This document shows positions 1 to 64,000 of a stretch of DNA of 64,000 bases, piece by piece. The stretch is from assembly GCA_017991635.1 (NCBI GenBank), contig JAGOQE010000002.1:100237-164236 (forward strand), written 5' to 3'. Made by a program: the position numbers and the translations under genes. The notes beneath the pieces were generated by a model. That model did not search any database, was not told where the DNA came from, and worked only from the letters and a program-made list of their open reading frames with translations. This DNA is from Minisyncoccota bacterium. GTDB taxonomy: Bacteria > Patescibacteriota > Minisyncoccia > Phycocordibacterales > Phycocordibacteraceae. Positions within the stretch are counted from its first letter, which is position 1; each line of letters begins with the position of its first letter.

Positions 1-1080
1 GAGCGCACACATAATCAAAGGTAAGTATTTTGAAAAGAATAATCCACGGATACGCAAGCAAGAGGAAGAAACTTGGACGAAGTGTTGTTGTGGTCTTTGC
101 ACGCACATTACTCGTAATCATGACCTCAAAGTTTTCCTTGTTTCTGTTGTAGCCTGGAGCAAACTCCGCCATCTTGTACCAAAAGTTCATGGTGTAGTAC
201 ATCCGTCCGTAATGGAATGCAAGAAGGTTCTCAAAGATGTAGGAATGCTTTTCTACAAGCGCTTTTGAAATCCCGGAATGCGTGAGCAAGTCCTTGTAGA
301 CGTATTCATACACTTTCTTCGCAAAGCTCTGAGTAAGTGGAAGGACAATGCCAGAGTAACTTTCGGCAATATTTGCGCTGTCATAGTGGTAGAGCTCTCC
401 CAGCTCAATTGTTCTTGTTATTGGGCGGGACTGTAGCACGTAAAGTGTCTCTCCTTTAAAGCACCACTCAATGTCTTGAGGGGAATTAAAAAATTTCTGT
501 AGTGACTGTCCAAGCTCTACGACCTGCTGGAGCTGTGCTTTAGTTACGCTTGGCTCAGAAATGCGCTCAAGGCGAGTTTTGCCATCAGTAAAAAAGACGC
601 AAGGCTTATCCTTTGCAATGTGTTCCTCAAGGAATGTTCCGTCTGTCTGACTAAGGTACTCATCGCACGCTTCCCCGCCAACAACTTGTGAGCACATACC
701 GTGTGTAGCATTTACCACAGAAACAGACGTTCCTGTTTCGCTAAATAGAACGCCTGCCCTGTCGCTTGCGATGCATTCCTGCACAATTACAGATCCGCCG
801 TGCTCTTTGTATGAGTCGCGAACGCGAAGCACTTCTTCCCAGACGCGCGTGAGCGGAACGCCGATTGCAGAGTAAAAGTGTCCCGCATACGATGTTTCTT
901 TTTGGTCTTCTACTAAGGAGGATGAACGAACTGCAAAGTAGGTGTTGCTGGGAAATCTCTCCGCAATGCGTCTATGTGCTACGTGCTCATCTTCAGCGTC
1001 GTTGACAATCAAAAACGAAGGCACGGTATAGCCCGCATCTATAAGTTTTGTAAGTGCTTGGGCCTTGCTACCAGTATCCA
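1..1080 (-). CDS. Partial CDS (N-terminal part in window; ATG at 1080, runs off the left edge). PEP-utilizing enzyme / PPDK_N-like ATP-grasp domain protein (pyruvate-phosphate dikinase / PEP synthase N-terminal-like).
   Basis: Hand translation of the minus strand from ATG at 1078-1080 gives MDTGSKAQALTKLIDAGYTVPSFLIVND...QDIEWCFKGETLYVLQSRPIT. The 'DIEWCF..G.L..LQSRPIT' block is typical of PPDK/PEP-synthase N-terminal nucleotide-binding domains. No complete ORF is listed here because it is edge-truncated. Confidence 0.4.
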
Positions 1081-1083
1081 TAC

Positions 1084-1977
1084 CTAGATGATAGCAAGGT
1101 AGATAATAAGGTTCAGTGCGCCGTAGAGTATGAGGTACGAACCCTGTATTCCCTGCTCCGTGCGAGCTGTTCGTTTCTTATAGTGTGCGTATGTCCATCC
1201 AAGGATGCTCAGCACGCCAAGGATTCCAATGAGTGCGTAGGTAAATGGAACAGGGCCGAGGGTGGAAAGTATGGCACCCCAAAGACCCATAGACACAAGA
1301 CTAAGAAGAACATACACCAAGAGACTTCTTGAGAAGCCGAGGTAGTGCGTATACGTGTCCTTCCCCGTTCCGTCTTCACCTGGAACCTTTACCTTTCTCA
1401 TAAATTCAAAAACAACTGTTCCGACACTGGTGAAGAGGAAATGAAATGTGAGAATGGGAGTGAGTGGAATAGTGCCAGCAAGCAGTGAGTACACCCATAC
1501 TTGCATTAGAATCATCTGTACGAGGTTTACGCTGTTGTAGAGAAAGAAATGTCTACGCAGTCTTTCCCCAAAGAAAAATTCCTTACCGCATAGCCAGGAA
1601 TATCCGAGCATGGAAAGTGCGACGAGAAGTGAAGCGAAGTTTGAAACAAGAGACAGTCCAAGGATTATTCCTACAAGCACACCGTCAACACTGCGTAGTT
1701 CTTCTTTAGTCACGACACCCTTTTGTATAGGGCGATTTTTGTAGTGATTGTTGTCGTGTTCGAAATCCCTATGTTCATCAATAATGCGTATGTGAAGGAG
1801 GTAGGATACCGAAACAATGAGTGCGGTGATTGCAGTCGTGTAGCTGAATGCTTCTGTGGTAACCGCTACCGAGCTCAAAATTGCGGGAATAAGACTCACC
1901 ACAAGAACCGCTACAGGAAAACGTGCCTTCTGGTAACGCCGAAACCGAATTAGAAAAGGTGCCTGCTTCGCGCTCAT
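1084..1977 (-). CDS. UbiA-family integral membrane prenyltransferase
   Basis: 297 aa, about 8 predicted TM helices. DxxxDxxxD Mg-binding motif (IIDEHRDFEHD) after the first TM helices, as in the UbiA / DGGGP-synthase family. Confidence 0.55.
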   Translation of the reverse strand: MSAKQAPFLIRFRRYQKARFPVAVLVVSLIPAILSSVAVTTEAFSYTTAITALIVSVSYLLHIRIIDEHRDFEHDNNHYKNRPIQKGVVTKEELRSVDGVLVGIILGLSLVSNFASLLVALSMLGYSWLCGKEFFFGERLRRHFFLYNSVNLVQMILMQVWVYSLLAGTIPLTPILTFHFLFTSVGTVVFEFMRKVKVPGEDGTGKDTYTHYLGFSRSLLVYVLLSLVSMGLWGAILSTLGPVPFTYALIGILGVLSILGWTYAHYKKRTARTEQGIQGSYLILYGALNLIIYLAII

Positions 1978-3056
1978 GGATGTATGGTACCAGCCGTACA
2001 GGAATCATAGAAAAAAACTCTGTCTTTATGGGCTAATGCCAGTGAAAGACTTCTATCTATTCGTACCTGCGAGGTCAGAGCCTCAGGAATATCACGATGG
2101 AGCAAATTCTCCCAAAAAATAAAGCGAGAGCCAGGTTTCGCTACGCGTACTATTTCCTGCCATGTTTCCTCGTATAGTGTGTCGTCTAATGCTTCAAAAA
2201 TATCCGAAAAATTGAACGCCGAAATACTCCCATCCTTTTGAGTACGTAGATATGATAGAAGTCCGTCAGACACAATCGTAAGATTGCTACTCTGTTCCGG
2301 TACGCTTTTCAGGTAAGGCGGCACATCTCCTTGATGCTCTCCAGTAAGGCTGTAGGTGAAGAAGTAGTTATGCGCTATGGGAACACGACCTAGAAACTCT
2401 AAGAGTCGCGTTGCATATGTCTTTTTGAGTGAGTGCTCGCGCGTTTGAGAAAACATAATTTTTTGTCGCGCCTTTGAGAGCATGAAGCGCGTTGTGGCGA
2501 TAGAGAATACAAACTGCCATAGCGAAGTATTGAAGTGCGTACTATAGAACGCAACTTGCGCATCTGTACCAGACACGGAGAGGAAGTTCCTTATGGTTTT
2601 TTTCTTATGGATATGTGGTAACACACGCCTTGCAAAGAATCTGGTGAAGCGCTCAAAGCGTCCGCAATGGATAATTCCAATACGTATGTCTTCCAAATGC
2701 TTGTCCCACCACACACGCGCCTCTGGTGAGAGTATGTCTGCCAGCTCCCTGTACGTTTCTTCTCGAGCATCTGATGGCAGCTCTCCGAGAAATGCTAAAC
2801 AATCCTCTTGCGAAAGAGTGGTGCGTGCCAACTGTTTGAGCTCAAGGAGATAGTTCTGTGTCTCATTAAGGTCTATTGAAATTACTTCCTTCGGACCTTG
2901 GTCAATAAGTGTGAGCGAGTTGTCTCCTCCTGAGGTAATGGAAAGCACTCGGTCATCCTCGCGTACGTGAAGTGCCTCCAGAACCAGTTCTGGATCTTCC
3001 CAACACTGACTGTAATGAATGCTCTGCTTAGACATGATGATGTGTAAATGCGCCAA
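1974..3056 (-). CDS. BtaA-like (DUF3419) S-adenosylmethionine:diacylglycerol 3-amino-3-carboxypropyltransferase homolog (betaine-lipid synthase family)
   Basis: 360 aa. N-terminal 'YSQCWEDPELVLEAL' block followed by a Rossmann-like 'VLSITSGGDN' segment, both characteristic of BtaA/DUF3419 proteins. The 4-nt overlap with the upstream UbiA gene suggests translational coupling. Confidence 0.5.
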   Translation of the reverse strand: MAHLHIIMSKQSIHYSQCWEDPELVLEALHVREDDRVLSITSGGDNSLTLIDQGPKEVISIDLNETQNYLLELKQLARTTLSQEDCLAFLGELPSDAREETYRELADILSPEARVWWDKHLEDIRIGIIHCGRFERFTRFFARRVLPHIHKKKTIRNFLSVSGTDAQVAFYSTHFNTSLWQFVFSIATTRFMLSKARQKIMFSQTREHSLKKTYATRLLEFLGRVPIAHNYFFTYSLTGEHQGDVPPYLKSVPEQSSNLTIVSDGLLSYLRTQKDGSISAFNFSDIFEALDDTLYEETWQEIVRVAKPGSRFIFWENLLHRDIPEALTSQVRIDRSLSLALAHKDRVFFYDSCTAGTIHP

Positions 3057-3969
3057 GTGTCTTTGCTAGATACTCTTTAGAAATATAGTTTTTAGCAAAG
3101 ACTGATTTCGGAAAGTCATAGGTAGATGACCAATACGGACGGACATGTGATGCAAAGGAGTAAAGCGCACGCTCTTCATCAGTGAGCTCAAGCGCACCAA
3201 ATTCCTCAAATGATATGTCCACGATTTCTATATGGGTGTCTAAGTCAAGAAGCTCAAGTGTTTCTTTGAGAAGAGAATCTGCACTTGGAGGGTTCGGATT
3301 AGTGAGATACGAGTCTTCAAGGGTACTTCTAAGGACGCCTTCTGCAATATACTCGGCTACAATATCAACCGGCACCATGTTTGAAGTTCCGAGCATTCTA
3401 GGAAAGCGCACAGGTCTTTTATGTCGCTTCCCTTCCTTAAGCGCTTCACTAAAGGCTCGCACAATTCTGTAGTAGCCGTTGTATGAGCGAAGCTCGCCAG
3501 TGTCAGTTCTCCCGGTAAGCACTGAGGGACGATATATGCTGAACGGAATGTTTGATTGAGAAAGTAAGTTCTCTGCTCGTGCCTTGTCACGTTCGTACTC
3601 ATTTACGTATGAATCCTTGAGTTCTTCAGGTCTGTACGTGTACGCAGTACCCACGTAGTGAATGGGTACAGAAGCGAATGATGCGTACTCAATAACAGTA
3701 CGCATCATTCGCTCGTTGGCGCGCCCTTCACTTTTAAAGCTGACATCTCCTGCGGCGTGCACGATAGCATCGATATCCATTGTGGGTATCTTGCGGGCAT
3801 CTTCCAAGAGGTCTCCAAATACAGGAGCCGCTAACGCTTTTGGATAACGTTCTAGAAATGTTCCATTCTCTGTTCGTAGAAGTGGAATAACTGTTGCGTC
3901 ACGAGTAATAAGGGAAAGCCCAAGCGAGCAGCCTAGGTTTCCTGTAATCCCTGTGAGAAGCACCTTCAT
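3028..3969 (-). CDS. NAD(P)-dependent epimerase/dehydratase-family oxidoreductase (possibly thioester/fatty-acyl reductase-like)
   Basis: 313 aa. N-terminal Rossmann motif MKVLLTGITGNLG (TGxxGxxG). SDR-extended-like YxxxK region (YVGTAYTYRPEE). Confidence 0.55.
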   Translation of the reverse strand: MKVLLTGITGNLGCSLGLSLITRDATVIPLLRTENGTFLERYPKALAAPVFGDLLEDARKIPTMDIDAIVHAAGDVSFKSEGRANERMMRTVIEYASFASVPIHYVGTAYTYRPEELKDSYVNEYERDKARAENLLSQSNIPFSIYRPSVLTGRTDTGELRSYNGYYRIVRAFSEALKEGKRHKRPVRFPRMLGTSNMVPVDIVAEYIAEGVLRSTLEDSYLTNPNPPSADSLLKETLELLDLDTHIEIVDISFEEFGALELTDEERALYSFASHVRPYWSSTYDFPKSVFAKNYISKEYLAKTLGAFTHHHV

Positions 3970-4007
3970 GATTGTGTGCGTGGTGTGTGCACACGTATGC
4001 GCACTAT

Positions 4008-4673
4008 TTAGTCAGCATTACTCCACGCCTTTTTGTAGAAGACGAGAACGAGGAAGAGTACGAGATATACAAGTCCCATTGCCCAGCCGGTGAAGTGAAG
4101 TGCAGGAGTATTACCTACAGTTGAGCTAAGTGAAGTAATGAGCACCACACCTCCTGCTACTTCAGCAGCAAAACCATAGCGAACAAGCCACTCAGTCATG
4201 CCACCCTTAAACTTAGAAGCAACTGCCTCAATTGCTGGGAATGCTACAAGAACAAAGGCAAAGACATAGAGCGCCTGGAGAAGTGGGTGCACATTAAAGA
4301 AGAAGAATCCTTCCGGGCTAAAGCCAGGTGTTGATGGGTGTGCCGGAGTTCCTCCAAGGTAGAAGATGGTTGCACCAATAACAACTCCAAGGACCATAAC
4401 AGTGCGCTGTATCTTCTTGCTCAATTCTTGCGTACCTGCAGCAAGCATAAAGACGAGAGAGATAATAAAGAATATGGTACCGAATGATACGTACTGCTCT
4501 ACATGTGCTGGTTTTGTAACGACAGCGTATGACCAGATAAGGAAAGCTGCAGCATCAAGAAGAAGCGCAATACCGAAGTTCTTGAAAACCATTCCCCGTT
4601 TGCTGACAAACTTGAGTCCCAAGAGGAGTGAGGCGATAACGCTCTGCACAAAGAATAAGAGTACGAGGTTCAT
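4008..4673 (-). CDS. Polytopic membrane protein, unknown function (within the lipid cluster)
   Basis: 221 aa, 6-7 hydrophobic helices, no recognisable catalytic motif. Confidence 0.4.
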   Translation of the reverse strand: MNLVLLFFVQSVIASLLLGLKFVSKRGMVFKNFGIALLLDAAAFLIWSYAVVTKPAHVEQYVSFGTIFFIISLVFMLAAGTQELSKKIQRTVMVLGVVIGATIFYLGGTPAHPSTPGFSPEGFFFFNVHPLLQALYVFAFVLVAFPAIEAVASKFKGGMTEWLVRYGFAAEVAGGVVLITSLSSTVGNTPALHFTGWAMGLVYLVLFLVLVFYKKAWSNAD

Positions 4674-4739
4674 GAATGGGTGGTTAGTTGAAATTTAAAG
4701 GCCCTATGTAAAGATTATAGAACTATACTTGGGTAGTGT

Positions 4740-5450
4740 ATGTGTTATGCACACCTAAGAAAATCAACCATGTACGCTCATATTAGCCCTCCAAGCCTCA
4801 TCCAACGCCTAGCCTGGGCCCCGCTTCGTCTTCTTGCACGGCGCGCAGAGTCTTTTGAGGTTGTAGGAACGGAGCACGTGTCTTCTGTGCCCGGGCCAGT
4901 TATCTTTGCGAGCAACCATATTTCAGAGTTTGACCCGCTTTTACTCGTTGCCTCCCTTCCCTTTTCCTCACGACATCTTCCACTTCACTACGTAGCGAGG
5001 GAGTCTTCGTTCTATGCGCCTGGTTGGAAGAGGATTGTGTATGGTGGTATCACCTTTAAGCTCATGGGCGCTCACCCAGCATATGTCGGACGTAATAATT
5101 ATCACGAAGCACTTCCCCATCACTTGCGTGTCCTTGCTCAAGGAAGAAGCGTGGGTATCTTTCCGATGGGAGGCATCACTCCCAAGAGCGAATCACCCCG
5201 CCCAAAGGGCGGGGCCGTCTTTCTTTCTCATACTTCAGGGCACCCAATCATTCCCGTGCGCATTGAAGGAGTTGAAAGAGTGCGTCTTGGAGATCTTGTC
5301 TCTGGAACCAGAAATATTCGCGTAGTTTTTGGTACACCTGTGTACGCTCACGAGTTATTTGAGAAAGGTGAACCTGTCTTCATCCCAGGCGAACGAAATG
5401 ACTTTGACTCAGCCGCTGTTTCTTTGATGGAGAGGATTACGCAACTGTAG
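4740..5450 (+). CDS. plsC: 1-acyl-sn-glycerol-3-phosphate acyltransferase (PlsC-family lysophospholipid acyltransferase)
   Basis: 236 aa. HxxxxD acyltransferase motif (FASNHISEFDPLLL) and downstream 'IFPMGG' block (FPEGTR-equivalent). Confidence 0.6.
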   Translation: MCYAHLRKSTMYAHISPPSLIQRLAWAPLRLLARRAESFEVVGTEHVSSVPGPVIFASNHISEFDPLLLVASLPFSSRHLPLHYVARESSFYAPGWKRIVYGGITFKLMGAHPAYVGRNNYHEALPHHLRVLAQGRSVGIFPMGGITPKSESPRPKGGAVFLSHTSGHPIIPVRIEGVERVRLGDLVSGTRNIRVVFGTPVYAHELFEKGEPVFIPGERNDFDSAAVSLMERITQL

Positions 5451-6060
5451 GCGTGTGCTTTTTGCGGTACTGAATTGCTATTGCGTAAGCGATTAGGTAA
5501 GGGATTCCGACGAATGCAGTAAGCCACGCTCCAAGCATTTGAATTAGAGGTATAAAATTAAGGAAAAAGACAAAGTGTCTGATTTCAATCAAAGAAAGAA
5601 TAAAACCGTCAATTTTATGTGTAGACGAAGCAAACATTTTTGTATATGCACGCTCGCGCAGGGTAAATAAGTAACCTATACCAAGTACGGCAATCATCTC
5701 GATGAAGAATGGGTACAGGGCTGGAGACGTTACCAAAATAAAAAGATCAAGCGTGAAGATCAGTATGCAGGAAGCGACCAAGAAGGACTTGTTCGAAGCT
5801 GGCACAAACGTTCCCCATATTTTTGAAACTACCGGGCCATTCCCAACACGGTTCTCTTCAGAGAGCCATACTGTTTGAGGAGGTGCGGGTACTGCACCTG
5901 ACACAGTCATCACTGAGGGATTTGCAATCATCTGCGCAAAGCCGTCTTGAATATCCTCGTCCGTTACCCCGTTCAATCTAAGCGAGTTAGTTATCTCTTC
6001 TCTTGAAACACCCCTTCCTGTTTGGAAACGAATATAGTCTATGTGTTGGGGTGAAATCAT
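5437..6060 (-). CDS. Membrane protein with N-terminal soluble domain, unknown function
   Basis: 207 aa. N-terminal about 90 aa polar, then 4 TM helices. Overlaps the plsC 3' end (convergent). Confidence 0.35.
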   Translation of the reverse strand: MISPQHIDYIRFQTGRGVSREEITNSLRLNGVTDEDIQDGFAQMIANPSVMTVSGAVPAPPQTVWLSEENRVGNGPVVSKIWGTFVPASNKSFLVASCILIFTLDLFILVTSPALYPFFIEMIAVLGIGYLFTLRERAYTKMFASSTHKIDGFILSLIEIRHFVFFLNFIPLIQMLGAWLTAFVGIPYLIAYAIAIQYRKKHTPTVA

Positions 6061-6103
6061 ATGGTTTTACATATTCTTGCACGATTAACACGAGATACAA
6101 CGG

Positions 6104-7261
6104 CTATTTCTTACGTATGTGCATACGGAAAAGGCTCATTGAATTGAGCTCAAAGGCAACTTTTGCGCCGTGCATCCAGAGTTTCCATAGCCGATAGAAC
6201 TCAGAATCAAACATACGCTCTATAGTTTCTTGATTTTTCTCCAATCGCTGAATCCACTCAGTCATGGTTCTTATGTAGTCGTCAGTGTCGTCTCTGAATT
6301 CTGCAATGGTGAATCCTGCTTGGGTAGCTGATCGAATTAGTTCGTCCTTTGTGGGTAGGTACCCGCCTGGAAATACGTACTTGAGTGTCCACGGGTCGAC
6401 TGCTCTGTAGGCGTACCTGCCTGTTGCTTGTATATATGCTTGACCACCTAATTTCAGGGCTTGGTGTACGTTTCTAAAAAAAGAAGAGAGATGAAGTCGC
6501 CCAACGTGTTCAATGGATTCAATAGAAACTACAGCGTCATATGTGCCTTTTGGAAAAGGTTGGGTCATGTCTTGGTACGACACGGAAGCATGCTTCCCTG
6601 CACCCTCCTCGCGTATCATATTCTGTACAAAGGTAAGTTGCGCCTTGCTTAAGGTGTATCCGTCTACGTAGTGGTTTCTTTGGACGCATGACTTCATAAA
6701 TCCTCCCCACCCACTCCCTAGATCAAGTACACGTGCTTCAGGTGGGAGTGCAAGAAGCTCATGAACGTATGAGAGTTTATTTCGTTGCGCAATCTCAAGT
6801 GTGTCTTTCTCGTCTGTGTAGAGTCCTGCAGAATAGGACATAGTTTCTGTATCAAGGAAAAGAGCAAAGAAATCATTTCCAAGGTCGTAGTGCTTAGCTA
6901 TGTGACCACTACGTGTAAACGGAGATGTGAGTCGAGAAAGAAGAGTTGCTGTTAAGAGTTCAAGGGAAGGCTTCACGTACTTAAATTGGTGACGAGTGCG
7001 CATGTATGCCTCTAGGTCCCCTTCGATATCCAAAGAACCGTCCATATAAGACTCACCAAAACCAAGCGCTCCTTCACGCACGAGTCGCCGCGCAGTTTTC
7101 TCGTCGTTAATGACCAGAGTAAATTCAGGAGTACCCTCGTTTCCATAGGTGCGGGTTTTGCCATCCCAAAGCCTTGTAGCAAATGCAGGGCACGAGAATT
7201 GAGAAAATATATCGTCCAGGATGCGCAGGTAATCCATTAGGGAGTACTGTAGCATTCTCAA
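6104..7261 (-). CDS. cfa: Cyclopropane-fatty-acyl-phospholipid synthase (SAM-dependent)
   Basis: 385 aa. SAM motif I 'VLDLGSGWGGFMK' and the overall length and architecture of the CFA synthase / mycolic-acid methyltransferase family. Confidence 0.8.
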   Translation of the reverse strand: MRMLQYSLMDYLRILDDIFSQFSCPAFATRLWDGKTRTYGNEGTPEFTLVINDEKTARRLVREGALGFGESYMDGSLDIEGDLEAYMRTRHQFKYVKPSLELLTATLLSRLTSPFTRSGHIAKHYDLGNDFFALFLDTETMSYSAGLYTDEKDTLEIAQRNKLSYVHELLALPPEARVLDLGSGWGGFMKSCVQRNHYVDGYTLSKAQLTFVQNMIREEGAGKHASVSYQDMTQPFPKGTYDAVVSIESIEHVGRLHLSSFFRNVHQALKLGGQAYIQATGRYAYRAVDPWTLKYVFPGGYLPTKDELIRSATQAGFTIAEFRDDTDDYIRTMTEWIQRLEKNQETIERMFDSEFYRLWKLWMHGAKVAFELNSMSLFRMHIRKK

Positions 7262-7325
7262 TTTAGGCTAGTTGTATGAAAAGACTTCGGGCTCGCATGC
7301 GTGTGACGCATGCGAGCCCGTTTGC

Positions 7326-7781
7326 CTACTCGAGGCTCTCGTACTCTTCGAGAACCTCAATGAAGGGATACTGCTTCGAGCTGAAGGCATAGCCCCGAAG
7401 GATGTCTCGCATCCCACGGTACTCTTCCCTATAGCCGAAGTTGAACGAAAACCGATTCGCCCACCAGTAGAAGCCGAAGCCCTGCACACTGATGAACGTA
7501 CGGTAGTGTTCCGGAACAAATCGAACGAGCTTGCAGTTGAGGACTGCGCGCGCCGACGTCGTGATGCAGACGCGTGCGGGCCTTATATCAACGACGGAGA
7601 CGAGCACCCACGGAGGGTGTGCATGCCATCCAGCGCGCGCTTGAACACCGAGTTCGCCAGAGGCAACATTCCATGTGAGCCCTCGTTCCTGTGGCTCAAG
7701 GTAGTTAACCGAGAGCGCGAGCGGTGTCCCGAGCAGAAGAAGCCCGCCAAGGACAATCGCAATCAGTCGGAGGTGCCTCAT
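7326..7781 (-). CDS. Membrane-anchored protein, paralog 1 of a tandem pair (unknown family), GC-rich
   Basis: 151 aa. N-terminal TM/signal anchor. Shares 'R(A/V)VLNCKLV(R/K)F', 'ARxGW' and 'YPF..VL.E' blocks with the adjacent ORF. GC-rich, with overlapping spurious plus-strand ORFs. Confidence 0.45.
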   Translation of the reverse strand: MRHLRLIAIVLGGLLLLGTPLALSVNYLEPQERGLTWNVASGELGVQARAGWHAHPPWVLVSVVDIRPARVCITTSARAVLNCKLVRFVPEHYRTFISVQGFGFYWWANRFSFNFGYREEYRGMRDILRGYAFSSKQYPFIEVLEEYESLE

Positions 7782-8323
7782 TTCGTTTCAGGCGCCGGAG
7801 TCAGAGTCGGAGCCGGCGCCTGAATGATCACCGGCTCAAGCTCTGTGGGCGCTTCCTCGTTCTTGAGCTCGCGAAGAACGGTCAGGAACGGATAGTTCCG
7901 CCCGCTTCCGTCATACGCGTAGCTTTTCAGGATTTCTTCCAGATTGACCTGGGTGTAGTCCTGACGACCGTGCCAGGACAGAAACAGTGCGAGGCCGGCC
8001 GGATTGAATTTGACCAGCTTGCAGTTCAGCACGCGCGAGTTCGCATTGATGCAGACCTGCATCGGACGCGTGTCGACGGTGTTGATTTTGTCGAGGAACG
8101 GGCGTTTGGGATTCCACCCGGTTCGGGCAAGGACGGTGGTCTCGCCGCTGGTGGCGTTGAACTTGTAGCCAATTTCGTAGTTGTCCACGAACTTCCAGCA
8201 CATGAAGAACCAGATGAGGCCGACGATGGCGGACAGGACGAGAAAGCCAACGACGCCGATAACAATCTTCAAACCACGGGACATTGAGTGCTCCTGGGCT
8301 CTCTTGGTTAGGGTGCTTGGCAC
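7778..8323 (-). CDS. Membrane-anchored protein, paralog 2 of a tandem pair, with Pro/Thr-rich C-terminal tail
   Basis: 181 aa. N-terminal TM. Conserved blocks shared with 7326..7781. 4-nt overlap suggests an operon. Confidence 0.45.
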   Translation of the reverse strand: MPSTLTKRAQEHSMSRGLKIVIGVVGFLVLSAIVGLIWFFMCWKFVDNYEIGYKFNATSGETTVLARTGWNPKRPFLDKINTVDTRPMQVCINANSRVLNCKLVKFNPAGLALFLSWHGRQDYTQVNLEEILKSYAYDGSGRNYPFLTVLRELKNEEAPTELEPVIIQAPAPTLTPAPETK

Positions 8324-8450
8324 CGGAATGAGACGTTCAATTCCATATATATTATATACTAAATATGATGATTAGTCAAATATTACGCAAATCCAAAGGC
8401 AAGTTTCGGAGCACTTCATTTTAGGATTGAGCTCGTAACTACCGTAGTCT

Positions 8451-9749
8451 CTACTGAGACTTACCTGATTTTAGGGAAGTAATTACTTCTTCGGCGACTC
8501 GCTCTCCAGACTCAATTGCGCCCTCCATGAATCCATAGCGTTTGGCCGTATGTTCTCCAGAGAAGTGGACTCTACCACTCGACATGCGTAAAAGAGGCTG
8601 TAGTTTTGTGCGGTCATCGCGCTCGAACCAAGGATAGGCCCCTCCAGTATAGGGATCTGCGCCCCAGTAGTACGATGTAACCTCACTTGCTGTCGGCACA
8701 TGGTCACCAAGTGTTGCTTGAAGAACTTTCTGCATCTCAATCTCCTTTGCGCTATCAGGCAAGCTGCTCATGACCTGAGCACGGTCACCCACCGTGTACG
8801 CTATGAGCGCGGCACCATCAGTTTGACCTGGAGTCGCATGGTATATCTGTTGTGGTAGTAAATCAGTCACAATCTCAAATTCGTCGTCATTCCAAAAAGC
8901 TTTCTCAAAGCTGACAGCTGTTTTTAGAATGCGCGCATAGGTCACTTCGTTGAAGGCATCCATTTGTGCTTGAGGTATACCGGGAGACCAGGTAATGTTG
9001 GTCACTGCCAGTGTGGGAATTGCAGCAACAATGGCTTGACCTGTGTACGATGTTCCGTCTTTGCACATTACTGACACTTCATCAGGTTTCTGACGTACTT
9101 CTGTTACTTCAGCATTAAGTACAAGGTTCTCTTCACCCAGCTCCTCAAGCATTGCCTCTGGAAGTCGCTTATTGCCGCCTTGAATAGTGTGAGAACATGC
9201 CTCCTCTCCATCGCCACCTACGGCGTAATCATAGAGGACATCGTATGCGGGAACGAACCGCATGTCTTCGCCGAAATCAGTGCTGCGTATGAGATCAAGG
9301 ATGTTCATATCTCGTACCGATACGTGATGCTGGCCCAAGAAATGCCACCAGTCGATATTTTGTAAACGTTGCACTTCTTCAGGCGTAAGTTCTGGGAAGC
9401 GACGTACAAGCTCCTGCAATTCTTTTTCCCATCCAGTGTTAGCTGTCCATTCCTCTGGCCGGTAGTGTTTCCCTTCGTACATAAGGTGCATGTTGAGCTG
9501 GTGTGGAATAAGTTGAAGGCCGTATTCCTTACAGATTGCTCGCATTCCAAAATCCTTCATCCCTATCCACTCACCACCAAGTTCCACATGTACATTCCCA
9601 ATTTTCTTTGTGTATACACGACCGCCAATACGGTCACGTGCTTCTAGGACTTTTACAGCAAAGCCTTCACGTTTTAAGAGCACAGCAGTGCGTAAACCTG
9701 AAAGACCAGCTCCAAGAATAAGAATTGGTAGTGCCGGGCCTTCAGTCAT
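8451..9749 (-). CDS. FAD-dependent amine oxidase (flavin monoamine oxidase family)
   Basis: 432 aa. N-terminal dinucleotide-binding 'ILILGAGLSGLRTAVLLKREGFAVKVLEARDRIGGRV'. Length and C-terminal FAD-binding 'SGEHT' block typical of amine oxidases. Confidence 0.65.
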   Translation of the reverse strand: MTEGPALPILILGAGLSGLRTAVLLKREGFAVKVLEARDRIGGRVYTKKIGNVHVELGGEWIGMKDFGMRAICKEYGLQLIPHQLNMHLMYEGKHYRPEEWTANTGWEKELQELVRRFPELTPEEVQRLQNIDWWHFLGQHHVSVRDMNILDLIRSTDFGEDMRFVPAYDVLYDYAVGGDGEEACSHTIQGGNKRLPEAMLEELGEENLVLNAEVTEVRQKPDEVSVMCKDGTSYTGQAIVAAIPTLAVTNITWSPGIPQAQMDAFNEVTYARILKTAVSFEKAFWNDDEFEIVTDLLPQQIYHATPGQTDGAALIAYTVGDRAQVMSSLPDSAKEIEMQKVLQATLGDHVPTASEVTSYYWGADPYTGGAYPWFERDDRTKLQPLLRMSSGRVHFSGEHTAKRYGFMEGAIESGERVAEEVITSLKSGKSQ

Positions 9750-10081
9750 ATTTGTTGATTATAGCTTAATTTTTTGGTGCCTCGCTCCGGCTGCTACAAA
9801 ATGAAAGTCGCCCCAAACTCTCGTTTGAGGCTCTCTCATTTGGTGCGCCGGGAAGGAACGCGGATACGCTTTTCGATCCTTACAGCAACGAGTGAGGAAA
9901 AGTGAGTAGTCTTCTAATTACTTTTTCCGAATGAGGCAGATGTATGAAATACAGGATCAGTACACCTTGTGGACATGTCTTGCTCCGCTTCGCCATGTGC
10001 TCACAAGGTTTTCGAATCCTTCCCATTCGCTTCCCAAGCGAACTCCGGCAAGCAAAAATCCTGGCAAGCCAGGATTCTTTG

Positions 10082-10164
10082 TGCGCCGGGAAGGATTCGA
10101 ACCTTCGTAGGCCGAAGCCGACAGGTTTACAGCCTGTTGTAATTGACCACTCTACCACCGACGC
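10082..10164 (-). tRNA. tRNA-Tyr (anticodon GTA), type II with long variable arm; CCA not encoded
   Basis: Reverse complement reads GCGTCGG-TGGTAGAGTGG...ACAGG-CTGTAAA-CCTGT-CGGCTTCGGCCTACG-AAGGTTCGAATCCTTC-CCGGCGC-A. It has a 7-bp acceptor stem, GTA anticodon in a 7-nt loop, long variable arm and TTCGAAT T-loop. Confidence 0.75.
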
Positions 10165-10192
10165 AATGTTTTCGAGTATAGCCTTCTTAGAG

Positions 10193-11446
10193 CTATTTTT
10201 CAATCGCGAGGATTGCAACTTGTTTACCACGACGTAGAAGGGCGAGGCCGTTTGGAAAATCCAGGATAGAAAGGGATGCTTCAGGTCCGTCGCAAGTCTC
10301 TCCGTTCACGGAGACGCCATTTCCTGAAATAAGGCGTTTCGCGTCTGACTTTGAGGCAGACAATCCAGAGGCGACTAGAGCCTCAACAACAGGCCATGCG
10401 TCTCCAAGAGTCGCTCTTGAGACCTTGGTTACAGGCGCCTCCTTGAGGAGTAGTGTCTTTTCCTTGTCGCTCAAGGTATCAAGCTCCCTACCCCCAAAAA
10501 TAGCCTCTGAGACGGCTTCAGCACTCCGTGCCGCCTCTGAGCCGTGGACGATTTCAGTGACCTTCATGGCGAGGATTTTCTGAGCTTCACGGCGTCCTGG
10601 ATTTCGCTTATGGAGCTCGCACAGAGCTGAAATCTCAATAATTGGCATGAAGGTATACACGTATAGGTACTTCTCCACGCTGTCGTCGGGAACGTTGAGC
10701 CAGAACTGGTAGAAGGTGTAGGGAGAGGTTTTTTCGGGGTCTACCCAAACAGCATTACCTTCGCTCTTTCCGAACTTCTTGCCCGAACTGTCGGTGATGA
10801 GTGGGAGCGTAAATGCAAAGGCTTCCTTCCCTTCCTTCTTTCGGATGAGCTCTACGCCTGAGAGAATGTTTGTCCATTGGTCAGAGCCTCCAATCTGCAA
10901 ATCGCATCCGTACTTCTTGTTAAGGACCATGTAGTCGTACCCCTGAAGGAGTGCGTACGTAAACTCGGTAAATGAAATACTCTCGTCAGGGGTGGTGAGA
11001 CGCTTCTTGATAGTCTCGCGCTTGATGAGGTCATTTACAGTGAAGTGCTTGCCGATGTCTCGAAGGAAGTGGAAGAGGTCAATCTTTAAAAGCCAGTCGG
11101 CGTTGTCAACGAGTTTGAATGAGGAGTCACCTAGGAGTCGTTTTAGATTTTTCTTTATGCCAAGCGTGTTGTGCTTGAGCGTCTTTGCGTCCAATAGTGA
11201 GCGCTCGCCCTTCTCGCGAGGGTCGCCAATCATGCCGGTGCCTCCACCAACTATGAAGATGAGCTTATGTCCTGCCTCACCCAAGCGACGCATGAGGAGA
11301 ATTCCTGCAAGGTTTCCAATTTGAGGAGAGTCGGATGAGGGGTCAATGCCGAAGTAGACCGTGCGCTTCTCGCCAAGTATTTTCTCAATATCTGCAGACG
11401 AGTGTTCAACGAGTCCGCGAGCCTTCAAATCGGCAACGAGATTCAT
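10193..11446 (-). CDS. tyrS: Tyrosine--tRNA ligase
   Basis: Class I motifs: HIGH-variant 'PSSDSPQIGNL', KMSKS-variant 'KFGKS', C-terminal S4-like domain. Start is probably at MNLVADLKARGL (the ORF extends to 11488). Confidence 0.85.
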   Translation of the reverse strand: MNLVADLKARGLVEHSSADIEKILGEKRTVYFGIDPSSDSPQIGNLAGILLMRRLGEAGHKLIFIVGGGTGMIGDPREKGERSLLDAKTLKHNTLGIKKNLKRLLGDSSFKLVDNADWLLKIDLFHFLRDIGKHFTVNDLIKRETIKKRLTTPDESISFTEFTYALLQGYDYMVLNKKYGCDLQIGGSDQWTNILSGVELIRKKEGKEAFAFTLPLITDSSGKKFGKSEGNAVWVDPEKTSPYTFYQFWLNVPDDSVEKYLYVYTFMPIIEISALCELHKRNPGRREAQKILAMKVTEIVHGSEAARSAEAVSEAIFGGRELDTLSDKEKTLLLKEAPVTKVSRATLGDAWPVVEALVASGLSASKSDAKRLISGNGVSVNGETCDGPEASLSILDFPNGLALLRRGKQVAILAIEK

Positions 11447-11477
11447 GCTCGTGATTATATCACGGCGCTCCAAAGGC

Positions 11478-13268
11478 TTAGTCAGCAATAAAACCGCCGG
11501 CCTGAATGTTCCAGAGCTTGTGATACAGACCTCCCTCAGTCAGAAGTTCATCGTGTGTGCCGTCAGCAGCAACTCTCCCACCTTCAACGACAAGAATTCT
11601 ATCCATCTTCATGATGGTTGAAAGTCGGTGTGCAATGATGATGACGGTCTTTCCTTCCATTAGTGTCGCCAGCGCGTCTTGGATAAGGTGCTCTGATTCA
11701 GAGTCCAAGCTTGAAGTCGCCTCATCGAGAACGAGAATTGGTGCGTCTTTGAGGATGGCGCGCGCAATAGCTACACGCTGGCGTTCACCGCCTGAGAGCT
11801 TGATACCGCGTTCACCAACAAAAGTCTCGTATCCTTCAGGGAGTTTGCTGATGAACTCGTGGCAGTGTGCCTTCTTTGACGCTTCAATTACTTCCTCGTC
11901 AGTAGCGTCTTGCTTACCGTAGCGAATATTATCCTTAAGAGTTCTATGGAAAAGAATTGGTTCTTGAGGAACAAAGGCAATAGCGCTTCTAAGTGACTCC
12001 TGTGTGATAGCGCGAATGTCGGTGTTATCGATGGTTACAGAGCCACCCGATACGTCATACAAACGAAGAAGGAGTTTCGTTATGGTTGACTTCCCTGCTC
12101 CAGAGGGTCCCACGAGCGCCACTTTCTGACTATCAGGAATAGTGAAGGAAAGGTCTTTGAGTACTGACGCATTCTCACCAAAACCAAACTCAACATTTGA
12201 GAACGTTATCGTTCCCTGCACGCCTACAAGAGTTGAGGCGTGCTCAGTGTCCTGAATGCCGTGAGGCTTCTCCATGATTTCAATCATCTCGTACGCATCA
12301 GCAAAGGCGTCATAGAGCTTGCGCATACTACTTCCCATATTCCAGATACGGTCGATAAGACCAATCATGTAAATCTGAATAAGGACAAAGTCACCGACAC
12401 TCAAAATACCTTCCTTCCAGAGAAAGAGCGCTCCTCCAAGAAGAACGAGTTCAATAAATATAGATAGGATGCCCTGTACGGCATACAGCCACGCATCAGC
12501 GTCCCAAGAAATGTTTGTCGCTTTGCGCCAACGTTCAATTGCTCCAGCAAAAAGGGTGCGTTCACGCTTCTCGGTCGCAAAGAGTGTGATGGTGGAGTGA
12601 TTCGAAACAGCATCAGAAAGGAGGCCGGTCACCTTACTATCTTCCTCAGCACGAATAATACGGAGCGACTGGCGCCAGCGCGTCATCACAAACTGAATCC
12701 AGATAAAGAAAACACACCAGACAAAGAGAACAAAACCAAGGATAGGATTCTTGATTGAGAGAATAGTAATGACTCCAATCGCAAAGAGTGTTGTCGCGTA
12801 GAAGTTGAACGCAAAACTATCAAGAACCTGCTCAAAGGCTCGCGCGTAGCGATTCACCTTTCTGGTGAGTGCTCCTGCAAAGTTAGAGATGAAGAAGTCG
12901 TGGGAGTGCCCAAGCAAGTACCCAAACGCCTTATTGGAAAGATCAGCCATTACCTTTGCCTCAATATGCATGAGGGAAAGCATGCGTATGCGTTGACCCA
13001 CCCAGCCAACAGTCATGGAAAGTCCGAAGAAGCCAAGCACCACAAAGAGAATCTTTAGTGATTCGTTAGTTGGTGAAAGTTTCGCAAGTTGGTCGATAAA
13101 CTCGCCCAAGAAAAGCGGAGCAATGATTCCGGTAATTTCAATAACGAGTCCGCCGACAAGAACGCCAGTGAGAAGCCATGGGTACTTCTTTGCCGCAGTG
13201 AAATACGAAACAAGCACGGGTTTCACCCGTGTCTTTACTTTCTTTTCTTCCATACCCTCGCTCGACAT
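11478..13268 (-). CDS. ABC exporter, fused permease/ATP-binding protein (MsbA-like)
   Basis: 596 aa. 6 TM helices, then Walker A 'GPSGAGKST', signature 'LSGGERQRVAIARA', Walker B 'ILVLDEATS'. Confidence 0.85.
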   Translation of the reverse strand: MSSEGMEEKKVKTRVKPVLVSYFTAAKKYPWLLTGVLVGGLVIEITGIIAPLFLGEFIDQLAKLSPTNESLKILFVVLGFFGLSMTVGWVGQRIRMLSLMHIEAKVMADLSNKAFGYLLGHSHDFFISNFAGALTRKVNRYARAFEQVLDSFAFNFYATTLFAIGVITILSIKNPILGFVLFVWCVFFIWIQFVMTRWRQSLRIIRAEEDSKVTGLLSDAVSNHSTITLFATEKRERTLFAGAIERWRKATNISWDADAWLYAVQGILSIFIELVLLGGALFLWKEGILSVGDFVLIQIYMIGLIDRIWNMGSSMRKLYDAFADAYEMIEIMEKPHGIQDTEHASTLVGVQGTITFSNVEFGFGENASVLKDLSFTIPDSQKVALVGPSGAGKSTITKLLLRLYDVSGGSVTIDNTDIRAITQESLRSAIAFVPQEPILFHRTLKDNIRYGKQDATDEEVIEASKKAHCHEFISKLPEGYETFVGERGIKLSGGERQRVAIARAILKDAPILVLDEATSSLDSESEHLIQDALATLMEGKTVIIIAHRLSTIMKMDRILVVEGGRVAADGTHDELLTEGGLYHKLWNIQAGGFIAD

Positions 13269-13523
13269 ATGTTCTCATCGTAGCATGTATTGACAAATCT
13301 CCACTTTCCACTATGGTTATAAGCACATGAAAAAGTTCTGCGGGAACACCGTGCGCGAAAACGTATCAGCATCACAGATGCTCGATACCTCTTTTGCTTG
13401 CGCACGGCCGCGACTTTTCTCCTAATCAAGACTCAATGTAGAAAAGCCCCGGCTCTGCGGAAGTCCGGGGCTTTCCCCTTTCCGTAGAGTAGCTCTTTAA
13501 CACAAACGCAAAGGAGCCATTCA

Positions 13524-14174
13524 ATGGCTATTATCGTCTACGAAGGAATCAATGTTTCGCTTGGTGTCCTTGAGAAGTGGCACATCACCCACTACTTGCC
13601 GTACATCAATCGTCGACTGAGTATTGAAGGCACGATGCAGCGCGGACCTTACACAGAAGATATGGGTCTCGAGTGGCTCAAATCTCAGCAGGAGAAACGC
13701 GGAAAAAATGAAGTCTTTGCTGTCTATCGTCACGACGATTCTGGTGAAGAACGTCAGTATGTCTATATCGGTAATACTGATCTGCATGACATCAACCGTG
13801 AACACAGCTACGCCACCTCAGGCTCTATGCTCTTCTCGTTTGATGATCAAGGCAAAGGGCTCGGTACGGAGGCAAAACTGCTTCTTCTGTACCATGCCTT
13901 CAGGGTGCTTGGTCTTCGTAAGGTGAATTCCGACGTGAAGGCATTCAATGCCAGGAGCCTCGGACACCTCATCAAGACTGGATACAAAATCATCGGACGT
14001 AGGGAGAAGCATCACCTCCACGACGGTGACTTTGTCGACAATATCTTGCTTGAGATTTTCCGCGACTCTTGGGAGAAAATCTGGGCACGCTACAAAGTAG
14101 ACGGCACGCTTCCGAAACTCACCAAAAAGGAGCGCAGGCGTATCGAAAAAGAAACTAACATCAAAAACAAATAA
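13524..14174 (+). CDS. GNAT-family N-acetyltransferase
   Basis: 216 aa. Acetyl-CoA motif 'QGKGLGTEA' (Q/RxxGxG/A) and RimL-like layout. Confidence 0.55.
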   Translation: MAIIVYEGINVSLGVLEKWHITHYLPYINRRLSIEGTMQRGPYTEDMGLEWLKSQQEKRGKNEVFAVYRHDDSGEERQYVYIGNTDLHDINREHSYATSGSMLFSFDDQGKGLGTEAKLLLLYHAFRVLGLRKVNSDVKAFNARSLGHLIKTGYKIIGRREKHHLHDGDFVDNILLEIFRDSWEKIWARYKVDGTLPKLTKKERRRIEKETNIKNK

Positions 14175-14190
14175 ATGCTCACTTCAACTT

Positions 14191-14213
14191 AAAGCCACCT
14201 TCGGGTGGCTTTC
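14191..14213. terminator. Bidirectional intrinsic terminator between convergent GNAT and phosphotransferase genes
   Basis: Hairpin AAAGCCACC-TTCG-GGTGGCTTT flanked by T/A runs. Confidence 0.5.
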
Positions 14214-14215
14214 TT

Positions 14216-15160
14216 CTACGCGAGTGTTCTGTATTTGTCTGAAAAGTAGAGATACTTCCGATACATGTAAGAAGACGAGAGTTTTCTTACTGTAGAGTCA
14301 GTGTTCAGTCGGTCACAGAAGAATGTTGCCGTGTCAGCAAGCGCGGACTGCGTTGTCCAAAGGTATATTTCACGCATATCCGTGAATGAGTGTATTGCCG
14401 TCGAGTTGTAGCCAGCAATGAAATTATCAAAAGCTTCTTGATTCGGCGCACTCTCGCCGTCTTTAAAAGACCACTCCATCGCGCCGTGCGCTAAGTCTTT
14501 AATAAGTGGACCCATACAGCTCCAGTCAAAGTCAATTACGCCAGAAACGGTCTTAGGGTCAGCGAAGAACACATTCCCTGGTCTGAAGTCGTTGTGAAGC
14601 AAACCATAAGGAGAGGTGGTTTCTTTGGTGAGCTCAAGAATACTTTTGATTTCTTCAATAAGCTGAGCTCCGCCCTCTAAGCTCGTCTCGATTTCGTTTC
14701 TGAGTGTTAACGCGCGCTCAAGTTCACTGTATACCGTCCGAGCTCGAGCGTGCTCAGGAATAAAGTCTTCCCCTGCTTTCGCAATCATTCCGAGCGTCGC
14801 CCCTGCAGTAAAAGTGTGCTCACTAATGGGAACTTCGCCGTCAAAGTTCGCATGATAGCCTTCAACGAAACTAAACATGACGGCAACTTCTCCCTCTACC
14901 GTTTCAACATAGATGTCGCCAGATTTGGTTAAAATCAACTTTGGAACAGGCACGGCCTTCTCTTCGAGAGTTCTAAGTGCCTGGTGTTCAAAATGTATTT
15001 CGGGTACCGAAAGTTTCTTTCCGATACGAAGTATCTTCTTGTTGGTACTTCCTGCCGTGTACACGCGGTTATCACTCGACTCACGTAAGAGAATGCATGG
15101 AGCGTGCTCTGCAAGCTGATACTCAGAAATCACTTTCTCGATTTCATCCATGTGCGTCAT
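14216..15160 (-). CDS. Phosphotransferase-family protein (APH/choline-kinase-like small-molecule kinase)
   Basis: 314 aa. Catalytic 'HNDFRPGNVFF' (HxDxxxxN) and 'IDFDWS' (DFG-equivalent). Confidence 0.6.
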   Translation of the reverse strand: MTHMDEIEKVISEYQLAEHAPCILLRESSDNRVYTAGSTNKKILRIGKKLSVPEIHFEHQALRTLEEKAVPVPKLILTKSGDIYVETVEGEVAVMFSFVEGYHANFDGEVPISEHTFTAGATLGMIAKAGEDFIPEHARARTVYSELERALTLRNEIETSLEGGAQLIEEIKSILELTKETTSPYGLLHNDFRPGNVFFADPKTVSGVIDFDWSCMGPLIKDLAHGAMEWSFKDGESAPNQEAFDNFIAGYNSTAIHSFTDMREIYLWTTQSALADTATFFCDRLNTDSTVRKLSSSYMYRKYLYFSDKYRTLA

Positions 15161-15963
15161 TTAAGAAAATTACTAGCACTCACCTTCTCAAGCTCAGTCC
15201 ACGTCATTTTAGGGTTACGTTTTTTTAATTCCTTAACTAGGTGATACCCAATTGAGTACCCGGACCATTTTGGGAACTTAGTGCTACCGAGTAATACCTG
15301 GTCACTAAGTTTTTTACTTTTTGAGTTTAAATCTGATTCAATTTCCTTAAGCCACTTTTTCGAGTTTGCAAAACTAAGTGCCGTCGCCCATGGGGCAGGC
15401 TTACCACCTACGGCATCTTCTCTAAAATTTTCAGCCAATCCTTCAATCAACATGTTCTGCAATAGCCCGTAGCTTTTGGAAGAATGCATTTTGTAATAGA
15501 TAAGATGATTGTACTCGTGAGCAACTGTCTCCTTAATTGAGAGTAGTGTGTGCTTATTTGGATTTACAAATAAGTGCAAAACATTTGAGTGCGGAGCTAC
15601 CGCATTTACCCCACCAAACTGCTTAGATTCTTCAGTACCAGGAAACCAAGGGAAGACAAAAATATATATAGGAAGCTCCGGATGAGTGAGAAGCTTTACG
15701 CACTTTGTTAAAGTCTGCTCAACAGTAGCCGCAATCTTCACCTTTCTTTCTGGTGATAGACGAGTATATGATTTCGCGTCAAAGTCCCCTAGCCTGCGCA
15801 ATAAGTCCGAGCGAAGGTCCCCGTCTTCCATGTAGCCAGCGAAGTCAATGCTTCCGCTCCTCTGCATTGAAGAGATTAGGATGTCGGCAAAATCTATTGT
15901 CGTTGAGATCTTCCCACTTATGGCTGGAAAGCAGAAATTAATGACGGACTGTTCTTTCCTCAT
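15157..15963 (-). CDS. Putative zinc-dependent peptidase (HExxH; DUF2268-like)
   Basis: 268 aa. 'VAHEYNHLIY' HExxH motif. 4-nt overlap with the downstream kinase suggests an operon. Confidence 0.35.
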   Translation of the reverse strand: MRKEQSVINFCFPAISGKISTTIDFADILISSMQRSGSIDFAGYMEDGDLRSDLLRRLGDFDAKSYTRLSPERKVKIAATVEQTLTKCVKLLTHPELPIYIFVFPWFPGTEESKQFGGVNAVAPHSNVLHLFVNPNKHTLLSIKETVAHEYNHLIYYKMHSSKSYGLLQNMLIEGLAENFREDAVGGKPAPWATALSFANSKKWLKEIESDLNSKSKKLSDQVLLGSTKFPKWSGYSIGYHLVKELKKRNPKMTWTELEKVSASNFLK

Positions 15964-16022
15964 GGTGAATATGATACACGAATTTGTACAGCTAAGGAGT
16001 TGGCAGATTTCAGGAGACTCAG

Positions 16023-16637
16023 CTAAATTTTCCTCGCAATTATGTGAAATAGGTGCCAGTGGTGTGGGTCTCCCAAAGCTGTAGGTGTGTCCTTTTCTTC
16101 TTCTTCAAATTTTATAATCTCCAAGTCGCCAAGTAGGTTTTGCATCTGCTCCCTTGTCTTAAAGTTCATGTCTGACCGTATTGCCCAGGAATCGTTAGGG
16201 CCAAAAAACTGGCCTGTAAAAATACCACCAGCCTGTAGTGACTTCTTAATACTCTCAAAAACATCGTCAATTCTATTAGGATTACAAAAAGAAAGTGCAA
16301 ACTGAGCGTTGACTATACTGTACTCATTTTTTGGAAAAGGAAATTCCTCGAAGGACGAGATTATCGCCGAAGGAATATACTCAAGCACCTTGTCAGAAGA
16401 GTCTACTGAAGTAACTGTATACCCTAACTCTTGAAGGTGGTATGTGTCCCCACTTGCTCCACATCCAAGATCTAAGGCACTGCCTGTCTTATTTGCATAC
16501 TGCAAGGCTTCAACGAGAAGCACTCGAGGTTTGGTGTTCACCTTTTTGTAATACTCCTTCCATTTGTCAGTGCTCATGAGTATGAAAAGTATACCCTGGC
16601 CAGTATTGAGGTGGGCACGGGTCGCTGGTCCAAACAC
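16023..16637 (-). CDS. Class I SAM-dependent methyltransferase
   Basis: 204 aa. Motif I 'ALDLGCGASGD' and small TehB/UbiE-like size. Confidence 0.6.
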   Translation of the reverse strand: MFGPATRAHLNTGQGILFILMSTDKWKEYYKKVNTKPRVLLVEALQYANKTGSALDLGCGASGDTYHLQELGYTVTSVDSSDKVLEYIPSAIISSFEEFPFPKNEYSIVNAQFALSFCNPNRIDDVFESIKKSLQAGGIFTGQFFGPNDSWAIRSDMNFKTREQMQNLLGDLEIIKFEEEEKDTPTALGDPHHWHLFHIIARKI

Positions 16638-16662
16638 ATTGGGCTGGTACTATATAGCTACT

Positions 16663-17181
16663 ATGACGACTGGGAAGGACGCTCTAAATAATATAAATAC
16701 AATTGCTGATCTGTACGCACATTTTTCAGTAAAAAATGATGAGGAGCTTGAAAAAATGTACATGGAGCTTGACCAAAGGCTTATGATGTCAGGTTCTTGG
16801 GATTATAAGAATGAATCATTCTTGACGAATCAAATTGCCAAAGCGATAGAAAAAGTTGGTCTTGAGAATACCACTAATGTAGAGGAAAGGTACTGGCTCC
16901 AGCAAATGGTTTGGTTGTGGTATCACCATGCAATTACCTGTGCAATTGAGAAATACGGTGACGCACAGCAAGCGCTAGAATTTTCTGAAAAGGCACTTCA
17001 GTGGCAACCAAAAAATCATCCAAATAAAATAACCCGCCTTCTTTACCTACTTTTAAAAAATGAAGTTGCGCAAGCTAAGGAGTGGACTGCAACAATAACG
17101 ACCGAACCAGAACGGACAACCTCACTGGCAATTTTAACTTCATATGAAGAAGGTACTTTTTTGAATAAAAGTGAACCTTGA
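16663..17181 (+). CDS. Hypothetical protein (start uncertain; the longer ORF from 16564 overlaps the convergent methyltransferase)
   Basis: ORF only. No motif recognised. Trp/Tyr-rich helical protein. Confidence 0.3.
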   Translation: MTTGKDALNNINTIADLYAHFSVKNDEELEKMYMELDQRLMMSGSWDYKNESFLTNQIAKAIEKVGLENTTNVEERYWLQQMVWLWYHHAITCAIEKYGDAQQALEFSEKALQWQPKNHPNKITRLLYLLLKNEVAQAKEWTATITTEPERTTSLAILTSYEEGTFLNKSEP

Positions 17182-17248
17182 CTTCACTTGCTGTGTGCCA
17201 TAGTCTTCTGAGAGAGTCGTTGAAAATTCAACCAAAGGAGCTCGTTCA

Positions 17249-17416
17249 ATGAACAAGCAACGGTCTACAATTACGCCTCAAAGCCCTCTCTTGTTGAGGA
17301 GGTTAAGGCAGAAGCCTGCCGTGTCGGTTGGTGTCACTGCCAGCCACTTCACTGTGGTGAGTACGCAAGGAAACAGGCCTGAAATGCATGATCAGCAGGA
17401 AGACAGGTACCGATAG
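17249..17416 (+). CDS. Small ORF (55 aa), candidate RiPP/graspetide precursor peptide
   Basis: ATG at 17249 with SD AAAGGAG 8 nt upstream. Encodes MNKQRSTITPQSPLLLRRLRQKPAVSVGVTASHFTVVSTQGNRPEMHDQQEDRYR. Followed by an intrinsic terminator at 17447-17478. 'SPLLLRRL' resembles the PFFARFL leader motif of microviridin precursors, and the C-terminus carries Thr/Ser plus Asp/Glu residues. Confidence 0.3.
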   Translation: MNKQRSTITPQSPLLLRRLRQKPAVSVGVTASHFTVVSTQGNRPEMHDQQEDRYR

Positions 17417-17446
17417 GTACCCTAATTCTCTACTGTTCACGCAAAG

Positions 17447-17478
17447 AACCACCGCGACCTGGGTCGCGGTGGTTTTTC
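17447..17478. terminator. Intrinsic terminator (hairpin + T-run) between the convergent small ORF and ATP-grasp gene
   Basis: AACCACCGCGACC-TGG-GTCGCGGTGGTTTTT. Confidence 0.55.
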
Positions 17479-18469
17479 AATAAGAACTAAGCATTCGAGC
17501 AACTGACTCAGGTATGGGTAGTCCAGCAAGATCGTGTATCCAACCCCACTGTCCAGAAGGATTTACTTCTAGAAATACAAACTCACCAGATGGTGTCTCG
17601 ATCAAATCGATTGCGCCAAACCGTAAGTCGATTTTTTTCATGAACTTACGTAACGAGTCCTTTACCTGGTCAGGCAAGTCAACTTGCACGTGCTCAACGT
17701 TATCAAAGTCGTAATGCCTCCAGTCAGTTTTTGTTTTTTCGCTTGATTGGGAGTCAATTCGACACGCAAGCACTTCGTCTCCGATTACCATTACACGATG
17801 TTCGTACTTCTTTTCGATGTACGTCTGAGCAAATACCGGGCAAAGCCTGATTGCTTCAGTAGAGGCGCGGATTTCATCCGCACTAAATCTTTCCGAGTAA
17901 ATTGCAAGCGAGTCATCATCGTCGAGCCTAATGTAACCAATAGTTTTCACAAGTGCCCCACGATGCCTCCTGGCAAAAACAGTAACTCTATCAGGATCAT
18001 TACTGACGATAGTGTCCGGGGTCAGTAGTCCCGAGCTTGCTGCCACAACTTGCTGATAGAGTTTATTGCTCGAAACTCTATCCATGGCACCATGACTATT
18101 AATCCAGACACAATCTAGTGTCGAAAGGATTGCTTCAAGAGCATGTGCCGTCTCATTTCTTCTGAATCTTGAATCAAGAGAATCAGACTCCCCATCACTT
18201 GATGGGCGGTAGTTTTCTCTTACATACCAAGCAATTGCGATCTCATTGAGCTTGACTCCACTCTTCACAAATTCGTCGCCCAAAAGTTGGTACGTGTCGA
18301 TGTACCCAGCGAGCTTTTGTCCGGCCTGCTCGATACTGAGCAGCATCTCTACTGGGTATCGAGATGGATCACAGATGTGTATCGAGATATCCAGGTTGTG
18401 GCAAGCCTTGATAAACGGTTCGTAGTAATAGCGTTCCTCCAGGCCAGCAATAAGAAGCACATTCCTCAT
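17477..18469 (-). CDS. ATP-grasp ribosomal-peptide maturase (microviridin MdnC/MvdD-type graspetide ligase)
   Basis: 330 aa. N-terminal pre-ATP-grasp region 'MRNVLLIAGLEE...DPSRYP' (compare MdnC MTVLIVT...DTDRFP). 'DWR' motif. C-terminal 'GAIDLIETPSGEFVFLEVNPSGQWGWI...PI' closely matches the MdnC 'GAIDMIVTPDERYIFLEINPVGEFFWLE...PI' block, recalled from memory. Confidence 0.65.
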   Translation of the reverse strand: MRNVLLIAGLEERYYYEPFIKACHNLDISIHICDPSRYPVEMLLSIEQAGQKLAGYIDTYQLLGDEFVKSGVKLNEIAIAWYVRENYRPSSDGESDSLDSRFRRNETAHALEAILSTLDCVWINSHGAMDRVSSNKLYQQVVAASSGLLTPDTIVSNDPDRVTVFARRHRGALVKTIGYIRLDDDDSLAIYSERFSADEIRASTEAIRLCPVFAQTYIEKKYEHRVMVIGDEVLACRIDSQSSEKTKTDWRHYDFDNVEHVQVDLPDQVKDSLRKFMKKIDLRFGAIDLIETPSGEFVFLEVNPSGQWGWIHDLAGLPIPESVARMLSSY

Positions 18470-18579
18470 GACTTACTCCGAAAACAGTATGAACTCTGGG
18501 ATTTTTATACGTTACATGCACAGATTAGTCAAAGTAGTGCTACGGTATTGAATAAGGCAGCTCCAGCTTCGAATATTCA

Positions 18580-20223
18580 CTAAATAGGAAGTTCGATGGT
18601 GAAGGTTGAGCCCTTGCCCTCTCCTTCTGACTCAGCGAAGACGTGTCCGCCGTGGGCTTCGATGATGTTCTTAACGATGTAAAGACCAAAGCCAGTTGAG
18701 TCGACGTTAATCTTTTGTGAGTTTGTGCCGTGACCTCCTTCTGTGAAGAGCTTCGCCATGTCTTCCTTGGTGATACCTACACCAGTGTCCTTTACGGTGA
18801 AGCGTACTAGCTTGTCTGCTTTTGTTAGTGCGACTGCAACAGTTCCCTTCGGAGTGTACTTAATTGAGTTATCAATGAGGTTCTTGATTGCCTGTAGAAG
18901 CTGAATACGGTCGCCGTGAATCATCACAGGTTCAGCGCCAAGTGAGAGTTCAAGTGTGAGTCCTTTTGTTTCTGCGAGAGGCTTAAGGTCGCCAGCAATT
19001 TCTTCAGTTAGTGCCTTCACGTCAAATTCTGCTTTTGAGTACGTCACCTTTCCGCTCTTAATGTTCGCTGCACTCAAAATTTCCTGAATGGTGTTGGCGC
19101 CCTTAGTATCCGAACGGAATCCTTCCTCAATAAGTGGCCTCATTGAGTCTGGAAGCTGTCCGTAGTCACCGTCCAAGAGAAGCGAGAAGATGTTGCGTGA
19201 CTTGGCCACAAAGCCCTTAATCTGGTGGGTGATGAAGTGAATAAGAATGACCTGTTGCTTGTTTGAAAATTCAAGATTCTGAGCAAGCTTCTCAATCTCT
19301 TCTCTTTGTTTAATCTCTCTCTGTACTCCCTTAATGAGCCAGTAGCCGAGAATGAAAACCAGAACTAGAGTTCCGAAGAGAACATAACGCACGTTCTCAA
19401 TGGTCCTGACGAATAGAGCACTAAAGACGGCCGTAATAACAGCAACAATAAGCGCTTGCGCAGAAATTACTTTGACGTTGAATGCACGGTACGCGACGAT
19501 TAGATACGTAAGTGAGCCCAAGAAAAGAACCATTCCAATAGGTCCCAAGAGGTTGATGTCGTAGATTAATGTCGCGTCACCAATTGCATAGCTTGAAACG
19601 TAGATAAGCAAACAAAGTGCGGTCGCCAAAGAAAGGAGAAGTGATTTTCGTTTCTGACTAGCTGATACACAACTCCTACTGAACTTAACACCAAAGTAGA
19701 GTAGTGATGCACCCACAAGGGTATCAAGTCCATAAATATAGAACCAGAGAATGCCCTGCAAACTTTCGCAATTAGTCATGTCAAAAGCCGAAAGGTTGAG
19801 TGGAGACGGGGTCAGTAGTATCGGAGGCAAGGCTAGAGCAGCCCAAATCCACTTTGCACGGAGCGACAAATCCTTTTCTGCAATAAATGTGTATGTGAAG
19901 TACCCAAGAAGGTAGACAAACAGAATATGAAGAACGGAAAGATTGCCCCATATGAAGTGTATGAGGTGCACTGGCGCACTAATCCATAGGAGAATCTCAC
20001 TCGAGAGTGACACCGCAAAAAGTACTGTAGCCCAAAGTAGAATCTTGCTCGCAAGTGTTTTCTTTGACGCAAAGAAAATAAACAGCGCAAACAAGAGCGA
20101 AATAATAATAATAGGAACGTATGAGTAGTACATAAATGCCGGAGCAATTGAAGGGTCAAGTACACCGAAAAGCGTCGGAAGTGCATCAGAACAAGTCAGA
20201 GAAAAATCAAAGAGAGTATTCAT
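18580..20223 (-). CDS. Sensor histidine kinase with polytopic (about 7-8 TM) N-terminal sensor domain
   Basis: 547 aa. Multiple TM helices. Phospho-acceptor region 'ILIHFITHQIKGFV'. HATPase_c G-boxes 'IDNSIKYT...GFGLYIVKNIIEAHGGHV...GKGSTFTIELP'. Confidence 0.75.
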   Translation of the reverse strand: MNTLFDFSLTCSDALPTLFGVLDPSIAPAFMYYSYVPIIIISLLFALFIFFASKKTLASKILLWATVLFAVSLSSEILLWISAPVHLIHFIWGNLSVLHILFVYLLGYFTYTFIAEKDLSLRAKWIWAALALPPILLTPSPLNLSAFDMTNCESLQGILWFYIYGLDTLVGASLLYFGVKFSRSCVSASQKRKSLLLSLATALCLLIYVSSYAIGDATLIYDINLLGPIGMVLFLGSLTYLIVAYRAFNVKVISAQALIVAVITAVFSALFVRTIENVRYVLFGTLVLVFILGYWLIKGVQREIKQREEIEKLAQNLEFSNKQQVILIHFITHQIKGFVAKSRNIFSLLLDGDYGQLPDSMRPLIEEGFRSDTKGANTIQEILSAANIKSGKVTYSKAEFDVKALTEEIAGDLKPLAETKGLTLELSLGAEPVMIHGDRIQLLQAIKNLIDNSIKYTPKGTVAVALTKADKLVRFTVKDTGVGITKEDMAKLFTEGGHGTNSQKINVDSTGFGLYIVKNIIEAHGGHVFAESEGEGKGSTFTIELPI

Positions 20224-20225
20224 AA

Positions 20226-20429
20226 CTATTCAGAAATATCCTGTTCAGGTACCTCTTCGCTGAGGAGTTCGTCAGTGTCAGTTTCGTCGGAAGTAGTTTC
20301 TTCTAACTCTGTCTCAATTACAGGAACGTGTCCCGCATAAAGTGCCTCGTACGCGTTTGCCCCAATTGCGATAAGTGAGGCAACAATAAGGATCAGTGCT
20401 GGAGCCCATGTCTTAGAGAAAAAACTCAT
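20226..20429 (-). CDS. Small membrane-anchored protein with highly acidic Thr/Ser-rich C-terminal tail, first gene of the HK / ATP-grasp operon; alternative graspetide precursor candidate
   Basis: 67 aa: TM helix then 'ETELEETTSDETDTDELLSEEVPEQDISE'. Stop is 3 nt before the HK start codon. Confidence 0.35.
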   Translation of the reverse strand: MSFFSKTWAPALILIVASLIAIGANAYEALYAGHVPVIETELEETTSDETDTDELLSEEVPEQDISE

Positions 20430-20460
20430 GTAGGTAAATTATACGACACGTTGGCACCCT

Positions 20461-21330
20461 TTATGTATTACTGTGCCCAGGCGGAGCAACTTTTGAACTT
20501 TTGAGCACTTGTAGGGCGTGAGTGGGATAGCTAATCCAGTAGCCTGCACTTTCGACTGAGGTGGGGGTAAGTTGCGCGATAAGTGGCCTGCATCCAAACT
20601 TCTCTTCCACAAATTTGAAGGCGGGGCGCAGGACTTTACGGACAAACTTCCATTCTTCAGAATCTTCAACTGTATAGTCCTCAAATAGTATTCCGTGAAC
20701 AATAAAGAGAGCGAGAAACTTCTTGTAATGAGCAAGTAACTTTCCTCTGTTATGACGGTCAATCCAGTCTGAGTCATCCACAATAGAGACTTCTCGATTG
20801 GTAAGCTCTTTAAAAAGTCGTCTATGAAAATCACTTAACTTTTCTCCCCACTCTGTCTCAATAGTATGAAAAGGTTCACCGCTATGTCTATTAAAATCAA
20901 TAATTCGAACATTCTCAAACTGCTCCACAAAGGCACCGTCTACTTTTGACATTCCTGTAGAGACAGAAAGTTTTCCGAGGGCTTTTTTAAGTTGGTTTTT
21001 GGGGACAAACTTATCCTTGAGGTCCTGACCAATTACTGTCTTAAGCTCCAGTGGCTCAACAAGGTGGAGAAAGCGCAACGTTTCGAAATTTGGAGTTGCA
21101 ACATGCCGAGCGAGATACAGCACAGGCGGGCTAGAAAAGTGCTCGGGAATATCCCCTTTGAGGTATTCCTCGACCTTTTTTCTGAGTTCCGGGTCACTGT
21201 TTCTCCTCCTAATTTCCTCTACAGCTTCATGGAGTGGAGTGATTAAATCAGAAGCTCCTACACTGCGAGGAGTTCTCATTTTACGTAAACCAGTAAGGTG
21301 CCTTGATAGCGCACCTGCGATTCTTTTCAT
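20461..21330 (-). CDS. Hypothetical protein
   Basis: 289-aa ORF with a coding-like composition. No motif recognised. Confidence 0.35.
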   Translation of the reverse strand: MKRIAGALSRHLTGLRKMRTPRSVGASDLITPLHEAVEEIRRRNSDPELRKKVEEYLKGDIPEHFSSPPVLYLARHVATPNFETLRFLHLVEPLELKTVIGQDLKDKFVPKNQLKKALGKLSVSTGMSKVDGAFVEQFENVRIIDFNRHSGEPFHTIETEWGEKLSDFHRRLFKELTNREVSIVDDSDWIDRHNRGKLLAHYKKFLALFIVHGILFEDYTVEDSEEWKFVRKVLRPAFKFVEEKFGCRPLIAQLTPTSVESAGYWISYPTHALQVLKSSKVAPPGHSNT

Positions 21331-21410
21331 ACGTTCTGGTGTTTAAAGTATAGCACTAGGGACGAGAGCTGTGGGTATGTATAGAGAAAGGGGGACGACA
21401 CGCAAGCGCA

Positions 21411-22043
21411 TCATCCCCCAATAGTGTTCCCCACAAATTCCTGCACCAGGTGCCAGAACTCAATTACGAGAACTGCGAGCTTCTCCCACGCGTACGCGAG
21501 GGCAGAAAATGCATTTCCGTTCAGGAGCTGCTCCGGTTCAGGAAAGAGGACTTGGGCAAGTTCGATGCCACCGAAGACAAAGAACGCCCAAGAAATGTTC
21601 GAGAGAACCACGCTCGCCAGGAACGTCCGCCACTCCTCGCCTTTCATCTGATACGAATCTTTCGGTCGCATCAGAATCAAGGTTGTCATGGGGTCGTGCC
21701 ACAGGGTCAGGTAGATGAAGGCAAAGAATCGTGAGATTCCGCCGACAACACCGTTTGAGCCAATCCTGAAACGCTTGCGAGTTGCCTCGCCTACGTCCTT
21801 GATGGTCTCAAACCCAAGCGCATCACGCATTCCTCTGTTGCCCACCGTGTCATAGAGTCCGATAAGACCCCAGCAGATGAGAAACGAAAGGAACATCATC
21901 ACACTGGTCCCAAGGACGAGACCGAGGTGAAGAATTGCGTACGGGTAGAGCGCGTACTCGAAGAACTTGTCGAAGAGCCAAAGGCTCGTGTGAACCGTGA
22001 CCCAGAGAGGGCCACGGGTCTTGATCGTGTTGATCAGTCCCAA
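21411..22043 (-). CDS. Polytopic membrane protein, unknown function
   Basis: 210 aa, 5-6 TM helices. Confidence 0.4.
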   Translation of the reverse strand: MGLINTIKTRGPLWVTVHTSLWLFDKFFEYALYPYAILHLGLVLGTSVMMFLSFLICWGLIGLYDTVGNRGMRDALGFETIKDVGEATRKRFRIGSNGVVGGISRFFAFIYLTLWHDPMTTLILMRPKDSYQMKGEEWRTFLASVVLSNISWAFFVFGGIELAQVLFPEPEQLLNGNAFSALAYAWEKLAVLVIEFWHLVQEFVGNTIGG

Positions 22044-22173
22044 GGAAGCCTCCTGTTTGGGTCGGTAGCGGACAATCCGCGACCTCTGTATATATTATAG
22101 CATATCCTTCAAAAAATGCAATACCTAGCAATCGCATTCGGGTTAGTATGTATAGGTAACAAGGAGGAAGACT

Positions 22174-22299
22174 GTGTTTGCGTTGCTTTGGGTGCATAGA
22201 GTTCTTTCGTTAATTTCTGGGCATAGACTTCGTCAACGCTCTCAATTGAGCAGAAGCAAATATTCCGGACCATCTGAGCAAGACTGGAAAGGTAAATGA
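22174..22299 (+). CDS. Possible small ORF (41 aa, GTG start) with strong SD and own terminator
   Basis: AAGGAGG 6 nt upstream of GTG. Encodes VFALLWVHRVLSLISGHRLRQRSQLSRSKYSGPSEQDWKGK. A hairpin + T-run follows at 22304-22340. Confidence 0.2.
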   Translation: MFALLWVHRVLSLISGHRLRQRSQLSRSKYSGPSEQDWKGK

Positions 22300-22303
22300 A
22301 TAA

Positions 22304-22340
22304 CAGCGAGCAGGCAAAAGCCTGCTCGCTGTATATTTTT
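22304..22340 (+). terminator. Intrinsic terminator
   Basis: CAGCGAGCAGG-CAAAAG-CCTGCTCGCTG followed by TATATTTTT. Confidence 0.5.
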
Positions 22341-22388
22341 AGTTGATCTCGGTCCCCTGTTTGTCGCCTTACTGGTATCATTTTTACT

Positions 22389-22928
22389 ATGTACGAAATT
22401 GAGCACAGAGCACTGCTGACTGAGGAGAAGTATAAGGAGCTCGATGAAAAGCTTCGAGCGGATGCAGAGTGTCTTGGTGAGGACGATAAGGACGTGGCGT
22501 ACTTTATCTTTCCCGACAAGCTTCTTAAGGTAGTGAAAAATATATCTAAAGGGACAGCCAAGCTTTCATTGAAACTAAACACCCTTGGCTCGGGGTCATC
22601 GTTTCGAGAAATTGAAGTGGACTTTAAGGATAGTCAGTTTGAGTCTCTCAAGGAACTCTGTCATGCCGTTTCCACACCTGACCAGGTGATTGAAGGTACT
22701 CAAAAGAGGACAAACTTTATGTTTAAGGGTGTTGAAATTGCACTGAAGTGGAGCGAGGACTGGGGTTATCACGCTGAATTTGAAATCGTCATTGACTCTC
22801 TTGCTTCAAAGGACGATGCTGATACTACCATTACGAATGTCGCTAACTCCCTCGACATTACTCTCATGACGGACGAAGAAGTTAAGGAATTTTCAGACAA
22901 GGTGCGTGCTCAGAAGAAGAGTGCTTAG
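22389..22928 (+). CDS. CYTH-domain protein (triphosphate tunnel metalloenzyme; CyaB / thiamine-triphosphatase-like)
   Basis: 179 aa. N-terminal 'YEIEHRALLTEEKY' (ExExK signature of CYTH). Acidic residues alternate along β-strands. Confidence 0.5.
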   Translation: MYEIEHRALLTEEKYKELDEKLRADAECLGEDDKDVAYFIFPDKLLKVVKNISKGTAKLSLKLNTLGSGSSFREIEVDFKDSQFESLKELCHAVSTPDQVIEGTQKRTNFMFKGVEIALKWSEDWGYHAEFEIVIDSLASKDDADTTITNVANSLDITLMTDEEVKEFSDKVRAQKKSA

Positions 22929-22931
22929 TGC

Positions 22932-23423
22932 CTAATTTTGTTTTGCTTCGCCACTCTCCACGTAGGCGACGGTGTTTCCTTGGATAGCTTCGAGGACTGG
23001 GGTGAGGCAGCGTTTGAGGCTTGGTGAGAGTAGCGTTTCTGCTTCTTCAACAGATGCGAACTTATATGCTTCAATCTCGTCAGCTTGAAGTTGCATTGAG
23101 TCAATCTGTTGTTGTGTAAGCACGCCTCCATAAAAAATGAACCTGATGGCGTCATGCTTTAGTTGCGCCCCAGGAGAGTGAGTAACGCAAACAAGTCTCT
23201 GGTCTGAAACATCCAAACCGATTTCCTCTTTTGTCTCTCGTATGGCACACGCAAGCGGAGATTCGTCTTGATCAACTGAACCACCAGGGATAAGCCATGA
23301 CTGTCTATAGTCTGGCTTAAGTATGAGAACTTCGTTCTGGTCGTTCAGGAAAATAGTACCTGCACCCACCTGTTTCAGAGGAAGGGATAGATAGTATTCT
23401 TCGTCTGAAAGTTTCTTGGGCAT
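22932..23423 (-). CDS. NUDIX hydrolase
   Basis: Nudix box 'GGSVDQDESPLACAIRETKEEIGL' (Gx5Ex7REUxEExGU). Confidence 0.75.
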   Translation of the reverse strand: MPKKLSDEEYYLSLPLKQVGAGTIFLNDQNEVLILKPDYRQSWLIPGGSVDQDESPLACAIRETKEEIGLDVSDQRLVCVTHSPGAQLKHDAIRFIFYGGVLTQQQIDSMQLQADEIEAYKFASVEEAETLLSPSLKRCLTPVLEAIQGNTVAYVESGEAKQN

Positions 23424-23432
23424 ATGTGCGCG

Positions 23433-24896
23433 CTAGTCCTTGGGACGCATCAACGGGAAGAGCTGGGCCTCGCGGACGTCCATGTTCATAAGGAAGGAGA
23501 ACATGCGTTCAGAAACACCAAAGCCAAATGATGGTGGCATGCCGTATTCAAGTGCCTCCACGAATTCCATGTCGGCCATTTGTGCCTCATCGTCTCCTGC
23601 GTCGCGCATAGCCTGCTGGCGCATGAAGCGCTCACGCTGATCAAGTGGGTCATTGAGCTCGCTGAAGCCCTTACCAACCTCACTTCCTGCAATGAGGATT
23701 TGGAAACGCTCCACGGTCTCAGGGTTCTTTGCACTTCGCTTTGCAAGAGGCTCAAGGTATACCGGAACACCAACCAAGAAACCTGGTCCTGAAATGGTCT
23801 TTCGTACCCTCTTCCAAAGAAGGTCCACACCACGCTCAATATTGAGTGTGTCCTTATCAAAACTGATGTCTGCCTTCTTCAACGCCTCAATGATTTCTTC
23901 AACGTTAGTTTGAAGTGGGTTGAGGTGGTAGTGATGCTCAATCGTCTCGCAGAAGTCGTAGGTCTTCCACTCACCTGCCAAATCTACTTCGTGCTCACGA
24001 ATAGTGAACTTTGTGGTGCCAAAGGTTTTCTCTGCTACATAGCGGTAGAGGTCCTGGAGCATCAGCTTGCCCTGCTCAAAATCTGAATATGCCTGATAGA
24101 ACTCAAGCTGTGTGTAGTCCTGAAGGTGTTCGCGAGACATACCCTCATTTCTGAAGATACGTCCAATTTCAAAGGTTTTTGGGAGTCCTCCTACCATTAA
24201 CTTCTTCTGCCAGAGTTCTCCAGCAGAAATGCGAAGGAAGACATCGATATCAAGAGCGTTGTGGTGTGTGGTGAATGGACGCGCTTCTGCACCTCCTGTG
24301 GTGTTCTCAAGTACAGGCGTTTCTACTTCAATGAAGTCACGCTCAAGAAGGTACGAGCGAAATGCATTCCAGAAAATTGAACGCTTCTTGGCAACAGCCA
24401 CCGTGTCTTCGTTTAGAAGAAGGTCAAGGTAGCGACGACGGTAGCGCTCCTCTTCATCAGAAAGTCCAAACCACTCATCAGGGATAGGACGGATTGTCTT
24501 GGCGAGCATGCTCCACGAGACGGCGCTGATACTTTCTTGGCCGTGCTTAGTGTGAAAGGCAGTTCCCTTTACTTCAACAATGTCTCCGGTATCGACGGCA
24601 GTTTCAAAAATTTCAAAGGATTCTGCACCGATGGTGTCCTTCTTAAGATACGCCTGCATGCGGGCGGTACCATCCTCTAGGTCGATGAAGATAGAGCCTC
24701 CATGACTTCTAAGTCCTCGAATACGTCCTGCGATGGTGACTTCAGTCGCCTTCTCTTCAAGGTCGGCAAATACCTCGGCAACCTCCTTAATAGTGTGGGT
24801 GCGAGATGTTCTTGCAGGGTACGGGTCAATTCCCTTTTCCTTAAGGTATTCAAGCTTTTTAATACGCTCTGCCCGGATTTCATCAAGTGCTGACAT
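23433..24896 (-). CDS. lysS: Lysine--tRNA ligase (class II)
   Basis: 487 aa. N-terminal OB anticodon-binding domain. Class II motif 2 'IGRIFRNEGMSREH'. Motif 3 region 'GFGVSERMF'. Confidence 0.9.
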   Translation of the reverse strand: MSALDEIRAERIKKLEYLKEKGIDPYPARTSRTHTIKEVAEVFADLEEKATEVTIAGRIRGLRSHGGSIFIDLEDGTARMQAYLKKDTIGAESFEIFETAVDTGDIVEVKGTAFHTKHGQESISAVSWSMLAKTIRPIPDEWFGLSDEEERYRRRYLDLLLNEDTVAVAKKRSIFWNAFRSYLLERDFIEVETPVLENTTGGAEARPFTTHHNALDIDVFLRISAGELWQKKLMVGGLPKTFEIGRIFRNEGMSREHLQDYTQLEFYQAYSDFEQGKLMLQDLYRYVAEKTFGTTKFTIREHEVDLAGEWKTYDFCETIEHHYHLNPLQTNVEEIIEALKKADISFDKDTLNIERGVDLLWKRVRKTISGPGFLVGVPVYLEPLAKRSAKNPETVERFQILIAGSEVGKGFSELNDPLDQRERFMRQQAMRDAGDDEAQMADMEFVEALEYGMPPSFGFGVSERMFSFLMNMDVREAQLFPLMRPKD

Positions 24897-24932
24897 AGAA
24901 AGACATTACCACGCAATTGGGCTTCAAAACAG

Positions 24933-25481
24933 CTACCTATTTACAAAGAATATGGCCACCAGCGGGGCTATAAACCACCAGAAGAAGTACTCGGCTGGAG
25001 CAAAGAGTAGGTCGAGAGTCTTAGGGAAATTGTAGAGAGCGGAGAGGTCAAAGAGTCGGTACGAAAGAGCAAGAACGAGCGCTCCTGAAAGAAGACAGAC
25101 AATAAGAAGTGGCAGAGCTCGAAGTCCTCCTGTGCCGTGTGTGCCAATGCGACGAAGGACGAGGTACGAACCGAATGAGAGCACGCCATAGACAATGAGT
25201 CCCATAATAGCCTTTCCTGTTCCTGTGCCTCCAGCTCCAATTAAGGCGTCTGTGAATGGAAAGACCGTGTAGAGGGCGAAGCCTAGATAGATGGAGAGAA
25301 TGAGTGCGGTGAGTCGAGCACGTCCTGCCTTAATACCAAAAAGAAACAGCACAATAACGAGAATGATGAGGGCAAGGACATTGCCTACAAGTGCCCACAC
25401 AGTTCCAGCTAGTGAAGTGAGTGATTCCATATCTTCTCCTAGTGTAACGCAAGAAGACCGCGTGAACGGTCTTCTGTACAC
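24933..25481 (-). CDS. Membrane protein, unknown function
   Basis: 182 aa, 5 TM helices. Confidence 0.4.
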   Translation of the reverse strand: MYRRPFTRSSCVTLGEDMESLTSLAGTVWALVGNVLALIILVIVLFLFGIKAGRARLTALILSIYLGFALYTVFPFTDALIGAGGTGTGKAIMGLIVYGVLSFGSYLVLRRIGTHGTGGLRALPLLIVCLLSGALVLALSYRLFDLSALYNFPKTLDLLFAPAEYFFWWFIAPLVAIFFVNR

Positions 25482-25497
25482 ACATGTGTGCCTTGGA

Positions 25498-26565
25498 CTA
25501 CAGTCCTTCAGCTTTCAAGTCTTCAATGGCTTTCTTTGCTTTTCCTGAAAGTTTGCGTGGAAGTGTTGCCGTGACGTGCACGAGAAGGTCACCGGCCCCT
25601 CCCTCAAAGGAGACACCCTTACCGCGAAGACGTAGTGTTTCTTCTGGAGTAGACATTGGAGGTACTTTCACTTCAAGTTGTTTGTCATCAATGGTGGTGA
25701 CAGAGACCGTGGTACCAAGAAGGGCGTCAGTGAGTTTAATAGGAAGCTCCATGATGAGGTTTGCTCCCTGTTTCTTGAATGTTGGGTGAGGCTTTACGTG
25801 CACCTTGATGTAGAGGTCGCCTGACACGCCACCTTTGATAGCCTCTCCGCCCTGAGGCATGCGAATCATTTCTCCGCCATCAATACCGCGCGGGATTTCA
25901 AGTTTAATCTCCTCTTCCTTACGGAGGACTCCCTTACCGGTACACTTTGCACACTTTTCCTTAGGCACCTTTCCTGTTCCCTCACAGGTGGCACACGTGC
26001 GTACGCTGGTGAACGCTCCGAGTGGAGAGTTTCTCGTCTCGTGCATCTTGCCCTGACCGTTACAGGTCTTGCAGGTGTCCATAGAGGTTCCTGGTTTTGC
26101 GCCAGAGCCCTCACAGGTGTCACACTTCCCTACCTTCATGATAAGGACGCTTCGCTTCACACCGAGAACTGATTCTTTGAATGAAATCTCAACATCAATA
26201 GAAATGTCACGTCCACGCTTCACGCGCTGACGGCCTCCTCCGAACATGTCTCCAAATCCCTCAAAGAGGTCTGAGAGGTCAAACTCAGCATACTGTGAGC
26301 CTCCACCAAATCCTCCGAACTGACTGAAGTCAAAGCCCTGTGCACCCGCGCCTCCGGCTCCTGCAAAGGTCTGTCCGTAGTTGTCGTACTCACGACGCTT
26401 CTTATCATCGCCCAAGACTGAGTATGCTTCGGTGATTTCCTTGAACACAGCTTCGTCACCTCCCTTGTCTGGGTGGTGCTTCTGAGCAAGCTTTCTAAAC
26501 GCCTTTTTAATGTCGTCTGTGGTGGCCTTCTTCTCCACGCCGAGGATGTCGTAGTAATTTTTAGC
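25498..26565 (-). CDS. dnaJ: Molecular chaperone DnaJ
   Basis: J-domain 'NYYDILGV...HHPDKGG'. Gly/Phe-rich linker. Four CxxCxGxG zinc-finger repeats. Start is probably at MAKNYYDIL (the ORF extends to 26652). Confidence 0.9.
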   Translation of the reverse strand, partial: AKNYYDILGVEKKATTDDIKKAFRKLAQKHHPDKGGDEAVFKEITEAYSVLGDDKKRREYDNYGQTFAGAGGAGAQGFDFSQFGGFGGGSQYAEFDLSDLFEGFGDMFGGGRQRVKRGRDISIDVEISFKESVLGVKRSVLIMKVGKCDTCEGSGAKPGTSMDTCKTCNGQGKMHETRNSPLGAFTSVRTCATCEGTGKVPKEKCAKCTGKGVLRKEEEIKLEIPRGIDGGEMIRMPQGGEAIKGGVSGDLYIKVHVKPHPTFKKQGANLIMELPIKLTDALLGTTVSVTTIDDKQLEVKVPPMSTPEETLRLRGKGVSFEGGAGDLLVHVTATLPRKLSGKAKKAIEDLKAEGL

Positions 26566-26614
26566 CATAGTGAGAACACTATACACCGATATGTCTAGGG
26601 TATCAAAAATAGAA

Positions 26615-26647
26615 AAAGGGCGGTTTGGATTTCTCCAAACCGCCCTT
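26615..26647. repeat. Hairpin repeat copy 1 (GGGCGGTTTGGATTTCTCCAAACCGCCC), flanks a GC-rich inserted gene
   Basis: Near-identical (1 mismatch) to 27126..27157. Both are perfect stem-loops. Confidence 0.6.
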
Positions 26648-26670
26648 CTCACCTGCGTCGTCGCCTAGTT

Positions 26671-27051
26671 CTACTTGGCGAGGAAGCAGGCTTCGGAGAC
26701 GTAGGTGATGTTCGCCCCTTCGGCGACATCGGCCCGTTCGTTCTCGCAGACGTCCTTCGTGGTGAAGGCGCCCACCTGTTCGAACCGACGGCCGTTCATG
26801 TTCGGCTCGGCGTTCTGCACGAGGAAGGACCAGGGCGCGGTGCCGACGGTGTCGGGGTTGACCCAGGCCTCGGGCAAAGCGGAGTCAGGATTGCTCCAGA
26901 CGACCGGCGTCGGCGCCATCACGAGCAGGGTCGGCTTCGGGGCGGGTTCGGGAGGAGCCCGCTTCACGAAGAAGCGTGACTCCGCGGCGGAGGCGGTGCC
27001 CGCGACCATGAGGGCGCAGACGGCGATGGCGGAAAAGATCAATTTCTTCAT
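26671..27051 (-). CDS. Small secreted protein (signal peptide), GC-rich, compositionally foreign
   Basis: 126 aa. 'MKKLIFSAIAVCALMVAGTASAAE' signal peptide. GC-rich third codon positions unlike the flanking dnaK/dnaJ. Sits between two copies of an about 30-bp hairpin. Confidence 0.5.
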   Translation of the reverse strand: MKKLIFSAIAVCALMVAGTASAAESRFFVKRAPPEPAPKPTLLVMAPTPVVWSNPDSALPEAWVNPDTVGTAPWSFLVQNAEPNMNGRRFEQVGAFTTKDVCENERADVAEGANITYVSEACFLAK

Positions 27052-27125
27052 TTGGTCGGTTCTCCCTATGACCTTGAATGAGTGAATATATTATAACACA
27101 CGTGTCAAGTTTTGCTAGGTGAGAC

Positions 27126-27157
27126 AAGGGGCGGTTTGGATTTCTCTAAACCGCCCC
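27126..27157. repeat. Hairpin repeat copy 2 (GGGGCGGTTTGGATTTCTCTAAACCGCCCC)
   Basis: Direct repeat of 26615..26647. Confidence 0.6.
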
Positions 27158-27172
27158 TATGCACGATGATGC

Positions 27173-27406
27173 TTAGAGCATTTTGTCTTTGGCTTCTTTC
27201 CAGACTTGCAGAAGCTCGCGGGCCATGTGGACGACGAGTGCTCCGGCGCTGTACACCACCAACATCACCACAACCCAGCCAAAAGGCATCTCACGAACGC
27301 TCTTAAGGAGCACCTGAGTGCTTCCAAAGAACAGCTGAGACATCGCGAGCATGAGCAGGGTGCTGAGTACTGCACCGACGAGGTAATTGATAACCATGTT
27401 CCTCAT
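27173..27406 (-). CDS. Small 2-TM membrane protein (77 aa)
   Basis: ORF with two hydrophobic helices, located inside the dnaK-dnaJ interval. Confidence 0.3.
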   Translation of the reverse strand: MRNMVINYLVGAVLSTLLMLAMSQLFFGSTQVLLKSVREMPFGWVVVMLVVYSAGALVVHMARELLQVWKEAKDKML

Positions 27407-27420
27407 AGGGTTCTCCTGTT

Positions 27421-27681
27421 CTAGTTTCGGCGGATGCCGACGGCAAAGTAGGCGAATTGCCCGTGAATGGCGAGGTCATGCGAGATACGACGCTGAACGA
27501 GAGTGATGCGCTTGCCTTCATGAAGCTCGCGCACCCTTGCGATGACTCCCTTGTCGGCAGTTGAGGTGTGCTCACCGACGTGATACACGACCTTGTCTCC
27601 CGCGGCGATTTCGCTGAGCTTCGTCAGAATTGCACTTGGTGCCAAGGGCTCCTGCCCGGTGTAGCGCAGTACGTTGTACAT
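27421..27681 (-). CDS. Small hypothetical protein (86 aa)
   Basis: ATG at 27681 preceded by AAGGAG (6-nt spacer). Encodes MYNVLRYTGQEPLAPSAILTKLSEIAAGDKVVYHVGEHTS... Confidence 0.35.
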   Translation of the reverse strand: MYNVLRYTGQEPLAPSAILTKLSEIAAGDKVVYHVGEHTSTADKGVIARVRELHEGKRITLVQRRISHDLAIHGQFAYFAVGIRRN

Positions 27682-27691
27682 GTTCTGCTCC

Positions 27692-27937
27692 TTAGTGCTT
27701 GAACTTGTGAATGAAGTGCTTGATGCGCATGCGAAGAAGTCGCTTCTTTGCGGCTTCTCTGCGATAGCGACGGTCGTACTCGCGTTCCTCGTCCACGCTG
27801 AGCGCCAAAACAACGTGTCTTTTGGGAAGACTCTGACGAAGTAAGGCTGTCAGCAAGAGTAGGAAGACGACAACATAAATCATGACACCCTCATGTGCTG
27901 TTCTGATGAGCACTATGCCATAGGCAATACAAAACAC
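27692..27937 (-). CDS. Small membrane protein (81 aa) with basic C-terminus
   Basis: TM helix + Arg/Lys-rich tail. Immediately downstream of dnaK. Confidence 0.3.
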   Translation of the reverse strand: MFCIAYGIVLIRTAHEGVMIYVVVFLLLLTALLRQSLPKRHVVLALSVDEEREYDRRYRREAAKKRLLRMRIKHFIHKFKH

Positions 27938-27977
27938 CAGCGCGGGCTTTGCCCACGCTGGTGTTCCGACTTCCTCC

Positions 27978-29870
27978 CTAATCTTCCTTTGGCTTCTCTG
28001 TGAACTCAGCGTCCTTTGCCTCTTCCGCAGGGGTCTCCCCTGCTTCAGGAGAGGTTGCGTCTCCTTGGTCCTTCATCATGGCTTCGCCAATCTTTGAAAG
28101 AGAGGTTGAAAGTTCCTCGGAAGCTTTCTTAATTCCTTCAAGGTCCTCGCCTTCGCGCACGGTACGAAGTGCTGCGATTTTTTCGTTCACTTCCTTCACC
28201 ACTTCTTCACCTGCCTTCTCGCCATTATCCTTGATGGCCTTCTCCGCAGTGTAGATCATCTGTTCAGCGATGTTCTTCGCTTCAATGACTTCCTTACGCT
28301 TTGCGTCTTCAGTTGCATGCGCTTCTGCATCAGCCTTCATCTTCTCAATATCTTCAGGTGAGAGACCTGTTGAGCCTTCAATGCGGATAGACTGCTCTTT
28401 TCCGCTCGTTTTCTCTTTTGCCTTCACGGTAAGGATACCGTTTGAGTCCACGTCAAAGGACACTTCAACTTGTGGAAGCCCACGTGGAGCTGGTGGAATG
28501 CCATCAAGGTTGAACTTTCCAAGAGACTTGTTGTCATTAGCCATTGCGCGCTCTCCTTGAGTCACGTGAATTTCTACTGACGTCTGATTGTCTGCCGCTG
28601 TTGAGAAGACCTGCGTCTTTGAGGTTGGAATTGCAGTGTTTCGCTCAATGAGCTTTGTTGCCACACCTCCCATGGTCTCAATAGAAAGTGAGAGAGGGAT
28701 AACATCAACAAGGAGAATATCTTTCACGTCTCCCTGGAGAATTCCCGCCTGAATAGCAGCACCAATAGCCACTACTTCATCAGGGTTCACGCCCATATGA
28801 AGTTCCTTTCCGAAGAGCGCCTTCACCTCCTCCTGAATCTTAGGCATGCGTGTCTGACCACCCACAAGAACGATCTCGTTAATGTCAGAAGGTTTGATGT
28901 TTGCCGCTTCAAGAGCGCGCTTGGTGATATCAATTGAGCGGGTGACAAACTCACTTGCAAGCTCCTCAAGCATTGCGCGAGTGAGCTTGATGAGAAGGTG
29001 CTGAGGAGCGCCGTCTGGGCCTGCTGTGATGAATGGGATGTTCACCTCAGTCTCAGCTGAAGAAGAGAGCTCAAGCTTTGCCTTCTCTGCAGCTTCATCA
29101 AGTCGCTGGAGAGTGAGTGGGTCCTTTGAGATATCAATACCGCTCTGCTTTTTGAACTCGTCAGCAAGGTAGCGAACAATCTTCTGGTCAATGTCACGAC
29201 CTCCCATATGTGAGTCGCCGTCTGTTGAGCGCACCTCAATAACGTCATCTCCTACTTCAAGAACTGACACGTCAAAGGTGCCGCCTCCAAAGTCGTAGAC
29301 AACAATCTTCTCGTCCTTCTTCTTATTAAATCCGTACGCGAGAGCTGCTGCAGTAGGTTCGTTGATGATGCGAAGGACATTAAGTCCTGCAACTTGACCT
29401 GCTGCCTTTGTCGCATTTCGCTGTGCGTCGTCAAAGTATGCGGGTACGGTGATGATAGCTTCGGTGATTTTCTCGCCGAGCTTTGCCTCTGCGTCTGCCT
29501 TCATCTTTGAGAGAATCATTGCGGACACCTCCTCAGGACGGTAGTCCTTGTCGCCTAGAAATACCTGCACGCCTCCGTCAGGACCTGCCTTTACTTCATA
29601 CGGAACGATATCCTTGTCCTTCTGCACTGCTTCATCCTGGAAGCGGTGACCCATGAAGCGCTTAATACCGTAAATGGTGTTCTTTGGGTTCGTGACGGCC
29701 TGACGCTTTGCGAGAGTTCCTACAATGCGCTCACCGTTCTTAGCGATAGCAACCACTGAAGGCATGGTGCGTGTTCCCTCTGCGTTTTCCAAAACACGAG
29801 GCTCACCTCCCTCCATGATAGCCATTGCGGAGTTTGTTGTTCCAAGATCAATACCAAGAATTTTTGCCAT
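27978..29870 (-). CDS. dnaK: Molecular chaperone DnaK (Hsp70)
   Basis: 630 aa. '[18 protein letters not shown]', '[10 protein letters not shown]', '[11 protein letters not shown]' Hsp70 signatures. Acidic C-terminus. Confidence 0.95.
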
Positions 29871-29948
29871 AGCTTTGTTGTGTTTGCTTTATAAAATTAT
29901 GTCCCTGTTCGCACTGATACTTCTATTTTACGCTTCCTATTTCTAGGT

Positions 29949-30494
29949 TCAAGTGTGGGAGAAGACGCGGACCATCGCGGGGCGAACGACCACATCCTGT
30001 ACCTTCCAACCCTTCTCTAGCACCTGTGAGATGGTGTCATCCTTGCTCATGTCGTCTGTTGGGTCCTGCCCCAGTGCCTCGTGAAGGCTTGGGTCAAAGG
30101 CCTCACCTACTAAGCCGAACGAAACGAGTCCTACTGTCTTCCCGGCGCTCTCCAACTGCTTCATGATTGCCTGAAACCCTTCTGGAATGTCACCCTGTGC
30201 GCTTGCGCGAGCGAGTGAATCCATAACAGGAATGAATGCTTCGGCCGTCTTTACTGCACCATTCGACTTCGCTCTTGAGACATCTTCATCAAAGCGCTTG
30301 AGGGCATTTACATAATCTGCCTTCGCGCGTTGCCATCCGTCTAAATATTCCTGCTTCTCTTTCTTGCAGACAGCAAGTTCCTGTTTCACTTTCTCGACCT
30401 TTGACTCGGCCCGAGATTCAGTAGCTTCGAGCTCTTCTTCGCTCATGCCTTCCTCAATATCTTCTGTATCAATAATTACATCATCATCGCTCAT
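29949..30494 (-). CDS. grpE: Nucleotide exchange factor GrpE
   Basis: 181 aa. Acidic N-terminus, coiled-coil 'LAVCKKEKQEYLDGWQRAKADYVN', C-terminal β-domain. Confidence 0.85.
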   Translation of the reverse strand: MSDDDVIIDTEDIEEGMSEEELEATESRAESKVEKVKQELAVCKKEKQEYLDGWQRAKADYVNALKRFDEDVSRAKSNGAVKTAEAFIPVMDSLARASAQGDIPEGFQAIMKQLESAGKTVGLVSFGLVGEAFDPSLHEALGQDPTDDMSKDDTISQVLEKGWKVQDVVVRPAMVRVFSHT

Positions 30495-30538
30495 ATTTGC
30501 ATTATGAATGAATTTTTTATCTCTGTCAAAAACGTGAA

Positions 30539-30570
30539 TGGCCTCTCCTTCTTTGGGAAAGGAGAGGCCA
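30539..30570. promoter_or_regulatory. Perfect 12-bp inverted repeat immediately upstream of grpE (possible heat-shock operator or terminator)
   Basis: GGCCTCTCCTTTC-TTTGGG-AAAGGAGAGGCC. Not a canonical CIRCE. Confidence 0.35.
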
Positions 30571-30799
30571 AAATCACACGTTCTATATTTTCAACGGTCC
30601 ACTCCGTGGAGCGCATATAGGTTACGGGCGAAAATTCAATGTCCCGCGCGGGCAAAACAGGACAGAATTTATGTGTGATTACCCGATTGGTTAAGGAACT
30701 GCCAAACCCTGCGGCGACGCACAGCCCCTCTTGTGTCACGACGACCCAATACATCGCCGAAGATAGCGTCGCCCTAGCACTATACAATATATGGCTATT

Positions 30800-31051
30800 T
30801 TAGCCAGTCTTTATGAAAAGTGATTCTTTTCCCTCTCGTGAAAGTTTTTTGATACCAGCTTCTCTCTTTAAGGCTTCGCTTCGTGTATGAAATGCTTCTT
30901 GGTGAACAAGCACTACTGGCCGTCTTCCGCTCGTGTACTTTGCGCCCTTAGGGCTTTCATTGTGTTCCTTTACTCGACGCAGAACATCCGTTGCAATCCC
31001 TGTATAGAGTGTGTCGTCAGAACATCGGAGGATGTAGACGAAGTACGGCAT
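30800..31051 (-). CDS. GIY-YIG nuclease-superfamily protein (UPF0213-like)
   Basis: 'YFVYILRCSDDTLYTGIATDVLRRVKEHN' GIY-YIG motif. Start is probably at MPYFVYIL. Confidence 0.65.
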   Translation of the reverse strand: MPYFVYILRCSDDTLYTGIATDVLRRVKEHNESPKGAKYTSGRRPVVLVHQEAFHTRSEALKREAGIKKLSREGKESLFIKTG

Positions 31052-31052
31052 A

Positions 31053-32561
31053 CTACTTGCCGAGGTCCAAGGTCTCGTCAATTCTGATTTGCTCCACAAA
31101 TTCAGGGACGTGGCTCACGAGAACGAGTGCACCCTCATAGGCATCAAGCGCTTTTGCAATGACGGGAATGTGACGGAAGTTAATGTGGTTTGTCGGCTCG
31201 TCCAAAATAAGGAGACCAGGACGAAGAAGAACGAGTTGCGTGAATGCCACAAGCCCCTTCTGACCTTCAGAGAGTGCGCCGACTTTCTTGCGCATTGCCT
31301 CACCGTTAATAAGGAAGCCTGCCGCAGTAGCGCGCATGTTCTCTTCAATAGGGCGCTCCATAGCATCCATCAAGGTTTCAAACACCGTCTTCTCAAAGTT
31401 TAGGGTGGAGAAGTCTTGGCGGTAGTAGCCCACCTTCGTGCCCGGGAGAATTTGAGCTCCCTCTGCAGTCCCCTTTGCAAGAGACTCAAGAAGGGTTGTC
31501 TTTCCAATACCGTTAGGACCCTTCAACAGAAGGTGACGATTCTTACGAAGCTCAATTTCTGCTTTGTGTACCTTTGGATTGTGCGTCTTAGGGTCAAGAG
31601 TGGTGTATGAAGAAATGCTGAGGATATTTCCCACCAAGTCGTCAGGACATGGAATGGTGAAGTTTCGGATTGTCTTGTCCTCTCTGCGGATATCCACTTT
31701 GTCTTCTTCCATTTCCTCAATTTCGTCACGCATTTTCTTTGCAACGAGACGCATCTTTCCTCCCTTCTGAGCGAAGTAGTTCATCTTTTCCTTGTTGTCC
31801 TGAATCTTCTTTGCAAGCTGTGCGTTCTGACGATTCTCTCGCTCAATACGCGCGGTGATGTCCTTCAATACGTTGTGGTAGTTACCTACATACTGCTCGA
31901 GCTTTCTCGTGTGTACGTCGAGGTAGAGGACGCCGTCAGAAAATGAGTTAAGGAATTCTGCATCATGGGAAATAACCATACAGGTCTTCTCGTAGTTCAC
32001 GAGAAAGTCGGTGAGGTGCTCGATACCAGCAGTGTCGAGATTGTTCGTTGGCTCATCAAGTAGAAGTAGGTCAGGGTTTTGAATGAGGGCAGATGCGAGG
32101 AGTAGGCGTGCCTGCTGACCACCAGAGAATGAGCCGATAGTGCGTTCAAAAATAGAAATATTCTTTGGCACGTGGAGATTCACGACATCAAGAACCTTCT
32201 CAATCTTTGGGTCAATGTCGTAGACCTTTTCGCTAAAGCACGCCTCAAAGAATGCACGCACAGTAAGGTCGCGCTCCTTGGGCGCGATTGCTTGGCGCGA
32301 TAGCGCGATGGTAAGTCCTTCCTGTTTCCAGATTTTGCCGTCCTCAGGAGGAAGTTCGCCCGTAATGAGCTTGAAAATAGTACTCTTGCCTGCGCCGTTT
32401 TGACCCATGAGGGTGACCTTCATACCTTTCTTCAAAGAGAAGTCCACGTTGTCGAGGATTGGGTAGTTTTGCCCGTAGTTAAAGGAAAGTTCCTCAAAGC
32501 GAAGAACCGCTTCGCGCGGTCCTTGTGGAGTATTTGCTTTTGAGCCGTTCTTCCCTGCCAT
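31053..32561 (-). CDS. ABC-F family ATPase (two tandem ABC domains, no TMD)
   Basis: 502 aa. Two Walker A (GQNGAGKST; GPNGIGKTT), two signature motifs (FSGGQQARL; LSEGQKGLV), inter-domain charged linker. Confidence 0.85.
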   Translation of the reverse strand: MAGKNGSKANTPQGPREAVLRFEELSFNYGQNYPILDNVDFSLKKGMKVTLMGQNGAGKSTIFKLITGELPPEDGKIWKQEGLTIALSRQAIAPKERDLTVRAFFEACFSEKVYDIDPKIEKVLDVVNLHVPKNISIFERTIGSFSGGQQARLLLASALIQNPDLLLLDEPTNNLDTAGIEHLTDFLVNYEKTCMVISHDAEFLNSFSDGVLYLDVHTRKLEQYVGNYHNVLKDITARIERENRQNAQLAKKIQDNKEKMNYFAQKGGKMRLVAKKMRDEIEEMEEDKVDIRREDKTIRNFTIPCPDDLVGNILSISSYTTLDPKTHNPKVHKAEIELRKNRHLLLKGPNGIGKTTLLESLAKGTAEGAQILPGTKVGYYRQDFSTLNFEKTVFETLMDAMERPIEENMRATAAGFLINGEAMRKKVGALSEGQKGLVAFTQLVLLRPGLLILDEPTNHINFRHIPVIAKALDAYEGALVLVSHVPEFVEQIRIDETLDLGK

Positions 32562-32594
32562 TTATCATATTATACACTATTTCCTGCTCGAAGT

Positions 32595-33359
32595 CTATTT
32601 GCTAAGCTCCTTACTCATTCTATTTAGCACATCAATACATAAATTAAACAAATCCTGTGCCTGCTCGATGTCGTACGTTGCGTCAGGGTGTTGCGTTGGA
32701 TTTCTGAATGATTTCCTGATGTGTTTGAGGTGTTCAATTAACGCCGCGTCGGGTTTTCTTGTGCCACGTTTTGATTCAAGCGCCTTCTCCATCGGTCCCC
32801 ATTCTAGTCTGGCGAGTCTATTTCTTTTGATATTCTTAAAGTAAAGTTCTCTCAAGGTTGACTCAACAGTTCTCATTAGATGAAAGGCAGATGCAGTTGG
32901 CAGATTAAAGGCAATACATTTCCCTGCTTCTTTCAAGTCGTCTTTTGCTAGTATTGGCAGTGTCTCGTAGACATCAGAACTAAGCAGTGACCCAACATTG
33001 TTCAAGAGCATTTGAGTATCTATTCTCTTTCTCTCAACTGTGTAGGAGTACTTAATTCCTGTTTCGGAATCAATGATATCTCTTAAGCGATCCATCAATT
33101 TTCTCAGAGAGATTGTGTGTGTGCCTAAAAGACTATCCTTTTCCGTCTCCTTAAGCTTAGTAAGTAAGTCCGATAAATCTTTAGATGCTCCAGAGTTCTG
33201 AGTAACTTCAAGTTCGAGACTATTCACAGAACTAAAAAAACTCTCAATATTCTCAATGACGCAGCCCTCACCATGGATCTCCATGGTTCCTTGAGCGTCC
33301 TGTAAATATCTGACAACAGTGCCGAAGTAGAAATATAGGTATATCTGCTTTGATATCAT
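32595..33359 (-). CDS. HEPN/DUF4145-like protein (putative abortive-infection / RNA-nuclease-type domain), in an AT-rich patch
   Basis: C-terminal 'CIAFNLPTASAFHLMRTVESTLRELY' plus 'IRKSFRNPTQHPD' (Rx4-6H HEPN motif). Composition is markedly more AT-rich than neighbours. Start uncertain (alternative M at 33284). Confidence 0.4.
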   Translation of the reverse strand: MISKQIYLYFYFGTVVRYLQDAQGTMEIHGEGCVIENIESFFSSVNSLELEVTQNSGASKDLSDLLTKLKETEKDSLLGTHTISLRKLMDRLRDIIDSETGIKYSYTVERKRIDTQMLLNNVGSLLSSDVYETLPILAKDDLKEAGKCIAFNLPTASAFHLMRTVESTLRELYFKNIKRNRLARLEWGPMEKALESKRGTRKPDAALIEHLKHIRKSFRNPTQHPDATYDIEQAQDLFNLCIDVLNRMSKELSK

Positions 33360-33370
33360 AACAATTTGAT

Positions 33371-34012
33371 TTACACAGATGTTGAATCGTTGTCAGGAAG
33401 GTCGCGGAATTCGATGCCGAGCGGGGTGAGAACGAGGGTTGGGAAATGGCGAGAGGAGCCAAGGCACTCGGGCTTCAGCATGCCGTCGTGAATTGGAAAT
33501 ACTACCTTTGGATTTACCGCCTTTGCGTAATCAATACACTCACCAAGCTTCATCCAAGGGCCAGACACAGGGAGGGCGAGAATCTCCACGGGAACAGGTG
33601 GCACAAAGAATGAATCACCCGGATGGAAAAGTCTGTCTGCAATCATGAATCCCCCGTTCACACAGCGCGGAAGACCCTCATACATAAGGGCGTGCTCGTG
33701 TCCGTAGCGCGCAATTGAAACACCTTTCACTTCGGTCTTTCCGTTGTCTTCTAGTATGGTGGGAGATATGCCCTCTGCCTCAAGCACCTTCCCTGCTCCC
33801 TCATTTGTGATAACGATTGCTTCAGGGTTCTCACCGAGCACTTTTTTGAGAGCGTCCATATCAAGATGGTCACCGTGCTCATGCGTGATAAGTACGGCAT
33901 CAATGCCTGAGAGAGATGGAATGACAGCATACTCACCTGGGTCAAAGAGAAACTTCGCACCAGCTTCCTCTACGAGAATACATGCGTGTCCGTACTTGGT
34001 GATGTTCATCAA
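33371..34012 (-). CDS. MBL-fold metallo-hydrolase
   Basis: 'LITHEHGDHLD' HxHxDH motif, 213 aa. Confidence 0.75.
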   Translation of the reverse strand: MMNITKYGHACILVEEAGAKFLFDPGEYAVIPSLSGIDAVLITHEHGDHLDMDALKKVLGENPEAIVITNEGAGKVLEAEGISPTILEDNGKTEVKGVSIARYGHEHALMYEGLPRCVNGGFMIADRLFHPGDSFFVPPVPVEILALPVSGPWMKLGECIDYAKAVNPKVVFPIHDGMLKPECLGSSRHFPTLVLTPLGIEFRDLPDNDSTSV

Positions 34013-34036
34013 CCTAGTATATCAAATTGGAAGGTT

Positions 34037-34612
34037 CTAAAACCAAGAGAAGAGACCGCCAAACCAAGTTGAGATTGAAATCCATGTAGAGGCGAAGAAT
34101 CCTGGCTCCTCGCTCGGTGCCGGCTCTGTTGCCGTAGTCGTTTCAGTAGGTTCCTCAGGCGTTGGTGTAGGAGTTGTAGTGATTACAGGAGGAGGTGTTG
34201 GGGTTGGTTTCTCGTACGCGGTGCAGTATCCGGCCTGCGGAGTGACCTGGCACGCCATTAGGGTACACATGGCGCCTCCCTGACCCAATGAGCAGTGATT
34301 ACAGCCATCAAACCAGGCAATACAGCCTTTGGGCGGAGTGTACGGTTCTGTGGGCTTTACAGGGCCTGTCTCGGAGTCCGTGCACTCTCCCTTGTGAATG
34401 TAGGTGGCGTTTTTGTCAGCGCCCAACATACAGCTGTTTCCGTAGGTTTCGTAGATTGGATAACAGGGCGCAGTCACACACTGCACCTGCTTAGCACCAC
34501 AGACCGGGTCGTACTGCATCGTACACATGGTAGGAGTCTCAGCACTTGAAATACCTGGAAGGACGACAATGATAAGGGCAAGGAAAAAATGTAACAGAAT
34601 TCTGTTTTTCAT
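34037..34612 (-). CDS. Secreted Kazal-like (serine-protease-inhibitor-type) Cys-rich protein with Pro/Thr linker and hydrophobic C-terminal anchor
   Basis: Signal peptide MKNRILLHFFLALIIVVLPGISSA. 'YDPVCGA...TYGNSCML..A' Kazal consensus. Second Cys-rich module 'CIAWFDGCNHCS...C'. PTPTPPP...TTTATEPAPSEEP linker. Hydrophobic tail. Confidence 0.45.
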   Translation of the reverse strand: MKNRILLHFFLALIIVVLPGISSAETPTMCTMQYDPVCGAKQVQCVTAPCYPIYETYGNSCMLGADKNATYIHKGECTDSETGPVKPTEPYTPPKGCIAWFDGCNHCSLGQGGAMCTLMACQVTPQAGYCTAYEKPTPTPPPVITTTPTPTPEEPTETTTATEPAPSEEPGFFASTWISISTWFGGLFSWF

Positions 34613-34650
34613 AGGTATCAGTATAGACGACACTGAACGGAAATTCTTAC

Positions 34651-34694
34651 ATATAAAAAGAAACCGGGCGCAAGCACTGAGTGCTTGCGCCCGG
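34651..34694 (-). terminator. Intrinsic terminator of the small RHH gene
   Basis: CCGGGCGCAAGCACT-CAGTGCTTGCGCCCGG followed by TTTCTTTTTATAT on the minus strand. Confidence 0.5.
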
Positions 34695-34731
34695 GGTTGA
34701 GGTCTCTGAGTGAGACCTTGTCGCCGTGGCC

Positions 34732-34893
34732 CTAGGCCAAGGCGGGTTGACGCGACCGGTCAAAGGAAACGAGGGCGTCGATGCCCTGCTTCAGGATGGC
34801 GGCCGGCGTGGTGCCGTGCTTCGCCGCGAGCTCGTCGAGCTTCGCGGACGTCTCGCACGGAAGCGGAATCCGAAAGAGTGGGCGCCCCATTGG
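34732..34893 (-). CDS. Small ribbon-helix-helix (CopG/Arc/MetJ-like) DNA-binding protein, GC-rich, compositionally foreign
   Basis: ATG at 34893 with SD GGGAGGTG. 53 aa MGRPLFRIPLPCETSAKLDELAAKHGTTPAAILKQGIDALVSFDRSRQPALA (β-strand + two helices). Own terminator. GC-rich unlike the flanking rpsI. Confidence 0.4.
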   Translation of the reverse strand, partial: PMGRPLFRIPLPCETSAKLDELAAKHGTTPAAILKQGIDALVSFDRSRQPALA

Positions 34894-34949
34894 CACCTCC
34901 CTGTTGCTTGCAGAAAAGCCTGCCTTATTAGTTAAGCACATTACTGAAA

Positions 34950-34984
34950 TAGACAAAACCCCGCGACCTTCGTCGCGGGGTTTT
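34950..34984 (-). terminator. Intrinsic terminator after rpsI (end of ribosomal operon)
   Basis: AAAACCCCGCGACGAAGGTCGCGGGGTTTTG. Confidence 0.6.
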
Positions 34985-34993
34985 GAAAGTGGA

Positions 34994-35395
34994 TTAACGC
35001 TTTGACCACTGTGGGCGCTTGCGGGCCTTTCGAAGTCCTGGCTTCTTTCGCTCCTTTGCACGAGGATCGCGCTTGAGGAGACCTGCAGACTTGAGAGGAG
35101 CACGAAGACGTGACTCACCCTTCATGAGTGCGCGAGCAATAGCGTGACGTACTGCTTCTGCCTGAGAAGCAACACCTCCACCAGCTACGCGAGCAACTAC
35201 TTCAAAGGTTCCAACAACCTCATCAAGACCAAGTGCATCCTTAGCGATAAGGGCACGGTCCTTGGTGTTGAAGAACTCGTCAGCAGGCTTGCCGTTTACG
35301 GTGATGGTCGTCTTAGAAGCAGGTGTGAGCTTTACGCGTGCACTTGCAGTCTTTCGACGTCCAACAGCGACAGTGTAGGTTGTAGTTTCAGACAT
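34994..35395 (-). CDS. rpsI: 30S ribosomal protein S9
   Basis: 133 aa. C-terminal '...KRPQWSKR'. Confidence 0.9.
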   Translation of the reverse strand: MSETTTYTVAVGRRKTASARVKLTPASKTTITVNGKPADEFFNTKDRALIAKDALGLDEVVGTFEVVARVAGGGVASQAEAVRHAIARALMKGESRLRAPLKSAGLLKRDPRAKERKKPGLRKARKRPQWSKR

Positions 35396-35399
35396 AAAA

Positions 35400-35813
35400 T
35401 TACTTGTTGATAGTTAGACGCTTCATGCGCTCCTTGCGAAGCTTGTTGCGAGGAATCATACCGTCAACAGTCTTGCGGACGACTTCCTCAATACCCTTCT
35501 TGTCCATGAGCATCTGCATAGATACTTCACGAAGACCTCCTGGGTAGCCGGTGTAGTGCGTGTAAATCTTTCCAGCAATACGCTTCTCGCTCATCTTGAG
35601 CTTTCCTACGTTGTTGATGGTTACCTGTACAGGAGTCACCTTGTTCTTTACGAAGAAGACTGACTTCTTTCCAAGTAGGGCTGAGGCTGCTTCACTTGCC
35701 ACGCGTCCAAGCGTACGGCCGGTAGCGTCAACAGTTACCTCCGAAGGAGCGACCTTGTGGTCGATTCGGTTCTTCTGGTCTTTGTGCATTCGGGTATTCA
35801 TACGCTTAATCAA
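35400..35813 (-). CDS. rplM: 50S ribosomal protein L13
   Basis: 137 aa, typical L13 blocks (WHVVDA-equivalent 'HKVAPSEVTVDATGRTLGRVAS'). Confidence 0.9.
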   Translation of the reverse strand: MIKRMNTRMHKDQKNRIDHKVAPSEVTVDATGRTLGRVASEAASALLGKKSVFFVKNKVTPVQVTINNVGKLKMSEKRIAGKIYTHYTGYPGGLREVSMQMLMDKKGIEEVVRKTVDGMIPRNKLRKERMKRLTINK

Positions 35814-36165
35814 CGAAGGTTATGTAAGCAGTCTTGCGAGCATCTGCTGACGCCGACTGAGGACGCTTGATGATACGAGTGTATCCACCAGGACGCTCAG
35901 TGTAGCGAGGGGCAAGTGTAGAGAAGACCTTAGCGACTGCCTCATCATCACCTCCAAGGCGACTTGAGACGAGACGGCGGTTTGCAACCGTGTCTACGCG
36001 ACCATGCGTAATAACCTTCTCAATGAAGGGGCGGAGTTCCTTAGCTTTCGCCTCGGTCGTTGAGATTCTTTCATGAAGAATAAGGGAACGTGCAAGAGAA
36101 CGAAGCAACGCAGTGCGCTGGTTCTTTGGACGTCCGAATGTTCTTCCTTTGTGTTGGTGTCGCAT
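35806..36165 (-). CDS. rplQ: 50S ribosomal protein L17
   Basis: 'MRHQHKGRTFGRPKNQRTALLRSLA...'. Confidence 0.9.
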   Translation of the reverse strand: MRHQHKGRTFGRPKNQRTALLRSLARSLILHERISTTEAKAKELRPFIEKVITHGRVDTVANRRLVSSRLGGDDEAVAKVFSTLAPRYTERPGGYTRIIKRPQSASADARKTAYITFVD

Positions 36166-36201
36166 GGTAATAATCGCTAACTGTCTATCAGGCTTATCAC
36201 A

Positions 36202-37167
36202 CTACTCGGTTCCTTTCAAGGAAAGGCCAAGTGTATCAAGAGCTTCGGTAATCTCGGTGACTGCTTTGTCGCCGATACCATCGATCTCTTTGAGTTGCTC
36301 TGCTGACTTACGGATAAGGCCGGCTACGCTCTTTACGCCACCCTCAGTAAGAGAGTTTACGGTTCGAGCTGACAAACCGATGTCGTCAATCTTCACTTTC
36401 GCAGGGTCTTTGCCCAGGTCATCAACTGAAGCAACGCTTCGTGTCTCCATACCTGAATCAAAGCCAGACTCCTCGTCTTCCTCCTGGAAGCCGACGATAG
36501 CCTTAAGCTGGTGAATCATGATTTCAATAGAACGCTCAAGCGCTTCGCGCGGTGAGATAGTTCCATTGGTCTCAATCAAAATGCGGAGGCGGTTGAAGTC
36601 GGTTCGGTCACCCACACGCATGTTCTCTACTTCGTAGTTCACACGGCGAATTGGGGTGAAGGTGGCATCAAGAGCGATGGTGCCGATATCAACTTTCTCC
36701 TTGGTCAAAATTTCGCGGGGCATGTAGCCGAGACCGCGCTCAACAGTAGCTTCAAGCTCAAAGCTTCCCTTTCCAGAAAGGCTTACGATGTGCTGGTCAG
36801 GATTTGCAATCTCAACCTGTGAAGGAAGAGAGAAATCAGCTGCAGTTACATCCTTTGTGCCCTTTACTGAAAGGCGGATAGTCTGAGGCTCGTCACCATG
36901 AAGGTTAAAGTGTACGCGCTTAAGGTTAAGGAGAATCTCCATAACGCTCTCACGTGCGCCTTCAATAGTTGCGAACTCGTGAGAAACATCGTCAATCTTT
37001 ACGTTCGTGATGGCTGCACCAGGAAGTGAAGAAAGAACGATACGGCGAAGGCTGTTTCCGAGGGTGTGGCCGTAACCTGGGTATAGAGAATCAATCTCGT
37101 ATACACCTGAAACTGCTTCTTCAGAAACAACGCGAGGCTTAGAGGGTAGTGTGATGTGGTATTCCAT
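36202..37167 (-). CDS. rpoA: DNA-directed RNA polymerase subunit alpha
   Basis: 321 aa. NTD and CTD (helix-hairpin-helix 'LSARTVNSL') recognisable. Confidence 0.9.
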   Translation of the reverse strand: MEYHITLPSKPRVVSEEAVSGVYEIDSLYPGYGHTLGNSLRRIVLSSLPGAAITNVKIDDVSHEFATIEGARESVMEILLNLKRVHFNLHGDEPQTIRLSVKGTKDVTAADFSLPSQVEIANPDQHIVSLSGKGSFELEATVERGLGYMPREILTKEKVDIGTIALDATFTPIRRVNYEVENMRVGDRTDFNRLRILIETNGTISPREALERSIEIMIHQLKAIVGFQEEDEESGFDSGMETRSVASVDDLGKDPAKVKIDDIGLSARTVNSLTEGGVKSVAGLIRKSAEQLKEIDGIGDKAVTEITEALDTLGLSLKGTE

Positions 37168-37199
37168 AACTCAATCTTTATTTACCAGGACTATTAAAA

Positions 37200-37808
37200 C
37201 TAACGGCTGTAGAACGAGAGCACTGACACAAGGTCACCTGCTGGGTCTGCTGACTCAGCAGTTGGGTACTCAACCACACCTCCTGTCATGCTCTTAGCAT
37301 CCCATGAGAGCCATGAAGAAAGAGTGCGGTTTTCGTTGCGGTCACCAAACGACACAAAGGATGCATGGTTCTCGCTTCCCTTGCGTACGCCAATCTTGTC
37401 ACCGAGGTGTACTCGGCGAGAAGGAATGGTGGTCTTAACACCATCAACCGTCACGTGTCCGTGTGAGACCATCTGACGAGCCGCACGTCGCGTCGGCGCA
37501 AGGCCGAGGCGGTACACAACGTTATCAAGACGAAGCTCTAGGAGACGGTGGAGAATTTCAACAGGGTTTGCGCCGTGAGTAGCCATAGCTTCACGTACGA
37601 GGGCAGAAAACTGCTTCTCAGAAATACCATAGGTAAAGCGAACCTTCTGCTTATCAAGAAGCTGACGGCCGTACTCTGTTGGTCCGCGTCCGCGCTTCTT
37701 GGTCTTCTGGCCACGCTCCTGCGCTAGGGCAAACTTCTGAGACATCGTCTTTTCAAAGACTGATGCTCCGAGGCGCTTAGCGATTTTGTATTTTGGTCCT
37801 ACCTTCAT
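37200..37808 (-). CDS. rpsD: 30S ribosomal protein S4
   Basis: 202 aa. S4 domain 'RLDNVVYRLGLAPTRRAARQMVSHGHVTVDG'. Confidence 0.9.
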   Translation of the reverse strand: MKVGPKYKIAKRLGASVFEKTMSQKFALAQERGQKTKKRGRGPTEYGRQLLDKQKVRFTYGISEKQFSALVREAMATHGANPVEILHRLLELRLDNVVYRLGLAPTRRAARQMVSHGHVTVDGVKTTIPSRRVHLGDKIGVRKGSENHASFVSFGDRNENRTLSSWLSWDAKSMTGGVVEYPTAESADPAGDLVSVLSFYSR

Positions 37809-37822
37809 AAATAATTAATGGA

Positions 37823-38257
37823 TTACACGCGACGTGGCTTAGGAGGACGAGGTCCGTTGTGAGGGACTGGAGTCGCATCCTTAATGCTCTTAATTGAAAT
37901 ACCCTTGCCTGAGAAGGCGCGGAGCGCAGACTCACGTCCTGCTCCAACACCACGGATAATGACCGTAGCCTCCTTGAGGCCAATGGCCATAGCCTTCTCA
38001 CCAAGAAGCTCACCCACCTTCGCAGCTGCGTAGGGAGTTGACTTACGAGCTCCAGAGAAACCAAGTGCTCCTGAAGAAGAAGACATGATGGCATTTCCCT
38101 TCTCATCTGTTAGGACGGCCTTGGTGTTGTTGAAGGTAGCCTCAACGTGAAGGATACCCTTCTCCATGCGGCGCTTTGACAACTTTGAAAGAGCACGCTC
38201 TTTGCGTCCTTGATCAAGGCCTTTTCCTGACTTCTTAATGATTCGTTTCTTTCCCAT
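37823..38257 (-). CDS. rpsK: 30S ribosomal protein S11
   Basis: 144 aa. Ends '...TPVPHNGPRPPKPRRV'. Confidence 0.9.
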   Translation of the reverse strand: MGKKRIIKKSGKGLDQGRKERALSKLSKRRMEKGILHVEATFNNTKAVLTDEKGNAIMSSSSGALGFSGARKSTPYAAAKVGELLGEKAMAIGLKEATVIIRGVGAGRESALRAFSGKGISIKSIKDATPVPHNGPRPPKPRRV

Positions 38258-38286
38258 GGTGTAATTAGATATCTAGAGACTTAAAA

Positions 38287-38667
38287 CTATGTCTTCTCAA
38301 GCGTGCGACGACCGCTACCCATAGTCTTACGGGTGTTACCACGGACGGTGCGTGAGTTGGTCTTGGTGCGCTGACCCTTTACAGGGAGGCGACGCTCATG
38401 ACGAACACCACGAGCTGAACGAATATCCTTCAAGCGCTTGATGTTCTGACCAATTTCACGGCGGAGCTCACCCTCGATGGTGAAGCCTTCAGCAAGTACG
38501 CGAATCTGCTGTTCTTCATCTGAGGTAAGCTCAGAACCCTTCTTAGTGAAAGGAACACCTACCTGCTTGAGGATTTCTTTGGCGCGGGTTGGACCGATGC
38601 CATAGATAAGAGGCAGCGCGTATGAGAGCTGCTTGTTATCGGGAAGTGTTACGCCGGCGATACGCAT
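38287..38667 (-). CDS. rpsM: 30S ribosomal protein S13
   Basis: 'MRIAGVTLPDNKQLSYALPLIYGIGPTRAKEIL'. Confidence 0.9.
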   Translation of the reverse strand: MRIAGVTLPDNKQLSYALPLIYGIGPTRAKEILKQVGVPFTKKGSELTSDEEQQIRVLAEGFTIEGELRREIGQNIKRLKDIRSARGVRHERRLPVKGQRTKTNSRTVRGNTRKTMGSGRRTLEKT

Positions 38668-38695
38668 AGGAAATTAAATACGGTACGAAAATAAA

Positions 38696-38812
38696 TTAAC
38701 CCTGACGAGCCTTACGGCGTGGGTTCTTCTTGTTAATGCGGAATAGGCGTCCACCACGGCGAACAATAATGTCACCTGGTTGCTGAACCTTTACTGATGC
38801 GCGTACTTTCAT
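38696..38812 (-). CDS. rpmJ: 50S ribosomal protein L36
   Basis: Not in the ORF track (38 aa). Hand translation: [38 protein letters not shown]. Confidence 0.8.
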
Positions 38813-38816
38813 GGTG

Positions 38817-39035
38817 TTAGGTAAGACGCCTCACGATACGAGCGCGACCGCCATAGGGGTCAACCACGAGCTCTACTTTGTCTCCAACAAGGACGCGGAT
38901 GCGATGAAGTCGCATCTTCCCTGCAAGGTACGCAAGTAAAAGCTCGTCAGATGGCATACGCACACGAAACAACGAGTTGGGAAGTACCTCTTCAACGGTA
39001 CCTTCCGCTGTTTCTGTGTTTTTACCATCTGTCAT
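38817..39035 (-). CDS. infA: Translation initiation factor IF-1
   Basis: '...[59 protein letters not shown]'. Start is probably at MTDGKNTE. Confidence 0.85.
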
Positions 39036-39091
39036 GTGAAGCTTGGTGATAATAACAAACGCTGATAAATGAGTCAACTACAGGCTCCCTT

Positions 39092-40342
39092 CTACTTCTT
39101 GACGTCGACAATCTCTACCTTGATTTTCTCAGGATCATCAGGGAAGGTTGAGGCCCAGAATGGGCGAAGCACCATATTTGCTCGGTCTACTGAAGGTAGT
39201 CCACCTACAATAACACGGGCATTCTCGCGACTTTTGCCTGCAACTGCCCCGGCAACCTCAACCTCATCAATTCCCCAAACGAGCGTTGTATTTCCTTCTA
39301 TTTTGAATGAATAGCTCTCCACAGCATCAGGACTTTCAGGGGTAATGGCGCTGAAGGTGAGGTTCTTGGAGTCCTCGACGGTGATTGGCTGACCTGAGAA
39401 TCCACCAGCGATTTGGTAGGCAAGAGCTTTCGCAAGAGCGGCATTTGGGATAGTAAATGCCTTCATAACGGCCCTGAGGCGAACATCCACCTTCCCTCCT
39501 TGTCCTGGAGCGTCTGGAAGAGTTTCAAGAGTGATGGTGTATGCGCCTGGAAGAGTCATGTACCCTTCCTTGAGCTTTCCTTCTAGTTCACCCTGAATGT
39601 CGGTGCGAAGTGCAGCCTCCATCTTTGCGACTTCTGCAGTGCGGGTTGCTTCACTCACTGAAGGGCGTGTACCTGCAAATCCTCCCGTCATAGGTTCAGT
39701 TGATTTTGCGTAGACGAGGTCAAATGACTTTCCTCCCTTAAGACCAGGAACGGTGAAGTCTGAAGCAGGAATGTTGTACTTCTCACCTCCTTCGTCTGAG
39801 TACACCGATGCAGTAATGCTTCCGGGAGCATTACTGGTGCCGGCTGGAATAACGACTGAATCCTTTATGCGGAAGATAAGGCCAGAAGGAGTCTCAAAGC
39901 GGGTGTTCTTGATGAGCTGTTGAGAATTTGGCTGTGCGTTGTAGATGGTGATGGTTCCTGTCGCAGGATCATTTGCTTCAACGGTTGATTCAGCTTCAAC
40001 TGAGTTAGTAGCGATTTTCTCTACAACAACGACTTCGTATGGAAGCTCGCCCTGTCCCTTGGTTGCAGTCATTTCAGCAGAGACGTACGCCGTGTTTCTT
40101 TGTGGAGTCACCTGTACGGTTGCGCCAGAGAAGAAATGAAGCACACCCACTGAGCCAGCAACTACGACAAGAGCAATAAGTGCAGTTCCGAATGGGAACT
40201 TCTTGTTGCTTCGTGGACGACGTGCACGCTCACGGGGTGCTTCGTAGGCAGGAGGTGGAGTGTATGAAGACTCGTGAGTGTTCATGTCCCCCATAGCGCG
40301 TCTGCGGGATGGAGGAATGATGTCGTTAAGGGTTTTAGGCAT
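39092..40342 (-). CDS. Membrane-anchored extracytoplasmic protein, unknown function (occupies the slot upstream of infA where map/adk/secY normally sit)
   Basis: 416 aa. Basic Pro-rich N-terminus, one TM helix, large Thr/Ser/Gly-rich β-rich ectodomain. Confidence 0.4.
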   Translation of the reverse strand: MPKTLNDIIPPSRRRAMGDMNTHESSYTPPPAYEAPRERARRPRSNKKFPFGTALIALVVVAGSVGVLHFFSGATVQVTPQRNTAYVSAEMTATKGQGELPYEVVVVEKIATNSVEAESTVEANDPATGTITIYNAQPNSQQLIKNTRFETPSGLIFRIKDSVVIPAGTSNAPGSITASVYSDEGGEKYNIPASDFTVPGLKGGKSFDLVYAKSTEPMTGGFAGTRPSVSEATRTAEVAKMEAALRTDIQGELEGKLKEGYMTLPGAYTITLETLPDAPGQGGKVDVRLRAVMKAFTIPNAALAKALAYQIAGGFSGQPITVEDSKNLTFSAITPESPDAVESYSFKIEGNTTLVWGIDEVEVAGAVAGKSRENARVIVGGLPSVDRANMVLRPFWASTFPDDPEKIKVEIVDVKK

Positions 40343-40431
40343 ACAAAATCGCTGAATAATCGCTACCTGGTAATGTGGTTTCTAGTATACCTGTCTCCAC
40401 GCCCTCTGGCGACTCTCTGGTGGATAGAGGC

Positions 40432-41574
40432 TCAAGTCTTTGGTAACGGTTCAAACCGCTTGTTGTGGTAGAGGGCGAGCATGGCCAAAAAGACATCTCC
40501 TTCCGCTTCACCTCGTGTACGTACGAACTGTGCCAAGTGTTCCGGGCAGAGCGCGATGACGGTGAGAGGCTCGTCTGAAAGCCAGAGCGAGTGTACGTCT
40601 CTCGAGTCCAATAGTCCTTCCATGAATGCGCGGATAGGCTCGTCTGCAAGAAGAAACACTGAACGCGGGAGCGCGTGTCTGGTCTTGAAGTCACGAAGCA
40701 CGGTGCAGACTGCAGACTTCCATGCCTCTTGGGATGCGTTTGTCTCAGAAGCGCCACCCCCTTTAGTTGTTGGAGTTGGAAGTGTCATCGGTTCTACTGG
40801 ACAGGTATTGCTCTCCTTTTTGAGTGAGGTGATAAGGCTGTGCGCGCCAAGCGGAACACTTGAGACGTCAGTGAGAATGCCTTGTTTTACAAAAATAAAG
40901 TCAGTGGCCTCACCCGTCACGTCGACGATGAGAAAATCTTTCTCGTGCGGGTACATATCGCGAATAACGGCGTAGGATAAGGGCGCAAAGGCGGTCGTAA
41001 CTACGTGGTTATTGTGAAAGGCATGGCGAAGCGTCTTCTCAATCTTTCCTGCGACATCATCTTCAAGACTTGAGGAGAGAATAATGAGATCTGCGCGTTT
41101 TGCCTTCTTTCCAAAAGGGTTTCCAATTTCATACCCGTTAAGAAGTGTTGCAATAACTGCTTCGTCGGCTTCCCTCCTGCCCTCAATGACTTGGGCAGAC
41201 TTCTTTGCCGTCTCGTGAAGAAGCTGACGGGTAAAGAGAAATGGCTTCTCCTCGGAAATTGTTTCAACGCGTACACGAGTTTCCTGCCACGGAGAAGCGA
41301 TAGACGCTAGGACACACGAGGCGTGCCCGGTCTTTAGTTCTTTGCGAAGCACTGGTCCGCCGTATCGCACCATGACGTGACCTAATTCTTCAAGGGCACG
41401 GAGCATGCTCTTGCCGGCTTCTTCTCCCTCTCTACGAGTGATAGGGATGCGCGCAGTGAAGTAGAGCGTTGGCGCGCTCGCGGGTTCAAAATGAGCGTAC
41501 GCTCCGCCCACTGAGGATGAACCAATGTCTACGAGTGCAACCGTTTGGCGCACAGGTTTGCCGAAGAGTCCCAT
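40432..41574 (-). CDS. Actin-like ATPase (ASKHA superfamily) protein; PilM/Ppx-GppA-like
   Basis: 380 aa. N-terminal 'VALVDIGSSSVGGAY' phosphate-1 motif and 'FLIVDVTGEATDF' phosphate-2 motif. Confidence 0.4.
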   Translation of the reverse strand: MGLFGKPVRQTVALVDIGSSSVGGAYAHFEPASAPTLYFTARIPITRREGEEAGKSMLRALEELGHVMVRYGGPVLRKELKTGHASCVLASIASPWQETRVRVETISEEKPFLFTRQLLHETAKKSAQVIEGRREADEAVIATLLNGYEIGNPFGKKAKRADLIILSSSLEDDVAGKIEKTLRHAFHNNHVVTTAFAPLSYAVIRDMYPHEKDFLIVDVTGEATDFIFVKQGILTDVSSVPLGAHSLITSLKKESNTCPVEPMTLPTPTTKGGGASETNASQEAWKSAVCTVLRDFKTRHALPRSVFLLADEPIRAFMEGLLDSRDVHSLWLSDEPLTVIALCPEHLAQFVRTRGEAEGDVFLAMLALYHNKRFEPLPKT

Positions 41575-41595
41575 GCTCTTCAGTATACAACCTCT

Positions 41596-43515
41596 CTACA
41601 CGACGACGGCCTTGATACGGCGTACACCCTGTGCAACTGATTCCTCTTTAAGAATTTTGAATTTCTTTCCACCCTCTCCGATTTCCTTGGTGTTGTGTAC
41701 GTGCGGTCCGCCACAAAACTCAAGTGAGAATGCTTCAGGAATACGAGGATTCTCTGGTGTTGAACCTAGGGGTCCTACTGAGTAGACCGTGACCATGTCA
41801 GGATACTTCACGCCAAATTCCATTTCAGCACCCAAACTTTCAGCTTCTTCACGCTTCATTGCGGTGCGTTGTACGGGAAGCTCTGCATCAATTTGTGCCT
41901 GCACGAGGGCCTCTACTTCAGCCTTCTGCTCATCCGTCATCTTCTCGCCGTGTGAGAAGTCAATGCGAAGACGCTCTGAAGTAATATTTGAACCGCGCTG
42001 GTGCACATGCGTACCAAGCACCTTTCGAAGCGCTGCCAAAAGAAGGTGGTGGGTGGTGTGGTAGCGCACCGTCTGCTCTGAATGGTCAGCAAGTCCTCCT
42101 GCAAACTTTTGCGCTGCTCCTGCGCGAGACTTGTCTTGATGCTCCTTCATCTTTGCATCAAATTCTTCTCGTGAGACAGAGAGTCCCTTCTCACTCGCAA
42201 GTTCTTCGGTGAGCTCTACAGGAAAACCAAAAGAAGTGAAGAGTATAAAGGCGCTCTCGCCTGTAATATCGCCACGCTTTGCCTGCTTCTCAAATTCCTT
42301 GAGGCCGGTTTCAAGAGTCTTTCTAAATTTCTCCTCCTCCTTTTTAATTTCAGCACTGATGGTTTCTGCATTCTCCTTAAGTAGAGGGTAGTGGTCGGCG
42401 TAGACGTCTGCATAGCCTTTAGCTACCTCAACAAGAATGGCTTCCTTGATACCTAGGCGATCTGCCTCACGAATGGCACGGCGAAGCAAACGACGGAGAA
42501 CATAGCCCGCCTCAGAGTTTGCTGGAAGGATTCCTTCAGCGAGCATGAAGGTGCCTGCGCGCATGTGATCCAGAATGATACGGAACGAGCGAGTCGTTAC
42601 CTCATCCTCGCCATACTTCTTGCCTGAGCGCATTTCAAGTGCCCTCTTTGGCTCTTCAAATACATCATTAAAGAAGACGTCAGAGTTACCAAGCGTTGCG
42701 GCTGTCAATCGCTCAAGTCCACCACCAAAATCTACGTTTTGCTTTGGAAGATTCTCAAATGAGCCGTCTGCCTGCTTCACATACTGCATGAATACTGAGT
42801 TGCAGATTTCAACAAAGCGACCACAGTCACAGTTAGGGTGACATTTCTCGCCCCACTTGGTGTCGTGCGGAAGTCCAAAATCGTAGAAGACTTCTGAATC
42901 AGGTCCACCAGGCTCGCCAGCGGGCATATTAGAAGGTACGCCTGCCCTACTCCACCAGTTTTTCTTTGCATCATAGGCAAAGATGCGGTCATTGCCTTCA
43001 AATCCCTTTGTGTAGCCATCCGCCTCACTTCCAATATCCTTAAATTCAGCAGTGACACCCTTTGACGCAAAGAGTTCCTTCCAGATTTCAACAGCCTTAG
43101 TGTCGGCTTCCATACCTGAGTCCTTATCTCCTGCAAAGACGGTGACATAGAGCTTTGAAGGGTCCAGGCCAAGTCCTTCTTCAGAGCTTGTGAGAAACTC
43201 AAAAATCCATGGGAGCTGTTCTTTTTTGAAGTAATTGCCCAACGACCAGTTTCCAAGCATTTCAAAGAAGGTGGTGTGACGGTTGTCTCCCACTTCTTCA
43301 ATGTCGCCTGCACGAAAGGCAAGCTGAGAGTCTACGAGACGGTCGCCTCCTGGGTGCTCTTGTCCGAGAAGGTATGGAATCAAGGGTTGCATACCTGAAG
43401 AGGTAAAAAGTGTGGTGGGGTCATTCCCAGGCACGATGGGCGCTGAAGGGATAATGGTGTGCCCTCGTGAGACAAAGAAATCCAGATAGCGTTTGCGTAC
43501 TTCAGAGATAGTCAT
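41596..43515 (-). CDS. alaS: Alanine--tRNA ligase (short form, lacking the C-terminal DHHA1 domain)
   Basis: N-terminal 'MTISEVRKRYLDFFVSRGHTIIPSAPIVPGNDPTTLFTSSGMQPL' typical of AlaRS. Editing-domain 'HTTHHLL' zinc motif. Confidence 0.85.
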   Translation of the reverse strand: MTISEVRKRYLDFFVSRGHTIIPSAPIVPGNDPTTLFTSSGMQPLIPYLLGQEHPGGDRLVDSQLAFRAGDIEEVGDNRHTTFFEMLGNWSLGNYFKKEQLPWIFEFLTSSEEGLGLDPSKLYVTVFAGDKDSGMEADTKAVEIWKELFASKGVTAEFKDIGSEADGYTKGFEGNDRIFAYDAKKNWWSRAGVPSNMPAGEPGGPDSEVFYDFGLPHDTKWGEKCHPNCDCGRFVEICNSVFMQYVKQADGSFENLPKQNVDFGGGLERLTAATLGNSDVFFNDVFEEPKRALEMRSGKKYGEDEVTTRSFRIILDHMRAGTFMLAEGILPANSEAGYVLRRLLRRAIREADRLGIKEAILVEVAKGYADVYADHYPLLKENAETISAEIKKEEEKFRKTLETGLKEFEKQAKRGDITGESAFILFTSFGFPVELTEELASEKGLSVSREEFDAKMKEHQDKSRAGAAQKFAGGLADHSEQTVRYHTTHHLLLAALRKVLGTHVHQRGSNITSERLRIDFSHGEKMTDEQKAEVEALVQAQIDAELPVQRTAMKREEAESLGAEMEFGVKYPDMVTVYSVGPLGSTPENPRIPEAFSLEFCGGPHVHNTKEIGEGGKKFKILKEESVAQGVRRIKAVVV

Positions 43516-43555
43516 AGTGTGGTAAGACGATACCACGGCTTGTATACTCTTTGCT

Positions 43556-45529
43556 ATGGCTACTACACGCACATCTTGGGGTTTTGATATAAGTGAACTT
43601 GATCACACGATTCGTCCACAGGACGACTTTTTTCACCACGCTAGTCAGAAGTGGATTGATGCTAATTCTATTCCTCTAGAGGAATCACGATGGGGCTCAT
43701 TCATGAAGCTCCGCAAGGAAACGGACGAGAAACTTCACGCTATTTTGAAAGCAATTTCTGCAAAGAAAAACTTGGAAGAAGGAAGCACCGAGCAAATTCT
43801 TCGGGACTTCTTTGTAAGTGGTATGGACAGTAAGAAGCGAAACAAGCTAGGGGCAAGTCCCCTCTTGCCTCTTCGTGCTCTTATAGACTCAATTGAGTCT
43901 AGGGAAGATTTGGAAGAGGTTATCGCAACACTCCACCGTATCGGCGTTGATGTCGTCTTTAGTACGGGCATTGACCAGGATGCAAAGAACGCTACGCGCT
44001 ACGTACTGCATGTTGCTCAAGGAGGTATTGGACTTCCTGACCGTGACTACTACCTTAAAACCGATGCAGAAAGCACACGAGTGCTAACTGCGTACAAAGA
44101 ACACGTGGAGAAAATCTATGTCCTTATGGGCAGAAGTCCTGAGGAGGCAAAGGCTGAAATGGAACGCTTCATTCTCCTTGAGACGAAACTCGCCAAGGTT
44201 TCAATGAGAAAGGAGGACACGAGGGATGCTGACAAGACGTATCACAAGATGACGCTTGCAGTCCTCAAGAAGCATGCTCCTGAATTTGTCTGGAAGAGCT
44301 ATATGGAACGGATTGGTGCAGAAAAAGCTAAAGATGTGATTGTTATGCAACCTCAGTTTATTAAGGCGGTGAGCACCCTTCTTGACCGAATCTCACTCTC
44401 TGACTGGAAGAGCTATATGGAGTGGCATTTGGTGAATGATTCAGCCTCGCTCCTCTCAGAAGAGTATGTGAACACTGTATTTGATTTCTATGGTCGCGTG
44501 CTTATGGGTGCAAAGGAAATGAAGCCATTGTGGCGTCGTGTGCTTGGCGTCGTGAATGGTCAGGTCGGTGAGCTTCTCGGGAAAGCATATGTAGAAAAGT
44601 ACTTCTCTCCTGAAGCTAAGAAGAAGATGCTCGTCCTTGTTAAAGACCTCATGACTGCGTATGAGGCACGGCTAGAGTCTCTTGATTGGATGAGTGCAGC
44701 GACCAAGAAGAAGGCGCTGAAGAAGCTCAAGGCACTCAATACAAAAATTGGATACCCTGATAAGTGGAAGACGTATAAGGGTCTTCGCATTTCTCCTGAC
44801 GACTATTTCGGTAACGTTATGCGCACGAATGAGTTTGAACACAAGCGCGCCATGAAGAAGCTTGTAGGCGCTGTGGACCGCAAGGAGTGGTTCATGTATC
44901 CACAAACGGTAAATGCGTATTTCGCACCGAATCTAAACGACATTGTATTCCCTGCTGCGATTCTTCAGCCTCCGTTCTTCAGTGTGTCTGCTGATGATGC
45001 GCTTAACTACGGTTCAATCGGTACTGTGATTGGGCACGAAATTACCCACGGCTTTGACGACCAAGGTTGTAAATTTGATGAGTTTGGAAACTTGAAAAGC
45101 TGGTGGACCAAAGAAGACAAAAAGCGATTTGAAGCGAAGGCAAAAAAGATTAAGAAGCAGTACGACCAGTATGTTGTTGCGGATGGCGTGCATGTAAATG
45201 GAGCACTTACGCTTGGAGAGAATATTGCTGACCTCGGAGGACTCTCAATTGCCTATGATGCGTATCAGTTGGCACTTGCGCGTACCGGAAGAAAGGAGAT
45301 TGATGGTCTGTCTCCAGAGGAACGGTTCTTCATTGGATTCTCGCTCTTTGAACGAGAGCACGCACGAGATGAATTTCAGAAAATGCAGGTTCTTACTGAC
45401 CCGCACTCTCCCGGCAAATTCAGAATTAACGGTACGCTCACTAACTTCAATGTCTTCTACGATACGTATGGAGTTACAAAGGGTGACAAACTCTTCAGAG
45501 CTCCAAAAGACAGAGAGATGGTCTGGTAA
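43556..45529 (+). CDS. pepO: M13-family zinc metallopeptidase (neprilysin/PepO-like endopeptidase)
   Basis: 657 aa. 'VIGHEITHGFDDQG' HExxH. 'GENIADLGG' ENIAD motif. N-terminal 'DDFFHHASQKW'. Confidence 0.85.
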   Translation: MATTRTSWGFDISELDHTIRPQDDFFHHASQKWIDANSIPLEESRWGSFMKLRKETDEKLHAILKAISAKKNLEEGSTEQILRDFFVSGMDSKKRNKLGASPLLPLRALIDSIESREDLEEVIATLHRIGVDVVFSTGIDQDAKNATRYVLHVAQGGIGLPDRDYYLKTDAESTRVLTAYKEHVEKIYVLMGRSPEEAKAEMERFILLETKLAKVSMRKEDTRDADKTYHKMTLAVLKKHAPEFVWKSYMERIGAEKAKDVIVMQPQFIKAVSTLLDRISLSDWKSYMEWHLVNDSASLLSEEYVNTVFDFYGRVLMGAKEMKPLWRRVLGVVNGQVGELLGKAYVEKYFSPEAKKKMLVLVKDLMTAYEARLESLDWMSAATKKKALKKLKALNTKIGYPDKWKTYKGLRISPDDYFGNVMRTNEFEHKRAMKKLVGAVDRKEWFMYPQTVNAYFAPNLNDIVFPAAILQPPFFSVSADDALNYGSIGTVIGHEITHGFDDQGCKFDEFGNLKSWWTKEDKKRFEAKAKKIKKQYDQYVVADGVHVNGALTLGENIADLGGLSIAYDAYQLALARTGRKEIDGLSPEERFFIGFSLFEREHARDEFQKMQVLTDPHSPGKFRINGTLTNFNVFYDTYGVTKGDKLFRAPKDREMVW

Positions 45530-45537
45530 CAACAAAC

Positions 45538-45562
45538 GGGCGTCGACTAGAAGTCGACGCCC
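45538..45562. terminator. Bidirectional intrinsic terminator between convergent pepO and membrane-protein gene
   Basis: GGGCGTCGAC-TAGAA-GTCGACGCCC. Confidence 0.5.
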
Positions 45563-45573
45563 GCGCTGCATTC

Positions 45574-46149
45574 TTAGGCTCCTTGCGGTGCCGGCACGAT
45601 ATCAGTCTTCCCTGCCTTCTTCTCTTCGGTCTTTGGCCGTCTCAGTCGCGGTGTGCAGGCGAGAAAGTAATAGCCGATGAGTATCAGAGGCAACGAGGAG
45701 ATGAGAGCATTATGGAACTTGGTGTGGTCCACAACCAAGTGAGCCGGATTTGCCACCACTGTAGGCACTTCAATGAACAGGGTCGCAAATAAGAGCAGTA
45801 GGTAGAATCTTCTGTTGAAGATGTGCACACCTACGCCGTCACGCAGATTTGGAGGAAGCGTGTCGACGGAGGCCTGCGTGTATCTCACCTCGAGTTTATC
45901 TGCGAGCCTGAAGGCGGTCATAATATCGAACAGCGTTATTAGGACTACCCAGCATCCAATTGCAGGAAGAATCCAGTTTTTATACTGAAAGCTAAACATT
46001 TCATACGTTGCGTAGAGCAACGTAATTGAGCCTAGCGTAAAGAACCATTTTGAGAGTGTGTAACAGAGAGTATTCCAGCGCTTGTGAATCTTAAGCGCCA
46101 GAGGATCGAAGACTTTGTCGATAAGAACTAAATCTATCCATCTAAACAT
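45574..46149 (-). CDS. Membrane protein, unknown function
   Basis: 191 aa, 4 TM helices. Confidence 0.35.
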   Translation of the reverse strand: MFRWIDLVLIDKVFDPLALKIHKRWNTLCYTLSKWFFTLGSITLLYATYEMFSFQYKNWILPAIGCWVVLITLFDIMTAFRLADKLEVRYTQASVDTLPPNLRDGVGVHIFNRRFYLLLLFATLFIEVPTVVANPAHLVVDHTKFHNALISSLPLILIGYYFLACTPRLRRPKTEEKKAGKTDIVPAPQGA

Positions 46150-46243
46150 GTGACCCTCTCGAAAGTTTCTTTTGCAACTTAATCACATATTTTAGTAATG
46201 TAAAGAAGAACGGGCGCTGACCAGTGGTCAGCGCCCGCATCTT

Positions 46244-46660
46244 TCACAGCAGTGGCTCAAACTCTCCGTAGAGAACTCGCCACTTGTGGTCAAGAGAGAT
46301 TTCCTTGCCGGCAGTGTCAGGAAATCCGTTCCAGATTTCATACTTGAGCGTCATGAAGACTGCATTTAAAAGCGCGTCAGTGATGTAGATGTGACGAATT
46401 CGTTCATTCCGCAGTTCAGTCCTTCTTGGTCTGTGGTCTGCGTGCAGTACTTCGATGAGCGCCATTCGCCGTTCTTCTAGGCGAATCCAGAGTGTGTACA
46501 GACGCTTTATTTGCGGAGTTGCATACCCTGCGACGTAACTTGTGGGCGGACCTTGCTTTGCCGGTGGCTTGAACTGTTCTTCAGAGATTCCAAAGAGCTC
46601 GGACAAGATGTTTTCAGGTAGTGCATAGGACACGAGTCGGTCCTTTAGATCTACTCCCAT
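46244..46660 (-). CDS. Hypothetical protein
   Basis: 138-aa ORF, last gene of a long minus-strand operon. Confidence 0.3.
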   Translation of the reverse strand: MGVDLKDRLVSYALPENILSELFGISEEQFKPPAKQGPPTSYVAGYATPQIKRLYTLWIRLEERRMALIEVLHADHRPRRTELRNERIRHIYITDALLNAVFMTLKYEIWNGFPDTAGKEISLDHKWRVLYGEFEPLL

Positions 46661-46717
46661 TATTCCCTCCCCTTACTTCCATCAAGGATAGTACGCTTCT
46701 TTTACGTAATTTCAATT

Positions 46718-47383
46718 TCACCAAGAGATAGGCGTACATTGATGCTCGGACAAGTATGCATTGGTTCTACTAAAGGGTTTTGAGCCAAAAAATCCACCAT
46801 GCGCCGACAATGGAGATGGGTGCGCTGACTCAATAACTAGATGTTTACTTCTATCAATTCTCGCACCCTTAGACTTTGCGTAGTTACCCCACAGTATAAA
46901 AACGAGATGCTCTTTCTCTCTAGAGAGTGTCTCAATCACGCTGTCCGTAAATTGTTCCCAACCCTTTCCTTGATGAGAACCAGGCTCTCCTTTCGCCACT
47001 GTAAGCGTGCTGTTAAGGAGTAAGACACCCTGCTTTGCCCAAGGAGATAAATCCCCGCTCCTGTCCTTGGTCACTGTACCTACATCGCTTTCGAGTTCCT
47101 TCCATATGTTCTTTAGGGAAGGTGGAATGCGCACTTGAGCCGGGACTGAAAACGAAAGACCCATTGCCTGTCCCTCACCGTGATACGGGTCCTGACCAAG
47201 CAGGACGACTCGCACAGAGTCAAAGGGAGTTTCGACAAAGGCACGAAATACATCAGTCGGTTTTGGGTACACTGACTTCGACAGGTACTCACTGCGTACA
47301 AACTCACGCAGTTCCTTGAAATATTCCTTCTCTAACTCGTTGGCTAGGTGTAGTTTCCAGCTCTCATGAAGTTGGATATCCAT
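46718..47383 (-). CDS. ung: Uracil-DNA glycosylase (family 1)
   Basis: 'VVLLGQDPYHGEGQAMGLSFSV' and 'GVLLLNSTLTV' motifs. C-terminal 'HPSPLSA'. Confidence 0.85.
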   Translation of the reverse strand: MDIQLHESWKLHLANELEKEYFKELREFVRSEYLSKSVYPKPTDVFRAFVETPFDSVRVVLLGQDPYHGEGQAMGLSFSVPAQVRIPPSLKNIWKELESDVGTVTKDRSGDLSPWAKQGVLLLNSTLTVAKGEPGSHQGKGWEQFTDSVIETLSREKEHLVFILWGNYAKSKGARIDRSKHLVIESAHPSPLSAHGGFFGSKPFSRTNAYLSEHQCTPISW

Positions 47384-47392
47384 TCCTGCATT

Positions 47393-47656
47393 CTACACGT
47401 GCGCGCCTTCAGCCTTAAGCAAGGCACGTTTCTGTGCTTCTCCGCCACGGTTATATGCGCCAAGTGAGCCATCAGACTTGATGACGCGGTGACAGGGCAC
47501 TTCGGGGTCAAAGTTGTTTTTCATGACCGTGCCCACTGCACGTCCGGCTCCCGGCCGACCAATAGCGGCGGCGACCTCTCCGTATGAACGAGTCTCTCCT
47601 TTTGGGATTTGCTTTACGGCATCTCTCACTAGTTTTGCAAAAGACGTGTCAGTCAT
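47393..47656 (-). CDS. MGMT-family protein (methylated-DNA-protein-cysteine methyltransferase DNA-binding/active-site domain only)
   Basis: 'VPCHRVIKSDGSLGAY' PCHR active-site motif. About 87 aa from MTDTSFAKL. Confidence 0.7.
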   Translation of the reverse strand: MTDTSFAKLVRDAVKQIPKGETRSYGEVAAAIGRPGAGRAVGTVMKNNFDPEVPCHRVIKSDGSLGAYNRGGEAQKRALLKAEGAHV

Positions 47657-47657
47657 G

Positions 47658-48431
47658 CTACTTCTTTGTGTGGAGCTCCATGAGCTTTTGTCCTGCAACT
47701 TTTCGGTACTCGCAGTACTCACAATCAACAGACGCTTTTGGAATTGCGTCCTCTTCCAAAAGTTTCTTCATTTCAATTAACGTGCCCGATACCCACGAAT
47801 CATCTCCAACGTGTGGAAGTATGGTGATATCAAACTCAAGCATGGCATCAAAGGAGTCTTTGTCGTTTCTTCCGTTTGCGTACACAAAGTATGCAATAGG
47901 TGAGACGTCAAAACCATTTCCTCTAAAAAGCCACTGGTAGATTTCTACCTGACGCTTGTAGCTGTTCTTCCACTCATCATCAAGCGTTACCTCGGCCTTC
48001 CCAGCTGTTGCTTTGTAGTCAACCACATGAAGTTCGCCCTTACTGTTCTGCCACACGTCGTCAACACCTCCCCGTAGAATTATGTTTGATTCCTCATGGT
48101 GCACCTTCACACCGCGCTTGAGTGCGTCGCGCCACTCTTCCATACGCTCATCCTTAAAGGGAATGGCATCAATTTTGTACTGCTTCATCAAGGGGTGCGC
48201 CTCACCTTTTTCTCTAAGTATGTCGAACTCTTTCTTAAAGAGCTCGTCGACGGCGTTATTGAGGGTGAATGGGAAACTTGAAGGGCGTCCTATACCGTAG
48301 CGCTGGTCCATCCAAAAACAGCGCTTACATTCAGTGAAAAGCTCAACTTTAGAGCGAGAAAGCGTATGTGGCTCCTTCTGTCCTTTCTTGTACCAGCTCT
48401 TCTCCCAGCGAACTTTATATCCAAATGCCAT
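47658..48431 (-). CDS. Cas4-like PD-(D/E)xK nuclease with Cys cluster (DUF83 / RecB-family)
   Basis: 257 aa. N-terminal 'CKRC', C-terminal 'CEYCEY' cysteines. 'ELHVVDYKAT' D/ExK core. Confidence 0.5.
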   Translation of the reverse strand: MAFGYKVRWEKSWYKKGQKEPHTLSRSKVELFTECKRCFWMDQRYGIGRPSSFPFTLNNAVDELFKKEFDILREKGEAHPLMKQYKIDAIPFKDERMEEWRDALKRGVKVHHEESNIILRGGVDDVWQNSKGELHVVDYKATAGKAEVTLDDEWKNSYKRQVEIYQWLFRGNGFDVSPIAYFVYANGRNDKDSFDAMLEFDITILPHVGDDSWVSGTLIEMKKLLEEDAIPKASVDCEYCEYRKVAGQKLMELHTKK

Positions 48432-48434
48432 AGG

Positions 48435-49274
48435 TTATACGTTAGTTTTTGATGAGCACAGCGCGTCTGCTTCAGCTAAGATGGCACCCACACGCTCAGG
48501 AGTAATATTCATTTTGCGAAGCAACTCTTTGTGCTGGCGTAGACCCTCGCACGTAACGATATCTTCATCAATAAGAAGTCGCTTCTCAGACTTCTTAAGG
48601 AGCGTGAGTGCGGTTATAGGATACAGACCACTCGCCACTATTCTGTCGTACAGGTTGCCCTCTGCAGGGTAACTCCACCCAAGTAGCTCAAGACCAGCAC
48701 ATGACGCGTACTGAATGGCGTGTGAGGTGAACTTGGTGTTAGTGATAAGCATGCCGTGAGTGACTGGACAGGTTTGTAGGTGTGGCTCGCAGTTCCAGAT
48801 GTCATCCATGCGTGCCTTTACATACAGCGCCACTTTAACGTCTGTTTTGTAGCTTGGGTCGTTGTGGTATTTAAGCTCGGCAGCCAGAGTCTCCTCTCCA
48901 CGTTTAGCATAGACGTCAACCTCATGGGGTACGCACTTACCTGGAATTTCACGTCGCCACTCAACTACCCAACCTTCGTGCTTAAACAGCTCAGCAACAA
49001 AATTTTCAAAAGGGTGTCCTGTGGGACCAAACTCAAAGAGTGCTCGACGAAGTGAGTAGCGAGCGGCAGCCTCACGCGCGTCGTGGCGAAGCATGGTGAA
49101 TGCCCGTCTGTAAATTTCGTTTGAAGCGGTGTTTGGTGCAATAGATGCTTCAATCGTGTGACGAATGCGTTCAGCAGTGCCTTGGCTCGCCCCTGCCTTA
49201 CGTAGAGATGCCTCAAGTTTAAGTCCATTAAACTCCTCAATCGTACCGTCAGTTTTAAGAATGGTTGGTCCCAT
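48435..49274 (-). CDS. ATP-cone domain fused to Mrr-like restriction-endonuclease catalytic domain
   Basis: N-terminal 'ILKTDGTIEEFNGLKL' ATP-cone. 'FENFVAELFKHEGWVV...HEVDVYA...AELKYH' Mrr_cat-like PD-(D/E)xK region. Confidence 0.45.
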   Translation of the reverse strand: MGPTILKTDGTIEEFNGLKLEASLRKAGASQGTAERIRHTIEASIAPNTASNEIYRRAFTMLRHDAREAAARYSLRRALFEFGPTGHPFENFVAELFKHEGWVVEWRREIPGKCVPHEVDVYAKRGEETLAAELKYHNDPSYKTDVKVALYVKARMDDIWNCEPHLQTCPVTHGMLITNTKFTSHAIQYASCAGLELLGWSYPAEGNLYDRIVASGLYPITALTLLKKSEKRLLIDEDIVTCEGLRQHKELLRKMNITPERVGAILAEADALCSSKTNV

Positions 49275-49275
49275 A

Positions 49276-49674
49276 CTACGGTGCTGGTACCTTCGTACCG
49301 TTTACATACACTTCAACCGCGGCACCCTCTGGAGCATCTACCGTGACTTTGAAATCGCCCTCCTTAGGTATTTCAAGACAGATACCCTCATCTGGTGGTA
49401 CTGACACGGAAACACGCACGGTACCGTTTTCAAACACTCCCGCGCTTTCAATGCGATGGCACTGATTTGGAAGCTCTATGGTGCCGGTAACTGTATACGT
49501 GCCTTTACTGAACGAGCTTGCGTACGTTGCGTGATAAGGACTTGTTGTCGCGTCGTCTTCAAGTAGTGCACGTCGTTGCGCTGTAGGTGCATAGAGTGTC
49601 TGGTACGACACTAAAAGTCCAAGTACAAGCACCACTAAGCCGGTGCCGATAGCGAGCAATGTTCTACGCCTCAT
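49276..49674 (-). CDS. Membrane-anchored/secreted small protein, unknown function
   Basis: 132 aa. N-terminal TM/signal anchor. β-rich. Confidence 0.35.
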   Translation of the reverse strand: MRRRTLLAIGTGLVVLVLGLLVSYQTLYAPTAQRRALLEDDATTSPYHATYASSFSKGTYTVTGTIELPNQCHRIESAGVFENGTVRVSVSVPPDEGICLEIPKEGDFKVTVDAPEGAAVEVYVNGTKVPAP

Positions 49675-50713
49675 GTCTGTCTATAATACCACCTCCAATT
49701 ACCTGCTCGCCGTTATAAAAAACAATTGATTGTCCTGGTGCAGAGTGCTCACTTGCTGGTAGGGATGGGAGAAATACGTTCTTTAGAGTGTCGAGCGCTC
49801 CCACTGTGCGCGGTCCGTGGTAGCGAGTCTGTGCCACAACCTCCTCGTTGTCGTAAGGTGTCGTGAACCAGTTCGGAGAATCAAACGATATACCTTCTGT
49901 GCTTGCTGGTATTGCCGTAGAGGAAACTATGAGGGTATTTGTTGGTATGTCCTTTGAGACTACGTACCACGCATGTTCCAAACCTCCCAAACGCACCTTC
50001 TGTCCTGCCGTGTAGAGCAAGACGCCATCATGAGTTCCAACGTGTGTACCGTCACTAGTTAGCGCATTACCCGGCTTCTCACCAAATTCATTTCTAAGAA
50101 AATCAGGAACAGAAATAGAACCAAGAAAACAGATGCCCTGACTGTCACGCTTTGATGAGACGGGAAGCCTTGCTTCAAGAGCAATTCTACGAGTTACCGC
50201 CTTCTCTTGATTCCCTACTGGAAAGAGCGTTTCCTTGAGGATGTCTTGTGATACAGCCCAGAGGAAGTAACTCTGATCCTTACTGCTATCAATACCGCGC
50301 ATAAGTACGCCTTCTTTTGAAGCGCGCGCATAGTGCCCTGTGGCGAGATAGTCATACCCTTCACGCACACGGTACTCATGTAGTACACCAAACTTTACTT
50401 CCCTGTTGCACATGACGTCTGGGTTTGGGGTTCGTCCCTTCTTATACTCTTCAACGAGGTAGTCGATAACTCCCGCCTTGTATGCTTCGCCCGCGTCTAG
50501 AGTATGAAAAGGAATAGAGAGGTGCGCTGCAACTCGAAGGGCATCGGCACGCTCTTCTCTCCATGTGCACGGCATTCCTTCAGGGTACCAACCCTTCACA
50601 AAGACGCCTGATACCTCGGCACCAGCTTTTTTAAGTAGGTATGCGGATACGGCAGAGTCTACTCCGCCTGAAAGTCCAACTAATACGCGCTTTCCCCGCA
50701 CATCGTGCTCCAT
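49664..50713 (-). CDS. mnmA: tRNA-specific 2-thiouridylase MnmA
   Basis: PP-loop 'VLVGLSGGVDSAVSAY'. Conserved Cys residues. 349 aa. Confidence 0.85.
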   Translation of the reverse strand: MEHDVRGKRVLVGLSGGVDSAVSAYLLKKAGAEVSGVFVKGWYPEGMPCTWREERADALRVAAHLSIPFHTLDAGEAYKAGVIDYLVEEYKKGRTPNPDVMCNREVKFGVLHEYRVREGYDYLATGHYARASKEGVLMRGIDSSKDQSYFLWAVSQDILKETLFPVGNQEKAVTRRIALEARLPVSSKRDSQGICFLGSISVPDFLRNEFGEKPGNALTSDGTHVGTHDGVLLYTAGQKVRLGGLEHAWYVVSKDIPTNTLIVSSTAIPASTEGISFDSPNWFTTPYDNEEVVAQTRYHGPRTVGALDTLKNVFLPSLPASEHSAPGQSIVFYNGEQVIGGGIIDRHEA

Positions 50714-50739
50714 ACGGGCACTATAGCGCAGACTCGAAC

Positions 50740-51738
50740 TTAATCTAAGTAGAGTTCTCGGTTTCGCTTGTGTTCTTCAAACGTTCTCGCGTAGTACATA
50801 AAGCCGTCACGTCCGGTGAGGTAGTACATAAAGGAGGTCTTTTCTGGCGTGAGTGCTGCTTCAAGGGATTCCAGTGAAGGGTTCGCTATCGGGCCTGGTG
50901 GAAGTCCTGTGACACGGTACGTGTTGTATGGAGAGCCTGATTCAAGATCATCCCCCGTTGGTGTGTAGCCAGAGCGACCAAGGATGTAGCCAAACACTGC
51001 GTCAATTTGAAGACGCATATCTATCTTTAGTCGGTTCATAATAATTCCCGCAACACGTTGCTTGTCAGGAAGTCCTCGCGCTTCCTTTTCTAGAAGAGAA
51101 GCGAGAATAATAATTTCTTTTTTCGAGAGGTTGCTTGAGTGATTTTCAAATAGCGTAGCGGTCTTCTCGTTAAATGTGTCGGTGAGCAGTGTCACCACCT
51201 CCGCTTCAGGAGTTCCTGGAAGGATAAAGTACGTGTCAGGAAAGAGCATGCCCTCATACGGCTTTGCTAACGCAACAAAGGCTTCTTCTGAAAAGTCAGG
51301 CAGTACTTTTGCAAGCGTCTCACCCATTTCCTTTGCAGTCATGCCTTCAATAAGGGTGACTCGTACTCCAGTAATTCCATACTCGCCATGAGCAATACGA
51401 CTCGCAATAGTTACGGCTGAAACAGGTGTCTCAAAATAGTACTTACCTGCCTTAATCTCGGTACCGTTGCCCCCTAATCGAGTAATCATTTCTAGTACTA
51501 GGGCACTTCTCACCACCTGATGTTCCTTCAAGGAACGCGAGGCACTTTCAAGCGTCGCACCCTCATCAATGGTTATCAACTTGTGTGTTGGGAATGCATT
51601 TGGCGGTGATACGTACCATAACGCGACAAGTAGAGGGACTGCACAAACGAGAACGACAACGTAGTGCTTCCAGGTACCGCGTACGTGTTCAGTACAAGCA
51701 AGCGTTATCGCCTTCAGGTAGTCAGATATGCCTATCAT
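50740..51738 (-). CDS. mltG: Endolytic murein transglycosylase MltG (YceG-like)
   Basis: N-terminal TM, then YceG domain with 'YRVTGLPPGPIANPSLESLEAAL' and 'FMYYL' blocks. Confidence 0.8.
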   Translation of the reverse strand: MIGISDYLKAITLACTEHVRGTWKHYVVVLVCAVPLLVALWYVSPPNAFPTHKLITIDEGATLESASRSLKEHQVVRSALVLEMITRLGGNGTEIKAGKYYFETPVSAVTIASRIAHGEYGITGVRVTLIEGMTAKEMGETLAKVLPDFSEEAFVALAKPYEGMLFPDTYFILPGTPEAEVVTLLTDTFNEKTATLFENHSSNLSKKEIIILASLLEKEARGLPDKQRVAGIIMNRLKIDMRLQIDAVFGYILGRSGYTPTGDDLESGSPYNTYRVTGLPPGPIANPSLESLEAALTPEKTSFMYYLTGRDGFMYYARTFEEHKRNRELYLD

Positions 51739-53150
51739 TATGTAGGAAGGTTAGAAGGAGCACCGCCAGTCTGTGACTGGATACGAGGGAGTGATGGTGT
51801 TGCGACGGTTGCTGAAGGTACATGGAAGAGCGTAGCTAGCTCCTCAGTGCTCATGACAGCCCAGTCTCCGGTATAGGGTGGGTGGAAGAACGCACGACGT
51901 CGGTACGCGTCAATCATCTTGTGCATTGCATGAGCCTCGTGATGTCCGTGTGGGTCTTCCCAAGGGAATCCCTGAATGTAGTTTGACCACACTGGCCCTA
52001 CTGATAGCGAGTTCAGATCCTCTGAGTTAAAGGCCTTGAACAAGCTCACTAGAAACGCACCATTAATTCCCTGATATGCCTCAGCGGGTGCTGTGTAAAT
52101 GGCACGAATGCCGGTGTCAAAGGCGAGCTTTCCGACGTTTCTATCAATCGCTGCCATCTTCTCCATTTGTCCTTTTGTAGGGTTTGGGAAGCCTTTACCC
52201 TTAATGGTCTTTCCGCTGACTGGATCCACGTATGAATTGTCTGGAGTCGCCTCATCACGAAGGTCATTGATCAAATCTTGAGCCTCATCTTTCCAGTTAG
52301 ACATTGGTTTCCCTTTCTTGTTGAACTTTCCTTTATACTTTTCGCTCTTATGTGTGCGAATAATAATCTGAATCCATAGTTGTTCCTTCGGTCCAAGAGA
52401 GCCAAGCAATTCAATTACTTGCGCAAGAGGATCCACCTGCTCTTCAGGCTTTGAAGGCTTATCAAGACCAAATTCAACATACGTTCTAATTGGAAGAGGT
52501 TGTGGTTGTGTCTTTACGTAGTCAAAACCAGTCACTTGATTTGGCTCGTGCGCCGGATCAATGAGCCGGCTGTAGTCTTCCACTTCAATGAGCTCCATGC
52601 CGGGATACTGTGCGTACAGCGCGCTTTCAATAGCTCTTCGAAATACGTCTCTGGTCCAAATGTAAAAATGGACACGCCCGCCGATTGAAGCGATTTCAAG
52701 CGAGTACCAGGGACGCGTGTTTCCTAAAATACTTCTCTTCCACCAAATGGCCTCTCCAGGACCAATGTGCATTGCAGAAATTACACTCTCCATCGCCGAA
52801 ACGGTTTTCATGGTGTCTCGAGGAAGACGAAGCTCAAGGAGAATGTGATTTTGAGTAGCGTTGTACGCAACTTTTTGTGTAAGAATAAATTGAGCGTGGG
52901 CCCACTTAACTAATATGAATGGTACCCAGAGTGGTGAGAGAAAAAGTAGTACTGAAAAGTTATGTAGGGATTGATACGGTGCAATGAAGAAGAAGAGTAC
53001 GATAGCAACACTGAAAGCAATAATGAGCGGACGTGCATAGATGTGCGTACCGCGCTCAAAGTGCGCTTCGTGGAGCATGTGCTCAATGAAGTGAAGTCCA
53101 GGAAGACCTCCTCCTCCGTGTCCGCCAGATGACATATGCAAAGTATACAA
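51738..53150 (-). CDS. Large membrane-anchored hypothetical protein
   Basis: 470 aa. Gly/His-rich N-terminus, two TM helices, large soluble domain. No motif recognised. Confidence 0.35.
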   Translation of the reverse strand: MYTLHMSSGGHGGGGLPGLHFIEHMLHEAHFERGTHIYARPLIIAFSVAIVLFFFIAPYQSLHNFSVLLFLSPLWVPFILVKWAHAQFILTQKVAYNATQNHILLELRLPRDTMKTVSAMESVISAMHIGPGEAIWWKRSILGNTRPWYSLEIASIGGRVHFYIWTRDVFRRAIESALYAQYPGMELIEVEDYSRLIDPAHEPNQVTGFDYVKTQPQPLPIRTYVEFGLDKPSKPEEQVDPLAQVIELLGSLGPKEQLWIQIIIRTHKSEKYKGKFNKKGKPMSNWKDEAQDLINDLRDEATPDNSYVDPVSGKTIKGKGFPNPTKGQMEKMAAIDRNVGKLAFDTGIRAIYTAPAEAYQGINGAFLVSLFKAFNSEDLNSLSVGPVWSNYIQGFPWEDPHGHHEAHAMHKMIDAYRRRAFFHPPYTGDWAVMSTEELATLFHVPSATVATPSLPRIQSQTGGAPSNLPT

Positions 53151-53188
53151 GACAAAACAAAAAGAAGACCCATGCAGGGTCTTCTTTT
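53148..53188 (-). terminator. Intrinsic terminator downstream of the σ70-r4 protein gene
   Basis: AAAGAAGACCC-TGCAT-GGGTCTTCTTT with flanking T-run on the minus strand. Confidence 0.5.
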
Positions 53189-53201
53189 TGTGAGTAGTCG
53201 T

Positions 53202-54275
53202 TTAGAGAACGGTGTAGGTGCCGTCCTTCTGGCGCTTGAAGTAGCGCGTGTCGTTTAGGTTTACCAAAATAGTATTATCCTTTACGTAACGAACCTTCTT
53301 CACCGCTTCAATCACTTCGTCCTTGGTAAGTGCCTTCTTCACGAGGGCGCTCTTGATAACGTCGCGAACGACGCCTGGCTGATATCCCCACTCCGAAAGA
53401 GCGTAGAGTCCACGACCAACAAGTACAAAGCGACTGTCCTTGATGAGTTCGTTGTGTGTGGTTGCTACATGAGCTTCCTTTGCAAAAAGAGTGGTAATTG
53501 CTTTTGCTACATCACCAAAGTGCATTGGCTCACCTGCACGCTTGATAACGAGGTACGCGTAATCACGAATACCCTTCGTGCGAATAGCTGGTGCTGATGA
53601 TTTGCCCCATTCCGCGAGTGGGTTTGCACTGATAGATTTTGAAAGAGAAAGCCAACGCTTAAGAATTTCCTCCTCTTTGTACGCGTCATTCACATCCTTA
53701 AGTTCTTCGAGGAAGCGCTCAATGATTTCTCCTTCAGCAAGTACTTCTGAGTCAGAGAGAGATGAGTAGAGACGAGTGAGGGCTCGGTGCACAATGTCTG
53801 CAGTTCCCTTATCAACATGCCAACGTGAGTAGAACTCATCGGTCTCGCGCTCACGGAAAAAGCTCGAACCTACGACAAGGAGAAAACGAATACGGTTCTT
53901 GCTCTTCTCATCTTTTGCAAAACGAGCGAGGAGTTCCTCTTCGTGCACAATGCCGCCTAGAGTACGAATGGCATTAGCGAGCTCTTCAAGCTCAGGCTCA
54001 GCATCCTCAAACGACTTTCCAGCACGAACAGCTTCAATGCCGGCTGCCTCAATCTGGCGAACACGCTCACGGGTAATACCCCAACGCTCCCCAATTGCTT
54101 CAAGGGTCTCACGAGAAGCACTGGTGCCAAGACCAAAGCGGAAGGTAAGTACTTCACGGGCACGTTCAGGCACTTCAGAGAGAAGGCGCTTTACGAGCGC
54201 TTGTGTATCAAAAGAAAGTTCCATTCCTCCCTTGAGTGGCTTTTTTGCTGTTTTTGTAACCGTTTTCTTAGGCAT
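53202..54275 (-). CDS. Sigma-70 region-4 (HTH) domain protein with large C-terminal domain of unknown function
   Basis: 'REVLTFRFGL...TLEAIGERWGITRERVRQIEAAGI' σ70 region 4 signature near the N-terminus. No regions 2/3. Confidence 0.5.
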   Translation of the reverse strand: MPKKTVTKTAKKPLKGGMELSFDTQALVKRLLSEVPERAREVLTFRFGLGTSASRETLEAIGERWGITRERVRQIEAAGIEAVRAGKSFEDAEPELEELANAIRTLGGIVHEEELLARFAKDEKSKNRIRFLLVVGSSFFRERETDEFYSRWHVDKGTADIVHRALTRLYSSLSDSEVLAEGEIIERFLEELKDVNDAYKEEEILKRWLSLSKSISANPLAEWGKSSAPAIRTKGIRDYAYLVIKRAGEPMHFGDVAKAITTLFAKEAHVATTHNELIKDSRFVLVGRGLYALSEWGYQPGVVRDVIKSALVKKALTKDEVIEAVKKVRYVKDNTILVNLNDTRYFKRQKDGTYTVL

Positions 54276-54336
54276 AAATATGAATAGTATGTCAACTACT
54301 TATACCAGATTGTGCAAATAACGTCAAACAGGCCTT

Positions 54337-55020
54337 TTACACAGGCTCAGGGAGAACGGCACAGAGGTGTAAGAGAATCATTTTCACTGGCGCCGAGCGC
54401 TCACTTAGAAGCGGTAGGAGTGTTGCGAGTTCTGAAAGAAGCAGTATTCGCTCCCCTTCTTCCGCTTCCACCTCACGATTACGTACGGATAGTGTTATTT
54501 CCTCCACGAGTTCACGAATACGTGTCCTTGTTGCCCGTTTGTCCTCGTCAGTCCCTGTACGAGCCTTCTCTGACAATTTCTCAGCGTATGCGACCCGCTC
54601 TTTTTTAGAGAGGGTAAGAAATGAGCGTGTCTCTTCACTCACGGCTTGATGTTCTCTTTCCTTGCGCTGTTCGCGTACGAGACGCGAGAGTATTGTGGGT
54701 AAAAGTGTTGCCTCACTTGGTACTGAAAGCACAAGGCATACCGCCTCTGCAGGCTCTTCAAGTAGTTTAAGGAAGGCATTCTGCGCTTCGGCAAAGAAAC
54801 GCTCTGCTCGGATAATAACTACACGCACAGGAGCTCGAACAGGGCCTTCAGCAAGGAGTGTCCGTAACGCACGAACATCTTCAATAGAGAGCCCCGTGTA
54901 GGAGAGTACCGTTATGTCAGAACTTTCCTTGTAGACTTCACCAGTCTGGTGTTCAGCGTAGGCAATTGCGCGTGCGAGTGCCTCGTCAGTCCTTCCTGTT
55001 ATAAGTCTGCTTTCTCCCAT
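54337..55020 (-). CDS. DNA polymerase III delta-prime-like (HolB-like AAA+ lid/C-terminal part, no Walker A)
   Basis: 'RVVIIRAERFFAEAQNAFLKLLEEPAEAVCLVL...TILSRL' matches the clamp-loader δ' sensor-1/2 region. The longer ORF to 55116 has no Walker A. Confidence 0.45.
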   Translation of the reverse strand: MGESRLITGRTDEALARAIAYAEHQTGEVYKESSDITVLSYTGLSIEDVRALRTLLAEGPVRAPVRVVIIRAERFFAEAQNAFLKLLEEPAEAVCLVLSVPSEATLLPTILSRLVREQRKEREHQAVSEETRSFLTLSKKERVAYAEKLSEKARTGTDEDKRATRTRIRELVEEITLSVRNREVEAEEGERILLLSELATLLPLLSERSAPVKMILLHLCAVLPEPV

Positions 55021-55055
55021 ATGCCTACAGCATACCGCATGCGCGAATATGTACA

Positions 55056-55084
55056 TTGACATTTCCACATATTTGGTATATAAT
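55056..55084 (+). promoter_or_regulatory. Consensus σ70-type promoter (TTGACA-17nt-TATAAT) upstream of the GC-rich exported gene
   Basis: TTGACA at 55056-61, 17-nt spacer, TATAAT at 55079-84. SD AAAGGAG and GTG start follow at 55141. Confidence 0.4.
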
Positions 55085-55140
55085 GTATGTAGAGTACAGT
55101 TCCGCCATTTGGCCACAACGCAAGCTCAAAGGAGCCACTC

Positions 55141-55848
55141 GTGACTTCCACTCCCTCTTCCAAAACGGTCCTCTTCTGGATCGCTGTCGGCGCCGCCATC
55201 TTCGTCTCGCTCTTCTCGGTTGCGACTGCGCATGCGCAGGAAGCTCCGGCCGAGGACGGTATTTCCGTCACGGCCTACGCCGATTTCGTTGGCGGTCGTG
55301 ACTTCGGTGACCAAGGCTTCAGCTTGACTGATGACCCGGTCGTCGAGTTCGGCGTCACCGCCTGTTCGGGCGCGTGGTGCGCTGACCTCTGGCGCGCCGA
55401 GTCCCTCGTCGGGAATGTCGCCGACCACGAAACTGACCTGTCCGTCATTCGCACGGACACTGTCGGGGACTTCACCGTCGAGACCAAGTTCGCATTCCTC
55501 GAGCTTGACGGTCCCGAGGTGTGGGACGTGAAGCTCACGGTCTCTCACGACCTCGGCGAGCGCTGTGAAGCGTCCGCCAGCTACGAAGTGATGTGGGCCG
55601 GCTTCAACGACCACGTCACCAAGGGCGAAGTGGCCTGCTCGTTCCCGACACCGGTCCAAGGCCTCACCGTCGACGCTTCCGGCGCTGTCGCCTACAGCAC
55701 ATGGTCGGGCTCCGTGACGCCGAGCTATCAGCTCGGCCTCGGCTACGAGCTTCGGCCGGGTCTCTCCGCCTCCCTCTACCTCAAGGGGTATGAAGGGCAA
55801 GACGACGGGAACGTCCTTCTGGGTCTCGGCATCTCGCAGACCTGGTAA
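55141..55848 (+). CDS. Exported β-rich protein (signal peptide; C-terminal aromatic residue), GC-rich and compositionally foreign
   Basis: 235 aa. Signal 'VLFWIAVGAAIFVSLFSVATAHAQEA'. Alternating hydrophobic β-strand pattern. Ends '...GLGISQTW'. G/C dominates codon third positions. Confidence 0.5.
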   Translation: MTSTPSSKTVLFWIAVGAAIFVSLFSVATAHAQEAPAEDGISVTAYADFVGGRDFGDQGFSLTDDPVVEFGVTACSGAWCADLWRAESLVGNVADHETDLSVIRTDTVGDFTVETKFAFLELDGPEVWDVKLTVSHDLGERCEASASYEVMWAGFNDHVTKGEVACSFPTPVQGLTVDASGAVAYSTWSGSVTPSYQLGLGYELRPGLSASLYLKGYEGQDDGNVLLGLGISQTW

Positions 55849-55861
55849 AGCCGCAAGGCTA

Positions 55862-55915
55862 CAAAAACAAAAAAGTCCCCCGGAAACACAGAGTGTTTCC
55901 GGGGGATGTCTTTTA
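55862..55915. terminator. Bidirectional intrinsic terminator between GC-rich gene (+) and mreB (-)
   Basis: CCCCCGGAAACAC-AGAG-TGTTTCCGGGGG flanked by A-run and T-run. Confidence 0.55.
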
Positions 55916-55919
55916 CTTT

Positions 55920-56933
55920 CTACTTCTTACTCAAAATACTCTTTTTGTATACGTCGATATGTTTTAGTGCGATACCTGTTCCGCGCGCAACACAATAGTA
56001 CGCATCCTCAGCAAGGGTGGCCTGGACACCTGTTCGTCTAAAGACAAGCTCAGGAAGGTTGCGGAGCTGAGAGGTGCCTCCTGTAAGGATAATGCCGTTA
56101 TCGATAATGTCCGAAGCAAGCTCAGGTGGAGTCTCTTGAAGCACCTTTCTAATTGCTCCCATCATTTCTCTAAGCTCACGGTTCATTGCTTGTACAACTT
56201 GGTTCGTTTTTAAATCAATGGTGCGAGGAAGACCTGACACGAGGTCCCGTCCCTTCACCTGCATGGTAAGTTCTTCTGATACTGGCACGGCTGAACCAAT
56301 ATGAATTTTGATGTCCTCAGCAGTCTTGTCGCCGATGGCGAGGTTGTACTGTTTCTTAAGAAAATCAATGATAGCGCGATCAAGTTTGTTACCTGCGCAC
56401 TTAACTGATGTTGAGGCGACGATACCGCCAAGAGAAATCACCGCAACGTCAATCGTGCCACCGCCAATGTCAGCAATCATACGTCCCATAGGTTCGTGAA
56501 TTGGAATACCAGCGCCAATAGCAGCAAGGATAGGTTCCTTTACGACAAAGGCGTCAGAGGCGCCGGCCTTTGCTGCCGCTTCAATAACGGCGCGTCGTTC
56601 TGTTGAGGTAACTCCAGCGGGCACAGAAACAAGTACGATAGGCTTCCAGATGTTGTACTTGCCGAGTGCTTTCTTCATAAAATAGCGAAGCATGGCTTCA
56701 GTTACGCGATAGTCCGCAATAACACCATCCTTCATGGGGCGGTATGCCTGAATAGAATCAGGGGTGCGTCCCACCATTGCTTTAGCTTCAACACCAATTG
56801 CAAGAACCTTGTTTGTTTCTGTTGATACGGCGACTACAGAAGGTTCGTTTAGTACGACACCCTTGCCTGGCACAAAGACCAAGACGTTAGTTGTGCCCAA
56901 ATCAATCCCGAGCTTCGGGGTAAAAAATGCCAT
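55920..56933 (-). CDS. mreB: Rod-shape-determining protein MreB
   Basis: '[14 protein letters not shown]', 'DIGGGTIDVAV' actin-fold motifs. 337 aa. Confidence 0.9.
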   Translation of the reverse strand: MAFFTPKLGIDLGTTNVLVFVPGKGVVLNEPSVVAVSTETNKVLAIGVEAKAMVGRTPDSIQAYRPMKDGVIADYRVTEAMLRYFMKKALGKYNIWKPIVLVSVPAGVTSTERRAVIEAAAKAGASDAFVVKEPILAAIGAGIPIHEPMGRMIADIGGGTIDVAVISLGGIVASTSVKCAGNKLDRAIIDFLKKQYNLAIGDKTAEDIKIHIGSAVPVSEELTMQVKGRDLVSGLPRTIDLKTNQVVQAMNRELREMMGAIRKVLQETPPELASDIIDNGIILTGGTSQLRNLPELVFRRTGVQATLAEDAYYCVARGTGIALKHIDVYKKSILSKK

Positions 56934-56964
56934 CGTCCCTGTATCATAGCGCGCCTTATGCTTT

Positions 56965-57016
56965 GGTACAAAAAATGGCCCCGAGTCCTTCTCACCTAGG
57001 TGAGGGACTCGGGGCC
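56965..57016 (-). terminator. Intrinsic terminator of the GC-rich two-gene operon
   Basis: GGCCCCGAGTCC...GGACTCGGGGCC long hairpin + ATTTTTTG. Confidence 0.5.
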
Positions 57017-57050
57017 ACCGTGCTCTAAGCTCCTGCCCGAGGGCTAGCGC

Positions 57051-57692
57051 TTAGTCGCGTTTGGGGAGAGGCGGAGGCGCGAGCGCTTCCATCTCCCCGG
57101 TCTCGTACGCCCGTTTGGCGTCCGCGATCAGGACGATCTGGTACATCTTCTCGAGCGCCTCGGGGCCGGTGAACCTCGTGGTCCCGATGCGAGCGACCAG
57201 GTCATCCGACGGATAGAAGTTGCCGAGCACGATACGCTCGAGGATGCCGGACTTGCGCCAGGTGTCATAGCTCCGGAGCATGTCCAGGAGCTTGTTCTGG
57301 TCGTCCTTGTATTCGGCACGCCCGGCCTGGATGATGTCGATGATCTTGTCATAGACATCGAGACCATTCGTGGTCGGGTAGGCTTCCGAAATCGCGTTCA
57401 TCAGCGAACCGTTCTGGCCGAAACCACCTTCGCCATAGCGACCCTTCACTGCGTCGACCAGCACTCGGTCGAGTTGTTCAGCCTTGCGGTCGGCGATGCC
57501 GAGCGTTTCGCGGTAGGTCGAGATGAAGGTCGAGAGCGTGTTCTGGTTGCTCTGGTACTGGGTCGAAAGCTGAATTTCGCGACGAACGGCTTCCCGTTGG
57601 ATGCCGTTAGCCATGCCCCAGAGGGTGAATCCGCCCACCACAAGGGCGGCAACGATGCCGAGCAGTACGGCGTTTTTCTTCAGGAATTCCAT
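57051..57692 (-). CDS. Membrane-anchored protein, tentatively LemA-like; GC-rich
   Basis: 213 aa. N-terminal TM. 'LVDAVKGRYGEGG' and 'EAYPTTNGL' blocks loosely resemble LemA. High GC3. Confidence 0.35.
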   Translation of the reverse strand: MEFLKKNAVLLGIVAALVVGGFTLWGMANGIQREAVRREIQLSTQYQSNQNTLSTFISTYRETLGIADRKAEQLDRVLVDAVKGRYGEGGFGQNGSLMNAISEAYPTTNGLDVYDKIIDIIQAGRAEYKDDQNKLLDMLRSYDTWRKSGILERIVLGNFYPSDDLVARIGTTRFTGPEALEKMYQIVLIADAKRAYETGEMEALAPPPLPKRD

Positions 57693-59128
57693 CGGTTGCT
57701 ATCTCCTTTAGCGTTAAACCAATCATTGAATGCAATCACGGCGAATGCCGCGACTGATAGCAAGATAACGAAGAACAGAATGAGAACTTTTTGACCGGTG
57801 GTCAGTTGCACCTCGCCCTTGAGGTACGAGAAGCCACTTCCCACATCATTCTCGTCCTTCGCTTCCATACTCACTCTACTGAATCGTGTCTGTCGATTAC
57901 TCACTCCCCACAGGACATCTGTGAAGACACCAGGAGCGCGTACTGATGTGGCACGATATCGGCCACCCGCTTGCGCGGGTCGACCGGTCACCGTACCTAC
58001 AACTGCTTCTGGAGTAAATGGCACTGTATGTACTGCCCGAAGGCGACTTGCGAGAGCGATGACAAGCGCTTTGTTACCCGTTGGCATGCCGGTAAAGGCA
58101 CGCGCATAAGACACTACCCGACCATCATCAGAACCGACGATGATAACGAGCGTGTTTTTCGGAAGCGCAGTTTTCTTGAAGAGCTCCTTGTTCTGCCAGT
58201 GTGCCTCGAGGGCGAACCGGTATCGGTCAGGGTTTGCATTAATGCGCGCATTGCACGAGAGGACAAGACGAACATCGCCTTGAAGCTCGCTCCCGAAGGC
58301 AGCGTTGAGCTTCTCGACGTATTCATTCCATCGCTCCTGCGTGCCTCGTGGACACCCAATCGCATGAACCTTCTCGGAGCGGTAAAAGAAACCGTCTCTG
58401 ATGCTTGATGTGATGGGTGGCAGGAGACGAAGTGCACGATACTCTTCCGCCGCCTCACGGTAGCGTCTGAGAATCGTGTAGTCACTCGCAAGCACAAAGT
58501 TATTGTAGGAATGCACCTGCGTCACCGGCCAGGGGTTCCCCTGGCGAAGACGTAGCTTGGCGCGCGACCAGAATTCGGGTTCACCGACTCCAGCACTCTC
58601 GATAACGCTTTGCGGAATTCTCCGCGAGCGATACCGATGAGATTGCGGATTCTCGGGGAAACGACCATGGTCAATCGTGTACGGGCCGAGCGTAGTCTCG
58701 ACGATGTACGCGTACTCGGCATCGACCCACGGGCAACTGTGATAGCGCGTTTCCGAGCGATAACAGGTTCGTGGATGCTTTGAGTCGCCACACGAGTAAG
58801 GGACCTGCACGATGTAGGGGTCGCAGTTATAGTGGTGATTGCACGAGCCGTCGCGGTGACAGATAGTTTCCTCAACACGCACATCTGCTTCCCAACCATT
58901 CCAGAATTCGCGGAAGGTAACGTTATCCTTCTTCGCAAGCGCCGTTCCCGACCAGGCCGTAAGCGGGGCAACGAAAAGCGTAATGACGGTCGAAGCCACC
59001 ATCCACTCTTTCCAGGTCACCTCCTCCGGACCCTTGATGCGATCGATTAAGAGTTTGGTCAGAGCACCCGTGCCGCAAAGCACGAGCACTGCAATAAAGA
59101 CCCAGAGCCAAATGGGCATACTGCTCAC
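57680..59128 (-). CDS. Cys-rich membrane protein with N- and C-terminal TM helices, unknown function; GC-rich
   Basis: 482 aa. 'CHRDGSCNHHYNCDPY...YSCGDSKHPRTCY...HSCPW' cysteine cluster. Overlaps the downstream gene by 13 nt (operon). Confidence 0.4.
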   Translation of the reverse strand: MSSMPIWLWVFIAVLVLCGTGALTKLLIDRIKGPEEVTWKEWMVASTVITLFVAPLTAWSGTALAKKDNVTFREFWNGWEADVRVEETICHRDGSCNHHYNCDPYIVQVPYSCGDSKHPRTCYRSETRYHSCPWVDAEYAYIVETTLGPYTIDHGRFPENPQSHRYRSRRIPQSVIESAGVGEPEFWSRAKLRLRQGNPWPVTQVHSYNNFVLASDYTILRRYREAAEEYRALRLLPPITSSIRDGFFYRSEKVHAIGCPRGTQERWNEYVEKLNAAFGSELQGDVRLVLSCNARINANPDRYRFALEAHWQNKELFKKTALPKNTLVIIVGSDDGRVVSYARAFTGMPTGNKALVIALASRLRAVHTVPFTPEAVVGTVTGRPAQAGGRYRATSVRAPGVFTDVLWGVSNRQTRFSRVSMEAKDENDVGSGFSYLKGEVQLTTGQKVLILFFVILLSVAAFAVIAFNDWFNAKGDSNRWNS

Positions 59129-59242
59129 CTCCTTTCGAGGCTTGACGTCAATGTTCTACCGTGTTGAAAAATAACACGCAAAGGCTGAAAGTCAATTGTG
59201 GTGCTGGTCAATCTTGCCGATACAGTCTGCTACAATGCGCGT

Positions 59243-60559
59243 ATGAAATTGAAGGAAGAGTTGAACTTCGTGGTCACGGGAGGAAATCCGCTTAGAGGCA
59301 CGGTGGTCACGAATCGTTCAAAGAATGGTGCCGTTGCCCTCCTTGCCGCTTCTCTTCTAAATAAGGGAACTACAACACTACTTAATGTTCCTAAAATTGA
59401 AGAAGTGAATCGTCTAATTGAAGTACTCGAGTCAATCGGTGTTTCCTGTGTATGGAATGGCAAGGCACTCACCATAACTCCTCCAGAGACCATCGCCCTT
59501 GATGCTATTGATACTGTTTCAGCAAAGCGCACACGGAGCATCTTGATGTTTATTGGTCCCCTCTTGCACCACTTCAAGACATTCTCCATTCCACAATCTG
59601 GCGGATGTAATTTTGGTGCACGCACCGTACGTCCTCACCTGTGGGCGCTTGAGCGCTTTGGAGTTTCAATTGAAACACTGACGGATAGCTTTACGGTTTC
59701 CCATGATGGTCTTACACCCTCGACCATAGTGCTTCACGAATCAAGCGACACCGCAACTGAAAATGCTCTTTTTGCTGCTGCGCGTATTCCCGGCACCTCT
59801 GTTATTAAGTACGCTTCAGCGAACTATCAGGTGCAGGAAGTGTGCGGATTCCTACGTGACTTGGGTGTTGTGATTGACGGCATTGGTACTACAACACTCA
59901 CCGTGCACGGTATCGCAGAAATTAATACAGACATTTCATACACCGTTGGCGAGGACCCTATTGATGCCATGTTCTTTCTCGCTGCAGGTATTGCGACAAA
60001 GTCCTCACTCACTATTGCAAAGGCGCCTATTGAATTTCTTGAACTTGAGCTCGCCGTTTTGGAAAAGATGGGATTGAAGTTCTCTGTAACTCCTGTAGGA
60101 GTGTCCGAGAACGGTATTACAAAGCTTGCAGACATACACATTGAGCCGTCAGAGCTCACTGCGTATCCCGAGAAAATTCACGCTCGCCCGTACCCTGGTC
60201 TCAACATTGATAACCTTCCATTCTTTGCCGTCATTGCTACTCAAGCAGAGGGGACGACCTTGATTCACGACTGGACCTTTGAGAAGCGTGCCATTTATTA
60301 CACAGAGCTCGACCGATTGGGAGCCGACACGGTCCTTATGGATCCACACCGTATTCAAATTCACGGTCCAACACACTTGCGAGGTGCTCAAGTCGTCTCT
60401 CCTCCTGCTCTTCGTCCTGCAACAATTCTTCTTATTGGCATGCTTGCTGCAGAGGGAACGTCAATTTTGCGTAATGTGTACTCTATTAATAGAGGATACG
60501 AAGACCTTGTTGAGCGGTTGAATGCTCTTGGCGCACAAGTGCAAGCACACACGGGCTAG
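59243..60559 (+). CDS. murA: UDP-N-acetylglucosamine 1-carboxyvinyltransferase
   Basis: EPSP-synthase fold. 'GGCNFGARTVRPHL' (compare MurA GGCxIGARPVDLH). About 439 aa from MKLKEELNF. Confidence 0.9.
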   Translation: MKLKEELNFVVTGGNPLRGTVVTNRSKNGAVALLAASLLNKGTTTLLNVPKIEEVNRLIEVLESIGVSCVWNGKALTITPPETIALDAIDTVSAKRTRSILMFIGPLLHHFKTFSIPQSGGCNFGARTVRPHLWALERFGVSIETLTDSFTVSHDGLTPSTIVLHESSDTATENALFAAARIPGTSVIKYASANYQVQEVCGFLRDLGVVIDGIGTTTLTVHGIAEINTDISYTVGEDPIDAMFFLAAGIATKSSLTIAKAPIEFLELELAVLEKMGLKFSVTPVGVSENGITKLADIHIEPSELTAYPEKIHARPYPGLNIDNLPFFAVIATQAEGTTLIHDWTFEKRAIYYTELDRLGADTVLMDPHRIQIHGPTHLRGAQVVSPPALRPATILLIGMLAAEGTSILRNVYSINRGYEDLVERLNALGAQVQAHTG

Positions 60560-60600
60560 GTCAGAGCATCTCTACATCAAACACGGTATGCTAGGAGCAT

Positions 60601-62373
60601 ATGTACGTGCTTCAAGTCGTTCCACTTTCTCCTACTGCACCTGTATCGTCTCTTACCTATAGGAGTACGGTTGCCTTTCCTCGTGGCGCACTAGTTTCTG
60701 TACCGCTACGCAAAAGCACCGTTATTGGTGTCGTGCTCGAGTCACTTTCCGTGCGTGAAGCAAAGTCACTCATCAAGCAAGCAACGTTTGAGCTCAAGAA
60801 AAGTGACGTGGTAGCCCTGGGTGTCCTTGAGGAGGAATTGCTCGCCCTACTTGAAGTTGAGGCGATGCGCTCTGGTGCCTCACTTGGGAGCGTTATGCGG
60901 TTACTTATTCGTGAGAATCACCTTTCCTTTGCGCAAAACTCAGAGAAGTCCTCTGCTCTGTTTTCTGAAGAATATTGTGAAGAGACATTGCCTGAGCGCT
61001 TTCTTAAGTATCAAGAGCTCATTGAGAAAACTTCAGGTGTCACACTCTTAGTGGTTCCGTCACGAGTTGAGGTGGCATATGCAAAGTCCCACTTCAAGGC
61101 ATGGAAGCCGTACGTTGTGAATGCAAAGACAGGAGAACTACCTTCTGACGTGCGTCTCATCATTGCAACACCAGGTGAAGCGTTCATTCCTCATCCACTT
61201 CTCTCACTCATTATTCTTGAACGGGTGAGTGCGGGAAGTTACAAACTTCTTAAACGGCCCTTCCTTGATACGCGAGCGTTTCTTAAGGTTCTTGCGAAGG
61301 CACAGCACGCAACATTTGTTCTCGGTGACTTTCCAATTCCTCTTGAGTTACGCCCTGTTCCTGAGAGCGCTCTTACGAGCAACCATCTTTTCCCTACTGA
61401 GGTTATTAACCCGACTCTGGAAGAAGCGCAAAGTATTTTTAAACCACTCACTGACTCAGTCCAGAGAAGCATGCACCCCGTGCTTGATGGCGGAAGTGCT
61501 GTCGTAGTCCTTGGAAGCAGGAAGGGGTACGCGCCTGGTGTCGTGTGTAGAGATTGCGGTATGCCTGTTGTGGACGAATTTGGAAGACGACTTGTGTTTA
61601 GTGTGCGTGGTGGTGTCCGCGTACTTAAAAGCGCTGATGGAAGTTTGGTCCTGTCGGCGAAGCGTGTGTGTGATACGTGTGGGAGTTGGAACTTGATGCC
61701 AGTTGGTCTTGGTGTTGAGCAATTAGAGGAATACTGCCGGAAGCAATTCCCTAATGCACGCACCGTACTCGTTGACCCATCAAGGGCGAGAAGTTTGAAA
61801 GAGGTAAAGGTGGCACTCTCTGAAGGAGGCACCATTCTGGTGGGAACAGAATCAATGCTTGCCCTCTTGCCCTCACTCTTTAAACGAGGTGATTTGCCTC
61901 TTGCTGTTGTTGCGTCTATGGACTCGCTCCTCTCAGTTCCCTTTTGGAGAGCGCGCGAGCGTTTCGTCCGCAACCTCTTGCTTTTACGCACCTTCGCAAA
62001 GAAGACGCTTCTAACTTCACGAAAGAAAGAAGACACGGTACTCACCTGTGCGCTTGATACAATTCCCAAAGCGTTTTTCGAAGAAGAAGCGTCACTACGA
62101 AAAGCACTTCACTTCCCACCCTACGGCACACTAGTGCTTATTGAGTGTGTGGGAAGTGAAGAACGTTCTCTAAAGGAAATCACCCTCCTCTCGGAGAGCT
62201 TGCAGAAGTACGAGCCTTCTCTTCTATCCTCAAGAAGGACTAAGACAGGCACGCGAAGTGCACTTATTCTCCACATACATGATGTAAAGGATGTGGGCGA
62301 GGCTATGGCGTCAATTTTGGCAGTACTGCCTTCCTATATGGCCGTGCATGTTGACCCCGAAACCTTTTGGTGA
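60601..62373 (+). CDS. priA: Primosomal protein N' (PriA)-like, helicase Walker A motif absent
   Basis: N-terminal 3'-DNA-binding domain 'LQVVPLSP...LTYRSTVAFPRGALVSVPLRKSTVIGVV'. PriA Cys4 zinc-binding insertion 'CRDCG...CDTCGSWNL'. No GxGKT. Confidence 0.55.
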   Translation: MYVLQVVPLSPTAPVSSLTYRSTVAFPRGALVSVPLRKSTVIGVVLESLSVREAKSLIKQATFELKKSDVVALGVLEEELLALLEVEAMRSGASLGSVMRLLIRENHLSFAQNSEKSSALFSEEYCEETLPERFLKYQELIEKTSGVTLLVVPSRVEVAYAKSHFKAWKPYVVNAKTGELPSDVRLIIATPGEAFIPHPLLSLIILERVSAGSYKLLKRPFLDTRAFLKVLAKAQHATFVLGDFPIPLELRPVPESALTSNHLFPTEVINPTLEEAQSIFKPLTDSVQRSMHPVLDGGSAVVVLGSRKGYAPGVVCRDCGMPVVDEFGRRLVFSVRGGVRVLKSADGSLVLSAKRVCDTCGSWNLMPVGLGVEQLEEYCRKQFPNARTVLVDPSRARSLKEVKVALSEGGTILVGTESMLALLPSLFKRGDLPLAVVASMDSLLSVPFWRARERFVRNLLLLRTFAKKTLLTSRKKEDTVLTCALDTIPKAFFEEEASLRKALHFPPYGTLVLIECVGSEERSLKEITLLSESLQKYEPSLLSSRRTKTGTRSALILHIHDVKDVGEAMASILAVLPSYMAVHVDPETFW

Positions 62374-62752
62374 TATAATATATACAAGGGTGTGTGTCTG
62401 ATGGTATTCTCCGCGGCCAAAAGGCTCACTGGCGCGTGTAAACGTTGCCGGAGAGGAAGTCGCGGTGGTAAACGGCTCCTCTCCCCCTCGTTCTTTCCGT
62501 TACCCGTCGTCTCTGCGTTACTTGAGCGACGGGCGAGCCTGAGCTTCTGAGCTGATTTTTCCGTTTCTCTTTTATTGAGAAGTAGAAAATACCAGCTTAA
62601 AGCTTGGACTCCCCACACTGTCTCCGCGAGTACTCGCGTAGCGCCCTCTGGTGAATAGGTCGGACCTCACCATTGCTGGCTTGCTCCTTGCGGAGACAGT
62701 GTGCCCGGTCTTGCAACACTCGTGTTTGCAAGACTATTTTTTTTATATATAG
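62374..62752 (+). ncRNA. Candidate structured non-coding RNA (unknown class) with -10 box and intrinsic terminator
   Basis: No ORF of 60 aa or more. TATAAT at 62375-80. Several strong helices: GGAGAGGA/UCCUCUCC, CCCGUCG/CGACGGG, and a 15-bp long-range stem CACACUGUCUCCGCG...GCGGAGACAGUGUG. Terminator GUCUUGCAAACACUCGUGUUUGCAAGAC+U9 at 62708-62745. Confidence 0.3.
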
Positions 62753-62761
62753 TCAAGTCAT

Positions 62762-63277
62762 ATGAAGGCAATTGTGCAAGACGGAGACCCCGTACTACGA
62801 GAGATTGCAAAACCTGTTCCTGAGGAGATGTTTTCAACCATTGAGTTGGCTCAAATTCTTAAAGATATGGAAGATGCACTTGATCGAGAACCTGATGGTG
62901 TAGCGATTGCCGCTCCACAGATAGGCGTGTCCTATCGCATTTTTCTTGTGCGTCATGACCGCATGGTTATGACACCTGACGGTAAGCCACTACCTCCTGA
63001 CACTGGTGTGTTCATTAACCCTGAAATCGTCAGTACTTCACGAAGGCGTGAAGAAATGCCCGAAGGCTGTCTCTCAGTACGTGGCGTATACGGCACTACC
63101 TATCGTCACGAAAAGGCTACTGTGCGTGCACGCAGGTATGAAGGCGAGGTGGTTGTGCGAGGCGCCGGCGGAATTCTTGCACAGGCCTTTCAGCACGAAA
63201 TTGACCACCTAGACGGTATGCTGTTTATTGACCATGCCGTTGACCTCCACCACCAAACACCACCAACCAATGCCTAA
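62762..63277 (+). CDS. def: Peptide deformylase
   Basis: 'GVAIAAPQIGVSYRIF', 'EGCLSV', 'QHEIDHLDG' motifs. Confidence 0.9.
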   Translation: MKAIVQDGDPVLREIAKPVPEEMFSTIELAQILKDMEDALDREPDGVAIAAPQIGVSYRIFLVRHDRMVMTPDGKPLPPDTGVFINPEIVSTSRRREEMPEGCLSVRGVYGTTYRHEKATVRARRYEGEVVVRGAGGILAQAFQHEIDHLDGMLFIDHAVDLHHQTPPTNA

Positions 63278-64000
63278 GTTTGTTTATTTTGGTACACCCG
63301 ATGTCGCACGCGACACGCTAGCAATTCTCCTTGAGCATGGGCTTACGCCTTCACTAGTCGTCTCTTCACCCGATAGATCTCAGGGTCGTGGCCTCACACT
63401 CACACCAAGTGAGACGAGTGTATTTGCTACTGAACATAACCTACCGCTCATCACACCTGAAGTGCTCGATGCCGAGACAATTGGACGAATCAAAGGTGAA
63501 GGTGCTGACATTGGAATTGTCGTGGCCTACGGAAAGATACTTCCCCAAGAACTCATTGATGTCTTCCCACACGGCATGGTGAATGTGCATTATTCCCTTT
63601 TGCCCAAGTATCGCGGAGCGTCTCCAGTTGAGAGTGCTCTCCTTAATGGCGAGGAAGTAACCGGCGTGACTGTGCAGAGACTTGTTCGCAAAATGGATGC
63701 AGGAGACATTCTGGGTACTTCTGAAGTTACTATTACTGATACTGAAACAACGAAAGAACTTCGCGGACGACTCATACCGCTTGGCGCAGAACTTCTTATT
63801 GAAGTACTACCAAACTTTATGGACGGTACGCTGACACCTATTCCTCAGGACGAGTCACTCGTCTCTCGTGCAGGAAAGTTTAGAAAGGAAGACGGCTGTC
63901 TTGATTTACATAGTGACGCACGTACAAACTGGAGGAAGTACCGAGCGTTCTTCGTGTCTCCAGGTACACACTTTTTCTATGAGAGAAATGGCAAATCAAC
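63270..64000 (+). CDS. fmt: Methionyl-tRNA formyltransferase (partial, runs off the right edge)
   Basis: ATG at 63270 overlapping the def stop. 'FVYFGTPDVA...', 'VVAYGKILP', 'NVHYSLLPKYRGASPV' formyltransferase motifs. Confidence 0.85.
   Translation, partial: MPKFVYFGTPDVARDTLAILLEHGLTPSLVVSSPDRSQGRGLTLTPSETSVFATEHNLPLITPEVLDAETIGRIKGEGADIGIVVAYGKILPQELIDVFPHGMVNVHYSLLPKYRGASPVESALLNGEEVTGVTVQRLVRKMDAGDILGTSEVTITDTETTKELRGRLIPLGAELLIEVLPNFMDGTLTPIPQDESLVSRAGKFRKEDGCLDLHSDARTNWRKYRAFFVSPGTHFFYERNGKS

What the first reader, a model, noticed from the sequence alone, without database searches (positions are those of the whole stretch)
1..7261. Eight-gene membrane-lipid synthesis/remodelling cluster (UbiA prenyltransferase, BtaA-like, reductase, PlsC, CFA synthase + three membrane proteins)
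Contiguous, tightly spaced or overlapping genes encode a UbiA-family prenyltransferase, a BtaA/DUF3419-type SAM:diacylglycerol aminocarboxypropyl-transferase homolog, an NAD-dependent reductase/epimerase, a PlsC acyltransferase, a cyclopropane-fatty-acid synthase and three uncharacterised polytopic membrane proteins. A PPDK_N-like ATP-grasp gene sits at the edge. If the genome is a reduced (CPR-like) one, which typically lacks de novo lipid synthesis, a dedicated head-group/acyl-chain remodelling island would be notable. The prenyltransferase + BtaA + PlsC combination is not a textbook pathway.
Basis: partly seen in the sequence, partly recalled or inferred. Interest (0 to 1): 0.6.

Follow-up and report, generated by a model that had tools for sequence, protein, structure and literature searches.

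The report
Conserved homoserine-type lipid operon in CPR
A tightly packed operon in a tiny symbiotic (CPR) bacterium combines a relative of the betaine-lipid head-group enzyme with a membrane prenyltransferase, two lipid kinases and acyl-chain remodelling enzymes. This suggests these bacteria build or rebuild some of their own phosphorus-free membrane lipids rather than taking all of them from neighbours.

Summary
Window 1..7261 carries seven complete genes plus one cut by the window edge, tightly spaced or overlapping. The genome is CPR (Paceibacterota).

The picture changes in three ways.
1. The operon has ten genes and runs past the window start. A 94%-identical contig continues with a 755-aa rifampin-phosphotransferase-like dikinase, a GNAT and a SEC59/DGK1/VTE5-type lipid kinase.
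2. The conserved core is DUF3419, UbiA, dikinase, GNAT and lipid kinase. This core also occurs in Bacteroidota, Dehalococcoidia and two cultured bacteria, Brevibacillus laterosporus and Roseinatronobacter. PlsC, CFA synthase, the reductase and two orphan membrane proteins are CPR add-ons.
3. The DUF3419 protein is a paralogue of true BtaA (22-26% identity, separate clade, never next to btaB). Classical DGTS synthesis is therefore unlikely.

My best reading, which is inferred: a lipid alcohol is phosphorylated twice and transferred by UbiA. DUF3419 adds a SAM-derived aminocarboxypropyl head group and the GNAT N-acylates it. PlsC and CFA synthase remodel the acyl chains.

Published lipidomics found betaine-headgroup lysolipids enriched with Parcubacteria. 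I found no paper describing this cluster. Interest 0.66.

The parts
2..1081 (-). N-terminal 360 aa of a roughly 755-aa Rph/PigC-type PEP-utilising phosphotransferase ('dikinase'). This piece holds the ATP-grasp PPDK_N domain and the start of the middle domain. It is cut by the window start.
   Evidence: PF01326 E 4e-26. NCBIfam best matches are Rph-like 'PEP synthase', PigC and Rph, all below cut-off. The full-length homologue L005 has PPDK_N at the N-terminus, a PEP-utilizers His domain at the C-terminus and no PEP/pyruvate TIM barrel. Its best PDB matches are 5HV1/5FBS at E 1e-50. The 94%-identical contig L044 shows the full 755-aa gene.
1084..1977 (-). UbiA-superfamily integral-membrane prenyl/alkyl transferase, 297 aa.
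   Evidence: PF01040 E 7e-13, 48.8 bits against a 34.2 cut-off. The motif RxxDExxDxxxD followed by R-P is invariant. The second motif is ExxRK...DTY rather than the canonical DxxxD. A profile of 26 cluster UbiAs best matches M. jannaschii DGGGPS 6M31 at E 4e-8; A. pernix UbiA scores only 0.38.
1974..3035 (-). DUF3419/BtaA-family SAM-dependent transferase, 353 aa, of the cluster-specific paralogue type.
   Evidence: PF11899 E 5e-63. It is 22-26% identical (E about 1e-20) to btaB-linked BtaA of R. leguminosarum and Chondrinema. Against the Roseinatronobacter cluster-type protein the E-value is 5e-46. It sits in a separate clade in the NJ tree. The AF2 model has pLDDT 91 and shows a split Rossmann-like fold with a helical insertion of about 190 aa. 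It has only weak class-I SAM-MTase and spermidine-synthase PDB neighbours.
3028..3969 (-). Short SDR of the NAD_binding_4 (fatty-acyl/thioester reductase) type, 313 aa.
   Evidence: PF07993 E 7e-14 and Epimerase E 5e-7. NCBIfam matches are PRK07201 and the thioester-reductase domain, both below cut-off. TGxxGxxG and YxxxK are present. It is absent from 6 of 22 CPR-type loci. Longer NAD_binding_4 reductases sit in the Dehalococcoidia and Crocinitomicaceae versions.
4008..4673 (-). TM221, an orphan 7-TM membrane protein, 221 aa. Present in all 22 CPR-type loci.
   Evidence: No Pfam or NCBIfam hit. It is 34-67% identical across 20 loci. Only 46 representatives exist among 1.84 billion proteins, all about 215 aa and none fused. 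The AF2 model has pLDDT 94 and pTM 0.91 with seven helices. Foldseek against PDB gives only generic GPCR-like 7-TM matches at E about 0.008.
4740..5450 (+). PlsC-type lysolipid O-acyltransferase, 236 aa. Its opposite-strand position is conserved.
   Evidence: PF01553 E 8e-14. NCBIfam matches are the AGPAT domain and the Aas-type acyl-ACP--phospholipid acyltransferase, both below cut-off. The HX4D motif (NHISEFD) is kept in all 21 homologues. The gene is present in 20 of 22 CPR-type loci.
5437..6060 (-). TM207, a poorly conserved membrane protein, 207 aa, with a soluble N-terminus and C-terminal TM helices.
   Evidence: No family hit. Homologues range from 111 to 595 aa. It is only 52% identical to its counterpart in a strain that is 94% identical at DNA level, where the neighbouring proteins are 91-97% identical.
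6104..7237 (-). Cyclopropane-fatty-acyl-phospholipid-synthase-type methyltransferase, 377 aa.
   Evidence: PF02353 E 1e-62 plus DUF7884. Full-length matches to solved CFA synthases: 5Z9O E 7e-52, 7QOS, and E. coli 6BQC E 1e-36. In E. coli numbering, E239 and Y317 are kept while C139 becomes A/S and H266 becomes Q, in all 15 cluster copies. This is the same pattern as in cotton cyclopropane synthases (PMC3132707).
7288..7320 (-). Terminator-like hairpin (15-bp stem, 11 G-C pairs) ending the upstream transcription unit. It marks the 5' boundary of the cluster.
   Evidence: The genes upstream of it (7326..8323) are not syntenic with the cluster in relatives.

Best explanation
This is the first seven and a half genes of a ten-gene operon that makes or remodels a phosphorus-free, amino-acid-type membrane lipid.

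**Shown**
- Gene order on the minus strand is CFA synthase, TM207, [PlsC on the opposite strand], TM221, FAR-like SDR, DUF3419, UbiA, Rph-like dikinase.
- Beyond the window start, in a 94%-identical relative, come a GNAT and a SEC59/DGK1/VTE5-type lipid kinase.
- The core of DUF3419, UbiA, dikinase, GNAT and lipid kinase moves as a unit across phyla.

**Inferred mechanism**
1. The CTP-type lipid kinase and the ATP-dependent His-swivel dikinase convert a membrane lipid alcohol to its mono- and then diphosphate. The alcohol is most simply a prenol. A fatty alcohol made by the FAR-like reductase is an alternative.
2. The DGGGPS-like UbiA enzyme transfers that lipid group to a hydroxyl of a glycerol-type acceptor, forming an ether.
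3. The BtaA paralogue transfers the 3-amino-3-carboxypropyl group of SAM to a free lipid hydroxyl. This gives a homoserine-type head group.
4. In place of BtaB trimethylation, the GNAT N-acylates the amine.
5. In CPR, the PlsC-like enzyme re-acylates lyso forms and the CFA synthase cyclopropanates unsaturated chains. TM221 and TM207 serve transport or scaffolding.

This would let a bacterium that cannot make fatty acids turn scavenged lipids into its own head-group class.
For: **Domains and synteny**
- Domain identities.
- Operon compactness. Terminator boundary.
- Conserved synteny in 32 genome loci and other contigs.
- Continuation past the window start in a 94%-identical strain.

**Core enzymes**
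- The dikinase has Rph architecture, matches Rph structures best, and keeps the phospho-His motif GGxLSHAxIVARE.
- p205/p208 relatives are named phytol kinase, dolichol kinase or SEC59/DGK1/VTE5. The Dehalococcoidia orthologue hits PF01148. The family motifs are shared.
- In the known phytol salvage route, two successive phosphorylations, the first CTP-dependent, feed UbiA-type transferases (PMC9782597).
- The UbiA profile is closest to DGGGPS, an ether-forming lipid prenyltransferase.
- DUF3419 is a full-length homologue of btaB-linked BtaA with a SAM-binding class-I-like fold.
- The GNAT has an ordinary acyl-CoA-binding core.

**Accessories all point to lipid tails**
- PlsC with HX4D and a CFAS with a membrane-binding N-domain.
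- A radical-SAM enzyme whose best or longest match is tetraether synthase Tes.
- A fatty-acid-CoA ligase and an HMG-CoA-reductase-like thioester reductase in the Firmicute and alphaproteobacterial versions.

**Independent lipidomics**
- In CPR-enriched filtrate, all 22 lysolipids carried betaine head groups.
- Parcubacteria and Kaiserbacteria abundances correlated with lyso-DGTS, DGTA and DGCC.
- No lipid pathway was found in 675 CPR genomes (PMC7242380).
- Locus L007 bears Crystal-Geyser-style sample naming.
Against: - No enzyme here has been assayed, and the substrate of every step is inferred.
- The DUF3419 protein is only 22-26% identical to BtaA-type proteins and forms a separate clade. 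It may transfer to a different acceptor, or transfer a different group.
- The second Asp-rich motif of UbiA is non-canonical.
- UbiA chemistry on a non-allylic alkyl diphosphate is unprecedented.
- The lipid kinase assignment is weak. Only 2 of 22 orthologues reach PF01148, and there is no PDB match.
- The dikinase could instead phosphorylate a hydroxyl or a carboxylate, as Rph and PigC-type enzymes do.
- The Crystal Geyser study reported only acylglycerols, no ether lipids, in the CPR fraction. It attributed the betaine lipids to uptake from other organisms.
- The Brevibacillus version, with a P450, an AMP-ligase and HMGR, looks as much like a specialised-metabolite cluster as a membrane-lipid one.
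Confidence: 0.4

Rival explanations
1. This is classical betaine-lipid (DGTS) synthesis. The DUF3419 protein is a true BtaA making diacylglyceryl-homoserine, and another methyltransferase in the cluster (the CMAS-family enzyme) trimethylates it in place of BtaB.
For: PF11899 membership at E 5e-63. Full-length homology to btaB-linked BtaA. PF02353 also contains N-methyltransferases; pavine N-methyltransferase is a PDB hit at E 6e-11. Betaine lysolipids are associated with Parcubacteria.
Against: No BtaB-type gene lies in any of about 35 loci, whereas genuine btaA is followed by btaB. The protein falls outside the BtaA clade. The CMAS enzyme is a full-length CFA synthase with the lipid-binding N-domain and retains E239 and Y317. 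It is absent from 8 of 22 CPR-type loci and from all non-CPR versions. This reading leaves UbiA, the dikinase, the lipid kinase and the GNAT unexplained.
Confidence: 0.12
2. This is a specialised-metabolite (meroterpenoid or lipopeptide-like) biosynthetic cluster. Its product is a signalling or antagonistic molecule rather than a bulk membrane lipid. UbiA prenylates a small acceptor, the dikinase activates an oxygen as PigC does, and DUF3419 and the GNAT decorate the product.
For: The distribution across phyla is patchy and looks like horizontal transfer. Plasmid-borne versions in Brevibacillus and Roseinatronobacter carry a P450, a fatty-acid-CoA ligase and an HMG-CoA reductase. The dikinase is related to PigC/RedH. 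Another DUF3419 paralogue sits in a KAS III / CoF-synthetase-like context.
Against: In CPR the add-ons are enzymes that act on bilayer lipids: PlsC with HX4D and a CFAS with a membrane-binding domain. Two of the five core proteins are integral membrane enzymes. CPR genomes are small, yet keep the operon in many lineages.
Confidence: 0.2
3. This is polyprenyl-phosphate carrier metabolism for the cell envelope. The SEC59-like kinase recycles polyprenol to polyprenyl phosphate. The UbiA enzyme acts like decaprenyl-phosphate phosphoribosyltransferase on a diphosphate-activated polar donor. The SDR, GNAT and DUF3419 modify the carrier-linked head group.
For: The SEC59/dolichol-kinase family relationship. 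The SDR also hits Epimerase and RmlD-type models. From my own knowledge, the UbiA superfamily includes a polyprenyl-phosphate phosphoribosyltransferase that works with an SDR epimerase.
Against: No glycosyltransferase, flippase of a known type or sugar-nucleotide gene lies in any locus. The SDR scores better as NAD_binding_4/thioester reductase, and strongly so in Dehalococcoidia. The closest solved UbiA relative is DGGGPS. PlsC, CFAS and the fatty-acid-CoA ligase point to acyl lipids.
Confidence: 0.1
4. This is archaeal-type ether phospholipid synthesis acquired by bacteria. UbiA acts as DGGGPS and the small membrane protein acts as a CDP-archaeol-synthase-like cytidylyltransferase.
For: DGGGPS is the best PDB match of the UbiA profile. 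The small membrane protein belongs to the CTP_transf_1 superfamily in Dehalococcoidia.
Against: No GGGPS, G1P dehydrogenase or CDP-alcohol phosphatidyltransferase lies in the loci. The small protein carries SEC59/VTE5-type motifs and names, not CdsA/CarS ones. The NCBIfam DGGGPS-type model scores 17 bits against a cut-off of 269.
Confidence: 0.06

Closest known systems
BtaA/BtaB pathway for the betaine lipid DGTS (Rhodobacter, Sinorhizobium, Rhizobium)
   Same: It is a DUF3419/PF11899 protein of similar length. It aligns end to end with btaB-linked BtaA and shares the N-terminal Y-x-Q-x-WEDP and ITSGG(D/C)N motifs. A phosphorus-free head group built from SAM is the likely outcome.
   Different: Identity is only 22-26% and it forms a separate clade. 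It is never adjacent to a BtaB methyltransferase. It is always linked to UbiA, an Rph-like dikinase, a GNAT and a SEC59/VTE5-like kinase. N-acylation rather than N-trimethylation is predicted.
Phytol/prenol salvage (VTE5 kinase, VTE6 phosphate kinase) feeding UbiA-type phytyltransferases
   Same: A SEC59/DGK1/VTE5-family membrane kinase sits next to a UbiA-superfamily transferase and a second phosphotransferase. The logic matches the known route of two successive phosphorylations followed by prenyl transfer (PMC9782597).
   Different: The second phosphotransferase is an ATP-grasp/His-swivel dikinase, not a DUF92/VTE6 protein. One distant homologue is fused to DUF92. The acceptor is not an aromatic quinone precursor. 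The hosts are non-photosynthetic.
Rifampin phosphotransferase (Rph) and prodigiosin ligase PigC/RedH
   Same: The three-part architecture is shared: an N-terminal ATP-grasp PPDK_N domain, a large middle substrate domain and a C-terminal phospho-His swivel domain, with no PEP/pyruvate barrel. The best PDB matches are the Rph structures at E 1e-50.
   Different: It scores far below the Rph and PigC family cut-offs. It is encoded in a lipid operon. In some loci the ATP-grasp domain is a separate gene or is missing from the locus. The substrate is unknown.
Archaeal digeranylgeranylglyceryl phosphate synthase (DGGGPS, PDB 6M31)
   Same: It is the closest solved relative of the cluster UbiA profile (E 4e-8). 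It shares the first Asp-rich motif and an E/D-x-x-(R/K)-(K/D) second region.
   Different: It is not a family member by the NCBIfam cut-off. The second motif is ExxRK...DTY. No other archaeal lipid genes are present.
Bacterial and plant cyclopropane fatty acid synthases
   Same: The two-domain enzyme aligns over its full length with solved CFA synthases. E239 and Y317 are retained.
   Different: C139 becomes A/S and H266 becomes Q in every cluster copy. This combination is reported for cotton cyclopropane synthases, not bacterial ones (PMC3132707). It scores below the NCBIfam equivalog cut-offs. In some CPR loci a radical-SAM gene sits in the cluster where CFAS is missing.

Membership tests
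UbiA prenyltransferase superfamily (PF01040) | Profile match above the curated cut-off over the whole polytopic domain | tested here: met
   48.8 bits against a 34.2 cut-off, residues 29-270.
UbiA prenyltransferase superfamily (PF01040) | Two Asp-rich motifs, (N/D)xxxDxxxD and DxxxD, that bind Mg-diphosphate | tested here: inconclusive
   The first motif, RxxDExxDxxxD, is invariant in 26 sequences. The second region is ExxRK...(G)xDTY rather than DxxxD.
DGGGPS (archaeal ether-lipid prenyltransferase) | Score above the family model cut-off | tested here: not met
   NCBIfam PRK12884 scores 17 bits against 269. DGGGPS is only the nearest solved relative, at E 4e-8.
BtaA (SAM:diacylglycerol 3-amino-3-carboxypropyl transferase) | Membership of PF11899/DUF3419 | tested here: met
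   213.9 bits against a 28.2 cut-off, nearly full length.
BtaA (SAM:diacylglycerol 3-amino-3-carboxypropyl transferase) | Orthology with BtaA genes that sit next to btaB | tested here: not met
   22-26% identity. Separate clade in the NJ tree.
BtaA (SAM:diacylglycerol 3-amino-3-carboxypropyl transferase) | Adjacent BtaB N-methyltransferase | tested here: not met
   None in the window or in about 35 related loci. It is present next to the R. leguminosarum and Chondrinema genes.
BtaA (SAM:diacylglycerol 3-amino-3-carboxypropyl transferase) | Transfer of the aminocarboxypropyl group of SAM to a lipid hydroxyl | not testable with these tools
   The model shows a class-I SAM-binding-type fold with a large helical insertion. 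Nothing shows which group is transferred.
Cyclopropane fatty-acyl-phospholipid synthase | CMAS catalytic domain plus the N-terminal CFAS domain | tested here: met
   PF02353 E 1e-62 and PF25371 E 1e-13. It aligns with 5Z9O over residues 14-370.
Cyclopropane fatty-acyl-phospholipid synthase | Bicarbonate-binding residues C139, E239, H266 and Y317 (E. coli numbering) | tested here: inconclusive
   E239 and Y317 are kept. C139 becomes A/S and H266 becomes Q. The same substitutions are reported for cotton cyclopropane synthases.
Cyclopropane fatty-acyl-phospholipid synthase | NCBIfam equivalog cut-off | tested here: not met
   207.7 bits against 400 for PRK11705.
PlsC/AGPAT lysolipid acyltransferases | PF01553 match and the catalytic HX4D motif | tested here: met
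   52 bits against a cut-off of 23. NHISEFD is present and conserved in 21 homologues. It scores below the TIGR00530 cut-off.
Fatty acyl / thioester reductases (NAD_binding_4) | PF07993 match with the TGxxGxxG and YxxxK motifs | tested here: met
   52.1 bits against 20.1. Motifs confirmed. It scores below the TIGR01746 cut-off. Substrate not tested.
Rph/PigC-type PEP-utilising phosphotransferases | N-terminal ATP-grasp, C-terminal phospho-His swivel domain, no PEP/pyruvate TIM barrel | tested here: met
   The window holds only the ATP-grasp part. The full architecture is seen in L005 and in the 94%-identical L044. The His motif is conserved. Best PDB match is Rph.
Rph/PigC-type PEP-utilising phosphotransferases | Family-specific model cut-off (Rph, PigC) | tested here: not met
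   73-74 bits against cut-offs of 999-1300, on the 360-aa fragment.
SEC59/DGK1/VTE5 CTP-dependent lipid kinases (gene outside the window) | Homology to named family members and shared motifs | tested here: inconclusive
   The profile finds proteins named phytol kinase, dolichol kinase and SEC59/DGK1/VTE5 with matching motifs. Only 2 of 22 orthologues reach PF01148, and there is no PDB match.

The most novel reading that the evidence does not exclude
CPR bacteria, thought to take all membrane lipids from neighbours, use this operon to make their own head-group class. The product would be an N-acyl(acetyl)-homoserine glycerolipid built on scavenged lipid. This would be the genetic source of the 'betaine' lysolipids seen with Parcubacteria. 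An N-acetyl-homoserine head group is nominally isobaric with trimethyl-homoserine (+42.011 versus +42.047 Da).

The operon would also contain a previously unknown route in which a CTP-type lipid kinase and an Rph-like dikinase make a lipid diphosphate. A DGGGPS-like UbiA enzyme then uses that diphosphate to form an ether bond in bacteria.
Probability: 0.2. Interest if true: 0.85.

Novelty: new variant of a known kind. Interest (0 to 1): 0.66.

Why it matters
Where CPR/Patescibacteria get their membranes is an open question. Surveys of hundreds of genomes found no complete lipid pathway. Lipidomics found unusual betaine-headgroup lysolipids associated with them (PMC7242380).

A widely conserved operon with a BtaA paralogue, a lysolipid acyltransferase and a CFA synthase gives a concrete genetic candidate for head-group synthesis and acyl remodelling on scavenged lipids.

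The five-gene core also sits in cultured Brevibacillus laterosporus and Roseinatronobacter, so the chemistry can be tested directly. The core joins a prenol-kinase-like enzyme, an Rph-like dikinase and a UbiA transferase. My searches found no paper describing this combination. It may reveal a new way to activate and attach lipid alcohols.

Tried and rejected
**Searches that found nothing**
- Exact-sequence look-ups of the 360-aa DUF3419 ORF and of the UbiA ORF. Only the 353-aa form is on record.
- Single-sequence PDB searches for UbiA and the SDR.
- The p205 profile against Pfam, NCBIfam and PDB was almost empty.
- Ten literature searches found no paper on this gene combination.

**Searches that were uninformative**
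- TM221: no fusions among its 46 relatives.
- TM221: Foldseek against PDB gave only generic 7-TM/GPCR-like matches.
- The GNAT profile against PDB gave only generic acetyltransferases.
- The promoter scan found fewer sigma-70-like sites than shuffles and none usable inside the cluster.

**Ideas rejected**
- CMAS as a non-cyclopropanating enzyme because of lost bicarbonate ligands. I first mis-assigned Y317. Counting against the E. coli chain shows Y317 and E239 are kept, and the C-to-A/S and H-to-Q changes are those reported for cotton cyclopropane synthases.
- The C-terminal half of the 439-aa kinase fusions as a VTE6/DUF92 domain. BLASTP shows no similarity.
- The small membrane protein as CdsA/CarS. 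The motifs are SEC59/VTE5-type.
- The amine oxidase and the two small proteins at 7326..9749 as cluster members. They are not syntenic and lie beyond a terminator.

Full report
**What is in the sequence**

ORF listing and profile searches show the following genes, all on the minus strand unless noted.

| Coordinates | Product | Evidence |
|---|---|---|
| 7237..6104 | CFA-synthase-type methyltransferase | PF02353 E 1e-62, with the CFAS N-domain PF25371 |
| 6060..5437 | TM207, 207-aa membrane protein | no family |
| 4740..5450 (+) | PlsC-type acyltransferase | PF01553 E 8e-14, HX4D present |
| 4673..4008 | TM221, 221-aa membrane protein | no family |
| 3969..3028 | NAD_binding_4 SDR | E 7e-14 |
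| 3035..1974 | DUF3419/BtaA-family protein | E 5e-63 |
| 1977..1084 | UbiA-family protein | E 7e-13 |
| 1081..2 | first 360 aa of a PPDK_N protein | E 4e-26, cut by the window |

Spacing is operon-like:
- an 8-nt overlap and a 4-nt overlap;
- gaps of 2, 38 and 43 nt between same-strand genes;
- plsC embedded on the opposite strand.

A 15-bp-stem terminator-like hairpin at 7320..7288(-) separates the cluster from the genes upstream.

There are only two uncharacterised membrane proteins in the interval. The DUF3419 and CMAS genes start at the ATG codons used by homologues.

**Whose genome**

The identical DUF3419 protein is deposited as Candidatus Pacebacteria/Paceibacterota. Its best relatives are from Parcubacteria, Kaiserbacteria, Taylorbacteria, Staskawiczbacteria, Saccharibacteria and Microgenomates.

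**Synteny and true extent**

A 48%-identical homologue on a 402-kb contig has the same order and continues past UbiA. It carries a PEP-utilizers protein, a GNAT and a 205-aa protein.

One scan of species-representative genomes gave 32 loci. tblastn with the window's proteins shows the following ten-gene arrangement in about 20 CPR-type loci:

CMAS - TM207 - PlsC(-) - TM221 - SDR - DUF3419 - UbiA - dikinase - GNAT - p205

A Logan contig (L044) is 94% identical in DNA to window 1..5466. It shows what lies beyond the window start in this lineage:
- the rest of a 755-aa dikinase;
- a 344-aa GNAT;
- a 208-aa p205 homologue;
- then clpX.

Presence and absence across loci separates two sets:
- A constant set: DUF3419, UbiA, dikinase, GNAT and p205, plus TM221 in the CPR-type loci.
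- A variable set: PlsC in 20 of 22 loci, SDR in 16 of 22, CMAS in 14 of 22, and TM207.

**The core is not CPR-specific**

| Lineage | Arrangement |
|---|---|
| Tenuifilaceae/Rikenellaceae and Crocinitomicaceae MAGs | DUF3419-UbiA-dikinase-GNAT-p205 |
| Closed Dehalococcoidia chromosomes | UbiA-dikinase(C-part)-GNAT-NAD_binding_4 reductase-unknown-DUF3419-p277-PPDK_N |
| Brevibacillus laterosporus B9 (cultured) | HMG-CoA-reductase-like gene, UbiA, dikinase, DUF3419, 439-aa kinase fusion, GNAT, fatty-acid-CoA ligase, then a P450 |
| Roseinatronobacter sp. S2 plasmid (cultured) | the same order through the fatty-acid-CoA ligase, without the P450 |

A radical-SAM gene is a further accessory. Its best or longest NCBIfam match is tetraether synthase Tes, far below cut-off. 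It occurs in three CPR loci that lack CMAS and in Bacteroidales loci.

**What the core proteins are**

*Dikinase.* Full-length homologues have PPDK_N at the N-terminus and the PEP-utilizers phospho-His domain at the C-terminus. There is no PEP/pyruvate barrel.
- Their best solved relatives, at E 1e-50, are the entries 5HV1/5FBS. I recognise these as Listeria rifampin phosphotransferase.
- NCBIfam also relates the window fragment to Rph and PigC/RedH.
- The His motif GGxLSHAxIVARE is conserved.

*UbiA.* The first Asp-rich motif is invariant and the second region is atypical. The family profile matches DGGGPS (6M31) at 4e-8, but A. pernix UbiA only at 0.38.

*p205.* The alignment shows SDxxAxxVGxxxGK, KSxEGS and E...G-DNL-x-LP.
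- A profile search finds proteins named phytol kinase, dolichol kinase and SEC59/DGK1/VTE5 family with the same motifs.
- The Dehalococcoidia orthologue hits PF01148.
- Most members are too divergent for Pfam, NCBIfam or PDB.

*DUF3419.* It aligns end to end with BtaA genes that are followed by btaB in R. leguminosarum and Chondrinema, but at only 22-26% identity. It scores far better against the Roseinatronobacter cluster-type protein.
- In an NJ tree the btaB-linked proteins are one clade.
- The cluster-linked proteins are another clade, subdivided by cluster architecture.
- The AF2 model (pLDDT 91) is a Rossmann-type SAM-binding fold split by a helical insertion of about 190 residues. It has only weak methyltransferase and spermidine-synthase neighbours in the PDB.

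*GNAT.* It has an ordinary acyl-CoA-binding core in its C-terminal half.

**The CPR add-ons**

*CMAS.* The protein aligns over both domains with solved CFA synthases. Counting along the E. coli chain gives this pattern in all 15 cluster copies:
- E239 and Y317 are kept;
- C139 becomes A/S;
- H266 becomes Q.

This is the combination reported for cotton cyclopropane synthases (PMC3132707). Cyclopropanation remains the default reading.

*PlsC.* It keeps HX4D in all homologues. It scores similarly to AGPAT and to Aas-type lysophospholipid acyltransferase models.

*SDR.* It is a short member of the fatty-acyl/thioester reductase family.

*TM221.* It is the best-conserved protein of the CPR-specific part.
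- The model is a confident 7-TM bundle.
- It belongs to a tiny orphan family: 46 representatives in 1.84 billion proteins, none fused.
- It has no specific structural neighbour.

**How it most likely works (inference)**

Three functional blocks can be read.

1. **A lipid-alcohol activation and transfer block.** A CTP-type lipid kinase plus an ATP-dependent His-swivel dikinase would give the mono- and then diphosphate, which the DGGGPS-like UbiA enzyme transfers.
   - This mirrors the known phytol and prenol salvage logic of two successive phosphorylations feeding UbiA-type transferases (PMC9782597).
   - A thioester-to-alcohol reductase recurs in different forms: NAD_binding_4 in CPR, Dehalococcoidia and Crocinitomicaceae, and HMGR-like plus a fatty-acid-CoA ligase elsewhere.
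   - This recurrence suggests the alcohol may be made in the pathway.
2. **A head-group block.** The BtaA paralogue adds a SAM-derived aminocarboxypropyl group. The GNAT acylates its amine instead of BtaB methylating it.
3. **A tail-remodelling block.** It comprises PlsC, then CFAS or a radical-SAM enzyme.

None of the substrates is shown.

**Link to published lipidomics**

Probst et al. (PMC7242380) reported the following.
- In CPR-enriched sub-0.2-µm filtrate, 22 of 72 intact polar lipids were lysolipids, all with betaine head groups.
- Parcubacteria and Kaiserbacteria abundances correlated with lyso-DGTS, DGTA and DGCC.
- 675 CPR genomes encoded no complete lipid pathway.
- The authors proposed uptake from neighbours. 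BtaA-family genes are not mentioned in the sections I read.

The operon described here is common in exactly those lineages. One locus (L007) bears Crystal-Geyser-style sample naming. This does not prove synthesis. That study saw only acylglycerols, which speaks against abundant ether lipids. It does make the operon a direct candidate.

**Novelty and verdict**

Ten full-text searches found no description of this gene combination. Every component belongs to a known enzyme family, so I rate it a new variant of a known kind: head-group and acyl remodelling related to betaine-lipid synthesis.

There is a real chance that the activation-and-transfer block is new chemistry. Its presence in cultured bacteria makes it testable.

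Confidence by level:
- High that this is a genuine conserved lipid operon.
- Moderate to low (0.4) for the specific mechanism.

Noticed in passing
window 5437..6060 (TM207) versus L044 2..601: TM207 is only 52% identical in protein between the window and a strain whose DNA is 94% identical overall. The flanking proteins are 91-97% identical. blastn finds no match for window ~5467..5877. This looks like a local hypervariable membrane protein.
   Followed up: partly
window 7326..7781 and 7778..8323 (-): Two adjacent paralogous small membrane-anchored proteins, about 35% identical to each other. One has a faint SPFH/Band_7 match. They are separated from the lipid operon by the strong hairpin at 7320..7288 and are not syntenic with it in relatives.
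   Followed up: partly
window 8451..9749 (-): A flavin amine oxidase (PF01593, E 4e-62) lies next to the cluster in this lineage only. It is absent at this position in the 48%-identical relative L003.
   Followed up: no
window 11478..13268 (-) and 14216..15160 (-): An MsbA-like ABC exporter (ABC_membrane + ABC_tran) and an APH/choline-kinase-like phosphotransferase lie within 8 kb of the lipid operon. Either could relate to lipid export or head-group metabolism. They are absent from the equivalent region of L003, which otherwise shares tyrS, a GNAT and a histidine kinase with the window.
   Followed up: no
L017 11976..13142; L023; L025; L019, L021 8731..9873; L036: A 380-395-aa radical-SAM gene is inserted in the cluster in CPR loci that lack the CFA synthase, and sits upstream of DUF3419 in Bacteroidales. 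The CPR and Bacteroidales copies are 42-45% identical. The best or longest NCBIfam match is tetraether lipid synthase Tes, far below cut-off.
   Followed up: partly
L003, L022, L025 (530-556 aa); L011 (two ORFs); L016/L026/L027: The ATP-grasp (PPDK_N) part of the dikinase is sometimes missing from the locus, split into a separate ORF, or, in Dehalococcoidia, encoded as a separate 278-aa gene after the kinase gene. The enzyme can apparently work as two polypeptides.
   Followed up: partly
L012, L015, L022 (labelled Gammaproteobacteria), L028 (Bdellovibrionales), L031 (Elulimicrobium): These MAG contigs carry the full CPR-type ten-gene arrangement. The three I put in the tree (L012, L028, L031) nest among CPR sequences. 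This suggests mis-binning or mislabelling, or recent transfer.
   Followed up: no
L042 (Rhizobium sp. plasmid pMK-2) 3814..10152: A third DUF3419 context: KAS III, oxidoreductase, MBL-fold hydrolase, CoF-synthetase-like ligase, DUF3419. The family is functionally more diverse than 'BtaA' suggests.
   Followed up: no
L037 4007..5305 and L039 2..517: An HMG-CoA-reductase-like gene directly precedes UbiA in both Brevibacillus and Roseinatronobacter. In Brevibacillus it scores below the NCBIfam cut-off and overlaps UbiA. It may supply mevalonate, or may act as a thioester-to-alcohol reductase on another acyl-CoA.
   Followed up: partly

Follow-up and report, generated by a model that had tools for sequence, protein, structure and literature searches.

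A putative three-gene graspetide cassette beside a conserved histidine kinase block in a Minisyncoccota genome

In this study, we analysed a window (the whole stretch of DNA, 64,000 nt) from the Minisyncoccota bacterium assembly GCA_017991635.1, contig JAGOQE010000002.1, positions 100,237 to 164,236 of the forward strand. Four ORFs of the initial annotation, encoding a 55-aa peptide (orf55), an ATP-grasp ligase, a histidine kinase (HK) and a 67-aa protein (orf67), were recovered at the coordinates given there, together with a conserved third cassette gene, TPR-like, that was absent from its gene list (Table 1); a longer ORF for the TPR-like gene begins at 16564. The Shine-Dalgarno sequence and terminator previously ascribed to orf55 were both found: AAGGAG lies at 17235..17240, 8 nt ahead of the ATG, and the hairpin following the gene (15 bp, -25.2 kcal/mol, z = -4.0, with 0 of 200 shuffles equally stable), with an A-tract on one side and a U-tract on the other, is a terminator common to the convergent orf55 and ligase genes. 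On the kinase side, orf67 had been taken as the first gene of its operon, a position it loses to orf289, whose end lies 31 nt ahead of it; a terminator-like hairpin at 21419..21390 in turn precedes orf289.

Table 1. Features of the locus, with positions counted from the first letter of the window
Feature	Position	Strand	Remarks
Graspetide ligase, ATP-grasp peptide macrocyclase, 330 aa	17477..18469	-	HMM scores, PDB matches
Precursor peptide orf55, 55 aa	17249..17416	+	Opposite strand to ligase; conservation
Core segment T35-D52 of orf55 with candidate cross-link residues	17351..17404	+	
TPR-like helical partner, 172 aa per NCBI call	16663..17181	+	67 nt upstream of orf55
Bidirectional intrinsic terminator between convergent orf55 and ligase genes	17444..17477	.	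15-bp stem
Polytopic sensor histidine kinase (HK), 547 aa	18580..20223	-	
orf67, small single-pass membrane protein, 67 aa	20226..20429	-	
orf289, conserved Parcubacteria protein	20461..21330	-	Probable first gene of HK transcription unit
Predicted Zn-protease-like DUF2268 protein	15157..15963		
ABC exporter	11478..13268		

The ligase, the only one of graspetide type within the window, scored 203 bits against the NCBIfam model TIGR04187 (E 6e-60), 179 against MvdC and 156 against MvdD, compared with 54 for the RimK family, and the graspetide maturase models aligned with it from end to end, the pre-ATP-grasp region at the N-terminus included. All 21 aligned orthologues likewise scored higher with the graspetide models than with RimK. 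A phmmer search of the PDB returned six matches, all of them graspetide ligases, namely MdnB 5ig8 (E 2e-34), MdnC 5ig9 (E 8e-31), AMdnB 7m4s, CdnC 7mgv, 9bou and, weakly, PsnB 7drm (E 4e-5). The previously described DWR motif, here in the block KTDWRHYDF, and C-terminal block GAIDLIETPSGEFVFLEVNPSGQWGWI are both present and largely invariant over the 21 orthologues. The protein can thus be assigned by homology to the graspetide-type ligases, as the initial annotation proposed, and that it is instead a RimK/GshB-like amino-acid ligase acting on a protein or metabolite beside an unrelated small ORF is scarcely credible: Pfam gives weak RimK and GSH-S_ATP matches and some sources label the homologues glutathione synthase/RimK-type, but over the full length the graspetide models exceed the RimK score three- to fourfold, the PDB matches are exclusively graspetide ligases and a precursor lies beside the ligase in essentially every locus. 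At the same time the scores fall under every curated NCBIfam graspetide cut-off (203/179/156 against 350/425/475 bits for TIGR04187, TIGR04185 (MvdC) and TIGR04184 (MvdD), respectively), which marks the ligase as a divergent sister branch outside these subfamilies. Orthologues with 47-61% identity are widespread across Parcubacteria, and the family has been described in silico (PMC8939145), which lends no support to the orphan or atypical system suggested earlier.

The 55-aa ORF, previously one of two candidate substrates, proved to be a conserved partner of the ligase. A precursor stood beside the ligase, encoded on the other strand, in all 24 of a set of 24 loci, and by a strict motif it was found in 25 of 26 deduplicated cassette loci whose flanks reach 3 kb or more on both sides. 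Pairwise differences within the family were 0.25, 0.22 and 0.62 at codon positions 1, 2 and 3, respectively, and the excess at third positions indicates that orf55 evolves as a coding sequence; an RNA gene in this region was rejected on the same statistics, the Rfam search of the window having returned a tRNA-Tyr elsewhere and a sub-threshold match here that was driven by the terminator hairpin. A phmmer search of 1.84 billion representatives gave 17 matches, every one 55-73 aa long. The leader of orf55 spans approximately residues 1-31 with the candidate recognition motif S12-P-L-L-L-R-R-L19 plus P23, and the core approximately residues 33-55 (HFTVVSTQGNRPEMHDQQEDRYR); the SPLLLRRL segment, earlier considered leader-like, is the most conserved leader element of the family, whose consensus reads sPLLLRR..kP in the leader and hFTVVsTxGxxPEMHDQxED in the core, with a spacer of variable length between them. 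P13, R18, E45, D48, Q49 and D52 are invariant, and L16, P23, T35, T39, P44 and M46 nearly so. What is expected of a graspetide precursor is therefore found in orf55, in the leader as P13/R18 and in the core as T35/T39 with E45/D48/D52, and the candidate cross-links would join the donors T35, S38 and T39 to the acceptors E45, D48 and D52. The arrangement T35-VVS-T39-(8 residues)-D48-QQE-D52 fits the signature TxxxTx(6-10)Dx(1-4)D of the 'Branch 1' graspetide loci, and orf55 matches P0273, a near-identical representative of precursor cluster 1871, with E 5e-7, which places it by homology in one family with clusters 1871 and 4012 of PMC8939145.

In every cassette locus one of three families of helical partner is also represented, never two: the TPR172 type of the window, a 230-aa TPR protein, or a DUF6624-like protein, the last in 9 of 47 distinct loci. 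A high-confidence model gives the 172-aa partner a predicted TPR-like fold. Between the three families, hhalign detected no significant relationship (probabilities 0.6% and 1.3%), and common ancestry, an idea prompted by the shared motif Y-H-H / Y-Q-H-G, found no support in these values; their equivalence is thus one of position alone. The partner looks obligatory, which matters for any reconstitution of the cassette, and partner-dependent graspetide synthesis was first demonstrated in 2026 (Carter et al., PMC13097080).

Taken together, the locus is likely to be a three-gene graspetide cassette, composed of ligase, orf55 and TPR-like gene, in a conserved Paceibacterota neighbourhood. We infer its ring chemistry, ring pattern, leader role and partner role as follows. 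orf55 would be translated into a 55-aa precursor whose leader, (S)PLLLRR(L)..kP, may dock on the pre-ATP-grasp domain at the N-terminus of the ligase, by analogy with the binding of the PFFARFL helix by MdnC/MdnB. With ATP, the ligase would activate the carboxylates of E45, D48 and D52 as acyl-phosphates, and attack by the hydroxyls of T35, S/T38 and T39 would close as many as three omega-ester (macrolactone) rings, which probably nest across the xGxxP turn to form a hairpin. The co-oriented TPR-like protein may bind the peptide, whether as a chaperone, a scaffold, a processing factor or an immunity factor, a place putatively taken in other lineages by the 230-aa TPR protein or the DUF6624-like protein. 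Export and leader removal would not be encoded by the cassette. A transporter and a protease had been thought absent from the vicinity; a DUF2268 protein and an ABC exporter do lie within 1.3-4 kb, and neither is recurrently linked to the ligase. No consistently linked protease or exporter was found among the cassette loci, the SAM methyltransferase, DUF2268 protein, APH kinase, GNAT and ABC exporter each recurring in at most 1-3 other loci. These neighbours were accordingly rejected as cassette parts for poor recurrence, and homologues of the ABC and methyltransferase genes also flank cassette-free kinase blocks. HK, orf67 and orf289 most likely form a separate block, and the cassette adjoins the kinase gene at its 3' end.

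The kinase had been regarded as a component of the system. Its HATPase_c domain is clear (E 1.5e-26), HisKA was not matched, and the alignment gives an H-box, HFITHQIKG, behind an approximately 300-aa membrane-spanning N-terminus. A functional part for HK, with the cyclic peptide sensed by it as the thiolactone peptide is by AgrC in AgrBDCA, or with HK controlling the cassette and co-transcribed with the ligase, seems unlikely to us. An intact kinase of the same architecture does occur within 6 kb in 11 of the 26 distinct cassette loci (42%). It is followed directly by the ligase in the window, L086 and L097; in L087, L093 and L015 the TPR-like gene and precursor come after it, and in L094 the TPR-like gene and ligase. 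It is also the sole kinase in the window, and no terminator-like site was found in the 110-nt gap between it and the ligase. However, that gap holds a plausible promoter of the ligase's own (TTGACT-17-TATAAA, 18532..18504), no kinase lies near more than half of the cassette loci, and the block orf289 / small TM ORF / HK / TyrRS recurs in genomes where the 5 kb around it hold no graspetide genes, carrying kinases 46-47% identical to that of the window and closer than most cassette-linked ones. In agreement with the initial annotation, tblastn with the receiver-domain queries CheY, PhoB and NarL gave no response regulator anywhere in the 64-kb window, nor in 18 CPR loci, though the same queries did detect regulators in actinobacterial loci; an annotated Response_reg gene approximately 4 kb from the ligase in L092 is the sole case among later-added loci. 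A kinase domain with its H-box is present, with no cognate response regulator found in the window. PADLOC defence-system models gave generic kinase-domain matches only, and orf289 was rejected as an unconventional kinase output partner, its weak fold match to Rossmann-like nucleotidyltransferases offering no signalling link. Homology in the cassette-free genomes directly supports the independence of this block, and HK, orf67 and orf289 most likely constitute a separate conserved Paceibacterota unit rather than part of the graspetide system. The several arrangements in which the kinase stands beside the cassette, with 42% within 6 kb, could still reflect function in place of shared ancestry.

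In relatives, duplicated kinase 3' ends bracket the cassette, and as marks of an insertion site they further oppose a functional part for HK, suggesting an insertion hotspot at the kinase 3' end rather than a functional operon. No kinase 3' remnant was found in the window at the protein or DNA level, and GC content was not discriminating as a sign of insertion at this locus. That the cassette is a mobile unit integrating at the kinase 3' end and that, in addition, its cyclic peptide is the kinase ligand in an Agr-like circuit is a combination we regard as quite improbable. Such a unit would regenerate the kinase end, leave an approximately 100-nt direct repeat, insert in either orientation and carry no recombinase of its own. 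Related loci lend direct support to the mobile part, the window none; the ligand part is weakened by the kinase blocks that occur without a cassette.

The second small ORF, orf67, had been proposed as a precursor for its tail, and residues 42-67, behind an N-terminal transmembrane helix, are indeed rich in Thr/Ser and Asp/Glu as quoted. This composition and the gene string shared with the ligase are what would favour orf67 as the precursor, or a second one, with its tail cross-linked by the ligase, a reading that its conservation pattern largely refutes and that deserves very little credence. Its N-terminus is a transmembrane helix, the PLLLRR leader motif found in all precursors is missing, and its stop codon, a TAG, lies 2 nt from the kinase ATG. 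None of 24 ligase loci has a homologue; in L094 a 43-aa homologue is matched by BLASTP over residues 5-41 only (E 9e-11), so that the match ends at the start of the acidic tail, the remaining cassette loci have none, and the positional homologues ahead of HK in L176 (42 aa) and L174 (140 aa) have only the N-terminal helix in common with it. The homologues always precede the kinase and keep the helix, the tail being missing or variable. Of the two candidate substrates, and of the small ORFs whose conservation in homologous loci was to be checked, only orf55 is thus conserved by the ligase, and orf67, by its pattern of homologues, appears to travel with the kinase and not to be a graspetide precursor.

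To our knowledge, CPR/Patescibacteria, with their tiny genomes, have long been assumed to lack specialised peptide chemistry. The fact that many lineages have kept the cassette implies that its role is under selection, perhaps in contacts with hosts or competitors. orf55 offers a precise, testable substrate with named donor and acceptor residues, and conservation gives reason to spend no effort on orf67 as a precursor. The duplicated kinase 3' ends hint at cassette movement in genomes poor in recognisable mobile elements, and a cyclic peptide acting as ligand of HK would, if true, give these episymbiotic CPR bacteria an Agr-like circuit of peptide signalling.

Among known systems, microviridin (MdnA with MdnB/MdnC, group 1) shares with the cassette a homologous ATP-grasp ligase, a leader with proline and a hydrophobic/basic helix-type motif (PLLLRRL here, PFFARFL there) and a C-terminal core with Thr/Ser and Asp/Glu. 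However, microviridin employs two ligases and the window cassette one, the core TVV(S/T)TxGxxPEMxDQxxD is unrelated to TxKYPSDWEEY, no conserved Lys is available for a lactam, and a TPR-like partner stands in place of the MdnD acetyltransferase and MdnE transporter; with its leader PLLLRR, core TVVSTQGNRPEMHDQQED and single ligase, the locus falls outside group 1. In plesiocin and thuringinin (groups 2 and 3), clustered Thr donors are followed past a turn by downstream acidic acceptors, giving omega-ester hairpins, and a similar ester-only chemistry with nested hairpin rings and clustered donors ahead of acceptors would be expected here; the spacing differs, orf55 has a single core copy, and the PsnB-type ligase 7drm matches that of the window only weakly (E 4e-5). 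A polytopic membrane kinase beside genes for a predicted side-chain-cyclised ribosomal peptide recalls the cyclic-peptide quorum sensing of AgrBDCA, but in resemblance only, as there is no response regulator or AgrB-like protease and the kinase block exists without peptide genes. RODEO group 42 (Carter et al. 2026, PMC13097080) is similar in its candidate-phylum host, small cassette, PLIL..RL-type leader and DUF6624 partner, the last as in 9 of the 47 cassette loci, whereas its representative core is …GFTTHGTPNDPDSGGTD and that here TVVTT…PEMHDQ; the window precursor family was not found in the accessible part of that data set. Nor did the literature searched yield an experimental study of the family. 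The closest relatives are the CPR 'Branch 1' graspetide loci predicted in silico by Makarova et al. 2022 (Biol Direct 17:7, PMC8939145), whose relevant subclade comprised five ligases, with precursor clusters 1871 and 4012 taken as mutually unrelated and the role of the TPR proteins left open. The likeness extends to the ligase subclade, of which P0012, P0058 and P0104, the ligases matched to these precursor clusters, are 49-56% identical to the window ligase, to the precursor family (cluster 1871, MTTTLADGMKINERTPLLLRRMEDKPEISSYPLASHMTVVTTPGMETEMHDQQEDANR, is homologous to orf55), to the core signature and to the accompanying TPR and 'cluster 23' proteins; the window member differs in its short ...EDRYR tail and TPR172-type partner. 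Judged by these homologies, the cassette is an uncharacterised member of this computationally predicted family, known from genes alone and with cross-links inferred, and relative to that earlier description the present analysis extends the family to 47 distinct loci, in which the precursors form a single homologous family and the three partner families exclude one another.

The locus most probably represents a graspetide cassette, made up of an ATP-grasp ligase, a precursor and a helical partner, with the 55-aa product of orf55 as the substrate. NCBIfam scores of the 330-aa ligase were 203 bits for TIGR04187 (E 6e-60), 179 bits for MvdC, 156 bits for MvdD, 116 bits for grasp-with-SPASM, 54 bits for the RimK family and 16 bits for glutathione synthase, which groups it with ribosomal-peptide ATP-grasp maturases, and the same ranking of models was obtained in all 21 aligned orthologues. 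Every graspetide score lay below the curated cut-off of its model, thus the ligase belongs to a divergent branch. Pfam gave only weak RimK and GSH-S matches, and a search of all PDB sequences returned six matches at E <= 0.001, every one a graspetide ligase (MdnB, MdnC, AMdnB, CdnC, an MvdD-like protein and PsnB). The graspetide models and the PDB matches agree on the graspetide-type ligase proposed in the initial annotation, and the clustering with RimK or GshB that had been chosen beforehand as refuting test was seen in neither. The window stems from a Candidate Phyla Radiation (CPR) bacterium, and its ligase matches a hypothetical protein from a Candidatus Pacebacteria MAG at 100% identity. 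Many orthologues of about 330 aa with 47-61% identity are found in metagenomes of Parcubacteria; across orthologues the DWRHYDF and EVNPSGQWGW blocks do not vary.

Relatives' loci (L numbers below) were drawn from species-representative genomes, metagenome contigs and exact look-up, and deduplication at 95% nucleotide identity of the ligase gene left 47 distinct loci, 26 of them with at least 3 kb of flank on both sides. A strict two-motif pattern detected the peptide in 25 of these 26 well-flanked loci, and tblastn with each window protein found orf55 kept next to every close ligase orthologue, upholding its earlier nomination as a substrate candidate. The peptide is encoded on the strand opposite the ligase in 24/24 tabulated loci, mostly convergently. 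Mean pairwise differences in the core (57 nt, 17 loci) were 0.25 at the first codon position, 0.22 at the second and 0.62 at the third, showing that it is the protein sequence that is conserved. When 1.84 billion representative proteins were searched in full with HMMER, 17 orf55-family clusters came up, all of 55-73 aa. The precursor alignment has a leader/core anatomy, with a variable N-terminus, a leader motif (T/S)PLLLRR in which P13 and R18 are invariant, P23, a spacer of variable length and the core (H/N)(M/F)T(V/I)V(T/S)TxGxxPEMxDQxxD. Within the core E45, D48, Q49 and D52 are invariant and T35, T39, P44 and M46 nearly so, giving three candidate hydroxyl donors (T35, S/T38, T39) and three candidate carboxylate acceptors (E45, D48, D52); the precursor alignment contains no conserved lysine. 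A hairpin with an A-tract and a U-tract at its flanks (-25.2 kcal/mol, z = -4.0, far above shuffled-sequence stability) lies between orf55 and the ligase gene, which converge, and fits a bidirectional terminator common to both.

While the four ORFs named in the initial annotation were all recovered at the same positions, its gene inventory had overlooked the conserved TPR-like partner. Of the 47 loci, 23 have a member of this 172-aa family next to the ligase or the peptide, 14 others have a 230-aa protein matching Pfam TPR models, and nine have a protein that matches DUF6624 faintly; two partner classes never occur together, and the sole locus lacking a partner is a 1.6-kb contig. All three families share a conserved Arg and an aromatic-His-His / Tyr-Gln-His-Gly motif, profile-profile comparison (hhalign) gives no link among them, and they are therefore equivalent by position only. 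We infer that the partner is a peptide-binding accessory, be it as scaffold or chaperone or as a factor for processing or immunity. The orf55 leader would guide the ligase, whose ATP-dependent chemistry would act on orf55; judging by homology and conservation, up to three Thr/Ser-to-Glu/Asp ester rings would be made, putatively with the aid of the peptide-binding partner.

Coordinates of features in the window and in relatives' loci
Feature	Locus	Position	Strand	Remark
tRNA-Tyr (GTA)	window	10081..10164	-	just 3' of TyrRS gene; sole RNA gene detected in window
ABC exporter	window	11478..13268	-	recurs in L087, L092, L093
GNAT acetyltransferase	window	13524..14174	+	
APH-family phosphotransferase	window	14216..15160	-	recurs in L090
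DUF2268 predicted Zn-protease-like protein	window	15157..15963	-	recurs in L005
SAM methyltransferase	window	16023..16637	-	recurs in L092
TPR-like partner	window	16663..17181	+	172 aa per NCBI annotation; 67 nt 5' of orf55
orf55	window	17249..17416	+	Shine-Dalgarno AAGGAG, 8 nt 5' of ATG
15-bp hairpin	window	17444..17477		between orf55 and ligase
Ligase	window	17477..18469	-	
TTGACT-17 nt-TATAAA	window	18504..18532	-	possible promoter
Histidine kinase	window	18580..20223	-	
orf67	window	20226..20429	-	
orf289	window	20461..21330	-	
Partner	L006	6438-7139		
Partner	L019	5440-5979		
Kinase 3'-end copy	L086	8145-8246		
Kinase 3'-end copies	L087	5818-5922, 4682-4771		
Kinase 3'-end copy	L093	5809-5919		
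Kinase 3' ends	L116	9-113, 2122-2235		same orientation, contig edges, cassette between
Kinase 3'-end piece	L103	2011-2194		beside/near cassette
Kinase 3'-end piece	L090	7676-7774		beside/near cassette
Kinase 3'-end piece	L113	238-339		beside/near cassette
Kinase 3'-end piece	L127	5178-5309		beside/near cassette
Kinase 3'-end piece	L167	3251-3361		beside/near cassette
Kinase 3'-end piece	L065	1254-1367		locus with more distant ligase
AlpA/ParB_N context	L016	5565-5795, 8259-10115		
AlpA-family gene context	L019	4853-5158		
ThiF-like and nitroreductase-like proteins	L087	9437-11632		beside cassette or kinase
BubE / ThiF / Multi_ubiq set	L091	7925-9738		beside cassette or kinase

The histidine kinase, the only one in the window, has a polytopic N-terminus of about 300 aa, the H-box HFITHQIKG and a canonical ATPase domain. 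In 11 of the 26 well-flanked cassette loci an intact kinase of the same type is found no more than 6 kb away, a proximity that by itself looks like a functional link. Several arrangements occur, the kinase being immediately 5' of the ligase in the window, L086 and L097, 5' of the TPR-like gene and precursor in L087, L093 and L015, and 5' of the TPR-like gene and ligase in L094. However, orf289 homologues led to four loci (L174-L177) with the gene order orf289 / EamA / small membrane ORF / kinase / TyrRS, in which ligase, peptide and partner are all absent within 5 kb. Relative to the window, TyrRS is 72% identical there and the kinase 46-47% identical along its entire length, and these loci also have ABC and methyltransferase homologues close by. 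The kinase block thus forms a neighbourhood that is conserved in Paceibacterota and present independently of the cassette, contrary to the reading of kinase and ligase as one operon, and duplications of the kinase 3' end around cassettes offer a non-functional account of their adjacency. We regard functional coupling of the kinase to the graspetide cassette as improbable. CheY, PhoB and NarL queries detected receiver domains neither in the window nor in those CPR cassette loci that were searched, in line with the earlier remark that a cognate response regulator is missing nearby.

The 110-nt gap from the kinase stop to the ligase start contains TTGACT-17 nt-TATAAA, which the consensus scan skipped as its -10 hexamer ends in A, thus the ligase may be transcribed from a promoter of its own. 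A terminator-like hairpin lies just 5' of orf289, and the first gene of the kinase unit is likely orf289 rather than orf67. The stop codon of orf67 and the start of the kinase gene are 2 nt apart. In L094, the closest relative (60% ligase identity), a 43-aa ORF at this position resembles orf67 in the membrane helix only (residues 5-41, E 9e-11), and similar small ORFs lie 5' of the kinase in L176 and L174; by these sequence comparisons orf67 is part of the kinase block. The proposal of orf67 as a precursor did not hold, since tblastn found orf67 beside none of the close ligase orthologues and the acidic Thr/Ser-rich tail is not conserved; with only its membrane helix conserved, orf67 was rejected as second substrate. 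Five flanking genes (DUF2268, methyltransferase, APH, GNAT and ABC) lie 1-5 kb from the cassette, so that the absence of a nearby protease or transporter stated in the initial annotation is not strictly correct, and they were dismissed as system parts because each recurs in just 1-3 other cassette loci.

The kinase 3'-end copies are short and in frame, covering the last ~35 codons including the stop codon. In L086, L087 (two copies) and L093 they lie across the cassette from the intact kinase in the same orientation, i.e. as direct repeats; true 3' end and remnant share 93/106 nt in L087 and are ~76-77% identical in L086 and L093. The cassette takes either orientation between the repeats, and no recombinase lies between them. 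Such a pattern is what integration at a gene's 3' end leaves behind, and it looks as if this has happened repeatedly. The window itself holds no kinase remnant, and gene-level GC content did not discriminate an insertion there. In L016 (a MAG labelled Bryobacteraceae) and L019 (Alphaproteobacteria) a cassette of DUF6624-like partner, precursor and ligase (47-48% identity) directly follows an AlpA-family gene (PF05930), with a ParB_N protein near the cassette in L016. Here too mobility is suggested, through either carriage by integrative elements outside CPR or, alternatively, the contigs are mis-binned.

Carter et al. 2026 (PMC13097080) list new RODEO groups found in candidate phyla and note that DUF6624 co-occurs at high frequency; the core of the group 42 representative differs from that of the orf55 family, which was not located in the supplements searched. 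Two CPR branches of graspetide ligases were defined by Makarova et al. 2022 (PMC8939145), who noted associated TPR and 'cluster 23' proteins at Branch 1 loci, their role being unclear to the authors. Three homologues of our ligase in the protein search (P0012, P0058 and P0104) are Branch 1 ligases of that study, and no experimental work on CPR graspetides was found in the literature searched, thus the window locus is a new case of a computationally predicted, uncharacterised family. The predicted precursor clusters 1871 and 4012 of the same study are plainly the orf55 family, and orf55 is an exact fit to the Branch 1 core signature TxxxTx(6-10)Dx(1-4)D.

Follow-up and report, generated by a model that had tools for sequence, protein, structure and literature searches.

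It is an old and still open question how small accessory genes such as "morons" and minimal mobile elements come to lie in the gap between conserved genes without visible mobility machinery. The dnaK-dnaJ spacer of an uncultured Pacebacteria (CPR) bacterium raises it again, since here a gene for a secreted protein of 126 amino acids (p126), far richer in GC than its surroundings, stands between two nearly identical hairpins. CPR bacteria have reduced genomes and few classical mobile elements. The initial annotation of this DNA regarded the gene as a foreign cassette. Having analysed the whole 64-kb stretch around it (the window) and the corresponding locus in related genomes (L numbers below), we read the locus as a unit in a gene-swapping hotspot, neither an integron cassette nor a fresh foreign import. 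Taken as a whole, a self-contained unit in a hypervariable spacer, with the resident terminator duplicated at its boundaries, is the explanation that we consider best, with moderate confidence.

The near-identical hairpin pair reported around a GC-rich signal-peptide gene was confirmed. The window contains exactly two matches to the pattern GGGCGGTTTGGATTTCTCYAAACCGCCC (26618-26645 and 27129-27156); shuffling gave an expectation of zero copies (100 shuffles), and no further copy was found in the window when up to three mismatches were allowed. The two 28-nt cores differ by one mismatch. With their flanks they form a 35-nt repeat of 91% identity, the strongest direct repeat across the 64 kb. 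Each copy is a 14-bp inverted repeat with a 4-nt loop, a stem of 12-14 perfect pairs and no bulges, and the arms end in GGGCGG/CCGCCC.

All genes of the locus (dnaK, the small ORFs, p126 and dnaJ) are on the minus strand. The wider neighbours are grpE, dnaK, dnaJ, a gene for a 182-aa membrane protein and lysS, and the rest of the 64-kb ORF map consists of housekeeping-type genes. The hairpins do not bracket everything that separates dnaK from dnaJ, since three more ORFs were found between dnaK and the upstream hairpin: p63 (27692-27883, minus strand), encoding a small membrane protein of 63 aa, p87 (27421-27681, minus strand), encoding an 86-aa protein that starts MYNVLRYTGQEP, and p77 (27173-27406, minus strand), encoding a small membrane protein of 77 aa. 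The best conserved spacer gene is p87, with nine homologues, all in the same spacer where the flanks are visible. Pfam and NCBIfam gave no match for the 126-, 86- or 182-aa proteins and only sub-threshold ones for p77, with bit scores well under the curated cut-offs. The dnaK terminator hairpin (27933-27965, minus strand; AACACCAGCGTGGGC-aaa-GCCCGCGCTGGTGTT) is unrelated in sequence to the duplicated one, and in Rfam the spacer had only a sub-threshold PrrB/RsmZ match over this terminator (16 bits against a gathering score of 44). A promoter scan placed the dnaJ promoter, TTGATA-17-TATAGT, at 26578-26606 (minus strand), an architecture conserved across the clade; since its -10 ends 9 nt before the ATG, the dnaJ leader would be absent or very short. 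Thus p126 does sit between dnaK and dnaJ, but the insertion cannot be described as lying inside an operon, since dnaJ has its own promoter and the two genes do not form one operon here.

The p126 gene (26671-27051, minus strand) encodes a secreted protein with a signal peptide, a Pro-rich linker and, at the C-terminus, a conserved domain of some 55 aa that contains two Cys. The signal peptide was assigned by rule from the N-terminal sequence (MKKLIFSAIAVCALMVAGTASA|AE) and not by a predictor. The homologues are P0002 (83%), P0003 (67%) and the distant P0004; their indels are in-frame and the dN/dS of p126 is 0.36-0.66. The profile-search matches P0005 and P0006 were rejected as spurious repetitive proteins outside the true family. 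An antisense ORF, likewise of 126 aa (26705-27085, plus strand), was rejected as a by-product of the GC-rich codons; the minus-strand frame is favoured because of the Shine-Dalgarno sequence, the signal peptide, the in-frame indels and the dN/dS below 1. AlphaFold2, run with three sequences, gave a mean pLDDT of 57 for p126 and modelled the C-terminal domain as beta-beta-alpha-beta-beta (pLDDT 75-84), for which no fold match was found in the PDB (best Foldseek E = 0.78).

The region in front of the gene (27052-27126, minus strand) carries the putative promoter and the 5'UTR, with TTGACA at 27103-27108, an extended -10 (TGTTATAAT) at 27090-27098 and the Shine-Dalgarno sequence GGGAGAA at 27060-27066. 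These elements were read directly from the sequence. The consensus promoter scan did not call the promoter because its -35/-10 spacing is non-canonical, but the region is kept in L013, L014, L097 and L100, and in L095 from the -10 onward. On the other side of the gene, the downstream hairpin and its T-tract occupy 26603-26650 (core 26618-26645, minus strand) and read GAGAAGGGCGGTTTGGA-GAAA-TCCAAACCGCCCTTTTTCTATTTTTG on the gene strand. The terminator scan found 17 pairs (8 G-C), a loop of 4 and the T-rich tail CTATTTTTGA, and RNA folding gave -25.6 kcal/mol and a GNRA loop. Having the GC-rich stem-loop and the U-tract of an intrinsic terminator on the transcribed strand, this copy is the predicted intrinsic terminator of p126; its T-tract extends into the dnaJ promoter -35. 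The upstream hairpin (27127-27158, core 27129-27156, minus strand; AGGGGCGGTTTAGA-GAAA-TCCAAACCGCCCCT, then TGTCTCACC) stands at the 3' end of the p63-p87-p77 unit, contains one A-C mismatch and folds with -21.4 kcal/mol. It was not called by the terminator scan, and its T-tract is weak, with UUGUCU after the stem. Since a proper T-tract is lacking, a terminator role of this copy is uncertain and would be weak at best.

Among the relatives the length of the dnaK-dnaJ spacer ranges from 25 nt to 2.8 kb, the short spacers being 25-90 nt. In close relatives p63, p77, p126 and x69, an extra 69-aa gene in the L014 spacer, are each present or absent independently. Thus p63 occurs in the window, L014 and L099 and is absent in L013, L096, L097, L098, L100 and L101, and p77 occurs in the window, L096 and L099, as a divergent 71-aa form in L013 and L097, and is absent in L014, L098, L100 and L101. 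The p126 gene was found in the window, L013, L014 and L100, its promoter in L097 and a distant homologue in L095. The comparison of this region in relatives, proposed earlier as a check of the insertion, gave a mixed answer. L098 has a single-hairpin allele (p87, one hairpin, dnaJ) free of p126, but p126 and both hairpins are kept at the same position in L013 and L014, at dS of about 0.5-1.0 for dnaK and dnaJ. Since the gene or its promoter is spread over so many of these lineages (window, L013, L014, L100 and L095, with the promoter in L097), its absence in L098 is most parsimoniously a loss, a reading that rests on parsimony over a mosaic, recombining region.

Homologous hairpins about 50 nt upstream of dnaJ were observed in L018, L019, L025, L028 and L031. 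Their stems vary by compensatory changes with the pairing kept (TTTGGA/TCCAAA, CACGGA/TCCGCG, TCTTGA/TCGAGA), the coding-strand loops are GNRA in most lineages (GAAA, GCAA, GCGA, GAGA) and the folds range from -21 to -28 kcal/mol. In the short spacers of L038 and L032 a hairpin with a T-tract reaching the dnaJ -35 is simply the dnaK terminator. These comparisons support the view that the probable ancestral terminator of the clade is the dnaJ-proximal hairpin, about 50 nt before that gene, and that the second copy is a duplicate of it. A heat-shock operator of the CIRCE or HAIR type was ruled out, since the sequence drifts among lineages while the pairing is kept and the loops are GNRA; variable sequence with preserved pairing and such loops argues for an RNA structure and not for a protein-binding site.

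The hairpin family did not occur outside the dnaK-dnaJ spacer in about 657 kb of the source and related genomes. Among the 3,025 hairpins of these 657 kb, the genuine near-identical terminator-hairpin pairs were all in this spacer, in the window, L013, L014, L015, L020 and L094. In L015 a 115-aa signal-peptide gene lies between copies of a different hairpin, which L019 and L025 have once; in L094 a 348-aa membrane-protein gene lies between copies of an unrelated 26-nt palindrome; L020 has the same hairpin-gene-hairpin layout with a lineage-specific hairpin. Since the layout recurs with other hairpins and other genes, gene gain or loss at a terminator hairpin is real and recurrent. The copies are near-identical within each genome and different between lineages, which argues for a duplicated resident site and not for a site borne by a cassette. 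Of the proposed insertion into a terminator hairpin, therefore, the ancestral terminator, its duplicate, the empty L098 allele and the recurrent layout remain, while the cassette-borne site is not supported. A scan of species-representative genomes with a degenerate form of the hairpin gave 12 matches, all of them generic, unrelated hairpins from Firmicutes and other phyla, and the source genome was not among them.

Thus, in the explanation that we favour, the p126 unit would be one among several small accessory units, p63-p87-p77 here and x69 in L014 being others, that fill this spacer in a narrow lineage of Pacebacteria (CPR). The unit would be moron-like, consisting of the extended -10 promoter, the Shine-Dalgarno sequence, the p126 ORF and the intrinsic terminator with its GNRA loop. 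The resident terminator of the lineage would lie just upstream of the dnaJ promoter, and a whole copy of it (the hairpin and about 7 nt of T-tract) would end the upstream unit; with a terminator copy at the 3' end of each, every unit would be terminated and insulated. The duplication may have arisen when the unit was inserted beside the resident terminator, so that the target was duplicated and the repeat was not brought in by a cassette. Replication could have switched template at the stable hairpin, or recombination, unequal or illegitimate, could have been at work. The resulting direct repeats would also permit precise deletion of the unit.

The locus bears traces of exchange as well. In L013 both hairpin copies carry the same derived A>G (TCCAGACC), and in L014 one loop (TTCA) is the reverse complement of the other (TGAA); two of the few differences in a tract which is otherwise about 99% identical between L014 and the window are due to the TGAA loop. 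We read these patterns as showing that the copies are kept alike by gene conversion (concerted evolution). The tract itself, about 480 nt at 26490-26960, was delimited by sliding-window identity and alignment, with flanks of 85-93% identity. It spans the 3' two-thirds of p126, the downstream hairpin, the dnaJ promoter and the first 80 nt or so of dnaJ, and it is not bounded by the hairpins. The dS of p126, 2-4 times below the values of its flanking genes, also fits recombination, although horizontal spread of the unit after the lineages had split could explain it too. Furthermore, the window has the dnaK terminator type of L013 and L014 has that of L095, yet the window is closer to L014; a terminator type at odds with the divergence of the flanking genes points to exchange between strains. 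As far as the sequences tell, this indicates that segments of the locus have probably been exchanged between strains by homologous recombination. Natural competence is known from CPR bacteria.

The composition of p126 is certainly unusual. Its GC3 of 0.88 is the highest in the window (median 0.48, sd 0.10, 68 ORFs), and in 200-nt windows the GC content over the gene reaches 0.66-0.71 against about 0.49 for the whole window. The 5'UTR, with a GC content of 0.40, does not share the shift, which ends at the coding sequence. In all p126 homologues the GC3 is 0.84-0.88, and this includes L095, where the dnaK C-terminus is 79% identical at the amino acid level and where the distant homologue (46% identity), in the same spacer, is equally GC-rich. 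Since the high GC3 is family-wide and the anomaly is limited to the coding sequence, it is a stable property and not a sign of recent transfer. Every other GC3-rich gene of the window codes for a secreted or membrane protein, and in L102 a syntenic counterpart of one of them is equally GC3-rich (0.81); the high GC3 of p126 may thus be a maintained coding-sequence property common to other envelope-protein genes of this genome. A strong GC3 anomaly limited to a gene may last long and need not signal recent horizontal transfer. The foreign import, claimed in place of vertical inheritance, did not hold up: conservation of the gene and both hairpins in relatives had been named as the sign against it, and this is largely what L013 and L014 display. 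Relatives of the protein in high-GC taxa, which the same claim predicted, were not found; homologues of known context are all in the same spacer, in genomes of about 50% GC, and none was detected outside it among 5.8 billion clusters or 1.84 billion representatives.

The most serious rival is purely local evolution, in which a gene and its terminator were duplicated in tandem and one of the genes diverged or was replaced, the strain differences all being later deletions between repeats and p126 an old vertical resident with its GC under selection. In L020 the two genes that adjoin the first hairpin copy gave two collinear matches (E = 0.01), so the gene between the hairpins there may have arisen by tandem duplication of its neighbour and diverged since, and the hairpin pairs need not all share one origin. 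The presence of the p126 family at the same locus even in the distant L095, the stability of its GC3 and the ability of concerted evolution to hold old copies identical are also in line with a local origin. However, there is no detectable similarity between p126 and p63, p87 or p77, or between the L015 and L094 inserts and their neighbours; L015 differs cleanly from L019 and L025 by an unrelated gene, inserted or deleted beside one hairpin; and the conflict of the dnaK terminator types with the flanking divergence indicates exchange between strains. We therefore consider a purely local history possible, though rather unlikely.

Returning to the unit with duplicated terminators, a more specific version can be formulated, to which we give little credence at present: the terminator hairpins of the spacer would be the substrate of an insertion process that duplicates the whole terminator and repeatedly installs small promoter-gene units for secreted or membrane proteins. 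Either a structure-specific enzyme acting in trans or a fork that stalls and switches template at the hairpin might drive the process. On its right the duplicated segment ends 7-10 nt beyond the stem, where the 3' ends of terminated transcripts are expected, and all duplicated pairs in the 657 kb are confined to one spacer; both observations are compatible with such a process and are not otherwise accounted for. A longer direct duplication including the dnaJ -35 (TTGATACCCTAG) was considered and dropped, as it was weak (156 of 2000 shuffles in L014) and elsewhere not significant. If true, the terminator-duplicating insertion would represent a recombinase-poor, chromosomal route to the acquisition of morons. 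At this locus filled alleles can be compared with empty ones, the events are several and independent, and the duplicated resident terminator leaves a clear signature in the sequence. Only a specific duplication mechanism would make the finding more than modestly important in practice.

A system of hairpin-targeted cassettes, integron-like or of the Campbell type, would have circular units with one hairpin each edit the spacer array by means of a recombinase encoded elsewhere. The units of the spacer resemble integron cassettes in being small, mostly single-gene, of one orientation and hairpin-ended, with variable content at a fixed site. The co-oriented units each end in the same hairpin and come and go independently, the empty allele holds exactly one hairpin, the extra unit of L014 lies directly after the dnaK terminator, and the dS of p126 is below that of the flanking genes, all as such a system would have it. 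Moreover, complementarity of the flanks would lengthen the hairpin in the excised circle (hypothetical junction GCAGGTGAGAA-hairpin-CTTGTCTCACCTAGC). The GGTGAGA/TCTCACC complementarity, between the sequence after the upstream copy and that before the downstream copy, was however reached by 42 of 2000 shuffles in the window and was not significant in L013 and L014, and a cross-lineage 8-mer flank match was reached by 14 of 2000; since about 16 comparisons were made, these values are suggestive only, and neither extended terminal inverted repeats nor a long hairpin of the attP type was accepted. The attC site is an imperfect palindrome of 57-141 bp with R''/L''/L'/R' boxes (RYYYAAC ... GTTRRRY) and extrahelical bases; integron cassettes are mostly promoterless, and their attC sequences vary from cassette to cassette. 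The hairpin here is a short perfect terminator of 28 nt with 12-14 perfect pairs, without boxes or extrahelical bases, so its identity as attC was ruled out. The units have their own promoters, and no integrase or transposase, intI, attI or Pc was found in the 64 kb by the ORF map and a domain scan of 10 unassigned ORFs, the neighbours being housekeeping genes. Within an array the copies are the same, and each lineage has its own hairpin; as these hairpins are unrelated across the window, L015 and L094, a mobile unit would have to match the terminator of each host. Finally, the gene families are confined to a single locus, and the recombination tract lacks hairpin boundaries. The integron-attC-like or hairpin-targeted recombination originally invoked thus finds no footing in the window, and a cassette system of this kind appears decidedly improbable. 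A recent transfer from a high-GC donor, with chance insertion between two similar terminators, is largely refuted and scarcely credible: the GC3 of 0.88 against 0.48 for the genome and the 60-64% GC of some relatives in the same clade would suit it, but no p126 homologue was found outside the spacer among the clusters and representatives searched, its unit is kept in place across a dS of about 1 and in L095, its promoter and UTR are low in GC like the host, and chance cannot give two 28-nt hairpins one base apart.

The unit was also compared with other known systems. Phage morons are described in PMC4378225, in its summary of Juhala/Hendrix, as single ORFs with their own promoter and terminator between two conserved genes, and their acquisition is called 'mysterious' there. 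Like them, as that account portrays them, the p126 unit has its own promoter, a factor-independent terminator and a deviant composition, and the flanking genes are adjacent in relatives; with the ORF itself and its absence in a close relative, L098, the features of an autonomous moron-like unit are all present. Unlike morons, it is on a bacterial chromosome and flanked by duplicated resident terminators. The neighbourhood has no phage context: ribosomal, chaperone and tRNA-synthetase genes are carried by the window and the related loci, and none of the 10 window ORFs in the Pfam scan was phage-like. Its deviant composition is also stable over long divergence and hence is not a sign of recent acquisition.

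The minimal mobile elements of Neisseria, as cited in PMC1797815 (Saunders & Snyder 2002), are alternative small gene sets which, depending on the strain, occupy one site between conserved genes. In the dnaK-dnaJ spacer, too, the genes between one and the same conserved pair differ from strain to strain, and homologous exchange through the flanks is indicated by the 480-nt tract and the incongruent terminator types. The units differ in being delimited by a locus-specific repeated terminator hairpin, and transformation would be no more than a possible means of exchange here.

The wzy locus of Salmonella Typhimurium is flanked by 113-bp direct repeats, its deletion alleles keep one repeat and no dedicated recombinase has been identified (PMC12074656). 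The p126 locus is similar to it as a single envelope-related gene among housekeeping genes, flanked by direct repeats; the repeats here, known from sequence, are palindromic terminators of about 32-35 nt. As a GC-rich palindrome of about 30-35 nt at gene 3' ends within clusters the hairpin is reminiscent of REP/BIME, but REP elements have tens to hundreds of dispersed copies and are RAYT-linked, and the hairpin has two copies in 64 kb and is confined to one spacer across 657 kb. Elements of the IS200/IS605 type or PATEs carry subterminal hairpins at both ends, make no target duplication and leave a hairpin-free empty site. Such an element was ruled out, since the empty alleles of L098, L019 and L025 keep one full hairpin and no TnpA was found in the window (ORF map and scan of 10 unassigned ORFs). 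The scan gave no nearby recombinase either, only a small GIY-YIG protein, a PD-(D/E)XK nuclease and an Mrr-like protein, without evident link.

All of the genes concerned lie on the minus strand, with the transcriptional order grpE (29949-30494), dnaK (27978-29870) with its terminator hairpin (27933-27965), the small spacer genes p63 (27692-27883, 63 aa), p87 (27421-27681, 86 aa) and p77 (27173-27406, 77 aa), hairpin copy 2 (27129-27156), the secreted-protein gene p126 (26671-27051, 126 aa), hairpin copy 1 (26618-26645), the dnaJ promoter (26578-26606) and dnaJ (25498-26568). The window comes from a MAG that carries a Candidatus Pacebacteria annotation; the locus tag of p126 there is KBC16_01970. 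The two near-identical hairpins around a GC-rich gene, as described in the initial annotation, were confirmed. The 28-nt hairpin pattern occurs exactly twice in the 64 kb (chance expectation none) and with its flanks forms a 35-nt repeat of 91% identity, the strongest direct repeat of the window, while the GC3 of p126 is 0.88 against a median of 0.48 over the 68 ORFs of the window.

Downstream of hairpin copy 2 on the gene strand come TTGACA, then an extended -10 (TGTTATAAT), then a leader that is AT-rich and has GGGAGAA 8 nt 5' of the ATG, and finally the p126 ORF. Its end is separated by 25 nt from hairpin copy 1, after which TTTTTCTATTTTTG follows. Copy 1 was identified in a terminator scan as a terminator of 17 pairs, the T-tract of which reaches into the -35 box of dnaJ. 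Besides the hairpin itself, the duplicated segment takes in 1-3 nt to the left and about 7 nt to the right (YTTKTCT). It covers the complete terminator and reaches approximately the expected transcript end; we note this purely as an observation. Tests for longer homology beyond the hairpins, inverted or direct, gave weak signal only. The p126 protein has what was read as a typical signal peptide (KK, hydrophobic core, ASA|AE), then a linker rich in Pro and, at the C terminus, a conserved domain of about 55 aa that contains two Cys. The protein matched none of the known families and solved folds. Between the end of the dnaJ -10 box (TATAGT) and the ATG there are 9-11 nt and no visible Shine-Dalgarno sequence (26569-26606, and at the same position in the relatives' loci L013-L047), features which suggest that the dnaJ mRNA is leaderless, or nearly so, across the clade.

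The hairpin is the resident terminator of the clade. Among 80 loci fetched around dnaJ homologues, a hairpin with a T-tract overlapping the dnaJ -35 was nearly universal. In L018, L019, L025, L028 and L031 this hairpin is visibly homologous to that of the window (GGGGCGG...GGA-loop-TCC...CCGCCCC), with compensatory stem changes and GNRA loops on the coding strand. Among the genomes with short spacers (25-90 nt), L038, L032 and L053 show such a hairpin; in the first two of these, where the stem is followed by a T-tract, it is simply the dnaK terminator. The compensatory changes, the strand of the loops and the role in L038 and L032 argue for a terminator acting at the RNA level and against a protein operator.

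The dnaK-dnaJ spacer is a hotspot, ranging from 25 nt to 2.8 kb. Alleles of the close clade were taken from L013, L014 and short contigs recovered via p87 homologues; T1, T2 and T2' denote distinct dnaK terminator types and hp the hairpin. After dnaK the window has T2, p63, p87, p77, hp, p126, hp and dnaJ; L013 has T2', p87, p71, hp, p113, hp and dnaJ; and L014 has T1, x69, hp, p63, p87, hp, p131, hp and dnaJ. Three contigs end within the region: L100 after T2, p87, hp and a fragment of p126, L097 after T2, p87, p71, hp and the p126 promoter, and L099 after T2, p63, p87 and p77. L098 (T2', p87, a single hp, dnaJ) is an empty allele with one hairpin and no p126. As the other lineages and the more distant L095 have p126, the parsimonious interpretation is that L098 lost it when the two hairpins recombined, although the region is mosaic and a gain is also possible. 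L013 lacks p63, and the junction lies between two short GAGG RBS-like repeats (27884-27925 in the window, 9346-9392 in L013), which points to a short-homology-mediated deletion.

One tract of some 480 nt (about 26490-26960), running from the 3' part of p126 across the hairpin and the dnaJ promoter into the start of dnaJ, is about 99% identical to L014, while its flanks are 85-93% identical. Neither boundary coincides with a hairpin, one falling within p126 and the other within dnaJ, and the tract resembles a segment recently imported by recombination from one lineage to another. The dnaK terminator types conflict with the divergence of the flanking genes. Both L013 hairpin copies have a derived A>G change in common, and L014 copies B and C (1190-1215, 1718-1743) have identical stems and reverse-complementary loops, TTCA and TGAA, the latter accounting for two of the few differences within the tract. 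The L014 pair points to inter-copy conversion or to loop inversion between palindromic repeats. Together these changes indicate that the hairpin copies convert each other, and the age of the duplication cannot be read from how similar they are.

The homologues of p126 were very few: P0002 (83%, L014), P0003 (67%, L013), a fragment in L100 and the distant P0004 (L095; 46% identity in global alignment), which was found by a profile search of 1.84 billion representatives. Every homologue recovered lies between dnaK and dnaJ. L013 and L014 share with the window the p126 promoter, the GC-rich ORF and the two hairpins. They are not near-clones of it: relative to the window, dS of dnaK and dnaJ is about 1.0 for L013 and about 0.5 for L014. 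In L095, where the dnaK C-terminus is 79% identical at the amino-acid level, a leader and a hairpin, both homologous, accompany the p126 homologue, and TTTTTCTAT follows the hairpin.

p126 had been taken as compositionally foreign and not vertically inherited. GC3 is 0.50-0.54 in dnaK, dnaJ, grpE and lysS, but the p126 promoter and leader have 40% GC, so that the shift is limited to the coding sequence, and in L095 the homologue has a GC3 of 0.84 against 0.51 for dnaK. A shift confined to the coding sequence and unchanged over large divergence is unlike a recently imported high-GC fragment, and neither a high-GC-taxon relative nor a donor-like homologue was found in the databases searched. The next-highest GC3 values of the window (0.68-0.79) belong to genes at 55141-55848 (+, 235 aa, between a holB-like gene and mreB), 57051-57692 (-), 7778-8323 (-), 7326-7781 (-) and 21411-22043 (-), the products of which are all secreted or membrane proteins. 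Since these are envelope genes, and the counterpart of the first is syntenic and equally rich in L102 (0.81), the anomaly of p126 is a stable property of its class; in this genome of 49% GC, the envelope genes rich in GC3 appear to make up a stable class. The overlapping genes 7326-7781 and 7778-8323 encode paralogous membrane-anchored proteins with a common motif (...RP..VCI...R.LNCKLV.F.P....) and look like a tandem duplication.

The hairpin-gene-hairpin layout recurs independently. Near-identical hairpins 100-4000 nt apart were scanned for in 657 kb (3,025 hairpins), and genuine terminator pairs occurred only in dnaK-dnaJ spacers, namely in the window's lineage, L015, L020 and L094. Two copies of a different hairpin (GGGCGGCYA-gcgYgatg-CGGCCGCYCC) enclose, in L015, a signal-peptide gene of 115 aa that has its own promoter; the duplicated segment there extends about 10 nt beyond the stem, and L019 and L025 have this hairpin once in the corresponding position. 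The same family surrounds a different gene in L020, possibly a diverged paralogue of its neighbour. In L094 (dnaJ 40% identical) the enclosed gene encodes a 348-aa membrane protein, and the repeat is an unrelated palindrome of 26 nt that serves there as the dnaK terminator. The two copies match within each genome while the hairpins differ between lineages, which fits duplication of a resident site or homogenisation in place, not sites borne by a cassette. The broader proposal, gain or loss of a gene unit at a terminator hairpin that becomes duplicated, is supported as a pattern (L098; L015 with L019 and L025), but its integron-like form fails, as no integrase or transposase was found in the ORF map of the 64 kb or in a domain scan of 10 unassigned ORFs, the hairpin lacks attC architecture, the units have their own promoters and the scan gave no hairpin copies elsewhere. 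An integron, a REP/BIME family and an IS200/IS605 derivative were rejected as the identity of the p126 unit. The unit works like a phage moron as defined in PMC4378225, and the dnaK-dnaJ site behaves like a Neisseria minimal-mobile-element site (PMC1797815). The Salmonella wzy locus (PMC12074656) is similar in having a single gene between direct repeats and one-repeat deletion alleles.

Some minor features were also observed. A small stand-alone GIY-YIG nuclease-domain protein is encoded upstream of grpE (30800-31099, -) and also in L013; a short ORF (30491-30787) separates it from grpE, and it has no evident link to the hairpins. L095 (1609-1899) and L015 (4555-4878) have extra small genes in the spacer, encoding 96-107 aa and located after the secreted-protein unit and before dnaJ; a hairpin of its own follows each of them. 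In L020 a segment of about 290 nt (1163-1454) between the second hairpin and dnaJ, with no convincing ORF and no match in Rfam, contains a TTGACA-17-TATAAG promoter and GC-rich paired segments and may be an uncharacterised small RNA. In L094, a distant CPR relative, an AT-rich element in two parts, about 55 nt long, is repeated upstream of grpE and of dnaK (1233-1289, 1833-1888) and may be a heat-shock operator.
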